This document shows positions 1-64,000 of a stretch of 64,000 bases of DNA, one piece after another. The notes below the pieces were generated by a model. The model ran no database searches. It was given only the letters and a program-made list of their open reading frames with translations, and had not been told where the DNA came from. Origin of the DNA: Eledone cirrhosa (lineage: Eukaryota); NCBI GenBank assembly GCA_964016885.1, contig OZ024741.1:282472001-282536000 (forward strand). Reading direction: 5' to 3'. The translations under genes were made by a program, and so were the position numbers. How positions within the stretch are numbered: the first letter of the stretch is position 1; each line of letters opens with the position of its first letter.

Positions 1-694
1 TATGTCATATTTGATCTTTTTCAATTTGATATATGTTGAAGTTTCTATGATGTGGCTTTCTTAAGATATGATCACTCAACAGCTATCTATTTCTCTTAAT
101 CAGCAGTCTGGTTGCTCCTTTGCCACAATAAATGCCTGACCACTCATAGATCAATTTTTGATGCAAATATTTATTAGTAATTGATTTATAGTTGTAGAAG
201 GCCATAAAACTGCTTTCAAAATACTGACCAGATTTAATTCTTTCTTAGCATAGGTTAAATTTTAGTTCGTTCTTATATGAAAGACAGCATTTTATACAGC
301 CAATGTATATCTCTAGTCTTGATAGATAAGTAATTTACAAGAAAAGATATGTTTTTTTTTCAGTGGCTAACTTGGTAGACAGACTAAGACCTGTTTTCCA
401 CTTATATTAAATTAAAAATTAGAACTAAGAACAGAGTATGATCTCAATTCATATACGAGGACATAATCTGCTTAATAGATATTAAAAGTTATTTATTTCT
501 TTGTTGTTGTTGTAATTGTGAGTGCTATTTTATGTATGTTTAATGAAAAGAGATTGAGTTTATCTGTGAAGAACAGAAACTACCATGGCAACAAACAACA
601 TTGAATTAGACAACATAAAATTGAAAAATAAATTGTTTTTATAATTATATAAAACATTAATTTAACAAAACAATAACAATAACAACAATAATAA

Positions 695-1100
695 TGGTTT
701 CTGATTTAGGCACAAGGCCAACAATTTTGGAGGAGGGGACTCCAGTACATTACCGGTGCCTTATTTTATCAACCCTGTAAGGATGAAAGGCAAAGCTAAC
801 CTCAATGGTATTTGAACACAGAATGTAAAGAGCCGTAACTCTATGTTGTAAAGCATGTTGTCTGATGCCCTACTGATACTGCCAATCCAACAATATTAAT
901 AATAATGGTTTCTGATTTAGGCACAGGGCCAGCAATTTGGGGGGAGCGGAAAATCTATTAAATTGACCTCGGTGTGTGACTGGCACTTTATTTTATCAAC
1001 CCCATAAGGATGAAAAGCAAAGCTAACCTCAGTGGGATTTGAACTCAGAATGAAAAGAGCTGTAAGTCTATGCTCTACCAAAACTGCCACACCACCACCC
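695..1100 (-). mobile_element. Two adjacent copies of tRNA-derived SINE family A (~190 bp each)
   Basis: Reverse complements of the element at 6667-6854 (GGCACAAGGCCA...AAGGATGAAAGGCAAAG...TTTGAAC...TACTGCCAATCC) at ~695-889 and ~906-1100. Confidence 0.85.
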
Positions 1101-1405
1101 TAATAATAACAATATTAATAATAATAACAACAAATAATAAAGAAAATGCTGTATATACAAAGTAGAAGATAACAAGTAGGCTGAGGGCCTCAAGCATTTT
1201 ATGCCATTATGAACAATATAACAATGGTGTATTCAGAAGAATAATAAATTTATCTGGCTAATAAAAAGAAAACCAAGTAAAATAAATAAGATCATTAAAA
1301 AACAAACCCCCCATCCGTCTTCCCTGGCTTTTTAGTTAAAGATAAAATTATATACCATTTCATACTGGTTTGGTGTAGCAACAGCTACTTTTGTTTCAGT
1401 TAGGA

Positions 1406-1422
1406 TTATAGTTCAAGTTGAA
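1406..1422 (-). CDS. Candidate terminal coding exon (phase 1: V-Q-L-E-L-stop) of a minus-strand gene
   Basis: Strong acceptor CTCTGTTTTTGTTTTCAG|TTCAACTTGAACTATAA; frame-compatible with the exon at 2421-2477. No homology recognised. Confidence 0.25.
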
Positions 1423-1959
1423 CTGAAAACAAAAACAGAGTTGAAATCCGCTTATATGAATAGAAAAGTCAACTTCCCTCCCCTAGAAAATGACAGCAGA
1501 CTTGTGTATAGACCAATAGTCTTAATCTTATACACGTGTCTATATATTTATTACTTGCTCTTTATAATTCAGTGCATGTGTAATAAGAAAAAAATGCTGT
1601 TTAATTTAAAATATATATATGATGGACTCTTCCGTCGATCTCAACATATGAGTGTCCAGCAGCTTTAGCTTCCTTGGTTGATGGATGTCTATCTCTCATG
1701 TGACACTTAAGTCCTATCAAAGACTTCCAAACATAACCACACAGAGTACAAGAGTGTAGGTGTGGTCATTTTATCTGCTAGAAACAGCAGCCAAATCTGT
1801 CTTCAATTAATATTATCTAGCATAGGTATTTAAACTTCAAACTGGAGCCAGTTATTTAAAACCTCCTTACACAACTACACAGAGAAACATATATATATAT
1901 ACACCAGGTCCGAACACAAATGAACCAAACTCCCACTGTCACTGCCTCCCGCTCTCCCC

Positions 1960-2100
1960 ATCTTTCACTATTGTGAGCAAATGGGGGCCCATGCGCTGGC
2001 CGCCCTACAGCCATAGAGAAGGTGTTTCCTCAGAGGATGTTGAGGGTGACGCGTTGGAAGAGCCATTCCAGCTTATGAGACGGGTAGCTGGTACTTATGT
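1960..2100 (-). mobile_element. Relic of CRE-clade non-LTR retrotransposon, end of the restriction-like endonuclease domain
   Basis: Minus strand reads SHKLEWLFQRVTLNIL*GNTFS, matching the 'FQRISLAIxRGN' C-terminal motif; related to 58970-59421. Confidence 0.6.
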
Positions 2101-2420
2101 GCTCACTCTCCCCCCACCCCTCACTTTTTATGTCACTATAACAACTCACTCTCCGTCCAGGACCACCCACTCAAATGCCTTAAAAAGTATGCCAACAGCT
2201 TCAAGATTATTCTTCAGTTTATCCTTATACCAGGGGACATTAAATGAAGATGATGTATATATATCATCATCATCATCATTTAATGTCTGTTTCCAGCCCA
2301 GCCCCTATATATATCTATCTACAAGACTGTAAAGATATTCTTATAGGAAGATAAGTTAAAAAATGTTTTGAATACATTAATTTGAGTGCAAAATGTAAGT
2401 AAAAATAACTGTTTTATTAC

Positions 2421-2477
2421 CTGAGGTCTCAAGAAACATGCTGTTTTGTTTGGGACTATTGTTATTACTAGTTAATA
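2421..2477 (-). CDS. Candidate 57-nt symmetric phase 1-1 exon (xLTSNNNSPKQNSMFLETS)
   Basis: ATTTATCTATTAG| ... GAGACCTCAG|GTAATA; open in phase 1. Confidence 0.35.
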
Positions 2478-2689
2478 CTAATAGATAAATCGTTATTTCA
2501 CAGACAAAATAAGTAATATTTGTTTTCTACAACAAATTGTAACAAAGATATAGGGATGTATATGTTTGTGCTTCCATATTTATGCTCACAATACATGCTC
2601 AACAATCAGTTCTGTTTGTGTAGGTCCTGTAACTCATCAACTATATATTTTTACATATAATTATATAAGGTGCAACGATAAAATACACC

Positions 2690-2853
2690 AAGTCCACCCT
2701 GTAAAGAGGTTGGTGTTAGGAAGAGAATCCAGCTGTAAAAGCTATGCCAAATATAGAACATATGAAAAAGATGTGGTCTCTCTGATCTTAATATTCTTGG
2801 ATTGTGACAACCCATCCATCCATGTGATCATGGAAGGCTGTCGTAAAATGATG
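2690..2853 (+). mobile_element. Degenerate RTE-tail / SINE family B fragment
   Basis: GGTTGGTGTTAGGAAGAGAATCCAGCTGTAAAA...CCATGTGATCATGGAAG...ATGATG, homologous to the RTE 3' UTR at 54706-55066. Confidence 0.65.
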
Positions 2854-3557
2854 GTAATAATAATTACATGTGTGTGTATATACATACATACAAAAATTCA
2901 CTCACACATACACATTGATGTATAGATTATAAGTATATAATATATATTGCAAGTGTGTGTGCATGTGTATACCATCATCGTTTAATGTCCATCTTCCACG
3001 CTAGCATGGGTTAGACAGTATATATATATATATATATATATATATAAGAGAGAGAAAGAGAGAGTGGGGGAGAAAACGCTGACTTCCGACTTGAATGAAG
3101 CCATTTTAGAACATTTGCTCTCCACCTTTAGAACAATTGTGAGATTCTAACATTTGTATGTGACATGTAGACAAAAGATATCTAGTACAATCATATATAT
3201 TGCCTACAAACAAATTATGCGTTAACTTAAAGGAACAAGTAAGGCTTCAAGTCAGCAACAACGAAATAGAAATTGAATTACTTTGTACTACTACGTAGTA
3301 TAACGAATAAGAAAGATAGAACACAGTACACTTGTAGAGTAAAGTTTATTGTGAGAATTGGAATATTCAAAGCCTCACAGTGACCAGTGGTTTCATCCCA
3401 AGCTGGTAAAAGCAACTACAACTAATTTGATAAAGCCAAGTGAATTGGGAAATGCAAGCATAAAATGTTTCAAGTTTGCTACCATCTTTCTTATAAGGTT
3501 ATGTTACCTTGAAAAATTGAGATATGTTTTAAATAAAACTGCAGAAATATCTAAATA

Positions 3558-3885
3558 CAGAGTAACCTCAGTTCACGAACTTAATTTGTTCCTGAAGCCT
3601 GTTCATTACCCAAAATGTTCGTAAACCAAAACTATTTTTCCCATACGAAATGTTGAGAGAGAAATACTATGAGAGAGACTGTATGTGAAAGAGACAGATA
3701 TCACCATAGTAACTAACTACACAGCAAGTGACACTTTCCTGCTGATAATCCCAGCTTGTCGCCAACTTTTGTTGCCAGCTTACATGTTCATTACTTCAGA
3801 CACAGTTCATCAACCGAGACGTTGTTATGTTGAGAAAAACTGATTTGTTCATGATGAGCGGTGTTTGTGAATCGAGGTTCCACTA
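3558..3885. mobile_element. Tc1/mariner (pogo/Tigger-like) MITE
   Basis: Imperfect TIRs CAGAGTAACCTCAGTTCACGAAC / GTTTGTGAATCGAGGTTCCACTA, flanked by TA. Confidence 0.7.
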
Positions 3886-3951
3886 TATTGGAATTAAGAC
3901 ACACGTGTTCATATTACCCCATTCCAATATGCCTAACTTGAGGGATATCTA

Positions 3952-4433
3952 TCTATAATATTATAAAGCTGAGTGTCATGTGTATGTATTATGTATGCTA
4001 CACACCTCCCTATAGTTTCTTAGCTTTACTCTCTCTGTTGCTCTTCCCTCTCTCTATAATAGATCATTCCCCCTCTCTATAATTTAACTGCTTTACTCTC
4101 TCTGTCGCTATTCACTCTCTAATATTATAAAGCTGAGCGTCGTCTCTCTCTCTCTCCCTCTTTCACCCTCTCTATAATTTAACTGCTTTACTCTGTCTCT
4201 CTTCACTCTCTATATGACAACACTCTTTTACTTTCCGTATCTACCTTCAATATATCAACATAGAGATGAGCGCCGTATGTATGTTTATTTCAAAAGGAAA
4301 ACCTCCTTCAAATTCGGTCAACACACAAGCAGGTAATACATACATCAAAAGGCAACCCTCTTAGAGAGACAGAGAGTGAAAGAGACAGATTAGGAAATCT
4401 ACACACACATTTAAAAAGAGAGAGGAGAGAGGG

Positions 4434-4486
<53 letters not shown>

Positions 4487-4773
4487 ACAGGGAAAGAGAA
4501 ACAGAGGGACGGGCAAGAAGGTAATACATACATCTAAAATCATTTGGACACAAATATCATAATATAATGGTTGCAGAACGAAAATACAGACAAATATAAT
4601 AATGTATGTATCCCACACTTTCTCTGTCGTCGCTCGCATAACACACACACACACAAATACACACACACAAATACACATACTTTCACACCTGATTTCGCCA
4701 ATTGCCGGATAACATTAAAACAAAACACACAGACGCACACATGCACATACACACACACACACATATCTATACT

Positions 4774-4806
<33 letters not shown>

Positions 4807-5166
4807 ATATCATTCCCCCTCTCTATAATTTAACTGCTTTACTCTCTCTGTCGCTCTTCACTCTCTATATGACAACACTGATTTAGTTTCCGTATCTCCC
4901 TTCAATATATATACATAGAGAGAGAGAAAGAGAGAGAGAAAGATTAGGAAAACTACACACACACATCTAAAGAGAGAGAGAGAAAAACAGAGGGAGGGGA
5001 AAAGAGAGATAGGCTGTTAGACAGAGAGAGATACAATTAAAGTGTTAGTTATTCAGAGAGAGAGAATCGGAAGGACAATGTGACACGGGAGGGTGTGTGG
5101 TATCCTTGCAGTGGAGTGGTGGGGGCAGGTATACCTAGCTGGGCGCCAGCTGGACGGGCCAGCTAG
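3952..5166 (+). mobile_element. Non-autonomous Helitron with internal repeats and (GA)n/(CA)n tracts
   Basis: Starts A|TCTATAATATTATAAAGCTGAG; ends with a GC-rich palindromic segment and CTAG|T; internal repeated CCCTCTCTATAATTTAACTGCTTTACTCTCT blocks. Confidence 0.7.
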
Positions 5167-5609
5167 TATTATATGTGTAGTAAATACTATATTTTAACAT
5201 ATAATAATGAGCTTACAGTTTTTGTTTACTGTCACATCAAGGTGATAGTGTGGATGTAGGAGGTTATCAAAGGATGAATAGAGAGTGAGTGAATGACAAA
5301 GACCATGAAAGTGAGTGGCAGAATGCAGAGTTTATCACACAGAACTGGATGGCCAACAGGGAAAGAATGAAAATGAGAGTGGGTTGGAATATAAGGTTAA
5401 CTTTATGTTAATTTAAACAGAAGCTGCCATTTAACTATGAATAATGTGATAAAGGAACTTCTGAAACAATGATAATGATAAAAATTTCAATAATTTCCTA
5501 ACTATTGATATGTATTGAATGGAAATGTTACCATATTTCTAATGAAAGACGTGGTCTATAATTTTGAAAATAATAAGAACAATTTTTTTCATTATTAAGC
5601 TGGTATTTA

Positions 5610-5790
5610 GAACATACTCAGTCATTTGTATAGGGCAACAAGAAGCTGACCATCAATCCCATACTCCAGCAAAACTTTCTACAGCAGGTCCCCTGGAATG
5701 CAGTCATATGAGTCATCTCAAACATAAAGCCCTACATTCCCAGACTACTCCATTATAAGTGCTTTATCCCACCTCAGTTAACTTGCATTA
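5610..5790 (-). mobile_element. Degenerate RTE (Expander/Rex3-like) reverse transcriptase fragment
   Basis: Minus strand reads YDCIPGDLL*KVLLEYGIDGQLLVALY; same family as 46400-46570. Confidence 0.6.
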
Positions 5791-6666
5791 ACAAACTAGA
5801 CATTCTTCCCTAACACATATATCTACCAGTCTTATACCATGCCAATGCCGGCATAGCTGTCTCTTCTATATTAACCAATATCTCTGAATTAAATAAGTAG
5901 TGATGTTACATCGGCAGAAAACATTAAGTTTATATAAGAGTAAAATTTGAAATTGCTATGTCCATGCTTTTACTTGGTAAATTAGTGATATAACTGAAAT
6001 GGTACCAACTGATTACTGATTTAGTTTGGTAAGGAGTTATGACAATGCTATTCAACTGCATCATATACTCACCTAGTTAAATAAATACATATATACTAAA
6101 TAACAAAAGAAAAAGACATGTAAACCCCCCTCCAACTAAAATCCTAAAGTCATAGGGGTACTGTCATGACACACATGTCATGGGTATTTTAAACCTGGTG
6201 GAGCCCATCCCACTTCAAGCCTGAATAATTGATTTCTTCTAGAGAGAAAGAGAGAAAGTGATAAAGAAACAACTCCAGTACTGGACTGGTAGTTTATTTA
6301 TTGACCTCAAAAGGATGACAGAACAACTGCTGTATAGCATTCTATCCAATATTCCAATGTTGCTAATTCACAATCTTTAAAAAATATGCATGCATTGTTT
6401 TGCTGTAAGAGCTAAAATATTAGGACAATATGTGAATAGAAAAAGTTATAATTATATGACAGTAGCATATAATTGTCTCATGATAATCACATTGAATGTA
6501 GGAACATCACAGAATGATCCAAATTTAAACAGCATTAATTATACACTCCCAAAAATGCCTGATCTTTAGTAGCTGTTTCATACACAATTAGTTAGAAATG
6601 TTGTCATATCAGTTCAAATTTAATTGGTATCACTAGCTGTTGTTCTGGGTAAACATCTAGGTTCAT

Positions 6667-6854
6667 GGATTGGCAGTATCGGTAGAGGGTCGGACGCCAT
6701 GCTTTGACGCATAGAGTTACGGCCCTTTCCAATCTGAGTTCAAATCCCGCCGAGGTTGACTTTGCCTTTCATCCTTACGGAGTCGATAAAATACAGTACC
6801 AGTAATGCACTGGGTAATTGCTGGCCTTGTGCCAAAAGTAGAAACAATTATTAT
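6667..6854 (+). mobile_element. Full-length tRNA-derived SINE family A (central domain resembles the Meta/MESC SINE domain)
   Basis: Pol III A box TGGCAGTATCGG (6671-6682), B box GAGTTCAAATCC (6736-6747), body GCCTTTCATCCTTACGGAGTCGATAAAATACAGTACCAG, (ATT)n tail; about 15 copies in the window. Confidence 0.9.
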
Positions 6855-7047
6855 TCCATGGAGTACCAATGTAAATATTGAATAAATGTTTATAAAATAT
6901 ATAGTCAAAAACAATACATATAAAAAATATTCTGATCCACCTAATCTCAACCCATGCCAGTGTGGAGCACAGGCATAAAATGATGATTCATATTTTATAT
7001 GATATTGTCTGAATATTTACTGTCATTATCATCAAATATTATTTTAC

Positions 7048-7230
7048 ATTGGCAGTATCGGTAGAGGGTCGGACGCCATGCTTTCTAGCATAGTTACGTC
7101 CCTTTACGATCTGAGTTCAAATCCCGCCGAGGTTGACTTTGCCTTTCATCCTTACGGGGTCGATAAAATAAAGTACCAGTAATGCACTGGGTAATTTGCT
7201 GGCCTTGTGCCTAACGTAGAAACAATTATT
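7048..7230 (+). mobile_element. tRNA-derived SINE family A
   Basis: Near-identical to 6667-6854, with A and B boxes. Confidence 0.9.
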
Positions 7231-7739
7231 TTACTGGTTATTCAGGAATGAGAGTGGGGACTGCAGTGCTTATAACTTTTTTCAGGGCTTCTAAGACTGG
7301 TGGAAAGAAAGAAGAGAGGAAAGTATCCTCAAACTAGAGACTTATTCCAAATACATGAACAGAGTGAACTCTGTTAAAGACAGACATAGGTCACATTGTA
7401 ATGTTAAACACACCATGTGACCCTGCTAGGTTTTTAGCAGAGTCCATTCTATTACAAGCATCCAAGCCAGGTCACTGGTTTGAGGATACCTTGAAGCTAG
7501 CCCTGGTTCTATGATACAAAACCATTTATTTTAAAATGTTCTTTATATTTAATTCTGGCAAATTTAAAATGAACTCTTAACAGCAGCGATCTGCTTTGGC
7601 CAAAAGACTAAAACTAGTTTATAAAATAATAGATTGGCTGTTGTGTTACAGGATATGAACTTAGAATTATATAAAACAGATAATGCAAGCCAAGCAAGAG
7701 TGTTATATCAGTGAGTCATAACTAACTTCAGATTGTTAA

Positions 7740-8480
7740 ACTAAAGTAGGAAGGGTTCAGCTGTTTCAAATTTTCAAATTCTTCAGCTGAGAAACCAATA
7801 TCATCTTTCATCTTTTTGTGGTAATCATATCCTAGTATCTTCTCTCTATTACTGAATGTATAATTTCATCAAAAGACTAGAAAATACTTTAATCTTTTTT
7901 TGAAGGTTATTGTTCAAATCGTTAAAGAATGTTGTTTCACTTGTTACATGCCATTATAAAATGATGGATCAGTTTTTACCAAAAGCAAAAGAATTCTTTT
8001 TAAAAACAAACCGTAATCTCCCAAACAATAACTTCAAATTTTTTAGTACTATATCCTCTTATTGCCACTTCAATTATTATTATAATCATTCTTGCACTTC
8101 TAAATTAGTTGGCTTTATCTCAATATTTACTATCATTCTCTCTCAAAATCCCACACTAAACACTATTTAAATTATTTCTTCCCTGAAGTTATATCAGCTT
8201 GGAATTTATCAACTAGACCTCAAAAATAATAGAAAATTCTAAATCCATAAAGAAAATGCTAACTCTCCTTAATAGAAAACTTTTAATCTTTTCTCGAAAA
8301 ATGCATCTCATGACTGAGATATTTTATTAATAAGATAAATAATTTTTCAGACAATTAACCCCAACTTCAGAGATAAACAGTTATTTTCTGCATCTGAGCT
8401 TCCTACATCTTATAATTCTTATTTTTGTTTACATAATTTCCATCTACATTGTTTCAATCATTATCTGGTGTTTTATTACC
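7740..8480 (-). mobile_element. Possible highly decayed Penelope-like ORF N-terminal region
   Basis: Minus-strand pieces such as KILGYDYHKKMKDDIGFSAEEFENLKQL resemble the 'NLSxEExxALxxL' segment before the PLE DKG motif; many stops. Confidence 0.3.
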
Positions 8481-9003
8481 GGATGTACACATAGTATGAA
8501 ACCAAATTCAAACTGGGAACCGTTTATTTTTAAATTAAGAGTAATAAGGTTCTTATCCACTAGGTCACTGATGCACGCCAATGCTCTCTCTAGTGAATAA
8601 TAATGTTAGTATAGATGTAAATATTGTAGAATTGTTACATTTCTAAAGAAATGGTTAATGGTCCAAAAATTATAATCTGAAAAATATTTTCTGTAATAAA
8701 TTCACTTAACACACATTAGGAGGTTTATAAATTCTTAAAATTTTTTAAAGCAAGATTAAATGCTGGAAAGAAATATAAAACCAAATTTTCTCTAGAGATT
8801 ATAAGATATAGAATATAATCTTTATAATTTTATGCCTGGTGTTTGATATACACAGACAAATTTAGCTTGAAAGAAAAATACTACAGAGTATCTGAAAGTA
8901 AAATTGAGATAGAGAACATGTGCAAAAATATTACTAACTATACTCATGTATATTGCATCTTTTTCCACAAAATGACAATGTGAAAAATTAGTGAGTGACT
9001 TAC

Positions 9004-9012
9004 CTACTGGAC
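9004..9012 (-). CDS. Candidate 9-nt microexon (GTCCAGTAG, phase 1-1, x-Pro-Val)
   Basis: GAGGTTTTGTAG|GTCCAGTAG|GTAAGT: acceptor and perfect donor 9 nt apart. Confidence 0.4.
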   Translation of the reverse strand, partial: VQ

Positions 9013-9913
9013 CTACAAAACCTCAACTCAAAATATATGGTACATGGCCATGTGTATCCTGTTTAGATTAAGTACACTATGTTCCTGCATTTCATAAGAA
9101 ATGACTGAAAGGGTTGGTGTTAAAAAGGGCATCCAGCTGTAAATCATTGCTTTAAAAAGTCCTGTCTAACCCATGCCAGCATGGAAAAGTTGAGGTAATG
9201 AAGATGAGGTTTGTAAATATATGTAAAATGGGTATGTGCAGTAGATATTTTATATTTAAAAACTTGTCTTTATCCAATACAGAAATATATGTGGTACAGG
9301 CATATGAGTTGTATAAGTTGTACAGGGATATGATTATATAAGAATATGTGATGTATTATTTCATTTTATGGTGATTGTGTGGAGTATAGGTAGCAAATTG
9401 GCGAAGTCATTAGAACGTCAGTTAGAATGCTTTGTAGTATTCATTTCGGCCCACTGAGTTCAAATCCTGTCAAGGTCAACTTTGTCTTTCATCCATTCAA
9501 GGTTAATATAAAAAAAAAAGTACCAGTCAAGTACTGGGGTCAATTCTTCCTCTATATCTCTTTCTCACTTCCATTCACTCACTCTATCTATCCTTCACTG
9601 GAAAAAAAAAATCTATATTCAGGCTTGGAGAGGATTGGGCTCCGTCAGGTTTTAAAATGGTCTAGAAATGCCCTCTGTGTGGTGTATATACTATGTGGTT
9701 TGTGATATATGGTTTGGTTATTGCTATAAAATTATTGTTATTTTTGGTTCATGTACAATTATGGTATATTCTATTGATGATCGGCAGGCAGGTAGCCATT
9801 CTGAATAAAAAATGGATACAATATACTTATGCTTTGAATACAGAAGTTGAATGTTTTAGCCAAATAAAAGAATTTGATTATCAGCAACTGTCTCATAACA
9901 ACAGGGAGTCTTT

Positions 9914-11889
9914 CAGCACTGCCGAAGTTGATATGTTCATACAAATTTGGTACAGTTTGCCCTTAATTTGACTTTTCTATACATTTGGTAACACATCTAG
10001 ATTTTTTGGTACATTTTAGAGATTGTACTTGCCTTGTGAGTTTGGCTTAATTGATATTCTAAAATCACCATTTAATGATTTACCAGCTATAACAACTTTT
10101 ATGTCAAGAAGGCATCCATTGATTGTATTTGCCCATCAGGTTTCACTTGACATCAATACTCTTCTGTGTATTATTGCGAATCAGTAACCAATCATCATCT
10201 GTATTATCCTGGCAGCCAAAAGTAACACACTATTCCTTCACAATCAGTCATTGGACGTTTTACTTGAATAGATTCGCTGACAACATGCAAGGATATCTAA
10301 ATATAAATAGATTAAGACAAATTCTTGGACAACAACTGTATCAGTTCAGTTTCAGCAGCTGTGTCATAGTATACAGTGTACTTTGGTGGTGTCATCTTTC
10401 AATGTCTAACTGTTTTGCTTTTTTGAGAAACATTTTGAACCCATCATGAGTGGAAAATAATTCTCATAGCAACAAAAATGACACTCAGAAGAAGAAAAAA
10501 CTGATTCCACTTTCTATGAAAGAAAAGTTCTGTCAAAATTATTCAATGATGAAAAATGTTTATTGTGGTTGGAATTGAGTAAAAAGAATGCAAGTAAATG
10601 CTACTGTAAATTATGCAATAGTGAGAGAGCTGGTAACTTCAGTCAAATAGTAAGGCATAAAGAGACAAAAAAGCACCAAAAGAATGCGAAAGTAGTGAAA
10701 CAAACAGTAAAGAGGATAGTTTCATAAAGCCTGCTCAATGTTCTGCTCATTTAACGAAAATAGCATCAGCTGAGATGAAACTGTGCAGATTTATTGTTGA
10801 GCCCAACACGTTCATTGCTATTTTGGATCATTTGCCTGGATTGCTATTTTGGATTATTTGCCTGGCCTTATTGCCAATGTATGCTCTGATTAAAAAATCA
10901 CCAACTAAAGGAACTTGCATTTTTTCAAATGTGATCAGTCCCCATGCTTTCAATGACTTATTATCTAAGCTAAATTTAGCAAAGTTCTCTCTTATTGTAG
11001 ATGAAACAAAATCGATCATACTATTGGCAATGGCATTTTTCCAATCTTGTGCATGAAGACCAATGTCAACAAATAGAGAATGGAGAGAATTAACTCTGAA
11101 AGATGCGTCTCTTAATGCATAAAATGAGCTTGAGAAATACTGGTTTTTTGTTTTTCAAGAAAAATGTGGTAGTATATATCTCTACCCATTACTATCCAAA
11201 TTCATGATGCAACTTCTTTCATTGCTACATTTTTCAGCAGCTGCAAAAAAAGTGTTGTCCTTTTTCAACAACATAAAAAGAACATCAAATTCCCTGCTAA
11301 GATCAAAGTCTCTGCTGCAAAATTTCGACTGCACTAAGTGGCATCCATAACTGCAACTTTGTCTCAAACTGCAAGAAACTGGTACAGCAAGAAAAGTGTG
11401 GAAGAATACATTTCTTTTTAATTAAAATGTACAATATTTTCTTTTTTTAACATTTGTGGGGTTTCATCATCATCACCATCATTGTTTAATGTCCATTTTT
11501 CCACGCGAGCACAGGTTAGACGAGTTGTCACAAGTCAGATCAGATTAGCATGTTTTGCTCATATAGAATTGTTTCTGGTTTGGTTTCTACAGCTGGATGC
11601 CCTTCCTAACACCAACCACATTTACAGTGTGGACTGGGTACTTTTTGTCATGGCACCAACACAACCACTTCACAGTGTGGACTGGGTGCTTTTTGTTGTG
11701 GCACTAAAATGACTACTTCCCAGTGTGGACTGACAGCTGGGATGGGGGAAGTGCACATGTGTAGAGTGGGGCACTTAGCTGGTGAAGGTGGAGTAACAGG
11801 ATATAAGAGGTGTATGGAAGTAGGTAATTGGATTTGGTACGTTTTTTGTATATTTTAGTACTATTAAGAACATAGTTTTGGCAGCCCTG
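9914..11889 (+). mobile_element. Decayed, internally deleted hAT DNA transposon
   Basis: Zn finger WLELSKKNASKCYCKLCNSE...RHKETKKH (~10560-10690); AEMKLCRFIVEPN...LDHL; KFSLIVDET (first catalytic Asp); dimerisation-like YPLLSKFMMQLLSLLHFSAAAKKVLS (~11180-11270); right TIR TTGGCAGCCCTG. Left boundary uncertain. Confidence 0.7.
11464..11735 (-). mobile_element. SINE family B / RTE 3' tail nested in the hAT relic
   Basis: (CAT)n tail, GTTTAATGTCCATTTTTCC, CTGGATGCCCTTCCTAACACCAACC and repeated CAGTGTGGACTGGGT modules. Confidence 0.85.
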
Positions 11890-11904
11890 ATACACATATC
11901 ATTT

Positions 11905-12215
11905 TCATCATCATTTCATTTCACATCCACTTTTTCCCTGCTTGCAAGGGTGGGACGGGAACTGATTCTAGCTTGATTTCTACAGCTGGATGCCCTTCCT
12001 AACACCAACCTCATTCACAGTGTGGGCTGGGTGCTTTTTTCCGTGGCACCTCCACGACCACTTTGCAGCAGAATGATAGGGACCCCAGCCCCTATCATGT
12101 CATTTCTAAACTGGAGCAATGTGAAATAAAGTGTCTTGCTCAAGGAAACAACACATCACCCGGTCTGAGAATTGAACTCACAACCTTTCGATTGCAAGGC
12201 CAATGCTCTAGCCAT
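11905..12215 (-). mobile_element. CORE-type tRNA SINE (family B) with RTE-derived 3' tail
   Basis: Minus strand: tRNA-like head TGGCTAGAGCATTGGCC...GAGTTCAATTC, CORE-like CCTTGAGCAAGACACTTTATTTCAC, then the AGGAAGGGCATCCAGCTGTAGAAA tail. Resembles octopus OR/OK-type SINEs. Confidence 0.75.
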
Positions 12216-12864
12216 GTGCCTCTATTATACATGATATATTTATGTGCCTCCATATATACATGATATATTTATTTACATTTGAATAATTATAAATGATGTA
12301 AAAAGACCATTTTTCCTAACAATTAAGAACTCACATTCTACAATCAAACTATCATACTTTGACATGTGCATGAAACACTTTCTTATGAATCAACTGTAAT
12401 ATATATGACAAATTAGTAGTTAAAAGCGATCTTAGCTAAAAATCAGAGAAGTGCCCTTTGACTAAGATAAAGGTAATTAGTGAATTTTTTTTTTATTGTT
12501 AAGACTATAGTTATGAAGACCCAATTGTATTACCAAGCACAAAGATAAAAACATATAATCAATATGAATCCTGTATGAATGAATGATTTAGAAAGAGAAA
12601 ACATGTCTTAATTATGATTGATTGATATGCTATTGTGGATCAGGTGTATTTCCCAGGCAAACTGATATGCTATTGTGGATCTGGTGTATCTCCCAAGCAA
12701 ATTTCTTAACTGTCGAAAACCAGAGACTAACATAATTAGTGAAAGAAGAATAAAGGTGCCATAAATCTTAAATATATTAGCATATTTAGTATTTCTTCAT
12801 CTTACTAATAAACCTTGTTTATTCTAAAATGTACCAAATCTTCATATTCACAAATATAAAGCCA

Positions 12865-13125
12865 CAATAAAATGCCCCTAGTACACTCAGTAAATTGGTA
12901 ACGCTGGTATCACAAAAAATGCACCAAGCATACTCTGTAAAGTGGTAGTGCTGGTGCCATGATAGATACATCTAGTACACTCTGTAAAGTGGTTGGCATT
13001 AGGAAGGTCATCCACTCATAGAAACCATCCCAAAAATGTAAAGTGTGGGCAAGATGTGGTTCTCCCATCTATATTATTTGGGATTGGGACACCCACCCAT
13101 CCCATGACAGCAGGGATGATGATAT
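12865..13125 (+). mobile_element. SINE family B / RTE tail fragment
   Basis: Repeated CCAGTACACTCTGTAAAGTGG modules, GGCATTAGGAAGGTCATCC, GATGATGAT tail. Confidence 0.75.
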
Positions 13126-13498
13126 ATATTACCACCCAATAGATTATCATATAAAAGTATTTAGTAGAGGGAATATTTTACAGCTGGATACCCTTCCCAA
13201 TACCAACCCTTTTTGCTGCTTCTTATGACATGCAGGGATATAGTGTACCTATTTTAAACTGGATACATACACACCCATATATATATATATATATATATAC
13301 ACTCACATACACACACATATATATATATATAACCAGAAAAGAGATATATCAGTTTATCATATGTTTATTCCATTGCATGTGTTTCACTAGTGATCAGGCT
13401 CAAAAATCCTTCTCAATTGCATAACACTATATAACAGTAGAGTCTGAATTCTAAGATCACAATTCTAAGACTCAGGCATATCAAAAGATCAACCATTA

Positions 13499-13573
<75 letters not shown>

Positions 13574-13860
13574 TTAGTTGTATAACCATAAGTGGGTTGA
13601 AAATCCACTAGGCGGAAAGGCAGTCCTCGAGTATGGTTTGCTAATTTGTTGTGGAACTAACTATACCAAACTTGTCCTGAGTTGCAATGTCACTGGTGCC
13701 AAACTCTATCAGCATTTGCCTTTCTCTTGGACAACATTGGTGGCATGGAGAGGTAAGACAGGTATGTATGGGTGACTGCTGGTCTTCCACAAAAACACCT
13801 TGCCCAGGTGGGGAAGTTTCTAGGTGCAAATCCCATGGGTCTTTATAGATAACTAATATT

Positions 13861-14051
13861 GTGGATTGGCAGTATCGGTAGAGGGTTGGACGCCATGCTT
13901 TGCAGCAAAGAGTTACGGCCCTTTATGATCTGAGTTCAAATCCCGCTGGGGTTAACTTTGCCTTTCATCCTTACAGGGTCGATAAAATAAAGTACCAGTA
14001 ATGCACTGGGTAATTGCTGACCTTGTGCCAAAAGTAGAAACAATTATCATT
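13861..14051 (+). mobile_element. tRNA-derived SINE family A
   Basis: A and B boxes and body as in 6667-6854. Confidence 0.9.
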
Positions 14052-14360
14052 ATAAATGCATAAAACCTTTGTGTGGCAACAAATTTATCTAATTTTCTAA
14101 AATGAATTCTTATAAATAACCTTTTGTTTTTTAAATTAAGTCAACGTTAAAAAAAAAATGTTTGCTCTGTTTGGAATCTAACAACCAGATAGATTAATAA
14201 TATATTCATAATAGATCTTATGACTGTATTAGGCTGGTTGATTATATCATAAATGACATTCAAAAGTAAAATATTTTCAACAAAAGGATAAAATAAAGCT
14301 AAAAACCAGAATATTTTAAATTCTATTCTCACATTTCTCAAACAAAAACATAACCAAAAC

Positions 14361-14409
<49 letters not shown>

Positions 14410-14566
14410 ATCACTGTTAGTCATATAGCTGAGTTGAATGAGCTATTGTAAAGTATGAGCATGTGGTTTTGGAATTATAGAGACTGTATGGGAAATATTT
14501 GGGGGATAGTCTTTTATTCTTTTACTAGTTTCAGTCATTGGACTGTGGCCAACATGTGTGTGTGTT

Positions 14567-14648
<82 letters not shown>

Positions 14649-15159
14649 TATATTATTTATGTTCATAAATAGAACAAAAGTGCCACCTAAGTTTTCAAAG
14701 CCCAATATAACCATATCTCCAGATTGTAAGAGGGATCCAATTTGTCACCTAATATATCAGCTCTCATCCCAAACTGAGCACTATTATCCTTTTTCACGCC
14801 TACAGATATTTACTATATATATATGCACACACACACATACTAAAGCAAGTGGCTTTTAGAGATGGTTTTCAGGGAAATAGTTTCTAAGAACAGAAACATA
14901 CTAGTTCTACTAAATCTCTTATAAAAGCAAGTTTAAAATTCTTGTTCTTTCTGATCAAAAATAGATGCTGATAATATAATCTGTGAATTTAATTTGAGCT
15001 ATTTTGGTCACCTCATCAGTGTACAAGACTGAATTAGCTATATACATCCCCTTGCCTAATAATCTCCGAGTGCTATAAACAGCCCAAATACTGGTGCTAA
15101 AATCTATAAAATGCAACCAAAGCATCATAAAGCCTACGGAACTGCTCAAGATTCTGCTA

Positions 15160-15265
15160 AAGAAGAGCGTGGGTGACAAAAACTGGGCCCTGAGGTACAC
15201 CAGAGTTGATAGTGTATAATACAGAGAGAGCACTGACAACACACCATAACTGAGCACACTCATAG
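15160..15265 (-). mobile_element. Short non-LTR reverse transcriptase relic (CR1/Jockey-like)
   Basis: Minus strand INSGVPQGPV, then after a 1-nt shift LSPTLF: the RT motif GVPQGSVLSPxLF. Confidence 0.6.
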
Positions 15266-16180
15266 AAAGCTATTTAAGTAAAATTCACAATAAAAAAAAG
15301 AAGAAAAGTTGCAAGCTCTAGCTTAATTCATCAAATATATTTCAATGATGAATGATGGATGATGTTCATCTTTCCTTTTAAAGTTAAAAACTAATGCTTT
15401 CCTTTGTAAAGTAATATCAGAATACATTCACACAAACTATATGATACTAAGAAAGCAATGTTTTTCTCCTATTTTTTGCACTATCCCAAGTTTGCTGTAA
15501 TAAAATAAAAGCAACAGTAATTTCAACTTAAAAACCAATAAAAATGTTTTATAATCAATTATTTTTATTTGAAATATTTCTGGTTTAGAAGAGCTAGACT
15601 ATATCCCCGTGTTGTAAAAAGCAACTAAAATAATTGGTATCAGAAAGAGTATCTGACTGTAAAACATTGCCTCAAAAAGCCCCTTCCAGCCCATGCCAGC
15701 ATGGAATAGCCAACATAAAAATGATGATGATAACGATGATTGATATTGGAGTTCCAGTGAATGTCCTTAGTATTACCACATATAAGTTATGTATTGTCTT
15801 GCAAAGTATCAAAAAGAATTAGATGGTTGACATTATTAAATTACAAGTATTTTTTATTTTATTGACTCCAGGAGGATGAAAGGCAAAGTTGACCTCGGTG
15901 AAATTTGAACTCAGAACGTAAAGAGCTGGAATAAATTCTGAGAAGCATTTCTCTGATGCTCTAACAAATCTTCCAATCCTATCAAAGCAAGAGTATTATT
16001 AAAATAGTTAATTCTCTAGAGTAGGGCTATCTTGTTTTAATCCAAATTAATAACCTTATTTTACATAAGCTATTATGTAACAAATAGAGCTGCTAACCTC
16101 AATTTCATTTATGGAATAAACAGATGATTAAGTCATGTTTACATATGGGTGTTTACATACACATTTCTGGCAACTTTGAG

Positions 16181-16628
16181 TTCATTACCATATTTCTAAT
16201 GAAAGACATTGCCTATGATTTTCAATTAATTTTGAAAATAATCAAAAACTTGGAAGGATTCAGTGATATAACTAACTTTCTCATTAAGTTGGCATTTAAA
16301 ACATAACTGGAAAAACGTTCTTACATAAAATTATGATGGAAGGTATCAACTGAAACCAGCTCGGATTTATGACACAAAACTGCTCACTTTAAAGTGTTTA
16401 TCCTCATATTAAAATCCTTCATCATAATTTTATTTTAGAAATTTTTCCTAAGTAATGTTCTAAATATCAGTTTACTAATGAAAAAAGTATTTTATTAGAT
16501 TTCTCCAAAAGTTTGATTATTTTCAAAAATAATTGATACACATAGGCAGTATATAACATTAAAAATATGGTTAAAACAAACCGTTTTGTGTTGTAAATCC
16601 AGAGACAGTTTGGTATGAAAAGGGTTAA
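16181..16628. mobile_element. AT-rich MITE family (TTAA-flanked, piggyBac-like); two partial copies in opposite orientation
   Basis: CATATTTCTAATGAAAGAC...TTTTGAAAATAATC at 16181-16343 and its reverse complement at ~16416-16570; ends AAAAGGGTTAA. Related copies at 5525-5612 and 18729-18986. Confidence 0.5.
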
Positions 16629-16702
16629 ACTATGTACTGTTTTAGATACTAATTCATAGATAAATGAAAATATAGCAAAATATCAATGGAAAAAATGTAA
16701 TA

Positions 16703-17293
16703 TCGTCTATACTCGTGTAAAAGTCGAATTTTTTTTTTTAGACCATTTTAGACCATTTTTTAAGACCATTTTTTAAGGTTAAATTTATGGAGTCAACTAT
16801 TACATCAATACTACTTTTGGTGGGGCTTGGAATTCAAACTAAAATCCAAAGTACCATACCAGTAGCAGAAGCCCAACTGATCTCTAAACGAATAAAAACA
16901 AAAATACAATGAATTATGGTAATATTACCAATACCAATTCTATGTATCAAAATACACATCCTAGTAAATAACAAAATCCATAATCAAGGTTGCATAGCTC
17001 TTATAAATATTTACAGTTGCTCTTTTACTCGTATCCATGAAGCTTAAACATGTTTAGGTAATATTTTAGTTTCAGACATATATTTGCAATATTATAAATT
17101 TGCCTTAAATTCATGACGATTTTGTAAGTCTTATTTCTACATACAGGATACCTTGACACACAAATGTTGACCTGTTATCTGTGAAATACTAAAGTCAACT
17201 TCTATAGGAGGTCTATGCAAAATTCCTGATTTTTAGGCCAAAAATAGGGTGTTAACTTTTACATGAGATCGACTATTACTTAAGTATATGCAG
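16703..17293. mobile_element. Tc2/pogo-like non-autonomous DNA transposon
   Basis: TA-flanked TIRs TCGTCTATACTCGTGTAAAAGTCGA / TCGACTATTACTTAAGTATATGCAG; homologous to 63021-63408. Confidence 0.75.
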
Positions 17294-18728
17294 TAGATAT
17301 ATATCAAATAATATATGTTTTTTATTTCAATACAAATAAGTCCATCCGGCCTCCAGGAAGCACATGATGGTGTGTATTCTCACTGATGACTCAACCAATA
17401 CGTTTCAAAATCTAAGAATTCAAAATATGTAAAATCTTAATATGATTTATTTAGTTTAGAGAGCTAGCTTAGGAGACTGTGCTTGTGGCTGCCAAAGTTA
17501 AGTAGTTTATTAATTATTTTTTTAAATATATTTTTCCTGGGTTCTCTTCGCTTTAAATATACACATACACACACATATATCTATATATACACACACAAAC
17601 ATATATCTATAATGATGGGCTTCACCAGTTTCCATCTACCAATTCCATTTCACTCAGTGATCAACCCAAGATTATAGTAAAAGAAACTTGCTAAATGTGC
17701 TATATATGTAGTCACAAAGTTGGTAGACTGTTGAAAGCCAGATTAGTGAATACTAACAAATAACATTGTACAACCAGTGCTAACAGGTCTTCTCTGGTTA
17801 CTTTTTACTTTACTGTTATTCTTTCAAGCAGTCAATAAAAGAAGTAGCAGTAATATAATAGGGTTGGCAGAATTGGTACAGCATCAGACAAAATGCCATT
17901 ATAGTATTTGTTTTAACTCTTTATATTCTCAGTTCAAATTTCACCAAGGTCAACTTTGCTTTTCATCCCATTGGGGATTAACAAAATAAAGTACCATTCA
18001 AGTACTGGGATTGATTTAATTATCTTTACCCCTCCCCTGAAATTTAAAAATCAATATAATGAGGTTCATTTGAATTCTCTACATTTTTTCCTGGCACAAA
18101 GAAACCAATATTAACAATATGCTTAATATTTCTACTCTGGTTCACAGAAACAATGGCATGTGTATTCAGTTTAGAATAGGTACTCTGTATCCCTCCATGT
18201 CATAAGAGGCAACTAAAAGGGTTGATGCTATGACGGACATCTGGTTTTAAAACCTTGTTTTAAATGACCCTGTGTTGTCACTATCGGAGAAAACGGCCTT
18301 AAAATGCTTGAAGATTATTTTTAACATTAACAACTGCAAAACAGGTGTAATTCTGTAATAATGAAATTGACAGGGTATAAAAGAAAATTGCAATGAAAAA
18401 TTCATTACAATGAGATAGTAAAAAAAAAAATTCATAACAAGACTTTATTCATGCAGTACACAAGAATAGAGACAGTTATTTGGTTTTGTGTGGAATTATT
18501 TTACCCCATATAATGTTCTTATTGAACATTTAAAAAAAGTTTTCAGAATTTTATATTTTGAATATCAGAGATTCAGGATATCATTAAAAAAAATTCATAA
18601 ATATAAAAAATATTTTCGCCTTTTTTTTTAAAATCAGAAACTGATTAGGGTTAGGGGAATTACAGCAGCAGTCCTTTAAAATTATGATTTAAAATCAGAG
18701 ATGACTGGATAAATGATTAGATTCATAT

Positions 18729-18986
18729 TTAACTCTTTCATTACCTTATTTCTAATGAAAGTCACAGCTTATGGGTTTCTAAATGGTTTTGAAAATAATC
18801 AAGATTTTGATGAAATTTAGTAATATAAATTTTCTCCTTATTTAACTAGTGTTTGGTACATAACAAAAGTTCTTACATAAAATTATTATGGAAGGTTTTT
18901 AGATAAATATAATCACTTTAAAACAAATAGCATATTACCATTGAATAAAAGGTGGTTTCAGGCAGTTTGATAGTAAAAGGGTTCAA
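18729..18986. mobile_element. TTAA-flanked piggyBac-like MITE
   Basis: Starts TTAACTCTTTCATTACC, ends AGTAAAAGGGTTCAA; body shared with 16181-16343. Confidence 0.55.
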
Positions 18987-19653
18987 AATAAGGAAAGTAA
19001 TGAGAATTCTACAATGAAAGAATTTTTTATTTTGTTATTTCAATTTCAATTTATCTAAAATAATAAATAATGTGAATTTTTGTGTGTCCACTTTCCAGTT
19101 TCAGCAAATGTGACTATTGCTCTTGATTATTAAAGTAAATATACCACAAAACAGGTAGTGCACACACAAGCAAAACCTTGCCCATAAGGTGGTATACACA
19201 CTAACACACAGCAAAAGCCTGACTGAAGGTTGGTATATACACACACACACCAGCAAAAACCTGCCCAGAGGGTAGTATTTCTGCTAGTGAAGGACAAAAT
19301 GTTATCACAAATGCAAACAAATATATTTATTTACTTCAAATACTCCAATAACCAATAAAAAATAGACAGTTAACGGAACTTAGGAACATTCAGTATCAAA
19401 AACATAATCATTAACTTCAGATTGAGTCAATTAGGCATTATGACTCAACAGGAAATCTTCAATTCCGGTTAAATGTTGAAACATGGAATTTGACTTCAGA
19501 GCAGGAAACCAATACACCTGTTTCAGCTTCTTTTTCTACATCTTCATTTATTTCTGATTTTTAAAAACTTTTGTCTATACACCTGTCATTTAACTTATGT
19601 CATACTAACACACAATCAATCCTCCACAGTAACAAACATCTCAAAGTTTAGAC

Positions 19654-19819
19654 CAGACATGGGTAAACTGCTGCCTGTAAGCCACATGTGGACCATTTGG
19701 CTTTCTGAATGGCATGCCTAATTTCAAAATTAGCCTTAAATTTTTTTAGTAGTGTGGTCCACCTTATGATGACCTACATCCTATGCAGCCCACAACTTGA
19801 AAAAGGTTTCCTGTGCCTG
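19654..19819. mobile_element. hAT (Charlie-like) MITE
   Basis: TIRs CAGACATGGGTAAACT / AGGTTTCCTGTGCCTG; degenerate 8-bp TSD GTTTAGAC / GTTAAGAT. Confidence 0.65.
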
Positions 19820-20015
19820 GTTAAGATACTGTGAAAAATCTTTCCTAAAACTGACTTCAACTGCTGAATTTCTTCATTTTCATTTTCTTCCAAACCTACT
19901 TCATCACATTATGCACACAAATCTAAGCAGACCGTATGAATATCGACACATAACTACACTAACATACATGTATACAAGTGAACTTATTGACTGTGAACCC
20001 TAAAGCATTAATATA

Positions 20016-20462
20016 ATTGTTTCTAAATTAGGCACAAGGCCAGCAGTTTGGGGATAAGGGAAAAGTCTATTAAATCTATCCCAGTACTTGAATGGTACTT
20101 TATTTTGTCAACTTAAGAAGGATGAAGGGCAGAGTTGACCTCGGCAGGATTTGAACTTAGCGAACTCCACTAATAGATATTCTATTCAAAGTTCTAGTCA
20201 CTTTATCAATTCACCAACCTCATAGCATTAAATTAATATAATGTTAATGAAAAAGAGTGTTGGATTGGTAGAATCAGTAGAGTGTCAGCTAAAATGTCAT
20301 CGAGGTATTGCGTACTGAATTCAAATCTTGCTGAGGTCAATTTTGCCTTTCATCATTACAAGGTTGATAAAATAAAGTAGCAGTCAAGTTACTGGGGTTG
20401 ATTTAATCAACTTTGCCCCTCCTCCAAATTTGCTGGCCTTGTGACAAAATCAGAAATCAATA
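20016..20462. mobile_element. Two divergent SINE family A copies (minus at 20016-20220, plus at 20261-20462)
   Basis: Both carry the family A body; arranged head to head. Confidence 0.8.
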
Positions 20463-21869
20463 TAATGTTATTTTCTCTTATGATATGTTCTATATTCTTC
20501 TGATGTTCTTGTGACTCATTCACATGGATTCATTGTACACCAGGGCTATTAATAAATATGTTAGAGCCAACTCTGTCTTCTCCCATTACACACTTGATGT
20601 TAATTCACTTCTTGAGTAATTGCCTTTCTAACGTAATTAATTAGTGATTATCCAAAACGATCATCAAATAATTAACTACCAAATGGTGACACCCAGCATT
20701 TGAGTTAATATCATTGCAAAAATGGTAATTACTAAAGATGTATGAAATGTTAGAAAAATTCAAAAATCATTTAACCATTTTATTTCTACAAAGTTCTGAG
20801 CAGTAAAGATAACAATCTGACACATTTTGCTTCTCTTAACATCCTGTAATGATTTAGTAAAAAATATCTAAAAACAGGTTTGTTAATTCAAATGTTTATA
20901 GTATCTTTGCTAGTCAACAGGTTTCTGTGAAACTTTACAGTATTGCTTCTTAACATCCTGCAATGATTTAGCAGAAAATATTTAAAAACAGGTTTGTTGA
21001 TTCAAATGTTTATAGTATTGTTACTGGTCGATGGACTGTTGTGAACATTTGCAGTATTAGAGTAAATACTAATTTTTAATGTGATGCAGTCATAGTGCTA
21101 TATTGTACTTCTCAAGAACGTCTTACTAATGTGGTTTCATGTTATCCTGGATGTTAAAAATTAATGACTCAATGATGATGTCAAAAATTTGTCCTTGTGG
21201 GAGTAGATTATGAACTTAAAATCTATGTGCTGGTGGTTTCATCCTTATGCATACTATGTGTAGGTAAATTTATCCATTGTCATTTTGCTTCTTTCTAGAA
21301 ATAAGATGAAACTAGTTAGAATTGACTTCAGTTTTTTTCTCTATCATGGATAACTTAAAGATAAGTTATGAAGTCAGTAAAAGTTCTTTAGATGAATACA
21401 TTAGTATATAGCACACTTGACATACAATGTTCAATGCTAGACAGTATAGATAGCAGCATTTGTAATGTTTCCAATTTAGAGCTTTATTATTCAGTAAGAG
21501 TTTATTAATAGCTATGGTGTATGGCAAATCCATGTCAATGAGTATCACAAGAGCATCAGATGGATGTAGAACATATTACAACAGGATACTTGATGTCAAA
21601 AGTATAATACTGGCCATGTGTTTCCAGTTTATAATAGTGCAATCCAGCTGCAAAACACTGCCTCAAAAAGTCCCAGCTAACCCATACCAGCAAGGAAAAG
21701 TGACATGCTGATGGTGACTGGACTGTATGAATACCAGCATTTGAATCTTTTCAAACATAGGTAGAACGAAGAGCTACAAACAGTATCTCATCAAAAACAT
21801 GAAAAATTTGGGTGTGCGCAATATACTAGATGTCCATGATAATGTGGCAATATCTGTTTGCTGCAATAA

Positions 21870-22086
21870 AGATTTCTAGTATAGGCACAGGGCCAGTAAT
21901 ATGGGGTGAGGGGAAAGTCAATTAAATCGACCCCAGTACGTTACTGGTGCTTTATTTTATCGACCCCGTAAGGATGAAAGGAAAAGTTAACCTCGGCGGG
22001 ATTTGAACTCAGACCATAAAGGACTGTATCTCTATGCTGCAAAGCATGGTGTCTGACCCTCTACTGATATTGCCAATCCACCGCCT
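21870..22086 (-). mobile_element. tRNA-derived SINE family A with target-site duplication
   Basis: Full element flanked by a 15-bp TSD TGTTTGCTGCAATAA (21855-21869) / TGTTTACTGCAATAA (22087-22101). Confidence 0.9.
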
Positions 22087-22272
22087 TGTTTACTGCAATA
22101 ATACTGGTAAGGTGAGATTTGTAAAAGGTATGTTTCTCTAAATAAAGTTGGGTGTGTAATGTATCAGAAATATAATAGGTTTAATGAGTATATATATTTT
22201 TTTTACTTTAATATATTTCATTTTCCTGTCCTTCATTATGAATTCTGTATATTTGAGTAGTTAGACCACTTT

Positions 22273-22308
<36 letters not shown>

Positions 22309-22523
22309 TAAGTTAAAGTGTACATCTACATATGTATACGGAAGTATTAGTATGCATATAAATACACACATGTATACATATGTACATGTACTCAGCTTTT
22401 CACTAGACACTTTACAGTGAGTGTCAGCTAGTCTGTATGTAACCACACAGGCGGACCGGGTTTTAGAGTCATACGAGTTTTCAAGGAAACACATTTCCTC
22501 TATTCTCCAGAGGGCCAGACAGG

Positions 22524-22568
22524 AATATTGGACTAGTTTCGATGTTATTACATCTCATCAGCAATATT
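22524..22568 (-). ncRNA. Type I hammerhead ribozyme at the inversion junction
   Basis: Minus strand AATATTG-CTGATGA-GATGT-AATA-ACATC-GAAAC-TA-GTC-CAATATT. Confidence 0.85.
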
Positions 22569-22992
22569 CCTGTCTGGCCCTCTGGTGAATAGAGGAAATG
22601 TGTTTCCTTGAAAACTCGTATGACTCTAAAACCCGGTCCGCCTGTGTGGTTACATACAGACTAGCTGACACTCACTGTAAAGTGTCTAGTGAAAAGCTGA
22701 GTACATGTACATATGTATACATGTGTGTATTTATATGCATACTAATACTTCCGTATACATATGTAGATGTACACTTTAACTTAATTGTTTAAGCGTCAGT
22801 CATACAAAAGTGAGTTAGAAGCGAAACGAAATTTAATTTCGTTTCGTTATTTGTTTTTATCGTTTCCGCTGAACCGGTGCGTACAATGACTCACGTTCTA
22901 TGCAAATTAGTCTACCCACTACTAATTTTCATAGAAAAAGCATAAAACGATATGTGCTTTTACAATTCTCCAGAGAAGCCGGAAGATGGGTA

Positions 22993-23037
22993 AATGTTGC
23001 TGATGAGATGTAATAACATCGAAACTAGTCCAATATT
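22993..23037 (+). ncRNA. Type I hammerhead ribozyme (copy 1); predicted cleavage after C23030
   Basis: Stem I AATGTTG/CAATATT, core CTGATGA, stem II GATGT/ACATC, GAAA, minimal palindromic stem III ACTAGT, GUC triplet. Confidence 0.92.
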
Positions 23038-23461
23038 CCTGTCTGGCCCTCTGGTGAATAGAGGAAATGTGTTTCCTTGAAAACTCGTATGACTCTAAAA
23101 CCCGGTCCGCCTGTGTGGTTACATACAGACTAGCTGACACTCACTGTAAAGTGTCTAGTGAAAAGCTGAGTACATGTACATATGTATACATGTGTGTATT
23201 TATATGCATACTAATACTTCCGTATACATATGTAGATGTACACTTTAACTTAATTGTTTAAGCGTCAGTCATACAAAAGTGAGTTAGAAGCTAAACGAAA
23301 TTTAATTTCGTTTCGTTATTTGTTTTTATCGTTTCCGCTGAACCGGTGCGTACAATGACTCACGTTCTATGCAAATTAGTCTACCCACTACTAATTTTCA
23401 TAGAAAAAGCATATAACGATATGTGCTTTTACAATTCTCCAGAGAAGCCGGAAGATGGGTA

Positions 23462-23506
23462 AATGTTGCTGATGAGATGTAATAACATCGAAACTAGTCC
23501 AATATT
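23462..23506 (+). ncRNA. Type I hammerhead ribozyme (copy 2); cleavage after C23499
   Basis: Identical to copy 1, offset +469. Confidence 0.92.
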
Positions 23507-23930
23507 CCTGTCTGGCCCTCTGGTGAATAGAGGAAATGTGTTTCCTTGAAAACTCGTATGACTCTAAAACCCGGTCCGCCTGTGTGGTTACATACAGACT
23601 AGCTGACACTCACTGTAAAGTGTCTAGTGAAAAGCTGAGTACAAGTACATATGTATACATGTGTGTATTTATATGCATACTAATACTTCCGTATACATAT
23701 GTAGATGTACACTTTAACTTAATTGTTTAAGCGTCAGTCATACAAAAGTGAGTTAGAAGCTAAACGAAATTTAATTTCGTTTCGTTATTTCTTTTTATCG
23801 TTTCCGCTGAACCGGTGCGTACAATGACTCACGTTCTATGCAAATTAGTCTACCCACTACTAATTTTCATAGAAAAAGCATATAACGATATGTGCTTTTA
23901 CAATTCTCCAGAGAAGCCGGAAGATGGGTA

Positions 23931-23975
23931 AATGTTGCTGATGAGATGTAATAACATCGAAACTAGTCCAATATT
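23931..23975 (+). ncRNA. Type I hammerhead ribozyme (copy 3); cleavage after C23968
   Basis: Identical to copy 1, offset +938. Confidence 0.92.
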
Positions 23976-24260
23976 CCTGTCTGGCCCTCTGGAGAATAGA
24001 GGAAATGTGTTTCCTTGAAAACTCGTAAGACTCTAAAACCCGGTCCGCCTGTGTGGTTACATACAGACTAGCTGACACTCACTGTAAAGTGTCTAGTGAA
24101 AAGCTGAGTACATGTACGTATGTATACATGTGTGTATTTATATGCATACTAATACTTCCGTATACATATGTAGATGTACACTTTAACTTAATTGTTTAAG
24201 CGTCAGTCATACAAAAGTGAGTTAGAAGCGAAACAAAATTTAATTTCGTTTCGTTATTTG

Positions 24261-24314
<54 letters not shown>

Positions 24315-24364
24315 ATTATATATATATATATATATATATTAATATTATATATATATATATTATA

Positions 24365-24411
<47 letters not shown>

Positions 24412-24471
24412 TATGTATATATATAATATATATATATATATTATATATATATATATATATTATTATATATA

Positions 24472-24582
24472 TCAAATCCCGCCGAGGTTTACTTTGCCTT
24501 TCATCCTTACGGGGTCGATAAAATAGAGTACCAGTAATGTACTGGAATAATTGCTGGCCTTGTGCCAAAAGTAGAAACAATT
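24472..24582 (+). mobile_element. 5'-truncated SINE family A in (TA)n
   Basis: TCAAATCCCGCCGAGG...GTAGAAACAATT. Confidence 0.9.
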
Positions 24583-24606
24583 ATATATATATATATATTA
24601 TATATA

Positions 24607-24649
<43 letters not shown>

Positions 24650-24685
24650 TATATTATATATATTATATATATATTATATATATAT

Positions 24686-24718
<33 letters not shown>

Positions 24719-24735
24719 ATATATATTATATATAT

Positions 24736-24768
<33 letters not shown>

Positions 24769-24918
24769 ATATATATATTATATATATATATTATATATAT
24801 ATTATATATATATATTATATATATATTATATATATATTATATATATATTATATATATATTATATATATTATATATATATTATATATATATATATATATAT
24901 TATATATATTATATATAT

Positions 24919-24951
<33 letters not shown>

Positions 24952-24981
24952 ATATATATTATATATATATTATATATATAT

Positions 24982-25013
<32 letters not shown>

Positions 25014-25043
25014 ATATTATATATATATATATTATATATATAT

Positions 25044-25074
<31 letters not shown>

Positions 25075-25151
25075 ATATATTATATATATATTATATATAT
25101 ATATATATTATATATATATATATTATATATATATTATATATATATATATAT

Positions 25152-25182
<31 letters not shown>

Positions 25183-25220
25183 ATATATATATATATATTA
25201 TATATATATATATATATATA

Positions 25221-25836
25221 TTAGGGATCAGATGTTGTTTACTCGAGAGAAGGCTACGTTGGTATGGACACGTGATGCGCATGAAGTTGATAGCTGTATA
25301 ACAAAGTGCAGGGCAATAAAGATAGACGGTAGTCACGAATAGGCAGACCTAGAAAAACCTGGGACGAGCTGATAAACTCCGACATCACACACTTACACCT
25401 CTCCAAGACAATGTCACTGGACCGAGACCTTTGGCGGTACTCAGTAACAGAGAAGACCCGCCTTACCTAAATATATAGTAAAACCTACTCCAGCCAGTAG
25501 GCATCTCTAACAAAATACACCCCATCCACACCACCCCGTTCTATGTAAAGTTATGTTGGTGCCGCGCCATCGAGGCCGAAACAAATGAGATCGTGTAGCT
25601 GTCACGACAAAAAAAACACACAGTCCACGCTGTAATGTGGCCGTGTAGGCAACACGGTAAAAACCTCCCAGACCCACACTGTAAATGTGGTTGGTGTTAG
25701 GAAGGGCATCCAACTGTAGAAAACCTGCCAGACAGTCCTATGCGAGCAAGACAATCACTCTTGCCTCAAGTGGGACTACCCCCGTCCAAACCCATGCAAG
25801 CGTGGAACACGGACGTTAAACGTTGATGATGATGAT
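25221..25836 (+). mobile_element. 5'-truncated RTE LINE (ORF end plus 3' UTR)
   Basis: LGIRCCLLERRLRWYGHVMRMK...GRPRKTWDELI; close relative of 54706-55320; (GAT)n tail. Confidence 0.92.
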
Positions 25837-25867
<31 letters not shown>

Positions 25868-25910
25868 ATATATATATTATATATATATTATATATATATA
25901 TTATATATAT

Positions 25911-25975
<65 letters not shown>

Positions 25976-26061
25976 ATATATATAATATATATTATATATA
26001 TATATATATTATATATATATATTATATATATATTATATATATAATATATATTATATATATA

Positions 26062-26106
<45 letters not shown>

Positions 26107-26166
26107 ATATATTATATATATATTATATATATATATATTATATATATATTATATATATATATATAT

Positions 26167-26221
<55 letters not shown>

Positions 26222-26715
26222 ATATATATAATATATTATATATTATATTATATATTATATATATATATATTATATATATATATATATTATATATATATTA
26301 TATATATATATATATTATATATATATATATTATATATATATTATATATATATTATATATATATTATATATATATATATTATATATTATATATATATATTA
26401 TATATATATATTATATATTATATATATATATATTATATATTATATATATATATATATTATATATATATTATATATTATATATTATATATATATTATATAT
26501 TATATATATATATATATATTATATATATATATATATAATATATATATATAATATATATTGTATATATATATATATATTGTATATATATATATATATTATA
26601 TATATATATTGTATATATATATATATATATTATATATATATATTGTATATATATATATATATATTATATATATATATATATAATATATATATATTGTATA
26701 TATATATATATATAT

Positions 26716-26746
<31 letters not shown>

Positions 26747-26797
26747 ATATATATATATATATAATATATATATTATATATATATATAATATATATAT

Positions 26798-26856
<59 letters not shown>

Positions 26857-27041
26857 ATATATATTGTAATATATATATATATATTATATATATATTATAT
26901 ATATATATATATATTATATATATATAATATAATATATATATTATATATATTATATATATATATATTATATATATATATATATAATATATATATTATATAT
27001 ATATATATTATATATATATATATATAATATATATATATATA

Positions 27042-27424
27042 TACTCCAGCCAGTAGGCATCTCTAACAAAATACACCCCGTCCACCACCACCACCCCCAC
27101 CCGATCCACACCACCCCGTTCTATGTAAAGTTATGTTGGTGCCGCGCCATCGAGGCCGAAACAAATGAGATCGTGTAGGTGTCACGACAAAAAAACACAC
27201 AGACCACGCTGTAATGTGGCCGTGTAGGCAACACGGTAAAAACCTCCCAGACCCACACTGTAAATGTGGTTGGTGTTAGGAAGGGCATCCAACTGTAGAA
27301 AACCTGCCAGACAGTCCTATGCGAGCAAGACAATCACTCTTGCCTCAAGTGGGACTACCCCCGTCCAAACCCATGCAAGCGTGGAACACGGACGTTAAAC
27401 GTTGATGATGATGATGATGATGAT
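27042..27424 (+). mobile_element. RTE LINE 3' UTR fragment
   Basis: Near-identical to 25486-25836; repeated at 32091-32474. Confidence 0.9.
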
Positions 27425-27673
27425 ATATATTATATATATATATATAATATATATATTATATATATATATTATATATATGCATTGTATATATATATATATT
27501 ATATATATATATTGTATATATAATATATATATATATATATTATATATATGCATTGTATATATATATATATTATATATATGCATTGTATATATATATATAT
27601 ATTATATATATATATTATATATATATTATATATATATATATTATATATATGTTGTATATATATATATATGTTA

Positions 27674-27720
<47 letters not shown>

Positions 27721-27740
27721 GTTGTATATATATATATATG

Positions 27741-27785
<45 letters not shown>

Positions 27786-28253
27786 GTTGTATATATATAT
27801 ATATGTTATATATATATTATATATATATATAATATATATATTATATATATATATATGTATATTATATATATTATATATATATATGTATATATTATATATA
27901 TATATATATTATATATATATTATATATATGTATATATATATTATATATATATATATAATATATATATTATATATATATTATATATATTATATATATATTA
28001 TATATATATATAATATATATATTATATATATGTTATATATATATATATTATATATATATATATTATATATATTATATATATATTATATATATATATAATA
28101 TATATATTATATATATATTATATATATATATATTATATATATATTATATATATATATATTATATATATATTATATATATAATATATATATTATATATATA
28201 TTATATATATATTATATATTTATATAATATATATATTATATATATTATATAAT

Positions 28254-28350
<97 letters not shown>

Positions 28351-28769
28351 TATATATATATTATATATATATATAATATATATATTATATATATTATATA
28401 TATATTATATATATATATATTATATATATATTATATATATAATATATATATTATATATATATATATTATATATATATTATATATAAAATATAATATTATA
28501 TATATATATAATATATATATTATATATATATTATATATATATTATATATATATATAATATATATATTATATATATTATATATATATTATATATATAATAT
28601 ATATATTATATATATATTATATATTATATATATATTATATATTATATATATATTATATATATAATATATATATTATATATATATTATATATATATATATT
28701 ATAGATATATTATATATATTATATATATATTATATATATTATATATATTATATATATATTATATATATA

Positions 28770-28812
<43 letters not shown>

Positions 28813-28990
28813 TATATATATATATATAATATATATATTATATATATATTATTTATATATATAATATATATATTATATATATATATATATTATATATATT
28901 ATATATATATATATAATATATATATTATATATATATTATTTATATATATAATATATATATTATATATATATTATTTATATATATAATATA

Positions 28991-29080
<90 letters not shown>

Positions 29081-29242
29081 ATATATTATATATATATATA
29101 TTATATATATATATATATTACATATATATATATATTACATATATATATATATATTACATATATATATATTATATATATATATTACATATATATATATATT
29201 ACATATATATATATATTACATATATATATATATATATATTAC

Positions 29243-29275
<33 letters not shown>

Positions 29276-29303
29276 ATTACATATATATATATATATATAT
29301 TAC

Positions 29304-29340
<37 letters not shown>

Positions 29341-29345
29341 ATTAC

Positions 29346-29376
<31 letters not shown>

Positions 29377-29404
29377 ATTATATATATATATTACATATAT
29401 ATAT

Positions 29405-29479
<75 letters not shown>

Positions 29480-29484
29480 ATTAC

Positions 29485-29536
<52 letters not shown>

Positions 29537-29541
29537 ATTAC

Positions 29542-29587
<46 letters not shown>

Positions 29588-29588
29588 A

Positions 29589-29625
<37 letters not shown>

Positions 29626-29640
29626 TATATATAATATTAC

Positions 29641-29685
<45 letters not shown>

Positions 29686-29700
29686 ATATATATATATTAC

Positions 29701-29731
<31 letters not shown>

Positions 29732-29769
29732 ATTACATATATATATATATATATATTATATAATATATT

Positions 29770-29802
<33 letters not shown>

Positions 29803-29808
29803 TATATA

Positions 29809-29860
<52 letters not shown>

Positions 29861-29884
29861 ATTACATATATATATATATATTAC

Positions 29885-29942
<58 letters not shown>

Positions 29943-29966
29943 ATTACATATATATATATATATTAC

Positions 29967-29999
<33 letters not shown>

Positions 30000-30068
30000 A
30001 TATATTATATATATATATTACATATATATATAATATATATTATATATTACATATATATATATATATAT

Positions 30069-30152
<84 letters not shown>

Positions 30153-30204
30153 ACATATATATATATATATATATATAATATATATATTATATATATATAT
30201 ATAT

Positions 30205-30299
<95 letters not shown>

Positions 30300-30331
30300 T
30301 ACATATATATATATATTACATATATATATAT

Positions 30332-30362
<31 letters not shown>

Positions 30363-30396
30363 TACATATATATATATATTACATATATATATATAC

Positions 30397-30427
<31 letters not shown>

Positions 30428-30605
30428 TACATATATATATATATTACATATATATATAATATATATATATAATATATATATATATATATTATATATATAT
30501 ATAATATATATATATAATATATATATATTATATATATATATATATATTATATATATATAATATATATATATTATATATATATATATATTATATATATATA
30601 TATAT

Positions 30606-30637
<32 letters not shown>

Positions 30638-30643
30638 ATATAT

Positions 30644-30691
<48 letters not shown>

Positions 30692-30698
30692 TTATTAC

Positions 30699-30731
<33 letters not shown>

Positions 30732-30766
30732 ATATTATATATATATTATATATATATATATATAAA

Positions 30767-30874
30767 GTCACATGCTTAGTGGTTAGAGCATTGGCCTTGC
30801 GATCAATTCTCGGACCGGGTGATATGTTGTTTCCTTGATCAAGACACTTTATTTCACATTGCCCCAGTTTACTG
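30767..30874 (+). mobile_element. CORE-SINE 5' head fragment (repeated at 35754-35862)
   Basis: GCTTAGTGGTTAGAGCATTGG...CCTTGATCAAGACACTTTATTTCACATTG. Confidence 0.75.
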
Positions 30875-30934
<60 letters not shown>

Positions 30935-30935
30935 C

Positions 30936-30985
<50 letters not shown>

Positions 30986-31118
30986 TATATATATAATATA
31001 TATTATATATATAATATATATATAATATATATATATAATATATATATATATATAATATATATTATATATATATTATATATATAATATATATTATATATAT
31101 ATATATATTATATATATA

Positions 31119-31163
<45 letters not shown>

Positions 31164-31164
31164 A

Positions 31165-31197
<33 letters not shown>

Positions 31198-31225
31198 TAT
31201 ATATATATTATATATATATATATAT

Positions 31226-31279
<54 letters not shown>

Positions 31280-31306
31280 ATATATATATATATATTATAT
31301 ATATAT

Positions 31307-31338
<32 letters not shown>

Positions 31339-31768
31339 ATATATTATATATATATTATATATATATATATATTATATATATATATATTATATATATATTA
31401 TATATATATTATATATATATTATATATATATATATTATATATTATATATATATATTATATATATATATTATATATTATATATATATATATTATATATTAT
31501 ATATATATATATATTATATATATATTATATATTATATATTATATATATATTATATATTATATATATATATATATTATATATATATATATATAATATATAT
31601 ATATAATATATATTGTATATATAATATATATTGTATATATATATATATATTATATATATATATTGTATATATATATATATATATTTAATATATATATTGT
31701 ATATATATATATATTATATTATATATATATATATATAATATATATATTGTATATATATATATATATAT

Positions 31769-31799
<31 letters not shown>

Positions 31800-32090
31800 A
31801 TATATATATATATATAATATATATATTATATATATATATAATATATATATTATATATATATATTATATATATTATATATATATATATATATATTATTATA
31901 TATATATATATATATTGTATATATATATATATATTATATATATATTATATATATATATATATATTATATATATATATATATAATATATATATTATATATA
32001 TTATATATATATATAATATATATATAATAATAATATATATATTATATATATATATATTATATATATATATATATAATATATATATATATA

Positions 32091-32474
32091 TACTCCAGCC
32101 AGTAGGCATCTCTAACAAAATACACCCCGTCCCACCACCACCACCCCCACCCGATCCACACCACCCCGTTCTATGTAAAGTTATGTTGGTGCCGCGCCAT
32201 CGAGGCCGAAACAAATGAGATCGTGTAGGTGTCACGACAAAAAAACACACAGACCACGCTGTAATGTGGCCGTGTAGGCAACACGGTAAAAACCTCCCAG
32301 ACCCACACTGTAAATGTGGTTGGTGTTAGGAAGGGCATCCAACTGTAGAAAACCTGCCAGACAGTCCTATGCGAGCAAGACAATCACTCTTGCCTCAAGT
32401 GGGACTACCCCCGTCCAAACCCATGCAAGCGTGGAACACGGACGTTAAACGTTGATGATGATGATGATGATGAT
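32091..32474 (+). mobile_element. RTE LINE 3' UTR fragment (duplicate of 27042-27424)
   Basis: Essentially identical sequence and flanking TA pattern, offset about 5050. Confidence 0.9.
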
Positions 32475-32794
32475 ATATATTATATATATATATATAATAT
32501 ATATATTATATATATATATATTATATATATGCATTGTATATATATATATATTATATATATATATTGTATATATAATATATATATATATATATTATATATA
32601 TGCATTGTATATATATATATATTATATATATGCATTGTATATATATATATATATTATATATATATATTATATATATATTATATATATATATATTATATAT
32701 ATGTTGTATATATATATATATGTTATATATATTATATATAATATATATATATATAATATATATTATATATATATGTTGTATATATATATATATG

Positions 32795-32841
<47 letters not shown>

Positions 32842-33137
32842 GTTGTATATATATATATATGTTATATATATATTATATATATATATAATATATATATTAT
32901 ATATATATATATGTATATATTATATATATTATATATATATATGTATATATTATATATATATATTATTATATATATATTATATATATGTATATATATATTA
33001 TATATATATATATAATATATATATTATATATATATTATATATATTATATATATATTATATATATATATATATATATTATATATATGTTATATATATATAT
33101 ATTATATATATATATATTATATATATTATATATATAT

Positions 33138-33172
<35 letters not shown>

Positions 33173-33321
33173 ATATATAATATATTATATATATATTATA
33201 TATATATATATTATATATATATTATATATAATATATATATTATATATATATTATATATATATTATATATTTATATAATATTATATTATATATATTATATA
33301 ATTATATATATATATATATAT

Positions 33322-33388
<67 letters not shown>

Positions 33389-33825
33389 TATATTATTATA
33401 TATATATTATATATATATATAATATATATATTATATATATTATATATATATTATATATATATATATTATATATATATTATATATATTATAATATATTATA
33501 TATATATATATTATAAATATATTATATATATAATATATATATTATATATATATATAATATATATATTATATATATATTATATATATATTATATATATATA
33601 TAATATATATATTATATATATTATATATATATTATATATATAATATATATATTATATATATATTATATATTATATATATATTATATATTATATATATATT
33701 ATATATATAATATATATATTATATATATATTATATATATATATATTATAGATATATTATATATATTATATATATATTATATATATTATATATATTATATT
33801 ATATTATATATATATATATATTATA

Positions 33826-33856
<31 letters not shown>

Positions 33857-34035
33857 TATATATATATATATAATATATATATTATATATATATTATATAT
33901 ATATATAATATATATATTATATATATTATATATATTATATATATTATTATATATATATATAATATATATATTATATATATATTATTATATATATAATATA
34001 TATATTATATATATATTATTTATATATATAATATA

Positions 34036-34074
<39 letters not shown>

Positions 34075-34287
34075 CTATATAATATATATATATATATTAT
34101 ATATATATATATATTATATATATAATATATATTATATATATATATATTATATAATATATATATTACTAATATATATATATTACATATATATATATATATT
34201 ACATATATATATATTATATATATATATTACATATATATATATATTACATATATATATATATTACATATATATATATATATATATTAC

Positions 34288-34320
<33 letters not shown>

Positions 34321-34389
34321 ATTACATATATATATATATATATATTACATATATATATATATATATATATAATTATATATATATATTAC

Positions 34390-34420
<31 letters not shown>

Positions 34421-34480
34421 ATTATATATATATATTACATATATATATTACATATATATATATAATATATATATATATAT

Positions 34481-34524
<44 letters not shown>

Positions 34525-34529
34525 ATTAC

Positions 34530-34598
<69 letters not shown>

Positions 34599-34615
34599 AT
34601 TATATATATAATTAC

Positions 34616-34660
<45 letters not shown>

Positions 34661-34745
34661 ATATATATATATTACATATATATATAGATATATATTATAT
34701 AAATATATTACATATATATATATATATATATTATATTATATATAT

Positions 34746-34781
<36 letters not shown>

Positions 34782-34787
34782 TATATA

Positions 34788-34839
<52 letters not shown>

Positions 34840-34868
34840 ATTATATATATATATATTACATATATATA

Positions 34869-34918
<50 letters not shown>

Positions 34919-34942
34919 ATTACATATATATATATATATTAC

Positions 34943-34975
<33 letters not shown>

Positions 34976-35090
34976 ATATATTATATATATATATTATCAT
35001 ATATATATATATATATATTATATATTACATATATATATATATATATTACATATATAATATTTATATATATATATTATATATATATATATT

Positions 35091-35126
<36 letters not shown>

Positions 35127-35191
35127 ATATATATATTACATATATATATATATATATATAGTATATATATATATTATATATATATATATAT

Positions 35192-35257
<66 letters not shown>

Positions 35258-35319
35258 CATATATATATATTATATATATATATATATTACATATATATAT
35301 ATATTACATATATATATAT

Positions 35320-35354
<35 letters not shown>

Positions 35355-35386
35355 CATATATATATATATTACATATATATATATAC

Positions 35387-35417
<31 letters not shown>

Positions 35418-35434
35418 TACATATTATATATATA

Positions 35435-35470
<36 letters not shown>

Positions 35471-35537
35471 TATATATATATTATATATATATATAATATA
35501 TATATAATATATATATATTATATATATATATATATAT

Positions 35538-35591
<54 letters not shown>

Positions 35592-35631
35592 ATTATATAT
35601 ATATATATATATATTAATATATATATATAAT

Positions 35632-35679
<48 letters not shown>

Positions 35680-35686
35680 TTATTAC

Positions 35687-35719
<33 letters not shown>

Positions 35720-35890
35720 ATATTATATATATATTATATATTATATATATAAAGTCACATGGCTTAGTGGTTAGAGCATTGGCCTTGCGATCAATTCTCG
35801 GACCGGGTGATATGTTGTTTCCTTGATCAAGACACTTTATTTCACATTGCCCCAGTTTACTGTATATATATATATGTATAAATATATATA

Positions 35891-35922
<32 letters not shown>

Positions 35923-35987
35923 CATATATATATACATATATATATATATTATACATATATATACATATATATACATTATAATATACA

Positions 35988-36083
<96 letters not shown>

Positions 36084-36116
36084 ATATATATATACATACA
36101 TATATTATATACATAC

Positions 36117-36161
<45 letters not shown>

Positions 36162-36174
36162 TATATATATACAC

Positions 36175-36205
<31 letters not shown>

Positions 36206-36282
36206 CATATATATATATACATATATATATATATACATATTGTTATACCTTGGGAGGGTCATGTTGCCAATAAGAAGCACAC

Positions 36283-36715
36283 GCACCAGTTGCTTTCACT
36301 TCAATTTAATTTAATATATATTTATAAATTTACAAATTTATAAATTTCTGGTTGGTTGGTTGGTTCCACAACCCAGATAGTTGTTTATATATATATAGTC
36401 ATAGTTCTTATCGTCACACACTCTGTGACCTCTTCAGTGACTGGGGATTTCTTTCTTCGTTTCTGTGCCTTCCTTTCTTCTATCCTACGCCATTTTCAAA
36501 TGAAAATGGCGTAGGATAGAAGAAAGGAAAGGCACAGAAACGAAGAAAGAAATCCCCAGTCACTGAAGAGGTCACAGAGTGTGTGACGAAAGAACTATGA
36601 CTATATATATATAAACAACTATCTGGTTGTGGAACCAACCAACCAACCAGAAATTTATAAATTTGTAAATTTATAAATATATATTAAATTAAATTGAAGT
36701 GAAAGCAACTGGTGC
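36283..36715. repeat. ~215-bp-arm fold-back palindrome ending at the assembly gap
   Basis: Centre CGCCATTTTCA-AA-TGAAAATGGCG at 36499-36500; arms differ only by a few single-base indels. Confidence 0.92.
36558..36602 (+). ncRNA. Minimal type I hammerhead motif (mirror copy on minus at 36397-36442)
   Basis: AGTCA-CTGAAGA-G-GTCAC-AGAGTGT-GTGAC-GAAAG-AA-CTA-TGACT. Confidence 0.7.
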
Positions 36716-36915
36716 NNNNNNNNNNNNNNNNNNNNNNNNNNNNNNNNNNNNNNNNNNNNNNNNNNNNNNNNNNNNNNNNNNNNNNNNNNNNNNNNNNNNN
36801 NNNNNNNNNNNNNNNNNNNNNNNNNNNNNNNNNNNNNNNNNNNNNNNNNNNNNNNNNNNNNNNNNNNNNNNNNNNNNNNNNNNNNNNNNNNNNNNNNNNN
36901 NNNNNNNNNNNNNNN
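36716..36915. other. Assembly gap (200 N)
   Basis: Run of N. Confidence 1.
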
Positions 36916-36960
36916 ATATATATATATATACATATATATACATATAATACATATATATAC

Positions 36961-36991
<31 letters not shown>

Positions 36992-37044
36992 CATATATAT
37001 ACATACATATATATACATATATATATATATACATATATATATAC

Positions 37045-37077
<33 letters not shown>

Positions 37078-37199
37078 CATATATATATACATATTATATA
37101 TATATATATATATATATACATATATATATACATATATATACACATATATATACATATATATATATACACATATATATACATATATATATATATATACAC

Positions 37200-37318
<119 letters not shown>

Positions 37319-37363
37319 TATACATATATATATATATACATATATATACATATATATATATAC

Positions 37364-37394
<31 letters not shown>

Positions 37395-37415
37395 CATATA
37401 TATACATATATATAC

Positions 37416-37502
<87 letters not shown>

Positions 37503-37503
37503 C

Positions 37504-38122
<619 letters not shown>

Positions 38123-38123
38123 C

Positions 38124-38392
<269 letters not shown>

Positions 38393-38393
38393 C

Positions 38394-38426
<33 letters not shown>

Positions 38427-38459
38427 CATATATATACATATATATATATATATACATAC

Positions 38460-38510
<51 letters not shown>

Positions 38511-38515
38511 CATAC

Positions 38516-38600
<85 letters not shown>

Positions 38601-38613
38601 CATATATATATAC

Positions 38614-38684
<71 letters not shown>

Positions 38685-39125
38685 CATACATATACATATA
38701 TATATATATATACATACATATATATATATACATACATATACATATATATATATATATACATACATATACATATATATATATATATACATACATATACATA
38801 TATATATATATATACATACATATACATATATATATATATATATACATACATATACATATATATATACATACATATACATATATATATATATATACATACA
38901 TATACATATATATATACATACATATACATATATATATATATATACATACATATACATATATATATATATATACATACATATACATATATATATATATATA
39001 CATACATATACATATATATATATATATACATACATATACATATATATATATATATACATACATATACATATATATATATATATACATACATATACATATA
39101 TATATATATATATACATATATATAC

Positions 39126-39169
<44 letters not shown>

Positions 39170-39209
39170 ATACATATACATATATATATATATATACATA
39201 CATATACAT

Positions 39210-39243
<34 letters not shown>

Positions 39244-39397
39244 ACATATATATACATATACATACATATACATATATATACATATACATACATATACATA
39301 TATATACATATATATACATATATATATACATACATATATATATACATACATATATATATACATACATATATATATACATACATATATATATACATAC

Positions 39398-39430
<33 letters not shown>

Positions 39431-39439
39431 CATATATAC

Positions 39440-39470
<31 letters not shown>

Positions 39471-39485
39471 CATATATATACATAC

Positions 39486-39552
<67 letters not shown>

Positions 39553-39579
39553 CATATATATATACATATATATATATAC

Positions 39580-39610
<31 letters not shown>

Positions 39611-39611
39611 C

Positions 39612-39660
<49 letters not shown>

Positions 39661-39673
39661 CATATATATATAC

Positions 39674-39720
<47 letters not shown>

Positions 39721-39737
39721 CATATACATATATATAC

Positions 39738-39784
<47 letters not shown>

Positions 39785-39798
39785 CATATATATATATA

Positions 39799-40090
39799 AC
39801 ATCAGCATTACTGTCTAACATCCATTTTTCCATGCTAGTATGGGTTACACAAGTTGTCCCATTGTAAGACAAGCCAGATCAGATGACCGTGTCTTGCACA
39901 TACAGAAATGATTTGGGCTTGATTTCTATGGCTGAATGCCCTTTCTAATGCCATCCTCATTTACAGTGTGTACTGGGTTCTTTTTATTGTATCAAGCATT
40001 TTGATGTATCACCAACACAATCACTTTACAGTTTGGACAGGGCACTTTTTGTAGTGGCACCAAAACGAACACTTTATAATGTGGACTGCA
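39799..40090 (-). mobile_element. SINE family B / RTE tail
   Basis: AACATCCATTTTTCCATGCTAGTATGGGTT...ATGCCCTTTCTAATGCC...TACAGTGTG modules. Confidence 0.8.
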
Positions 40091-40518
40091 AGCTGGGGCC
40101 CTGGGAACTTATCTGGTGAAGGGAAGAGTGTTATTAGACAGTGAGTTAGAGGAGGAGCTTCATGTGTATACATGTATATGTGTATGTATATATATATATA
40201 TACATATATATATGTATGTATACAGATATATATAAATAAATGTATACACGTATATACATAAACTCATATGTATATATATATATGTGTGTGTGTTTGTGTT
40301 TGTGTTGTATTTCCTGTATTCGCAGAGGTTACGTTCCTAGAGCACCTGCAAAGAGTAAAAAACTGCGAATATTGGACATAGTCCATAAAAAAGTCATGAA
40401 AAATCACGGAAGGTATTTACGATTCCGTGAATATGCGGTGGTTTCTACGAACAATTATTAGTCCAGTTCTAAGGAAATTTCCATGAATAACCACCGCCGC
40501 GAATGCCAGGGGTACACC

Positions 40519-40566
<48 letters not shown>

Positions 40567-40610
40567 ATGATATTAATAAATGGAAACTATATTTATAAAA
40601 CCATATTTAT

Positions 40611-40666
40611 TCTATTATATATATTTCACGGGTACCAAAACTTTGGTACGCTCTCATCAGATAAAA
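40611..40666 (-). ncRNA. Degenerate type I hammerhead motif in a TA-flanked Penelope-like remnant
   Basis: Minus strand TTTTAT-CTGATGA-GAGC-GTACCAA-AGTT-TTGGTAC-CCGT-GAAA-TATATAT-AATAGA. Confidence 0.5.
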
Positions 40667-40749
40667 TACAAAGTTTGTTTTATAAATATTGACATACCCT
40701 GGAATGATACCTTAACGGTTCAAGTTTCTCCTGGATAGATATCCCTTTG

Positions 40750-40799
<50 letters not shown>

Positions 40800-40802
40800 A
40801 TA

Positions 40803-41215
40803 AATACACCCAGTACATTCTGTAAAGTAGTTGGTGATAGGGAAGGCATCCGACCATAAAAAAAATTGCCAAATAAAGGGGTGAGAGGATCTCTGTCATA
40901 TCAAGGAAATAAGAGCCTCCCTAGTGTTGGTGATCTGCACGATAAACACATCAAGTGTAAAGCAGTTGGTGATAGGAAGGGCATCCAGCCGAAGAAAGTT
41001 TGCTAAACAAGGGGTTGGAAAGACCGTCAGTTGTGTCAAAAACGTGATAACCTCTCCTGTGCACTCGGTAGAATATGAAACCATACATAAACGAGATGCA
41101 GATCCTCTGCCCTGTCTGAGAAATCAGCGGCCTTACTTCACTACAAACTTGGTCTATATAGAACCGTCCAACCTTTGCTAGCAAGGCAAACGTTAAAACG
41201 ACGACGGTGATGATT
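40803..41215 (+). mobile_element. Two RTE-tail / SINE-B-like fragments
   Basis: GTTGGTGATAGG(G)AAGG(G)CATCC twice; ends GTTAAAACGACGACGGTGATGAT. Confidence 0.65.
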
Positions 41216-41367
41216 ATATATATATATATATATATACATAAAATATATATACATATATATTTGTAAATAATTATGAGTGGATTCCGATGGATATCGAGAC
41301 GTGACCACAGTTAAAAAAAAGTACTCAATATGTTAGTAGAGTATAGGCATCTTTATTTTATAGAGAA

Positions 41368-41414
41368 ATGACTTCTACAGGACTAGAACTGTTTCATATC
41401 ATCAGGAAAGTCAT
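41368..41414 (-). ncRNA. Hammerhead-like motif with stem II reduced to 3 nt
   Basis: Minus strand ATGACTTTC-CTGATGA-TAT-GAA-ACAG-TTCTAGTC-CTGT-A-GAAGTCAT. Confidence 0.55.
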
Positions 41415-42198
41415 ATGCATAAATACATATAAATATATATTTATAAAAATATATATACACATACGAACATAAATTATATATTTATATATAAACACATGAT
41501 TTATATTTGTATACACACATACAGAGAGAGAGAGAGAGGGAGGGGTGAGATTGAGCCATATTCTAAATATTTATCTATTCTTCTTTGACCTAACATGTGT
41601 CAAAAGTCCTGGCGACAGTAGAGCAGAGAGGGAGGGGAAGAATATACATTTGTTTACAAAACTTTTTACACCTCCAAGGTATTCTTTGCCCCGTTTTGCC
41701 AAGAAACACGTTTGTTTGTTTTGGGGTGGGTCGTATGATTTAACGAAATACACTTTTATTGTAGTAAATAATTTCGTGACACATTTTCGTTTTATTTTTA
41801 TACATTATTTAAAAATTTCATTTTTTTAGAACTTTTTCGTTAACATTATCAGAAACTGTGGCAACAAGTTGTCCAAATTGAAATAAACCCTTACGAAACT
41901 TAGTTCGGAGACATAATAGGAATAAGCATCCCATCCTTTAATATTTTTATATTATTTTGTGTTTTTATTATCAAAAACTAATTTTTTTTATGTTTTAAAC
42001 ATCGGCGATTACAAATTCAAATTTACGTTAAAGGGTGGTTGTTTATTTCAAAACTGTTCTACTTAAAGTTTATGTAGAAGGGGCAACATGTAAGTAGATC
42101 ACTTGTCGAAATATCTCACCATCACCTTTCAGAAGGTTTTTATTATAGTGAGGGTAATTTAACACGTTTGTATACATATACAATCACAGACATACGTG

Positions 42199-42241
<43 letters not shown>

Positions 42242-42348
42242 TATACAAAAGACATCTAAAAAGACTGGTTAGGTTCATGGGTTTTAAAAAGATGTGTAAG
42301 CATTAAAGAAGAATTTCCAAAGCAACCACCGAAGGCTTGGAATATCAG

Positions 42349-42377
42349 TTCCGCAAGATGGCGCCTCTTGGACCAAT
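42349..42377 (+). promoter_or_regulatory. Candidate promoter module: Ets-like TTCCG, YY1 site CAAGATGGCG and CCAAT
   Basis: CAGTTCCGCAAGATGGCGCCTCTTGGACCAATC in a locally CpG-retaining, non-repeat segment. Confidence 0.45.
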
Positions 42378-43014
42378 CTCGGTGAGAAACAAACATAAAC
42401 CGGCATCGAAAAAACTAACAATTACTTTTAACCCAACTAAAGACAGTTGTGTAGTAATATTGATAATTATAAGCAAAAGGAACGGCTTTCTATCTAAACT
42501 TTACTAGGATAGCATACAGCCGGTAGAAGACAAAAGGATGCTACTTCAGTTTGGTTTAAGATGGCATATATAAAAACATGAGTTTACTTTACCACATTCT
42601 GCTTAAACACTAGCAATTGAAACAAATAAGGAAACTGGCAACAGACGTGACAAGCTTGGCAATCACTATGCCAACATCTGGCCTAAACACTGGTAAAATA
42701 TTACTATGGACAGGGAAAACTGGACACAGGCGAGGGGAGTATTTGTAGGCAGTGAGATTAAATAAATATATATATATACAATAAACATACATGTGTGTAT
42801 AAACACATGTATTTATTTGTATATACATGTATGTGTGAGTGTCAAACCATGTGTAAGTATAATATATTTATCATATACATACGTAGTATTACACCTACAC
42901 ATCAATATACATAAGACTGCATTCATTAAATATATGTAGTTGTCGCTGAATGAGTGTTATGTTTATTGCACACACACACATATATATAAATAAATGTGTG
43001 TGTATATAAATAAA

Positions 43015-43102
<88 letters not shown>

Positions 43103-43188
43103 AATGTGTGTATGTATATATATATATAAATATATATGTGTGTGTATATATATATATATATATAAATGTGTGTGTGTATATAAATAAA

Positions 43189-43226
<38 letters not shown>

Positions 43227-43723
43227 GGGAGAGAGAGAGAGATGCACAAAATATTTGTTCGTTGAGAGAGTAACAACATAAACATGTTTTCAAATATTTA
43301 TAGACATTATAACGAGTGTTCAATAAACTGTAATATACAGTAAATAAATGTTTCGAAAGGAAAATAATACAGAAAACCAAAGCAGACGACAATGAAAACA
43401 TATATATTAAAAGAGATCGATATATATATAACGATCATGTATGTACCCGTCACAATATGTATATAAGTCTAAGCAACAAACAAAAAGATGAGATAAATAA
43501 TGAAGCTAAAGAGAGGTAAAATAAACTCCATAAAAGTATAAATATATATGTGGATCCACGTAGTAAAAAGAAGAATCCTATTGCCAGTATCCTAACTAGT
43601 TTAGCTGGGTTTTATTTTAGTTGTGTTGTTGGTGTTTTTTTTTTTTTTTTTTTTTTCTTGTAGTTTCAGTATTTTTAACTAAGTAAACGATTTCAACAGA
43701 TACTAAAGAAATATCACACTTAC

Positions 43724-43808
43724 TTGCTTCAACAGAAAATAATCGATGCTTGAGACCGTTTAAAACAATAAAGACGATTACTAAAATATTCCCGTTTGTT
43801 GTGTTCAT
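43724..43808 (-). CDS. Candidate first coding exon encoding a signal-peptide-like sequence MNTTNGNILVIVFIVLNGLKHRLFSVEA (phase 1 end)
   Basis: ATG at 43808, hydrophobic core, V-E-A (-3/-1) ending, then a perfect donor A|GTAAGT at 43723; CpG-retaining context. Confidence 0.55.
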
Positions 43809-44697
43809 AATTATTCCGGTGGTCTTCCTTTATTGTATATTATTTTGTTTATTATTAATGTCTTTCTTGCAAGTTTTCAACCCGAAGAAGCTACTAAACA
43901 CCGAGAATAGGAATATTCCGCTTGTAACAAACCTAAGTGAGCCACAGTGAATGGCAAGTTGAAGGTGGAGGGATAAAGAGTTGCTTGTATGTGGAGATGA
44001 TGACGATAGTAATTATGGTGGGTTGTGCTTGTATATGTGAGTGGTGGTGGCAGCAGTAAATGTATGTGTATATACACAAATGTGTATGAGTACAGTAGTG
44101 ACGGTGGCAGCCGTATGTCAGTGTAGTCGCGATAGTGATGTTAATGCCAGTTGTATTATATATGAGTGTAATAATGATGGCGGTGGTATTTATATATACA
44201 TATATATATGTAAGTGTGTGTGTAGTAGTAGTGATGAGGATGGTAGTGGCGGGGATAATGGCAGCTGACTACAGCAGTCAGAGCGTTTATACTACATTTG
44301 GCAACCGATCCAACCAGCCACATGAACACACTATTCCTTGTTATTTTTTTGTTTTCAATTCTATCTCACTCATGCACACACACATACATACATACACACA
44401 TATGTATATATATATATATATATATTGCATTTCTCTCAGGCACACTCCCGTTCTATTTGTCAGTTATTCACTCACATGTGCGAGCGCACACACATTCCCT
44501 CTCTTTCTATCTCATGCACACACACATACACGTCTCCTCTATCACACTCTTTCTCTCTCTATCTCATACCCCCCTCCCCGCTATATCTCTTTCTCTTTAT
44601 CTATCTACCTTTCTATCCCACTCTCTCTCTCTCATCCACACAGTATCTTTATGAAATAGGTTGCACTACCTTCACCAACCTATACATCATTCATTTG

Positions 44698-45255
44698 TCC
44701 ACCCACTACCTTAGATACCTACCTTAGTTACGTAACCACTGTCTTCCCATTACCTTAGATGCCTACCTTAATTACTCACCCACCATCCACTCATACTTAC
44801 CTACCCACCATCCACCCATCACCTTAGATGTCTAACTTAATTACCTACCCACCATCCACCCACTACCTTGGATGCTTAACTTAATTACCTACCCACAATC
44901 CACCCATTACCTTAGATACCTACCTTAATTACCTACCCACCATCCACTCACTACCTTAGATACCTACCTTAATTACCTACCCACCATCCACCCACTACCT
45001 TAGATACCTAACTTAATTACCTAGCCACCATCCACCCATTACCTTAGATACCTACCATACTTACCTACCCACCATCCACTCACTACCTTAGATACCCCCT
45101 AGTTACCTACCCACCATCCACCCACTACCTTAGAAATCTACCCAGTTATTTACCCACCAGCCACCCATTACTTAAGTTACCTCCCTAGTTACCAACCCAC
45201 TAACTTAGATACTTACCTGCAATCCACCCAGTACCTCAGATACCCACCTAGTTAC
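44698..45255. repeat. 44-bp minisatellite, about 12 copies
   Basis: Unit CCACCATCCACCCACTACCTTAGATACCTACCTTAATTACCTAC; CTTAGA recurs at 44911, 44955 and 44999. Confidence 0.92.
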
Positions 45256-45543
45256 ATACACACTGTCTGGCCTGTGTATCAAGGAATGTAAGATGCTGGT
45301 AAGATCTGGATTTAGACCTTGAAGAAGGGGAGGATACTTCAGATTCTGTGCTCCCCACTCCCATATACAAAAATTAAACTACACAGCAAACCCCCAAAAT
45401 TACATATCACATCTGCTTATTGCATATATAATTAGAATTGATAAGTTATATATAAATGTTAAATGCAAAAAAACTGACCAGTCATACATAAATGTAACAT
45501 GAAAATATACATAAATGCAAATGGTATATATATATATATATAT

Positions 45544-45895
45544 ATCATCATCATCACCATCACCATCACCACCACCACCACCACCACCACGGTTTAACAT
45601 CCATTTTTCCATGATCGCATGGGTTACACGAGTTGACCCGTTGTGAGACATCCAGATCAGATGATTGTCTTGCTCATACAGGGCTGATTTTGGCTTGGTT
45701 TCTATGGCTGGATGCCCTTCCTAACATCAACCACATTTACAGTGTGAACTGAGTGCTTTTTGTCATGTCACCAACATGACCACTTTATAGTGTGGACTGG
45801 GTGCTTTTTGTCATGATACCTACATGACCACTTTACAGTGTGAACTGGGTACTTTTTGTCATGTCACCAACATAACCACTTTACAGTGTGGATTG
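45544..45895 (-). mobile_element. SINE family B / RTE tail with four internal ~48-bp modules
   Basis: (CAT/CAC)n tail, GGATGCCCTTCCTAACATCAACC, repeated ACCACTTTACAGTGTG..CTGGGT. Confidence 0.85.
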
Positions 45896-46399
45896 CGAGC
45901 TGCGTAACTTTTCTGGTGACGGGTGGGGTATTAGGGTATGGGTGGAGTGTTAGGACGTGGGTGGTATATGGGAGAGGAAAGTAGTACATACTAGATGCAT
46001 GCTTCAACCCTTGCCTATAGGAAGTGGCGTCTTCTGTATTACTGCATAATGCCATAGATCTCAATCCTGTGTTATCGCCTTTGAGAGGTGTAATTGTACA
46101 AGGTCAGCTTTTATCTCCTCATATATATAATATAAATAAAATATATAAATGTTAAATATTATACATATATGTACTGAAAAGTTAGTGTCGGGCCTGCCAC
46201 TGAGATTTTAGCAAACGTATGAAAAACTTAGGTGAAAATATGTCAAACCCACCACAGAAATATCTGTTAATATAAAACTAAGTAGGATAATTTATACCTA
46301 CTTGCAGCTGTATGCAATGCTAGAATATTTACAAAAAGTCATACTTCTTTTCAGAAGGTACAGTATCTTCAATTGTTCACAAATATTAGATAACAAATT

Positions 46400-47265
46400 T
46401 TGAGAAATGGACAGGACGTCGAGAGGTGTATTCTTGCTTTGTAGAGCTCAAAAATTATCGCGTCCCACAGGACCTGTTGTGGAAGATTCTGCAGGGGTAT
46501 GGGATCAATGGTCAGTTCTCATTACCCTGATGTCTCTATACGAATACCTGAGTATTTATGTTTGGATAAAGTGTGCTAAACAAAACTGGTGCAATAATTG
46601 TTTCTACTTTTTGGCACAAGGCCAGCAATTATCCCAGTACATTACTGGTGCTTTATTTTATCGACCCCGTAAGGATGAAAGGCAAAGTTAACCTCGGCGG
46701 GAATTGAACTCAGATTGTAAAGGGACGTAACTATGCTGGAAAGCATAATCCAACCCTCTACTGATACTGCCAATTCACCAATGTGCCAGCTTCAGCATTT
46801 GGTAATCAGAAGAAGGGAGGTAGGTGTAAAAACCAAACTCACTATCTTCAATTTGGCATTCATGCCAAACCCTTACCTATAGTTGTGAATCTTGGGTAAT
46901 GACCAAAAGAATACAATTGCGAATATAAGCAGCCGAAATGGGGTTCCTCTGAAGGGTCTTTGGAGTAACATTACTTGATAGAGTGTGCAGCTCAGAGATC
47001 AGAGTGTTGCTCCAGGTAGAGTTGCTACTTCTCCGAATTGAGAGATCACAGCTTTGGTACTATGGGCATGTGATTAAAATAGCATGAGGAAAGAATCGCT
47101 GGCCATATTTTAAGTGCAAAACCAACTTGCAGGAGACTCAGTGGTAAACCCCGAGCAAGATGGTTGGATAACATCCATGAGTTTGGCTGGATCTTGCTTG
47201 AGGATCCAGCCTGTTCAGTTGGAGACAGTTGCTCCTGACAGGACCCGATGGAAGGAGTGTGAGAA
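46400..47265 (+). mobile_element. Decayed Expander/Rex3-like RTE LINE (RT and C-terminus), interrupted by a SINE
   Basis: VYSCFVELK..RVPQDLLWKILQGYGING; LTYSCESWVMTKRIQLRI*AAEMGFL*RVFGVTLLDRV...LRIERSQLWYYGHV...GKPRARW. Confidence 0.85.
46593..46779 (-). mobile_element. tRNA-derived SINE family A nested in the RTE relic
   Basis: Reverse complement of family A. Confidence 0.9.
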
Positions 47266-47278
47266 TTTTATATAAGAA

Positions 47279-48502
47279 CTAGCAGTGATACCCGGCGTTG
47301 CACGGGATAAGGTATTTTGGAATGCGAGCCGCCAACAGACCTAATCATGGAAAAACTGCATGCCTGGACAATATGTAAAGAAAATAAACCGAATACTCTG
47401 ATGGCTGGATAACCTTTAAGATTTTCCTCGATGAAGCAGGAAAAATGCAGGTTTTCACCTAATGCGGGCCCTAGGGGATCAAGAAAATAATTTTTTTTAT
47501 GTGCATAATATGCCTTGAAATTTCGGGAAAATCGGCTAGACGTAACGCCGCAAAAAAGCCCTAAAAAGCTGAAAAAATGAAGTTGTTCACCTAATGCAGG
47601 CCCTAGGCCATAAAAAAGTTGGATTTTCTTTGCTCACGGTATGAGGAAGAGACTGACTAATACATAGTTACAATTTTAAGGAAATCGGTCTAACGTAACG
47701 CCTCAAACCCCTAAAAAGCTGAAAAAACGCAGTTTTTCACCTAATGCGGGCCCTAGGATATCAAAAAGTAGAATTTTTATGTGCATAACACTCCCTGAAA
47801 CATAAGTATATGTGTATACATGTAAAGTTTGAGAAAAATCGGTTGGGTACTTCTCGAGTTTTAGGGATTCAAACTCACACACACACACACACACAGACAG
47901 ACATCCTCAGGGAAGTGACGTAGTGCAGACATACAGACATACAGACAGATATTATAAGGGCGCGACGTTATATGTATGTATCTATCTAAAAAGAGAAAGA
48001 CTAAGAATTATAGAGAGAGATCGCTAAATTGCCTAATGCGGTCCCTAGGGCCATGAAAATTTGAAATTTTGTTTGCTCAGAACACTCCCTGAAACATAAG
48101 TATATGTGTATACATGTAAAGTTTGAGAAAAATCGGTTGGGTACTTCTCGGGTTTTAGGGATTCAAACTCACAGACACACACACACACACAGACAGACAT
48201 CCTCAGGGAAGTGACGTAGTGCAGACATACAGACATACAGACAGATATTATAAGGGCGCGACGTTATATGTATGTATCTATCTAAAAAGAGAAAGACTAA
48301 GAATTATAGAGAGAGATCGCTAAATCGCCTAATGCGGTCCCTAGGGCCATGAAAATTTGAAATTTTGTTTGCTCAGAACACTCCCTGAAACATAAGTATT
48401 ACATGTGTAAAGTTGGAAAACAGTCGGTTGGGTGGTTCTCGAGTTTTAGAGATTCAAACTCACACACACACAGACAGACATCCTCAGTTTTATATATATA
48501 GA
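47279..48502 (-). mobile_element. Non-autonomous Helitron with internal ~295-bp tandem duplication
   Basis: Minus strand 5' TCTATATATATAAAACTGAGGATGTCTGTCTG; 3' hairpin CCCGTGCAACGCCGGG then CTAG|T; ACACTCCCTGAAACATAAGTAT recurs at ~47789, 48082 and 48378. Confidence 0.75.
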
Positions 48503-49016
48503 CTAGCAGAAAACCACCCGGTGGGCGGTTTTCTGCTAGCAAATCTAGTGTATATACTGATATTGTTGAGATTTGGATGAGAAATGTTTTCGGCACCACA
48601 TGTTCACCGTCTCTCGGTGTGTCTTTTATGCATGTATAAATATATATGTTATCTATACGGTGAAATCTTTGAAATAAATATATGTTAAAACGAAAAAGGA
48701 GAAAAAGAGATTAGTGACGGAAATATAAACGTTATGATACATAAACGTTATGATATAACGATGGAAATATATAAACGTTTGCGATAAAACGATGGAAATA
48801 GAAACGTTTATATATAATGATAAGCCGAAACACTCGTAAGCCGAAACACTCGTAAGTCGAAACACTCGTGAAGCGAAACGTATAAATAAAGATTAATGTA
48901 ATGAATTTGAAAAGCATAGAGATTTGAAACCGCGTCTATTTGTTTCCTTGGCATTTTTTACAGACGGACAGACAGACAAACAAACAGAGAAATGCCCATT
49001 ATATATTATAAGTAGA
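48503..49016 (-). mobile_element. Second Helitron-like element abutting the first head to tail
   Basis: Minus strand 5' TCTACTTATAATATATAATGGGCATTTCTCTGTTTG; 3' palindrome ending CTAG at 48503. Confidence 0.5.
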
Positions 49017-49275
49017 CTTGGCATGGTGTCAAGTCAGAACCGCCTCGAACTGGTTACTTCTGGCTTGTGCAAGGTGTCTCTATAGCAACCAGCGATTCCC
49101 TCGGCCTCAGTGACCAAAATCAGTGGAGAGGGGAAGGTAATGTTTCTATAGCGACAGTGTTTCTCTTGGTAGTACCAAAGTGGAGAAAGGAAGGGGAAGG
49201 TAATATTTCTGTAGCACCTACATTTGAGTTTTAGGAAAGGACAGACAGACAGCAGACAAACAGAGAAATGCCCAT

Positions 49276-49282
49276 ATATTTC

Positions 49283-49339
<57 letters not shown>

Positions 49340-49639
49340 CACACACAGAAATGTATATATATTTCTGTGTGTGTATATATATATATATATTACACACACA
49401 GAAATGTATATATATTTCTGTGTGTATATATATATATATTACACACACAGAAATGTATATATATTTCTGTGTGTATATATATTTCTGTGTGTGTATATAT
49501 ATATATATTACACACACAGAAATGTATATATATTTCTGTGTGTATATATATATATATATTACACACACAGAAATGTATATATATTTCTGTGTGTATATAT
49601 ATATATATATTACACACACAGAAATGTATATATATTTCT
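49276..49639. repeat. ~50-60-bp minisatellite of self-complementary units
   Basis: TACACACACAGAAATGTATATATATTTCTGTGTGT(TA)n, about 6 copies. Confidence 0.9.
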
Positions 49640-49756
49640 TAGAACAAAATTATTATTAATGTTTTGCTGTTCATAACAATTGGAATTGAAAAATTACTTT
49701 TGAAATTATTAGTTATTTTACTAATGCTTAGATATGTAAAAATGAAGCAATGTTTC

Positions 49757-49950
49757 TAATAATTGTTTCTACTTTTGGCACAAGGCCAGCAATTACCCAG
49801 TACATTACTGGTACTTTATGTTATCGACCCCGTGAGGATGAAAGGCAAAGTTAATCTCGGCGGTATTTGAACTCAGACCGTAAAGGGACGTAACTCCATG
49901 CTATGAAGCATGGTGTCCGACTCTCTACAGATTCTGCCAATCCACCGCCC
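49757..49950 (-). mobile_element. tRNA-derived SINE family A
   Basis: Full reverse-complement copy ending CCAATCCACCGCC. Confidence 0.9.
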
Positions 49951-50235
49951 TAATGTCTGTACGTAATGAGGGAGTGAGAGGGGAGAGAAAGAAAGGCAGA
50001 GGTGAAGTGACGAAGTGACTCTCTCCTCCTCCTCCTCCTCCTCCATCTCCGCATTCGTCACAGCAATAGAGGGGAGGAATGTTAATGTGTTACAAAGAGA
50101 AAGAGTGAGAGTGAGAGAAACAGACAGACTAAAAGAGAGGGATAGCTGGAGAGAGAGAGAGATAGCAACCACGCGCGCATGTGTTTCCACTGTCGGACAG
50201 ACAGACAGAAATTGCTGGTTATATATATAAGTAGA

Positions 50236-51120
50236 CTAGCATTAAAGCCCAGCGTTGCTCGGGGTCATTAAGTTGCCAAAGTTAGGTTGCACCACCCATT
50301 TTATGGCAGCACTTTTTTGTCTGCCAGGCACTGGGTGAATGAATTGCAGACCTGGAAGCAGGAGCTGCGTCAGCAGTGACAATTGTAGTTTCGCCTATGG
50401 ATATTATCTCTGTGCAAAAAAGTGTTGAAATTTATTGTTTTACAGTACTTGCGCAACACGCGCGTAGACGATGCCAGCCGAACAACAGAGCTGCGATGGA
50501 GTTGTTCTGCATGGTTGTCTGTGTGTTTTCTAAATTTAAGACAGTAGGGAGGGTTGTGATATGAGGGAGAGTTAGCTGTTGTTTCTAGCAGGTTTAGTGA
50601 CCTCATAGAGGATATGTGTTTTCTAAATTTAAGACAGTAGGGAGTGGTGTGATATGGGGGAGAGTTAGCTGCTGTTTCTAGCAGGTTTAGTGACCTCATG
50701 GAAGATATGTTTTCTAAATTTAAGATAGTAGGGAGGGGTGTGATATGGGGGAGAGTTAGCTGCTGTTTCTAGCAGGTTTAGTAACCTCATAGGGGATATG
50801 TGTTTTCTAAATTTAAGACAGTCGGTGTGAACGGACAGTATCACCATCAAGCTTGGAAAGAGAAAGTAGCAGAAAGTATGAAGTTATATAGATTTTGAAT
50901 GGTAGTGGAAAGAGTTTAGCAGTTTAAATGACAGAGAAAAATCGTAAAATATTGAGTTTTATCTATTTTTTGCGTAATTGTGAGTGAAATTGAAAAAATT
51001 ATCTGCGTCAAGACGCAATCGAAACTATTTCGAATGCTGAATTGTAAATTTCAATTGAAGAAATTCTATATCGTAGATTTCTATAACGAAGGAGCTTGAC
51101 CACACACTGAGCTTTATAGA
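50236..51120 (-). mobile_element. 885-bp non-autonomous Helitron (copy 1) with internal ~93-bp tandem repeat
   Basis: Minus strand 5' TCTATAAAGCTCAGTGTGTG; 3' CCCCGAGCAACGCTGGG...CTAG; TTCTAAATTTAAG recurs at 50528, 50621, 50712 and 50805. Confidence 0.75.
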
Positions 51121-51126
51121 TTACAA

Positions 51127-52268
51127 GAACAACAACAACTACAACAGTGACAACAACAACAGTGAAAACAACAACAAATACAACAGTGACAACAACAACA
51201 ACTACTACAGTGACAACAACAACTACAACAGCTACAACACCAGCAACAACAACAACAACTACAACAGCTACAACACCAGGCAACAACAACAACAGTGACA
51301 ACAACAACTACAACAGTGACAACAACAACAACTACAACAGTGACAACAACAACAACTACAACAGTGACAACAACAACAACAACTACAACAGCTACAACAC
51401 CAGCAACAACAACAACAACTACAACAGCTACAACACCAGCAACAACAACAACTACAACAGCTACAACACCAGCAACAACAACAACAGTGACAACAACAAC
51501 AACTACAACAGTGACACCAACAACACCAACTACAACAGCTACAACACCAACAGTGACAACAACAACAACAACGACAGTGACAACACCAGCAACAACTACA
51601 ACAATGACAACAACAACAACTACAACAGCTACAACACCAGCAACAACAACAACAGTGACAACAACAACAACTACAACAGCTACAACACCAGCAACAACAA
51701 CAACAGTGACAACAACAACAACTACAACAGTGACACCAACAACACCAGCAACTACAACAGCTACAACACCAACAGTGACAACAACAACAACAACGACAGT
51801 GACAACACCAGCAACAACTACAACAATGACAACAACAACAACTACAACAACTACAACAGCTACAACACCAGCAACAACAACAACAGTGACAACAACAACA
51901 ACAACTACAACAGCTACAACACCAGCAACAACAACAGTGACAACAACAACTACAACAGCTACAACACCAGCAACAACAACTACAACAGTGACAACCCCAA
52001 CAACAACAACAACTACGACAGCTACAACACCAGCAACAACAACAACTACAACAGTAACAACACCAACAACAACGACAACTACAACAACAACAATAACAAC
52101 AACAACAACAGCTACAACACCAGCAACAACTACAACAGTGACAACACCAACAACAACTACAACAGTGACAACAACAACAACTACAACAGCTACAACACCA
52201 GCAACAACAACAGTGACACCAACAACAACTACAACAGTGACAACACCAACAACAACAACAACAACAAT
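51127..52268. repeat. (AAC)n-derived complex trinucleotide satellite
   Basis: AAC units interspersed with TAC, AGC, AGT, GAC and ACC in recurring higher-order blocks. Confidence 0.95.
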
Positions 52269-52398
52269 GCCATCAATATCTTGTAGAACAATAAAAGTGT
52301 TGTTTGTGGTTGAAGTGATCTGGTGATGAGACTTATAGTTTTGTAAGGAGTGGCGATAAAAGTGTGACAGGAGGGGAAGCTCTTGAAAATATATAGGA

Positions 52399-53283
52399 CT
52401 AGCATTAAAGCCTGGCGTTGCTCGGAGTCATTAAGTTACCAAAGTTAGGTTGCTCCACCCATTTTATGGTAGCACTTTTTTGTCTGCCAGGCACTGGGTG
52501 AATGAATTGCAGACCTGGAAGCATGAGCTGTGCCAGCAGTGACAATTGTAGTTTCGCCTATGGATATTATCTCTGTGCAAAAAAGTGTTGAAATTTATTG
52601 TTTCACAGTACTTGCGCAACACGCGTGTAGATGATGCCAGCCGAACAACAGAGCTGCGATGGAGTTGTTCTGCGTGGTTGTCTGTGTGTTTTCTAAATTT
52701 AAGACAGTAGGGAGGGTTGTGATATGAGGGAGAGTTAGCTGTTGTTTCTAGCAGGTTTAGTGACCTCATAGAGGATATGTGTTTTCTAAATTTAAGACAG
52801 TAGGGAGTGGTGTGATATGGGGGAGAGTTAGCTGCTGTTTCTAGCAGGTTTAGTGACCTCATGGAAGATATGTTTTCTAAATTTAAGATAGTAGGGAGGG
52901 GTGTGATATGGGGGAGAGTTAGCTGCTGTTTCTAGCAGGTTTAGTAACCTCATAGGGGATATGTGTTTTCTAAATTTAAGACAGTCGGTGTGAACGGACA
53001 GTATCACCATCAAGCTTGGAAAGAGAAAGTAGCAGAAAGTATGAAGTTATATAGATTTTGAATGGTAGTGGAAAGAGTTTAGCAGTTTAAATGACAGAGA
53101 AAAATCGTAAAATATTGAGTTTTATCTATTTTTTGCGTAATTGTGGGTGAAATTGAAAAAATTATCTGCGTCAAGACGCAATCGAAACTATTTCGAATAC
53201 TGAATGGTAAATTTCAATTGAAGACATTCTATATTGTAGATTTCTATAACGAAGGAGCTTGACCACACACTGAGCTTTATAGA
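52399..53283 (-). mobile_element. 885-bp non-autonomous Helitron (copy 2)
   Basis: Near-identical direct repeat of 50236-51120, offset 2163. Confidence 0.75.
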
Positions 53284-54705
53284 TTATGATGATAGATTAA
53301 GTAACTATCTTAGTAATTAAATAATTAATGATTTTATTAAATCCCTAAAAATTCCTCATTAACTAATTGAAATAAAGTGTATTTCATTAGAAATATGGCA
53401 ACAATGTCTATATTTAAGATTTACAGAAGAAACAAATCAAAAAGAAAGACTGGTGTGTAGTGTCTATTCTGTCTCTCCCTTTCTTTCGTTGCTTGATTCA
53501 TTTTTTTCTTTTTTTTTTTCCATTTCCTTTTTTTTTTCTTTCTTTTTTTGTTCCCTTTAATAGCATGTTTTGTTTTTGTATAAACAGCTTTGTGAAAAAT
53601 AATGAAACTTGACCATTAGCACCAAAAACCAAAAACCAAAAACAAAAAACAGAACATAATGCTGCTTTTCATCGTTCCCAGGCCAATAAAATTTAAAATA
53701 ACAGCCATAAAAAAGTGTTTAAATTACACAACTACAACCAGGAAATGCTGTGTTGCACATAAAAACATTTTGATGCAAGTCAAGGAAGTTGCAGAATTAC
53801 GGTGAGTGATAATGAGACAAAGGCACATTGAAATAACCAGCAGCCTCACAAGAATCATCTGATGCTTCAGTAAAAATGGCATCAATGATGACAAAAAACA
53901 TTGTTGTCAGCAGCCCAGTTGCCATAAATGCCACAGGGTGAAAAATGATTTACCAAACAATCACTGTATTTCAGTAGTGCATTCTCCTCCTCCGCAAAAG
54001 CATTTAGGATGTGAGAAGGAGTGAAAGAGTCACTGACAGTGGTATCTCATATAAAGCATCTACCTCTAATCCAGAGCCAAAAGGGAAAACCATTAATTCA
54101 TCAATTCTTTTTTTAAGTATATGTTTATTAAAGTAAGTATACTTTACATTCCAAATTGGCTTTGTAAATGGCAAAAAATTTACTGGACAGCATAAGAGGA
54201 AGAAAACTAAAATATTTACTATAAATTGGTCAAACATACAGAAAAAGAAAGCAGTATTGGAAAGAACTATAAATACCATAAATGGGAGGAAAACGAGGGA
54301 AAGAGCAAGGACCACTATGCAAAGGAAGAAAGAAAGGGGAAAGGGAAAGGGTGACAGACTCTATACCAAGGTCAGAGGGGTGCTTCAGCTGCACCTGCAG
54401 ACAAAATGGCAAAGGCATTTCCGCGAACAATGGCCAGCAACACCTGCTGCAACAGTATCACCACCTTATGGGGCTCTTCCCTCAGATCAGCTGTTATCAT
54501 TCTGATTTTATGAAGGAGGTCAGCTGTTCAGGGTCCAAGGACACCTGAGGTTTCGACAGCAACCAGTAGAAAGAGATAGCAGCCAGACAAGCACCAGTAT
54601 TTGATTGTCTCCTGTCCTCTGCATTGCAGGCCACAGTACTGGTGTTTGTGGCCAAAGCGAGTAATATTTACCAATAACTCATATTGAAAAAGTACCAATG
54701 TGCCT

Positions 54706-57700
54706 TCATCATCATCATCATCATCATCATCGTTTAACGTCCATCTTCCATCTTGGTTGACTTGCTCGTATAGGACTGTCTGGCAGGTTTTCTACGGCTG
54801 GATGCCCTTCCTAACACCAACCACATTTACAGTGTGGACTGGGAGGTTTTTACCGTGTTACCTACACGGCCACATTACAGCGTGGACTGTGTGTTTTTTT
54901 TTTTTTTTGCCGTGACACCTACACGACCTCATTTGTTTCGGCCTGGATGTTGAGGTACCAACATAACTTTACATTGAAGGGGGTGGTGTAGATGAGGTGG
55001 GGGTAGTGGGACGGGGTGTATTTTTGTTAGAGGTGCCTACTGACTGTAGTAGGTTTCACTTTGTACTTAGGCAAGGCGGGTCTTCTGTATGACTGTGTAG
55101 CGCCAAAGATCTCGGTCCAGTGACATTGTCTTGGAGAGGTGTAAGTATGTGAGGTTGGAATTTATCAAGTCGTCCCAGGTTTTTCTGGGTCTGCCTATTC
55201 CGTAGCTACCGTCTATTTTTATCGCCCTGCACTTTTTTATACAGCTGTCATCTTTCATGCGCATCACGTGACCGTACCAACATAGTCTTCTCTCCAGTAA
55301 ACAACATCTGATCCCTCTTATTCCTAATTTCTCCCTTAGTTCGTTTATGCTTTGCCGTTCATGTATATTACTATTACACATCCACCGTAGCATGCAAGCT
55401 TCGTTCCTCTCCAGTCTGCGTATATCCTCTGCACACAATGCCCAAGTCTCACTGTCATGTAACATTGCTGTTCGTATGCAGGCATCATACAGCCTGCCTT
55501 TCATTTTTAGAGAGAACCCTTTAGCGGCTCATAGTGGTATAAGCTCTCTGAACTTTTTCCATCCAGTTCTGACTAGCTACTGTACTTTCGGAGCACCCTC
55601 CCCCACTGCTGATTTTGTCACCCAGGTAACGGAAGGTGTCCACTATTTCTATAGAAGCATCTGTGCAATGGAATGAGCTAGTATTGTGGGCACTTGCTGC
55701 TACTTATTGCACCTGAGCACCGGCCACATATAAAATCTATATTCTTAGTTAGCTTACCTGTGATCCCACATCTTTTATGCACCCATACTTTGCATTTGGG
55801 ACATAAAATGGAGTTTCTGCCTACTCCTTTCCTACACACTGAGCATGGCCATTTCCCGGATGGGACCGGCGCCCTATTTTCCTTCCTACACACTAGAACT
55901 TTACTCTTAGACAGGTTAATTTTAAGGCCTTTTGATTCTAGGCCATGCTTCCATGTTTGGAATTTCTTCTCTAGTTCAGCCATTGATTCAGCTATGAGCG
56001 TTAGATCATCTGCGTATAGGAGTTCCCATGGGCAGCCAGTCTTGAACTCCTCTGTTATAGCCTGAAGGGCAATAATAAATAGTAGGGGGCTAAGAACGGA
56101 GCCCTGATGAACACCAACTTTTACGCTAAACTCTTCACTATATTCGTTGTTAATTCTAACTTTGCTGACTGCTTCTTTATACATGGCTTGTATAGCTCTC
56201 ACAAGCCATTCATCAACACCTAGTTTTCTAAGAGCCCACCAGATAATGGAGCAGGGGACTCTGTCAAAGGCTTTCTCCAAGTCAACAAAAGCTAAGTAGA
56301 GGGGTTTACTTTTAGCTAGGTACTTCTCCTGTAGTTGTCGTACAATGAAAAGAGCGTCTGTGGTACTTTTACCTGACACAAACCCGAACTGCATTTCATC
56401 TAGATCAATTCGTTCTCTGATTAGTTGCACTATTACTTTTTCTGTGACCTTCATGACCTGGTCGATTAATTTAATGCCTCTATAGGGCATCTCCTTTACC
56501 CTTGTAGCAGTTAATGATGATGCTGCTACGCCAGTCCTTCGGAACGATCCCATTCTGTATGACTTGGTTTACTATCCGGGTGACCATAGTGTGTCCCACC
56601 GTTCCAGTTGCTTTCAGCATTTCAGCAACTATTTCCGAAGGCCCAGCCGCCTTACCCGTCTTCATATCTTTGATTGCCTTACTTATTATACTACCTTCGA
56701 CTAACACTGCTGGTCCCTCTATTGGATTGATGTGGGGGAGACTGTCTTTCTTCCATTTATTTTCCTCATTTAGTAGCCTTTCGTAGTGACACTTCCAAGC
56801 TACCTTCTTATCAGCGTCAGTGATGGCAAGTACACCATTATCATTCAAGACACACTTCTCCCCGACAATATCACGGTTTTCCTTGACACATTGCCTAGCA
56901 ATCCTAAACACCTCACGTTTTTGGTCCTCGCGTTGTAGAACATGCTTGAACTTTCTTTCCTCTGCTTCCCTTCTTGCGAAGTACACTTGTCTCCTAGCTT
57001 CCCTCCTGACCACTTGATTGTCTTCTCTACTTCTCCCATGCCGCCATACTTTCCAAGCCTGCTTTTTGGCCTTAATTGACTCCTTCACCTTATTGTTCCA
57101 CCACCACGTTACTCTCCTCCTGCCTATAGACCTGCTCCAGCCACAGACTTCATCTGCCGCCTTCAGCAGGTTTGCTTTCAGGAATTCCCACTGTTCCTCT
57201 ATATTGTACGACTCTAATTCTCTTCCTTACTGTCAAAAGCATCAAGTAATATGCTTTTAAATTTATTACTGGCTGTGGGGTCCTTTAGCTTCCATATTTT
57301 TCTCCTGAGGATAGTCCTCCTTTGTTGTCGAGTACGTCTTGTCCTGACTATGAGGTCACTGACTATGAGTCTATGTTGGGAGGTGCATTCTTCATGGGGG
57401 AGGGATTTAGTGTTTACAACAGACACTCTATCACATCTTCTGGTAAGGATATAATCTATCTGGCTGGCGTGTTCCCCTGATCTATAGGTGATCAAGTGAT
57501 TGTCTCGTTTTTTGAAGTTAGTGTTACAGATAGTTAGGTTATTTGCATCACAGAATTCCAGGATTCTGGAGCCTTCCTCATTTCTAGTACCAAACCCATA
57601 GCCTCCATGGATTCCGTCATAGCCGTCACAATGTTGTCCAACGTGACCATTTAGGTTGCCAACAATAATTATGTAGTCACTGTCGGTTATTTGGGAGGTA

Positions 57701-58440
57701 GTGAGCATCAATATCTCATAGAATCTGTCTTTTATAATGCCAGGCAGTCCGGATTGGAAGTGTGTACGCAGATATTGCCGTCACAGTAGTTCTATTTAGA
57801 ACAAGTCTTATTTTAATTATTCTGTCGTTTACTCTATTTACATCTATTATCTTATCCACCCATTTTTCTTCTAACATGATTCCTACCCCACCCAGCCCAT
57901 TGTCATTTCCCACCCAGAAAAGCTTATAGCATCGTTTTTTACCCACAATGAATCTAGCAGACCCACCCCTCCACCTGGTCTCTTGGATACAGCAAACATT
58001 AACCTCCTTACGTTCAAGCATTTCTACAACCTCGTTAGAGCGACCTTTTAAGGTGCCTACATTCATGGTACCAACTCTGAAGTTTTGGATTGCGTTTGGT
58101 GGGTGAGAACGGTGGGGCGCGGGGAGGGATGAGGGGGATGGGATTGGGGTTATGTTGGCCATCCGCGGCCGAAATAAAGAGGAGGAGTCCTTGCCTTTTC
58201 GTCCAGCAGCATTGGGTGAATTTGTCTTTATCTTTGGCATTGTCACTGAGTGTCCAGATTTTTCAGACTCTCCAGAATTCCTTAGTCCATCCATCATATC
58301 GAAAGGCAATCAGGATAAGTGATAGCATAGGCCGCTGACTTATGATTGGTCCAGATAATAATGGTGGCGAGTGGGGGAGGGGTATGGGTTAGTTAGCGAG
58401 AAGGTTTAAATAAAATCCTCGAATTTTGGGCATAATTGGA
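54706..58440 (-). mobile_element. Near full-length RTE-clade LINE, frameshifted (APE endonuclease, RT, PHD-like finger, 3' UTR, (GAT)n tail)
   Basis: APE motifs VGTMNVGTL, IQETRW, GNLNGHVG, SQIDYIL, SQHRL; RT motifs QFGF, FVDLEKAFDRV, GVHQGSVLSPLLF, YADD (56005-56016); RTE C-terminus WYGHVMRM..GRPRKTW. Split across five ORFs; 5' boundary approximate. Confidence 0.96.
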
Positions 58441-58913
58441 CATGCATATACAGTAATAAACGAATAATGGGATTTTAAAATACAAGAAGATTATTTAGAA
58501 CAACCAGACAGAATTATAAAATAGCATTGAGAAAGAGCAAAGATATGGATTCTGGGCGATGATGTGGCTATATGAATGAATGGACCAGGAAGATGGAGAG
58601 ACAAGAAAAAAATGGCATTTTACATTACATTTCACAGGAGAGCAAGCAAGTCTGATCATTAATAAGAGTTGACAAAATCTGAGATTCGTACCTCGTAACA
58701 GGTTTATTTTATATTTGGTGAGAGAAGGGACCCTCATATTTCAAAATAATTTTCACAAAAATAAAAGCACTTATTAACAACGTATTTCTTGATGTTATTA
58801 AAATTCAACAGTTATAATGAACTATCGTGTCAGATGGTATCAAAATAACAGCCAGATAAATTCTACAGCTTGTCACATCTTAGGACATCACAACTCAACT
58901 TCTTCTAAATTCT

Positions 58914-58941
58914 TCACCAATCTATTTTCTTGAAATTTAAT
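58914..58941 (-). CDS. Candidate terminal exon (phase 2: L-LNFKKIDW-stop)
   Basis: GCTTTTTGTTTGAAG|ATTAAATTTC...TGGTGA; frame-compatible with 59431-59487. Confidence 0.25.
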
Positions 58942-58969
58942 CTTCAAACAAAAAGCATATCTTAACGTC

Positions 58970-59421
58970 AGTTCGCCTCAGGTTTCTGGCAAACAGGATG
59001 GACAAGAGAATGTGCTGGAGGACAGAGAGGGAGACGTGTTGGAACAGCCACTTCACCTTGTGGAGCTTGCACTTGCAGGTAGCCAGCTCTGCTCCGATTG
59101 CAGTGAGCAGGGGGCCAAGAATGCTGGAAGTCTCGACTGCCACAGGCTCACCCACAAACCTATCAGAGAGTGGCCTATGCTTGGACAGTTTGCTCTCTTT
59201 AGCCTGGTGGTCAGCGAAGCCCAGGTTGTCACTATAGAAGGTGTCACAACATGTGGCATCTCAGATGAGGGGTCTACCACCACAGAACGGGAAGATTGTC
59301 ATGCCATCTGGCTTTTTACCATCCCCTCAGTCCAGCCCTACTAGCTTGAGCTGGGAAGGAGAGCCCGCACCATCTAAGCCATACTTTATAATCTCGTTGA
59401 GAGCAGTATCGCGGCCAGTAT
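58970..59421 (-). mobile_element. CRE-clade non-LTR retrotransposon relic (restriction-like endonuclease)
   Basis: Minus strand RDTALNEIIKYGL..GLD*GDGKKPDGMTIFPF..I*DATCCDT..KLSKH..PVAVETSSILGP..WLFQHVSLSVLQ; PD-(D/E)xK-type RLE. Confidence 0.85.
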
Positions 59422-59430
59422 GTTACTTAC

Positions 59431-59487
59431 AATTTGAAGTATTCTGTAGATTTCTGGTATGTTTTTCTTTTAACAACAACAAGCTGC
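59431..59487 (-). CDS. Candidate 57-nt exon (phase 2-2: QLVVVKRKTYQKSTEYFK)
   Basis: Pyrimidine tract CCTTTCCTTCTCTTTGTATGTTTAAAAAG| ... CAAATT|GTAAGT. Confidence 0.45.
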
Positions 59488-59641
59488 CTTTTTAAACATA
59501 CAAAGAGAAGGAAAGGAACAGATTAGAGATGCAAGAGAGGAAGAGAGAGAGACATTGGAAGAATGATCACTCCTTTAAATAGCCCAGGTTATTAGCTCCA
59601 ATCATAAAGATAAGATGCCTGCTGATTTTATTCTCTGCTAA

Positions 59642-62456
59642 GAATATATATATGTATGGGCTTTCTTCTCACTACTAGATAAACACTTCCCATCCGGCCA
59701 CAGGTACCACGGCCTTTTAAACAAAAACACTATTAAGATCTCATACTCTACTACGCCTAACTTAGCATACCACATAGCTAGTTCAAATAAAAGAAAAATT
59801 AATTCTTACTTCCAACAAACTAAATCACAACGGTCGATAAACCTTCAAAATAACATTCAAAATAACAGTCAAAGTAACATTATAACAAATAACCGTAATA
59901 TCAATGGAAATAATAGTAATAGCACTAGTGTAAACATTAACGCTGCGTACCACAACCCTCATAACCATAACCCTATAGCTAACATCCAAACTTCTACACA
60001 GCATAGTAACCGGCAGACTAGCACCCAGAGTAATTGTAACTGTAGATCAAGTAGAACCTGCCCTTTAGATAAAAAATGCTTAACCAAGGATATCATATAC
60101 TCATGTACAGTCACAACTAACAGCTCTTCTGAAACCTATATAGGCTCCACTTCTAACTGCTTCAAAACTAGATACAATTCGCACCTCCACTCTTTCAAAA
60201 AACACAGTCTAGCCAACTCCACTTCACTATCTAGCTACATACACTATCTAAAAACTAAAAATAAAATATATACACTTAAATGGGAAGTGGTAGGTAGTGC
60301 AACATCGTACAAACCACCTAATAAATTTTGTAACCTCTGTCTACTAGAGACCCATACTATCATCTTCTCTAAACATAATCTCCTTAATAAAAAATCAGAA
60401 GTGTTCGCAACTTGCCAACACCGCTTCCGACACTCGTTCAAAACTTTAAACCCTATATATAATAATGTCAGACTGGAACCGGCACCACCCCTAGCAATTA
60501 ACATCAGTAGCACACCTTACACCTCACATCCACACCCATTTATATACTCTAAAGATAATACTGACAGCATTTTAGTACCACCTACCCTGGGAATACCCCC
60601 TTGTACCTCTAATTCTGATATCTCGACCGTGGACTACTTATTCTGCATTGCACAAATATAAGATTAGTATAAACTGGGGACACGGTACTGGTTGCGATAA
60701 CATAGTCCTGTGCATGGATTCCCACCAAGAGATAGATTGATGATTAGATAGATAATCGTATTGTTATGTGAATATATACTGTAAACGATCAGTTCAATGA
60801 ATTATGCACAGGAGATGCATGAGTTAGGAGCCTCTGTGTTGCCTGGTGACCTGACCGGCACCTTTTGACGAGAGAACCGGCCACCGGACCACCCTGGTGA
60901 ACTTACCGGGGATGGAGTCATACCACGACCTGAATCTCGCCGGGAGTCATGTATGATAATAAGACCATTACTGATAGTGAGACCCATGTAGTTAATTATG
61001 TAGTCTGACTCTTCTTATGGATTGGCCGGGTGTGGCACCCCATGTTGGATTGTAGTCATCATGATACGAACTCCTTTAGTACTTGTTACTGGACTCCACT
61101 CTAACTTGTAGATGGGATACCTGATCTATATGTGGGATGTGGGTTTATGTATTGCTTGGTGGCCAGACAGGTGCCCTGGTATGAGAGATTTAATCTCCAG
61201 ATTGTAATCATCTTGATGTCAACTCCTTTAGTACCTATTAATAGACTCCACTCTAGCTTGTAGATGTGATACTTAATTGATTTATATATGAGACGGGGGT
61301 TGTCTATTGCTTGATGACCAGACTAGTGCCTGTATATGAGAAATTGGATCTCCGGACCATACCGAAGATTTACTGGAGATTCAGACATGCAATGACCCGG
61401 AGCCTACCGGGTGGCATATATAATAGCGGGACCATACCAGGTCCTACTGTTATATTACATTTGCACGGAACAGTGACTTGAGAGTCTGACTCCTCTTATA
61501 GAACGTTCAGATATGACACCCCTTAATGGATGGTAATCATCCTAATATATACACCCTTGTACTTCTTAATGGACAACTCTCTAACCTATAAATGGGTAAC
61601 ATACTCTAGAAATTAGTTATAACTTCATATGATAGGCACGTATTTGAATCACCATTAATGTAGTTTAGGATAGTAAGATAACTAGCTAGTTACCTCCCCT
61701 TACGCATTAATTCCCCTTAGTCATTCAGACACTTCCGGAATCTGGACAGCATGATCTATTAATTAAGAACCGACTGGATACGGTTTATAGCTTGATTATA
61801 TGCTGAACCATCGCGAATTATACGATAGACACGTGTTCTCTATATATATTGCGTCTCATGGATTATGTGAGTGGTGGTGTGAGCGAAGACAGTGGTACGG
61901 CTTTGCCTACGATACAATAAGGTTTATAGTATGTTGAAAGTTTTTGATATTTTGGTGTTTCCCTGCATCCGAGACTGTATATCATACAGATGTATGAGAA
62001 TAAATGACTTAATAATTCAGCCCACATAATAAGATCGATTGCCTGCTTCAACTGCCTGACCCTGCAAATATCATTCTGACGCACTCTAATCATGTATAAA
62101 TAAGACACGCGTGCATGCTACACATGAGATTGTTTCATACACTGACTACTCTAAGCTTCCCTCTTGCTTTATCTTCATAGACTGCCAACGCTTCATGTTT
62201 ATCTTTATTTTCATTCTTGTTTTTATTTTATTTTTATCCTGTAACCTTTATATGTAAATTGTCATGCTATATCATTTGATGAATGTCACCCCACTGTTGA
62301 TCAATAAGCGCATATGTTTTATATGTCTCTTGGGTTGAAAAAGAGGTCAAGTATGTTATAGATCAGTAAATAGTTGCTCCGAAGAATCCAAACCTCGGTT
62401 TGGAGGAAACAATTGTAAGCAAATAAATGACTTAAACTGAACTTTGATTATTGTAA

Positions 62457-62460
<4 letters not shown>
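59642..62460 (+). mobile_element. 5'-truncated Penelope-like element (Naiad-like); stop-free frame 59642-60661 encoding thumb/linker and GIY-YIG endonuclease, then a long 3' region
   Basis: FFSLLDKHFP..NKNTIKISYSTTPNL; CNCRSSRTCPLDKKCL; IIYSC..TYIGST..FKTRYNSH; CNLCLLE..LLNKKSEVFATCQH. RT core absent. Confidence 0.9.
62374..62422 (+). ncRNA. Minimal type I hammerhead motif (U4C variant) at the 3' end of the Penelope-like element
   Basis: TTGCT-CCGAAGA-A-TCCAAACC-TC-GGTTTGGA-G-GAA-ACAATTGT-A-AGCAA. Confidence 0.7.
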
Positions 62461-62490
<30 letters not shown>

Positions 62491-62585
62491 GGTGTGTTCA
62501 GTAGAAGTTGTTTTGGTAAAAACAGGAGTAAACAGGACAAAGCTCTCAACATTCATAGTTTATAGTCACGATGGAGATTCAGTAG

Positions 62586-62699
62586 AAGAATAACATTAAG
62601 AAAGATGCTGATGTTACATAAATCATAAATCGTTTGTCACAATAATTATTATGAAGAAACGATTTATGTAACATCAGCATCTTTCTTAATGTTATTCTT
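62586..62699. repeat. ~40-bp-arm inverted repeat next to (TA)n
   Basis: AAGAATAACATTAAGAAAGATGCTGATGTTACATAAATC and its exact reverse complement ending at 62699. Confidence 0.88.
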
Positions 62700-62931
62700 A
62701 TATTTATATATATATAAATATATATTCAAAATTAATTGGAGGAAAATCAACCGGCATTCATTAAAAATGTTTATTCATTTACAAATGTTTCTGGCACAAA
62801 AACATGAGTCGGCATTCAAAATCAAACGACAAATCTGTCTGTTAATAAAATTTGCAAACCCATAAATTTTTGCACCGTCTTCAGAATAAAAAAACATATT
62901 TCAATTAAAAATTCACTAAAAAATAACTCAC

Positions 62932-62988
62932 CTCAATCTGTATACATCAACAAATTCGCAAAAATGTTGGTTAAACCAGAAAAATATC
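62932..62988 (-). CDS. Candidate 57-nt exon (phase 2-2: IFFWFNQHFCEFVDVYRL)
   Basis: CATTTTATTTAG| ... GATTGAG|GTGAGT; joins in frame to 59431-59487. Confidence 0.45.
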
Positions 62989-63020
62989 CTAAATAAAATG
63001 TTACTGCTTTTATATATATA

Positions 63021-63408
63021 CTGTATATACTCATGTAAAAGTCGAAATTTTTAGACCATTTTATAGAGTCGACTATTGCATGGATACTACTTTTGAGGGG
63101 CTCGAAATTCAAGTTAGAATCCAAAGTACCATGTCAATAGGAGAAGCTACAATAAGGTAGGCCCACATTTGAGTAAAGTTTTACTTTCAGACACACATTT
63201 GCAATAATATAAATTTGCCTTAAATTCATGACAATTTTGTAAGTTATTTCTACGTACAGGGTGATACCTTGACCCACAAATCTTGACCTGTTATCTGTGA
63301 AATACTAGAGTTGACTTTTATGGAATGTCTTTGGAAAATCCAGATTTTTTGGTCAAAAGTAAAGGGTCAACTTTTATATGAGATCAACCATTACTCGAGT
63401 GTGTACGG
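63021..63408. mobile_element. Tc2/pogo-like non-autonomous DNA transposon
   Basis: TA-flanked TIRs CTGTATATACTCATGTAAAAGTCGA / TTACTCGAGTGTGTACGG; same family as 16703-17293. Confidence 0.78.
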
Positions 63409-63810
63409 TAAATACGTAGAACACCTTAAAATCAACAATTCCAGCATTTATGTACATAGAAATACCTACATACATACCATTCTTGCTTAAAACTAGGTAA
63501 TCACCCACCACAACAATAAGGGGTTGACAAAACCTACATCATATAGATGATTAAAAAAGCTCTAGTGTGTCTAAAAGATAAAATCAATTTAGTACGAAAG
63601 AACTAAACCGGCAGCATGGAGAACCCTATTGAGAATCTAGGGTGACTCACCTGGTGAGGGATTTCCCATTTTTTACAGGAGGCAGTGGCAACCATTGCCC
63701 CCAATAAATGCTGTTCTGGCGCTGGTAGAGAATTCATGGTGGGAGTAGTAGATGGAGAACCTTTGCAGTAAAGGTGTGTAAACTTTATTGCAGAAGGGGG
63801 AAGTGTATAC

Positions 63811-63958
63811 CAGGCATGGGCAACCTTTTTCGAGCAGTGAGTCACATAGGATGGGGCCCATCACAAGGCAAGCCACATTACTAAAAAGTTCAAGGCATGC
63901 CATTCAAAAAGCCAAACGGGCTGCATGTGTCTCATGGGCCACAGTTTGGCCATGACTG
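63811..63958. mobile_element. hAT (Charlie-like) MITE with perfect 8-bp TSD
   Basis: TIRs CAGGCATGGGCAACCT / AGTTTGGCCATGACTG; TSD GTGTATAC at 63803-63810 and 63959-63966. Confidence 0.85.
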
Positions 63959-64000
63959 GTGTATACTGTGTTCACAACCAAGACAATATCTATAGTTATA

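What the first reader, a model, noticed from the sequence alone, without database searches (positions are those of the whole stretch)
22524..22568. The array begins exactly at the ribozyme cleavage site and the 5' inversion is joined through stem I
Seen: the first direct unit starts at 22562 (CAATATTCC), the first nucleotide after GUC^ (22562+469=23031). The adjoining inverted segment, read on the minus strand, continues from ...AATATTG directly into CTGATGA, the position right after the 5' strand of stem I. Inference: reverse transcription ran to the 5' end of a self-cleaved RNA; the cDNA 3' end (AATATTG) then annealed to the internal stem-I complement (CAACATT) and self-primed second-strand synthesis. 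This would be a genomic record of in vivo cleavage and a role for stem I as a priming device, explaining a Penelope-type inverted 5' end. The inverted arm shares the GGAGAATA variant only with the last unit.
Basis: partly seen in the sequence, partly recalled or inferred. Interest (0 to 1): 0.85.

Follow-up and report, generated by a model that had tools for sequence, protein, structure and literature searches.

The report
Hammerhead retrozyme with two-armed inverted insertions
This is one of thousands of copies of a small ribozyme-bearing jumping repeat whose insertions likely form when two DNA copies of its RNA are made from opposite target strands and joined head to head; the join through the ribozyme stem occurs at this one place only, though other copies likely record ribozyme-cut RNA.

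Summary
The junction is as described: a 469-bp type I hammerhead array starts at 22562 and its inverted arm continues into CTGATGA. The proposed mechanism does not generalise. The element is a non-LTR retrozyme with at least 2,266 insertions. The family's stem I is AATATTG/CAATATT, so the 7-nt junction is a perfect microhomology and the array's true start is anywhere in unit positions 1-8. This stem-I join occurs once in the genome and in 0 of 92 sampled two-armed inversions. 5' ends exactly at the cleavage site are not enriched (ratio 0.92 to control positions). GGAGAATA is the majority allele. In 28 of 91 inversions neither arm fits inside the other, which excludes simple fold-back there. 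What holds: 92 of 116 inversions pair a fixed end at 299 with one near 227; 5' ends are about twofold enriched 5-26 nt downstream of the cleavage site; three other loci have direct joins at that site. Best reading: twin priming plus microhomology joining, a minority of templates ribozyme-cut. Reads neither confirmed nor refuted the junction. The scan had not noted this family before.

The parts
22275..22304 (.). left (TA)n target microsatellite
22301..22561 (-). inverted arm: unit positions 439-469 then 1-230; its 3' end (about 227-230) is the family's second fixed end
22524..22568 (-). complete hammerhead motif re-formed across the junction (stem I 22562-22568 with 22524-22530, core 22531-22561, predicted cleavage between 22531 and 22530)
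   Evidence: sequence; Rfam Hammerhead_HH9 22508-22578, E 5.9e-6, 31.9 bits, below the gathering score of 52
22562..22568 (.). 7-nt junction microhomology CAATATT/AATATTG (stem I); assignable to either arm
22562..23030 (+). retrozyme unit 1 (positions 1-469 counted from the cleavage site)
22993..23037 (+). type I hammerhead: stem I 22993-22999/23031-23037, CUGAUGA 23000-23006, stem II GAUGU/ACAUC, GAAA, palindromic stem III ACUAGU, predicted cleavage after 23030
   Evidence: sequence; Rfam HH9 E 2.1e-5, 30.3 bits, below gathering; compensatory stem II change in the family
23031..23499 (+). unit 2
23462..23506 (+). second hammerhead of the array
   Evidence: 469-bp repeat of 22993-23037
23500..23968 (+). 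unit 3
23931..23975 (+). third hammerhead of the array
23969..24267 (+). last partial unit, positions 1-299; 299 is the family's main fixed 3' end
24199..24267 (+). about 69-nt 'tail' (positions 231-299) present on one arm only
24265..25221 (.). right (TA)n microsatellite; no target-site duplication can be read

Best explanation
This is an insertion of a non-coding 469-bp hammerhead retrozyme into a (TA)n tract, likely made by a Penelope-like element's enzyme priming two cDNAs from opposite target strands at two fixed RNA sites and joining their ends by short complementarity, which here happened to be stem I. Shown: unit, ribozyme motif, (TA)n target, the two fixed 3' ends (299 and about 227), variable head-to-head joins biased to microhomology, and variants shared by the two arms of an insertion. 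Inferred: mobilisation in trans by a Penelope-like RT/GIY-YIG protein; multimeric or circular RNA as template; both arms copied from the same RNA or the same source locus; annealing of the two cDNA 3' ends and gap filling. Also inferred: a minority of templates (roughly 4-8% of passes through the site) carry a ribozyme-made 5' end, and about 5-25 nt are usually lost at joining, giving the twofold excess of ends just downstream of the site and rare exact joins at it. For this locus a cleaved template is plausible but unprovable.
For: At least 2,266 ends at position 299. 92 of 116 inversions in loci chosen by the 299 end pair a 299 end with a 205-237 end, 73 of the 92 at 225, 227 or 230; only 1 pairs 299 with 299. 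28 of 91 pairs: neither arm is contained in the other. Microhomology of 3 nt or more in 19 of 67 blunt or overlapping joins against 6% for random joins; 7-8 nt in 4 of 67 (my end-calling tolerates mismatches, so slightly inflated). The short arm is closer to its own partner than to the median other locus in 73 of 78 pairs. In vitro, an anole Penelope-like protein cuts and extends both target strands and starts at two RNA sites that bound the tail (PMC11167929, parts 1-2 of 4 read). Cleavage-related: 33 ends at positions 465-26 against 15.7 expected (Poisson p 1e-4; scan p 0.008); genome-wide exact-position counts at 10 and 13 are 2.2-fold over controls (p 0.002; 0.008 without 3 loci already sampled); both arms end near the site in 5 of 92 pairs (Fisher p 0.013); direct joins at position 1 at three loci.
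Against: No autonomous partner was found: one GIY-YIG family was checked (30 of 150 scored loci fetched) and the first 60 alignment rows that I printed, covering 4 loci, showed only low-complexity similarity to the unit. 47 of 91 pairs are also compatible with fold-back from the long arm and 16 with the reverse. Shared variants between arms fit fold-back equally well. Four inversions start both arms at nearly the same position with overlaps (206/206, 233/233, 251/259, 259/256), which look like hairpin events. The excess at 465-26 is mirrored by a deficit at 27-60 (5 against 20.6) and coincides with the 3' strand of a predicted long helix, so RT stalling could produce it; the hazard near the site is the same on first and later passes (2.68 and 2.58 per 1,000 nt). 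Exactly at position 1 there is no excess. Self-cleavage and expression were not tested.
Confidence: 0.62

Rival explanations
1. One reading: RT ran to the 5' end of a self-cleaved RNA, the cDNA end annealed to its own stem-I complement and self-primed the second strand, which stopped or was cut at position 230.
For: Junction geometry fits exactly. The arm fits inside the array. The arm has A25 like the last unit; G435, A60 and G150 are private to this locus and could be later mutations, so the last unit and a perfect stem I could have been the template. A second junction lies one base off this register (9|439 with one inserted base, L034; from a non-random set). Self-priming has been proposed for Penelope inverted repeats (PMC3846280, passages).
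Against: Unique in the genome, 0 of 92 sampled, below the roughly 6.5 expected from microhomology bias alone. The arm ends at the same fixed site as arms that cannot be fold-back products. It matches no unit of the array fully. A25 is the majority allele.
Confidence: 0.2
2. The excess of 5' ends at positions 5-26 comes from RT stalling inside the extended stem-I helix of uncut or circular RNA, not from cleavage; the start at 22562 is then pure microhomology chance.
For: The enriched window matches the helix's 3' strand; ends peak near 8-13, not at 1; deficit at 27-60 balances the excess; 389 of 425 passes cross the site without stopping; equal hazard on first and later passes.
Against: Does not explain exact direct joins at position 1 (two loci with two such joins each; a third with 2-nt ambiguity), nor both arms ending near the site together. 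The 3' strand of another hairpin (176-205) is not enriched (ratio 0.67). This rival can be true alongside twin priming.
Confidence: 0.3
3. One cDNA is made from position 299; the inverted arm arises later at the DNA level (template switch or repair) and ends at about 227 because the element's endonuclease cuts there.
For: Position 225-230 is AT-rich (TTAATTGT), and the anole enzyme prefers ATT and cuts its own repeat (PMC11167929). A few near-perfect palindromic joins exist.
Against: Short arms longer than, or not overlapping, their partner (28 of 91) need a second template beyond the inserted cDNA.
Confidence: 0.12
4. The junction is an assembly chimera.
For: No listed contig piece spans it (16 of 348 pieces shown, short unitigs of a repeat).
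Against: The same two-armed layout with the same two ends occurs in 92 of 116 sampled inversions; the arm differs from every unit of the array, which a fold-back read artefact would not do.
Confidence: 0.03

Closest known systems
Metazoan non-LTR retrozymes (PMC7229834, passages; bioRxiv 10.64898/2026.07.22.740005, part 1 of 5 and passages)
   Same: Non-coding tandem units with one type I hammerhead each, AT-rich, dispersed dimers to long multimers; proposed to be non-autonomous derivatives of Penelope-like elements.
   Different: Unit is 469 bp, above the 170-400 nt reported. The passages I searched hold no description of inverted arms or tails ('inverted' 0 in PMC7229834; 'tail' 0 and 'inverted' only in a reference in the preprint). 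Here dispersed arrays carry insertion hallmarks, so they are not only local satellite growth.
Endonuclease-bearing Penelope-like elements with inverted pseudo-LTRs and a tail (PMC8557442; PMC3846280; PMC11167929)
   Same: Partial tandems, 5' truncation, an inverted 5'-truncated copy, an extension on one end only, (TA)n targets, hammerhead with palindromic stem III (PMC4209133, passages).
   Different: No ORF; tail about 69-74 nt rather than 30-40; partner element not identified. In the anole element cleavage was dispensable in vitro and no RNA reads ended at the site, whereas this family shows a weak genomic signal there.
LINE-1 twin priming (recalled; no paper read)
   Same: Two target-primed cDNAs joined by microhomology give a 5' inversion.
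   Different: Here the second start is fixed (about 227) and its copy overlaps the first in sequence; the template is multimeric or circular.
R2 retrotransposon HDV-like ribozyme (PMC3774820, abstract)
   Same: A ribozyme sets the RNA 5' end; where cleavage is at the element's end, 5' junctions vary through chance microhomology.
   Different: R2 ribozyme is HDV-like and defines the full-length 5' end; here most cDNAs pass the site.

Membership tests
Type I hammerhead ribozyme | Core CUGANGA...GAAA...UH with stems I-III, helix I open | tested here: met
   Sequence; Rfam HH9 E 2.1e-5 but 30.3 bits, under the gathering score 52 (none at gathering); stem II compensatory change GAUGU/ACAUC to GUUGU/ACAAC in over 100 counted units
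Type I hammerhead ribozyme | Self-cleavage after GUC | not testable with these tools
   No assay; stem III is 2 bp and palindromic, so dimer activity is expected (PMC4209133)
Non-LTR retrozyme | Tandem units each with a type I hammerhead, at least two in a row | tested here: met
   Three hammerheads 469 bp apart
Non-LTR retrozyme | No protein coding | tested here: met
   No ORF of 150 aa or more from the unit among the 40 longest listed over window and loci
Non-LTR retrozyme | Dispersed high copy number | tested here: met
   2,266 ends at 299; 936 exact unit starts of the young subfamily
Non-LTR retrozyme | Expressed as linear and circular monomer RNA | tested here: inconclusive
   No RNA holder listed; a repeated deletion pair at L246 fits a circular template, indirect only
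Non-autonomous Penelope-like element | Inverted 5'-truncated copy and one-sided tail | tested here: met
   92 of 116 inversions pair ends 299 and about 227
Non-autonomous Penelope-like element | Microsatellite (TA)n target | tested here: met
   All 30 loci printed but two or three continue into (TA)n or TTA repeats; both ends here
Non-autonomous Penelope-like element | Sequence shared with the pseudo-LTR of an autonomous RT/GIY-YIG element | tested here: inconclusive
   One family examined in part, no real match seen; other families not examined
   1 in the genome; 0 of 92
   Corrected counts 11.7 at position 1 against 12.9, 13.3 and 12.0 at 460, 65 and 339; 0 against 0.5 expected in the sample

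The most novel reading that the evidence does not exclude
This family is a genomic record that the Penelope-type inverted end is made by twin priming from two fixed RNA sites, and that hammerhead-cut RNAs do serve as templates in vivo for a minority of insertions, including RNAs whose 3' ends were trimmed back to stem I and then circularised or jumped across, deleting the ribozyme core.
Probability: 0.45. Interest if true: 0.62.

Novelty: new member of a known kind. Interest (0 to 1): 0.4.

Why it matters
How Penelope-like elements form their inverted ends and what their hammerheads do in vivo are stated as open in the papers read (PMC8557442, PMC11167929, PMC3846280). The single junction does not answer either. 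The family does bear on both: thousands of young copies give a strict two-end rule that matches the two RT start sites seen in vitro, a set of inversions that excludes simple self-priming, and a weak but replicated signal next to the cleavage site. It also shows animal retrozyme arrays inserting with Penelope hallmarks. I found no paper with such a tabulation in six library searches; subscription papers are largely missing from that library and PMC5850863 was not held.

Tried and rejected
Rfam at gathering threshold: nothing; microRNA-family matches at E-value level are hairpin noise. Pattern for the 230 end was badly designed and matched internal units; not used for counts. Read support: no RNA holder listed; of 4 runs laid, 2 gave nothing and 2 (one sample) gave short contig pieces, none listed across the junction: no evidence either way. 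Shared GGAGAATA as proof of copying from the last unit: rejected, majority allele. Stem I as preferred join: rejected. Spike exactly at the cleavage site: rejected; these patterns miss ends preceded by chance by the consensus base, which the correction only estimates. General tendency of both arms to end at the same position: not significant once ends near the site are removed (8 against 5.3, p 0.16). GC bias of end positions: none away from the site (0.359 against 0.360). Autonomous partner: not found. Rows left out of the survival test: the window itself, 16 loci found by searches that required the ribozyme region, two stretches of a long satellite array, arms under 30 nt; three duplicate loci were still and removed. 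Earlier-findings look-ups by sequence and by genome returned nothing. No supplements were read.

Full report
What is there. The window holds a 469-bp tandem array at 22562-24267 (3.6 copies, 99% matches) preceded by an inverted arm at 22301-22568, the whole set in (TA)n on both sides. Each unit carries a type I hammerhead: stem I 22993-22999/23031-23037, CUGAUGA at 23000, stem II GAUGU/ACAUC, GAAA, a palindromic two-pair stem III and GUC^ ending at 23030. Rfam gives HH9 at E 2.1e-5, below its gathering score; a compensatory stem II change is common in the family. I number the unit from the first base after the predicted cut. The insertion is then: short arm 439(432)-469,1-230 on the minus strand; long arm 1-469 three times, then 1-299.

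The minus strand reads GACAGG AATATTG CTGATGA. Elsewhere in the genome it is AATATTG (356 of 356 matched units, overlapping loci counted repeatedly), the exact complement of CAATATT. The seven junction bases therefore belong to either arm, and since stem I begins at the cut site, any join through it will appear to start there. The GGAGAATA allele is the majority (290 of 336), and the arm differs from the last unit at positions 60 and 150.

The family. The genome has 936 exact matches to positions 1-21 of the young subfamily and 2,266 ends at position 299 across subfamilies about 88-100% alike. I fetched loci from the first 100 places listed by two searches for the 299 end (fetched; contigs C1 and C2 only), a choice blind to the 5' end, and parsed them against natural units. 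Leaving out the window, 16 loci found through the ribozyme region and a satellite array gave 264 arms: 161 complete long arms, 96 short arms, 7 cut off. There were 116 head-to-head inversions; 92 pair a 299 end with an end at 212-235, mostly 225, 227 or 230; 13 pair 299 with another end, 9 with a cut-off arm, 1 with another 299, and 1 has no 299 end.

Test 1, stem I as a priming device: not met. None of the 92 has one arm near the cut site and the other at 400-445. The junction word occurs once in the genome, with a pattern that covers both main subfamilies. Joins favour microhomology generally: 3 nt or more in 19 of 67, 7-8 nt in 4 of 67, against 6% and about 0.1% at random. About 0.12 stem-I joins are expected among an estimated 1,640 inversions if joins are uniform, about 6.5 with that bias. 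One near miss exists (9|439 with one added base, L034).

Test 2, ends exactly at the cut site: not met. In the young subfamily 8 of 936 unit starts follow a base other than C; 7 are point changes inside arrays and the eighth is this locus. In the older subfamilies, 12 hits with a purine before position 1 were 5 true ends, 2 direct joins and 5 point changes. The same design gave 9 ends of 19 hits at position 65, 7 of 17 at 339 and, with any non-consensus base allowed, 9 of 25 at 460. After correction for word conservation, position 1 stands at 0.92 of the controls (p 0.65). In the sample, 389 of 425 passes cross the site.

Test 3, fold-back. A self-primed arm must lie inside its template arm. 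After removing one duplicate, 47 of 91 pairs allow short-inside-long, 16 the reverse, and 28 neither; in L046 the arms do not even overlap (235-299 and 174-227). Both arms usually share variants: closer to their partner than to the median other locus in 73 of 78 pairs, so they come from one RNA or one source. This locus allows fold-back but does not require it.

What survives of the cleavage idea. Ends at positions 465-26 number 33 against 15.7 expected from exposure (p 1e-4; scan over all 30-nt windows p 0.008), with a deficit at 27-60 (5 against 20.6). Genome-wide, positions 10 and 13 had 16 ends of 22 hits and 15 of 22, 2.2-fold over controls (p 0.002, or 0.008 without three loci already sampled); these two positions were chosen after seeing the sample. 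Both arms end near the site in 5 of 92 pairs (p 0.013). A search for units lacking the ribozyme core gave 5 hits and 0 in the reversed control; 4 hits at 2 loci join position 441-442 directly to position 1. At one, three successive segments each start at position 1; at the other, the same join and a second 100-nt deletion are repeated, as from a circle. A third locus joins 232 to 1, with 2 nt of ambiguity. Direct joins are 2 of 7 events at position 1 against 1 of 56 elsewhere (p 0.03). Against: the enriched window is also the 3' strand of a predicted long helix, and the hazard there is the same on first and later passes, so RT stalling may explain the broad excess; it does not explain the exact joins.

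Mechanism. Most likely a Penelope-like protein, in trans, cuts both strands of a (TA)n target; each strand primes a cDNA, at 299 and near 227, on multimeric or circular RNA; both stop at variable points; their 3' ends anneal through a few complementary bases and are filled in. The anole element cuts and extends both strands and starts at two sites that bound its tail in vitro (PMC11167929; parts 1-2 of 4 read). Inverted copies, tails and (TA)n bias are known Penelope features (PMC8557442, passages), and self-priming was proposed earlier from junction palindromes (PMC3846280, passages), so that idea is not new either. Twin priming is recalled from LINE-1. The partner element was not found; cleavage, expression and the junction's presence in reads were not shown.

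Verdict. A real, correctly described junction in a new member of a known class. Its special role is not supported. The family-level pattern is the worthwhile result: a strict two-end rule, evidence against simple self-priming in about 30% of inversions, and a modest record of ribozyme-cut templates at other loci.

Noticed in passing
L243:1100-2610 (G000:C1, about 218.587 Mb): Insertion with three segments each starting at unit position 1, two of them joined from position 441-442 (ribozyme core absent), plus a slippage run of CCTTGT repeats near the start of the last segment.
   Followed up: yes
L246:1485-2045 (G000:C5, about 81.646 Mb): Core-less unit with a second 100-nt deletion, both repeated in tandem, as if copied round a shortened circle.
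   Followed up: partly
L240:1520-1565: Junction filled with several short templated repeats of positions 1-15 between an arm starting at 1 and an arm starting at 7.
   Followed up: partly
L235 and L242; L284 and L298: The same inversion junction recurs at different loci (10|1 twice; 97|10 twice); recurrent joins or copies of a composite.
   Followed up: no
L019, L022, L045, L157, L158, L171, L173: A related retrozyme family (about 67-69% alike) with different but complementary stem I and II sequences; several further hammerhead-like families, including a 310-bp tandem one in L177.
   Followed up: no
G000:C1:127.664-127.688 Mb, C1:14.044-14.051 Mb, C1:95.62-95.66 Mb: Long arrays of the same unit (about 15 to over 50 copies), at least two still carrying the inverted arm.
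   Followed up: partly
L306-L335: Young Penelope-like family with GIY-YIG domain and open frames of about 796 aa in several copies, 30,543 first-look candidates; carries its own hammerhead-like motif.
   Followed up: partly
window 55681-57226 (-): Reverse transcriptase with a PHD-finger match (PF00078, PF00628): a LINE fragment.
   Followed up: partly
window 59642-60658 (+): 339-aa open frame with a GIY-YIG-like YIG motif but no Pfam hit; possibly another Penelope-like fragment.
   Followed up: partly
window 25226-25835 and 27026-27488: A roughly 600-bp repeat and a partial second copy inside the 14-kb (TA)n tract.
   Followed up: no
window 50522-50822 and 52685-52985; 51123-52267: Two identical 93-bp-period arrays flanking a 1.1-kb (ACA)n-rich repeat.
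   Followed up: no
window 22996, 23465, 23934: A private A-to-G change in stem I is shared by all three hammerheads of this array, and other variants are nested across units 1-3, suggesting local expansion after insertion or a variant source array.
   Followed up: partly
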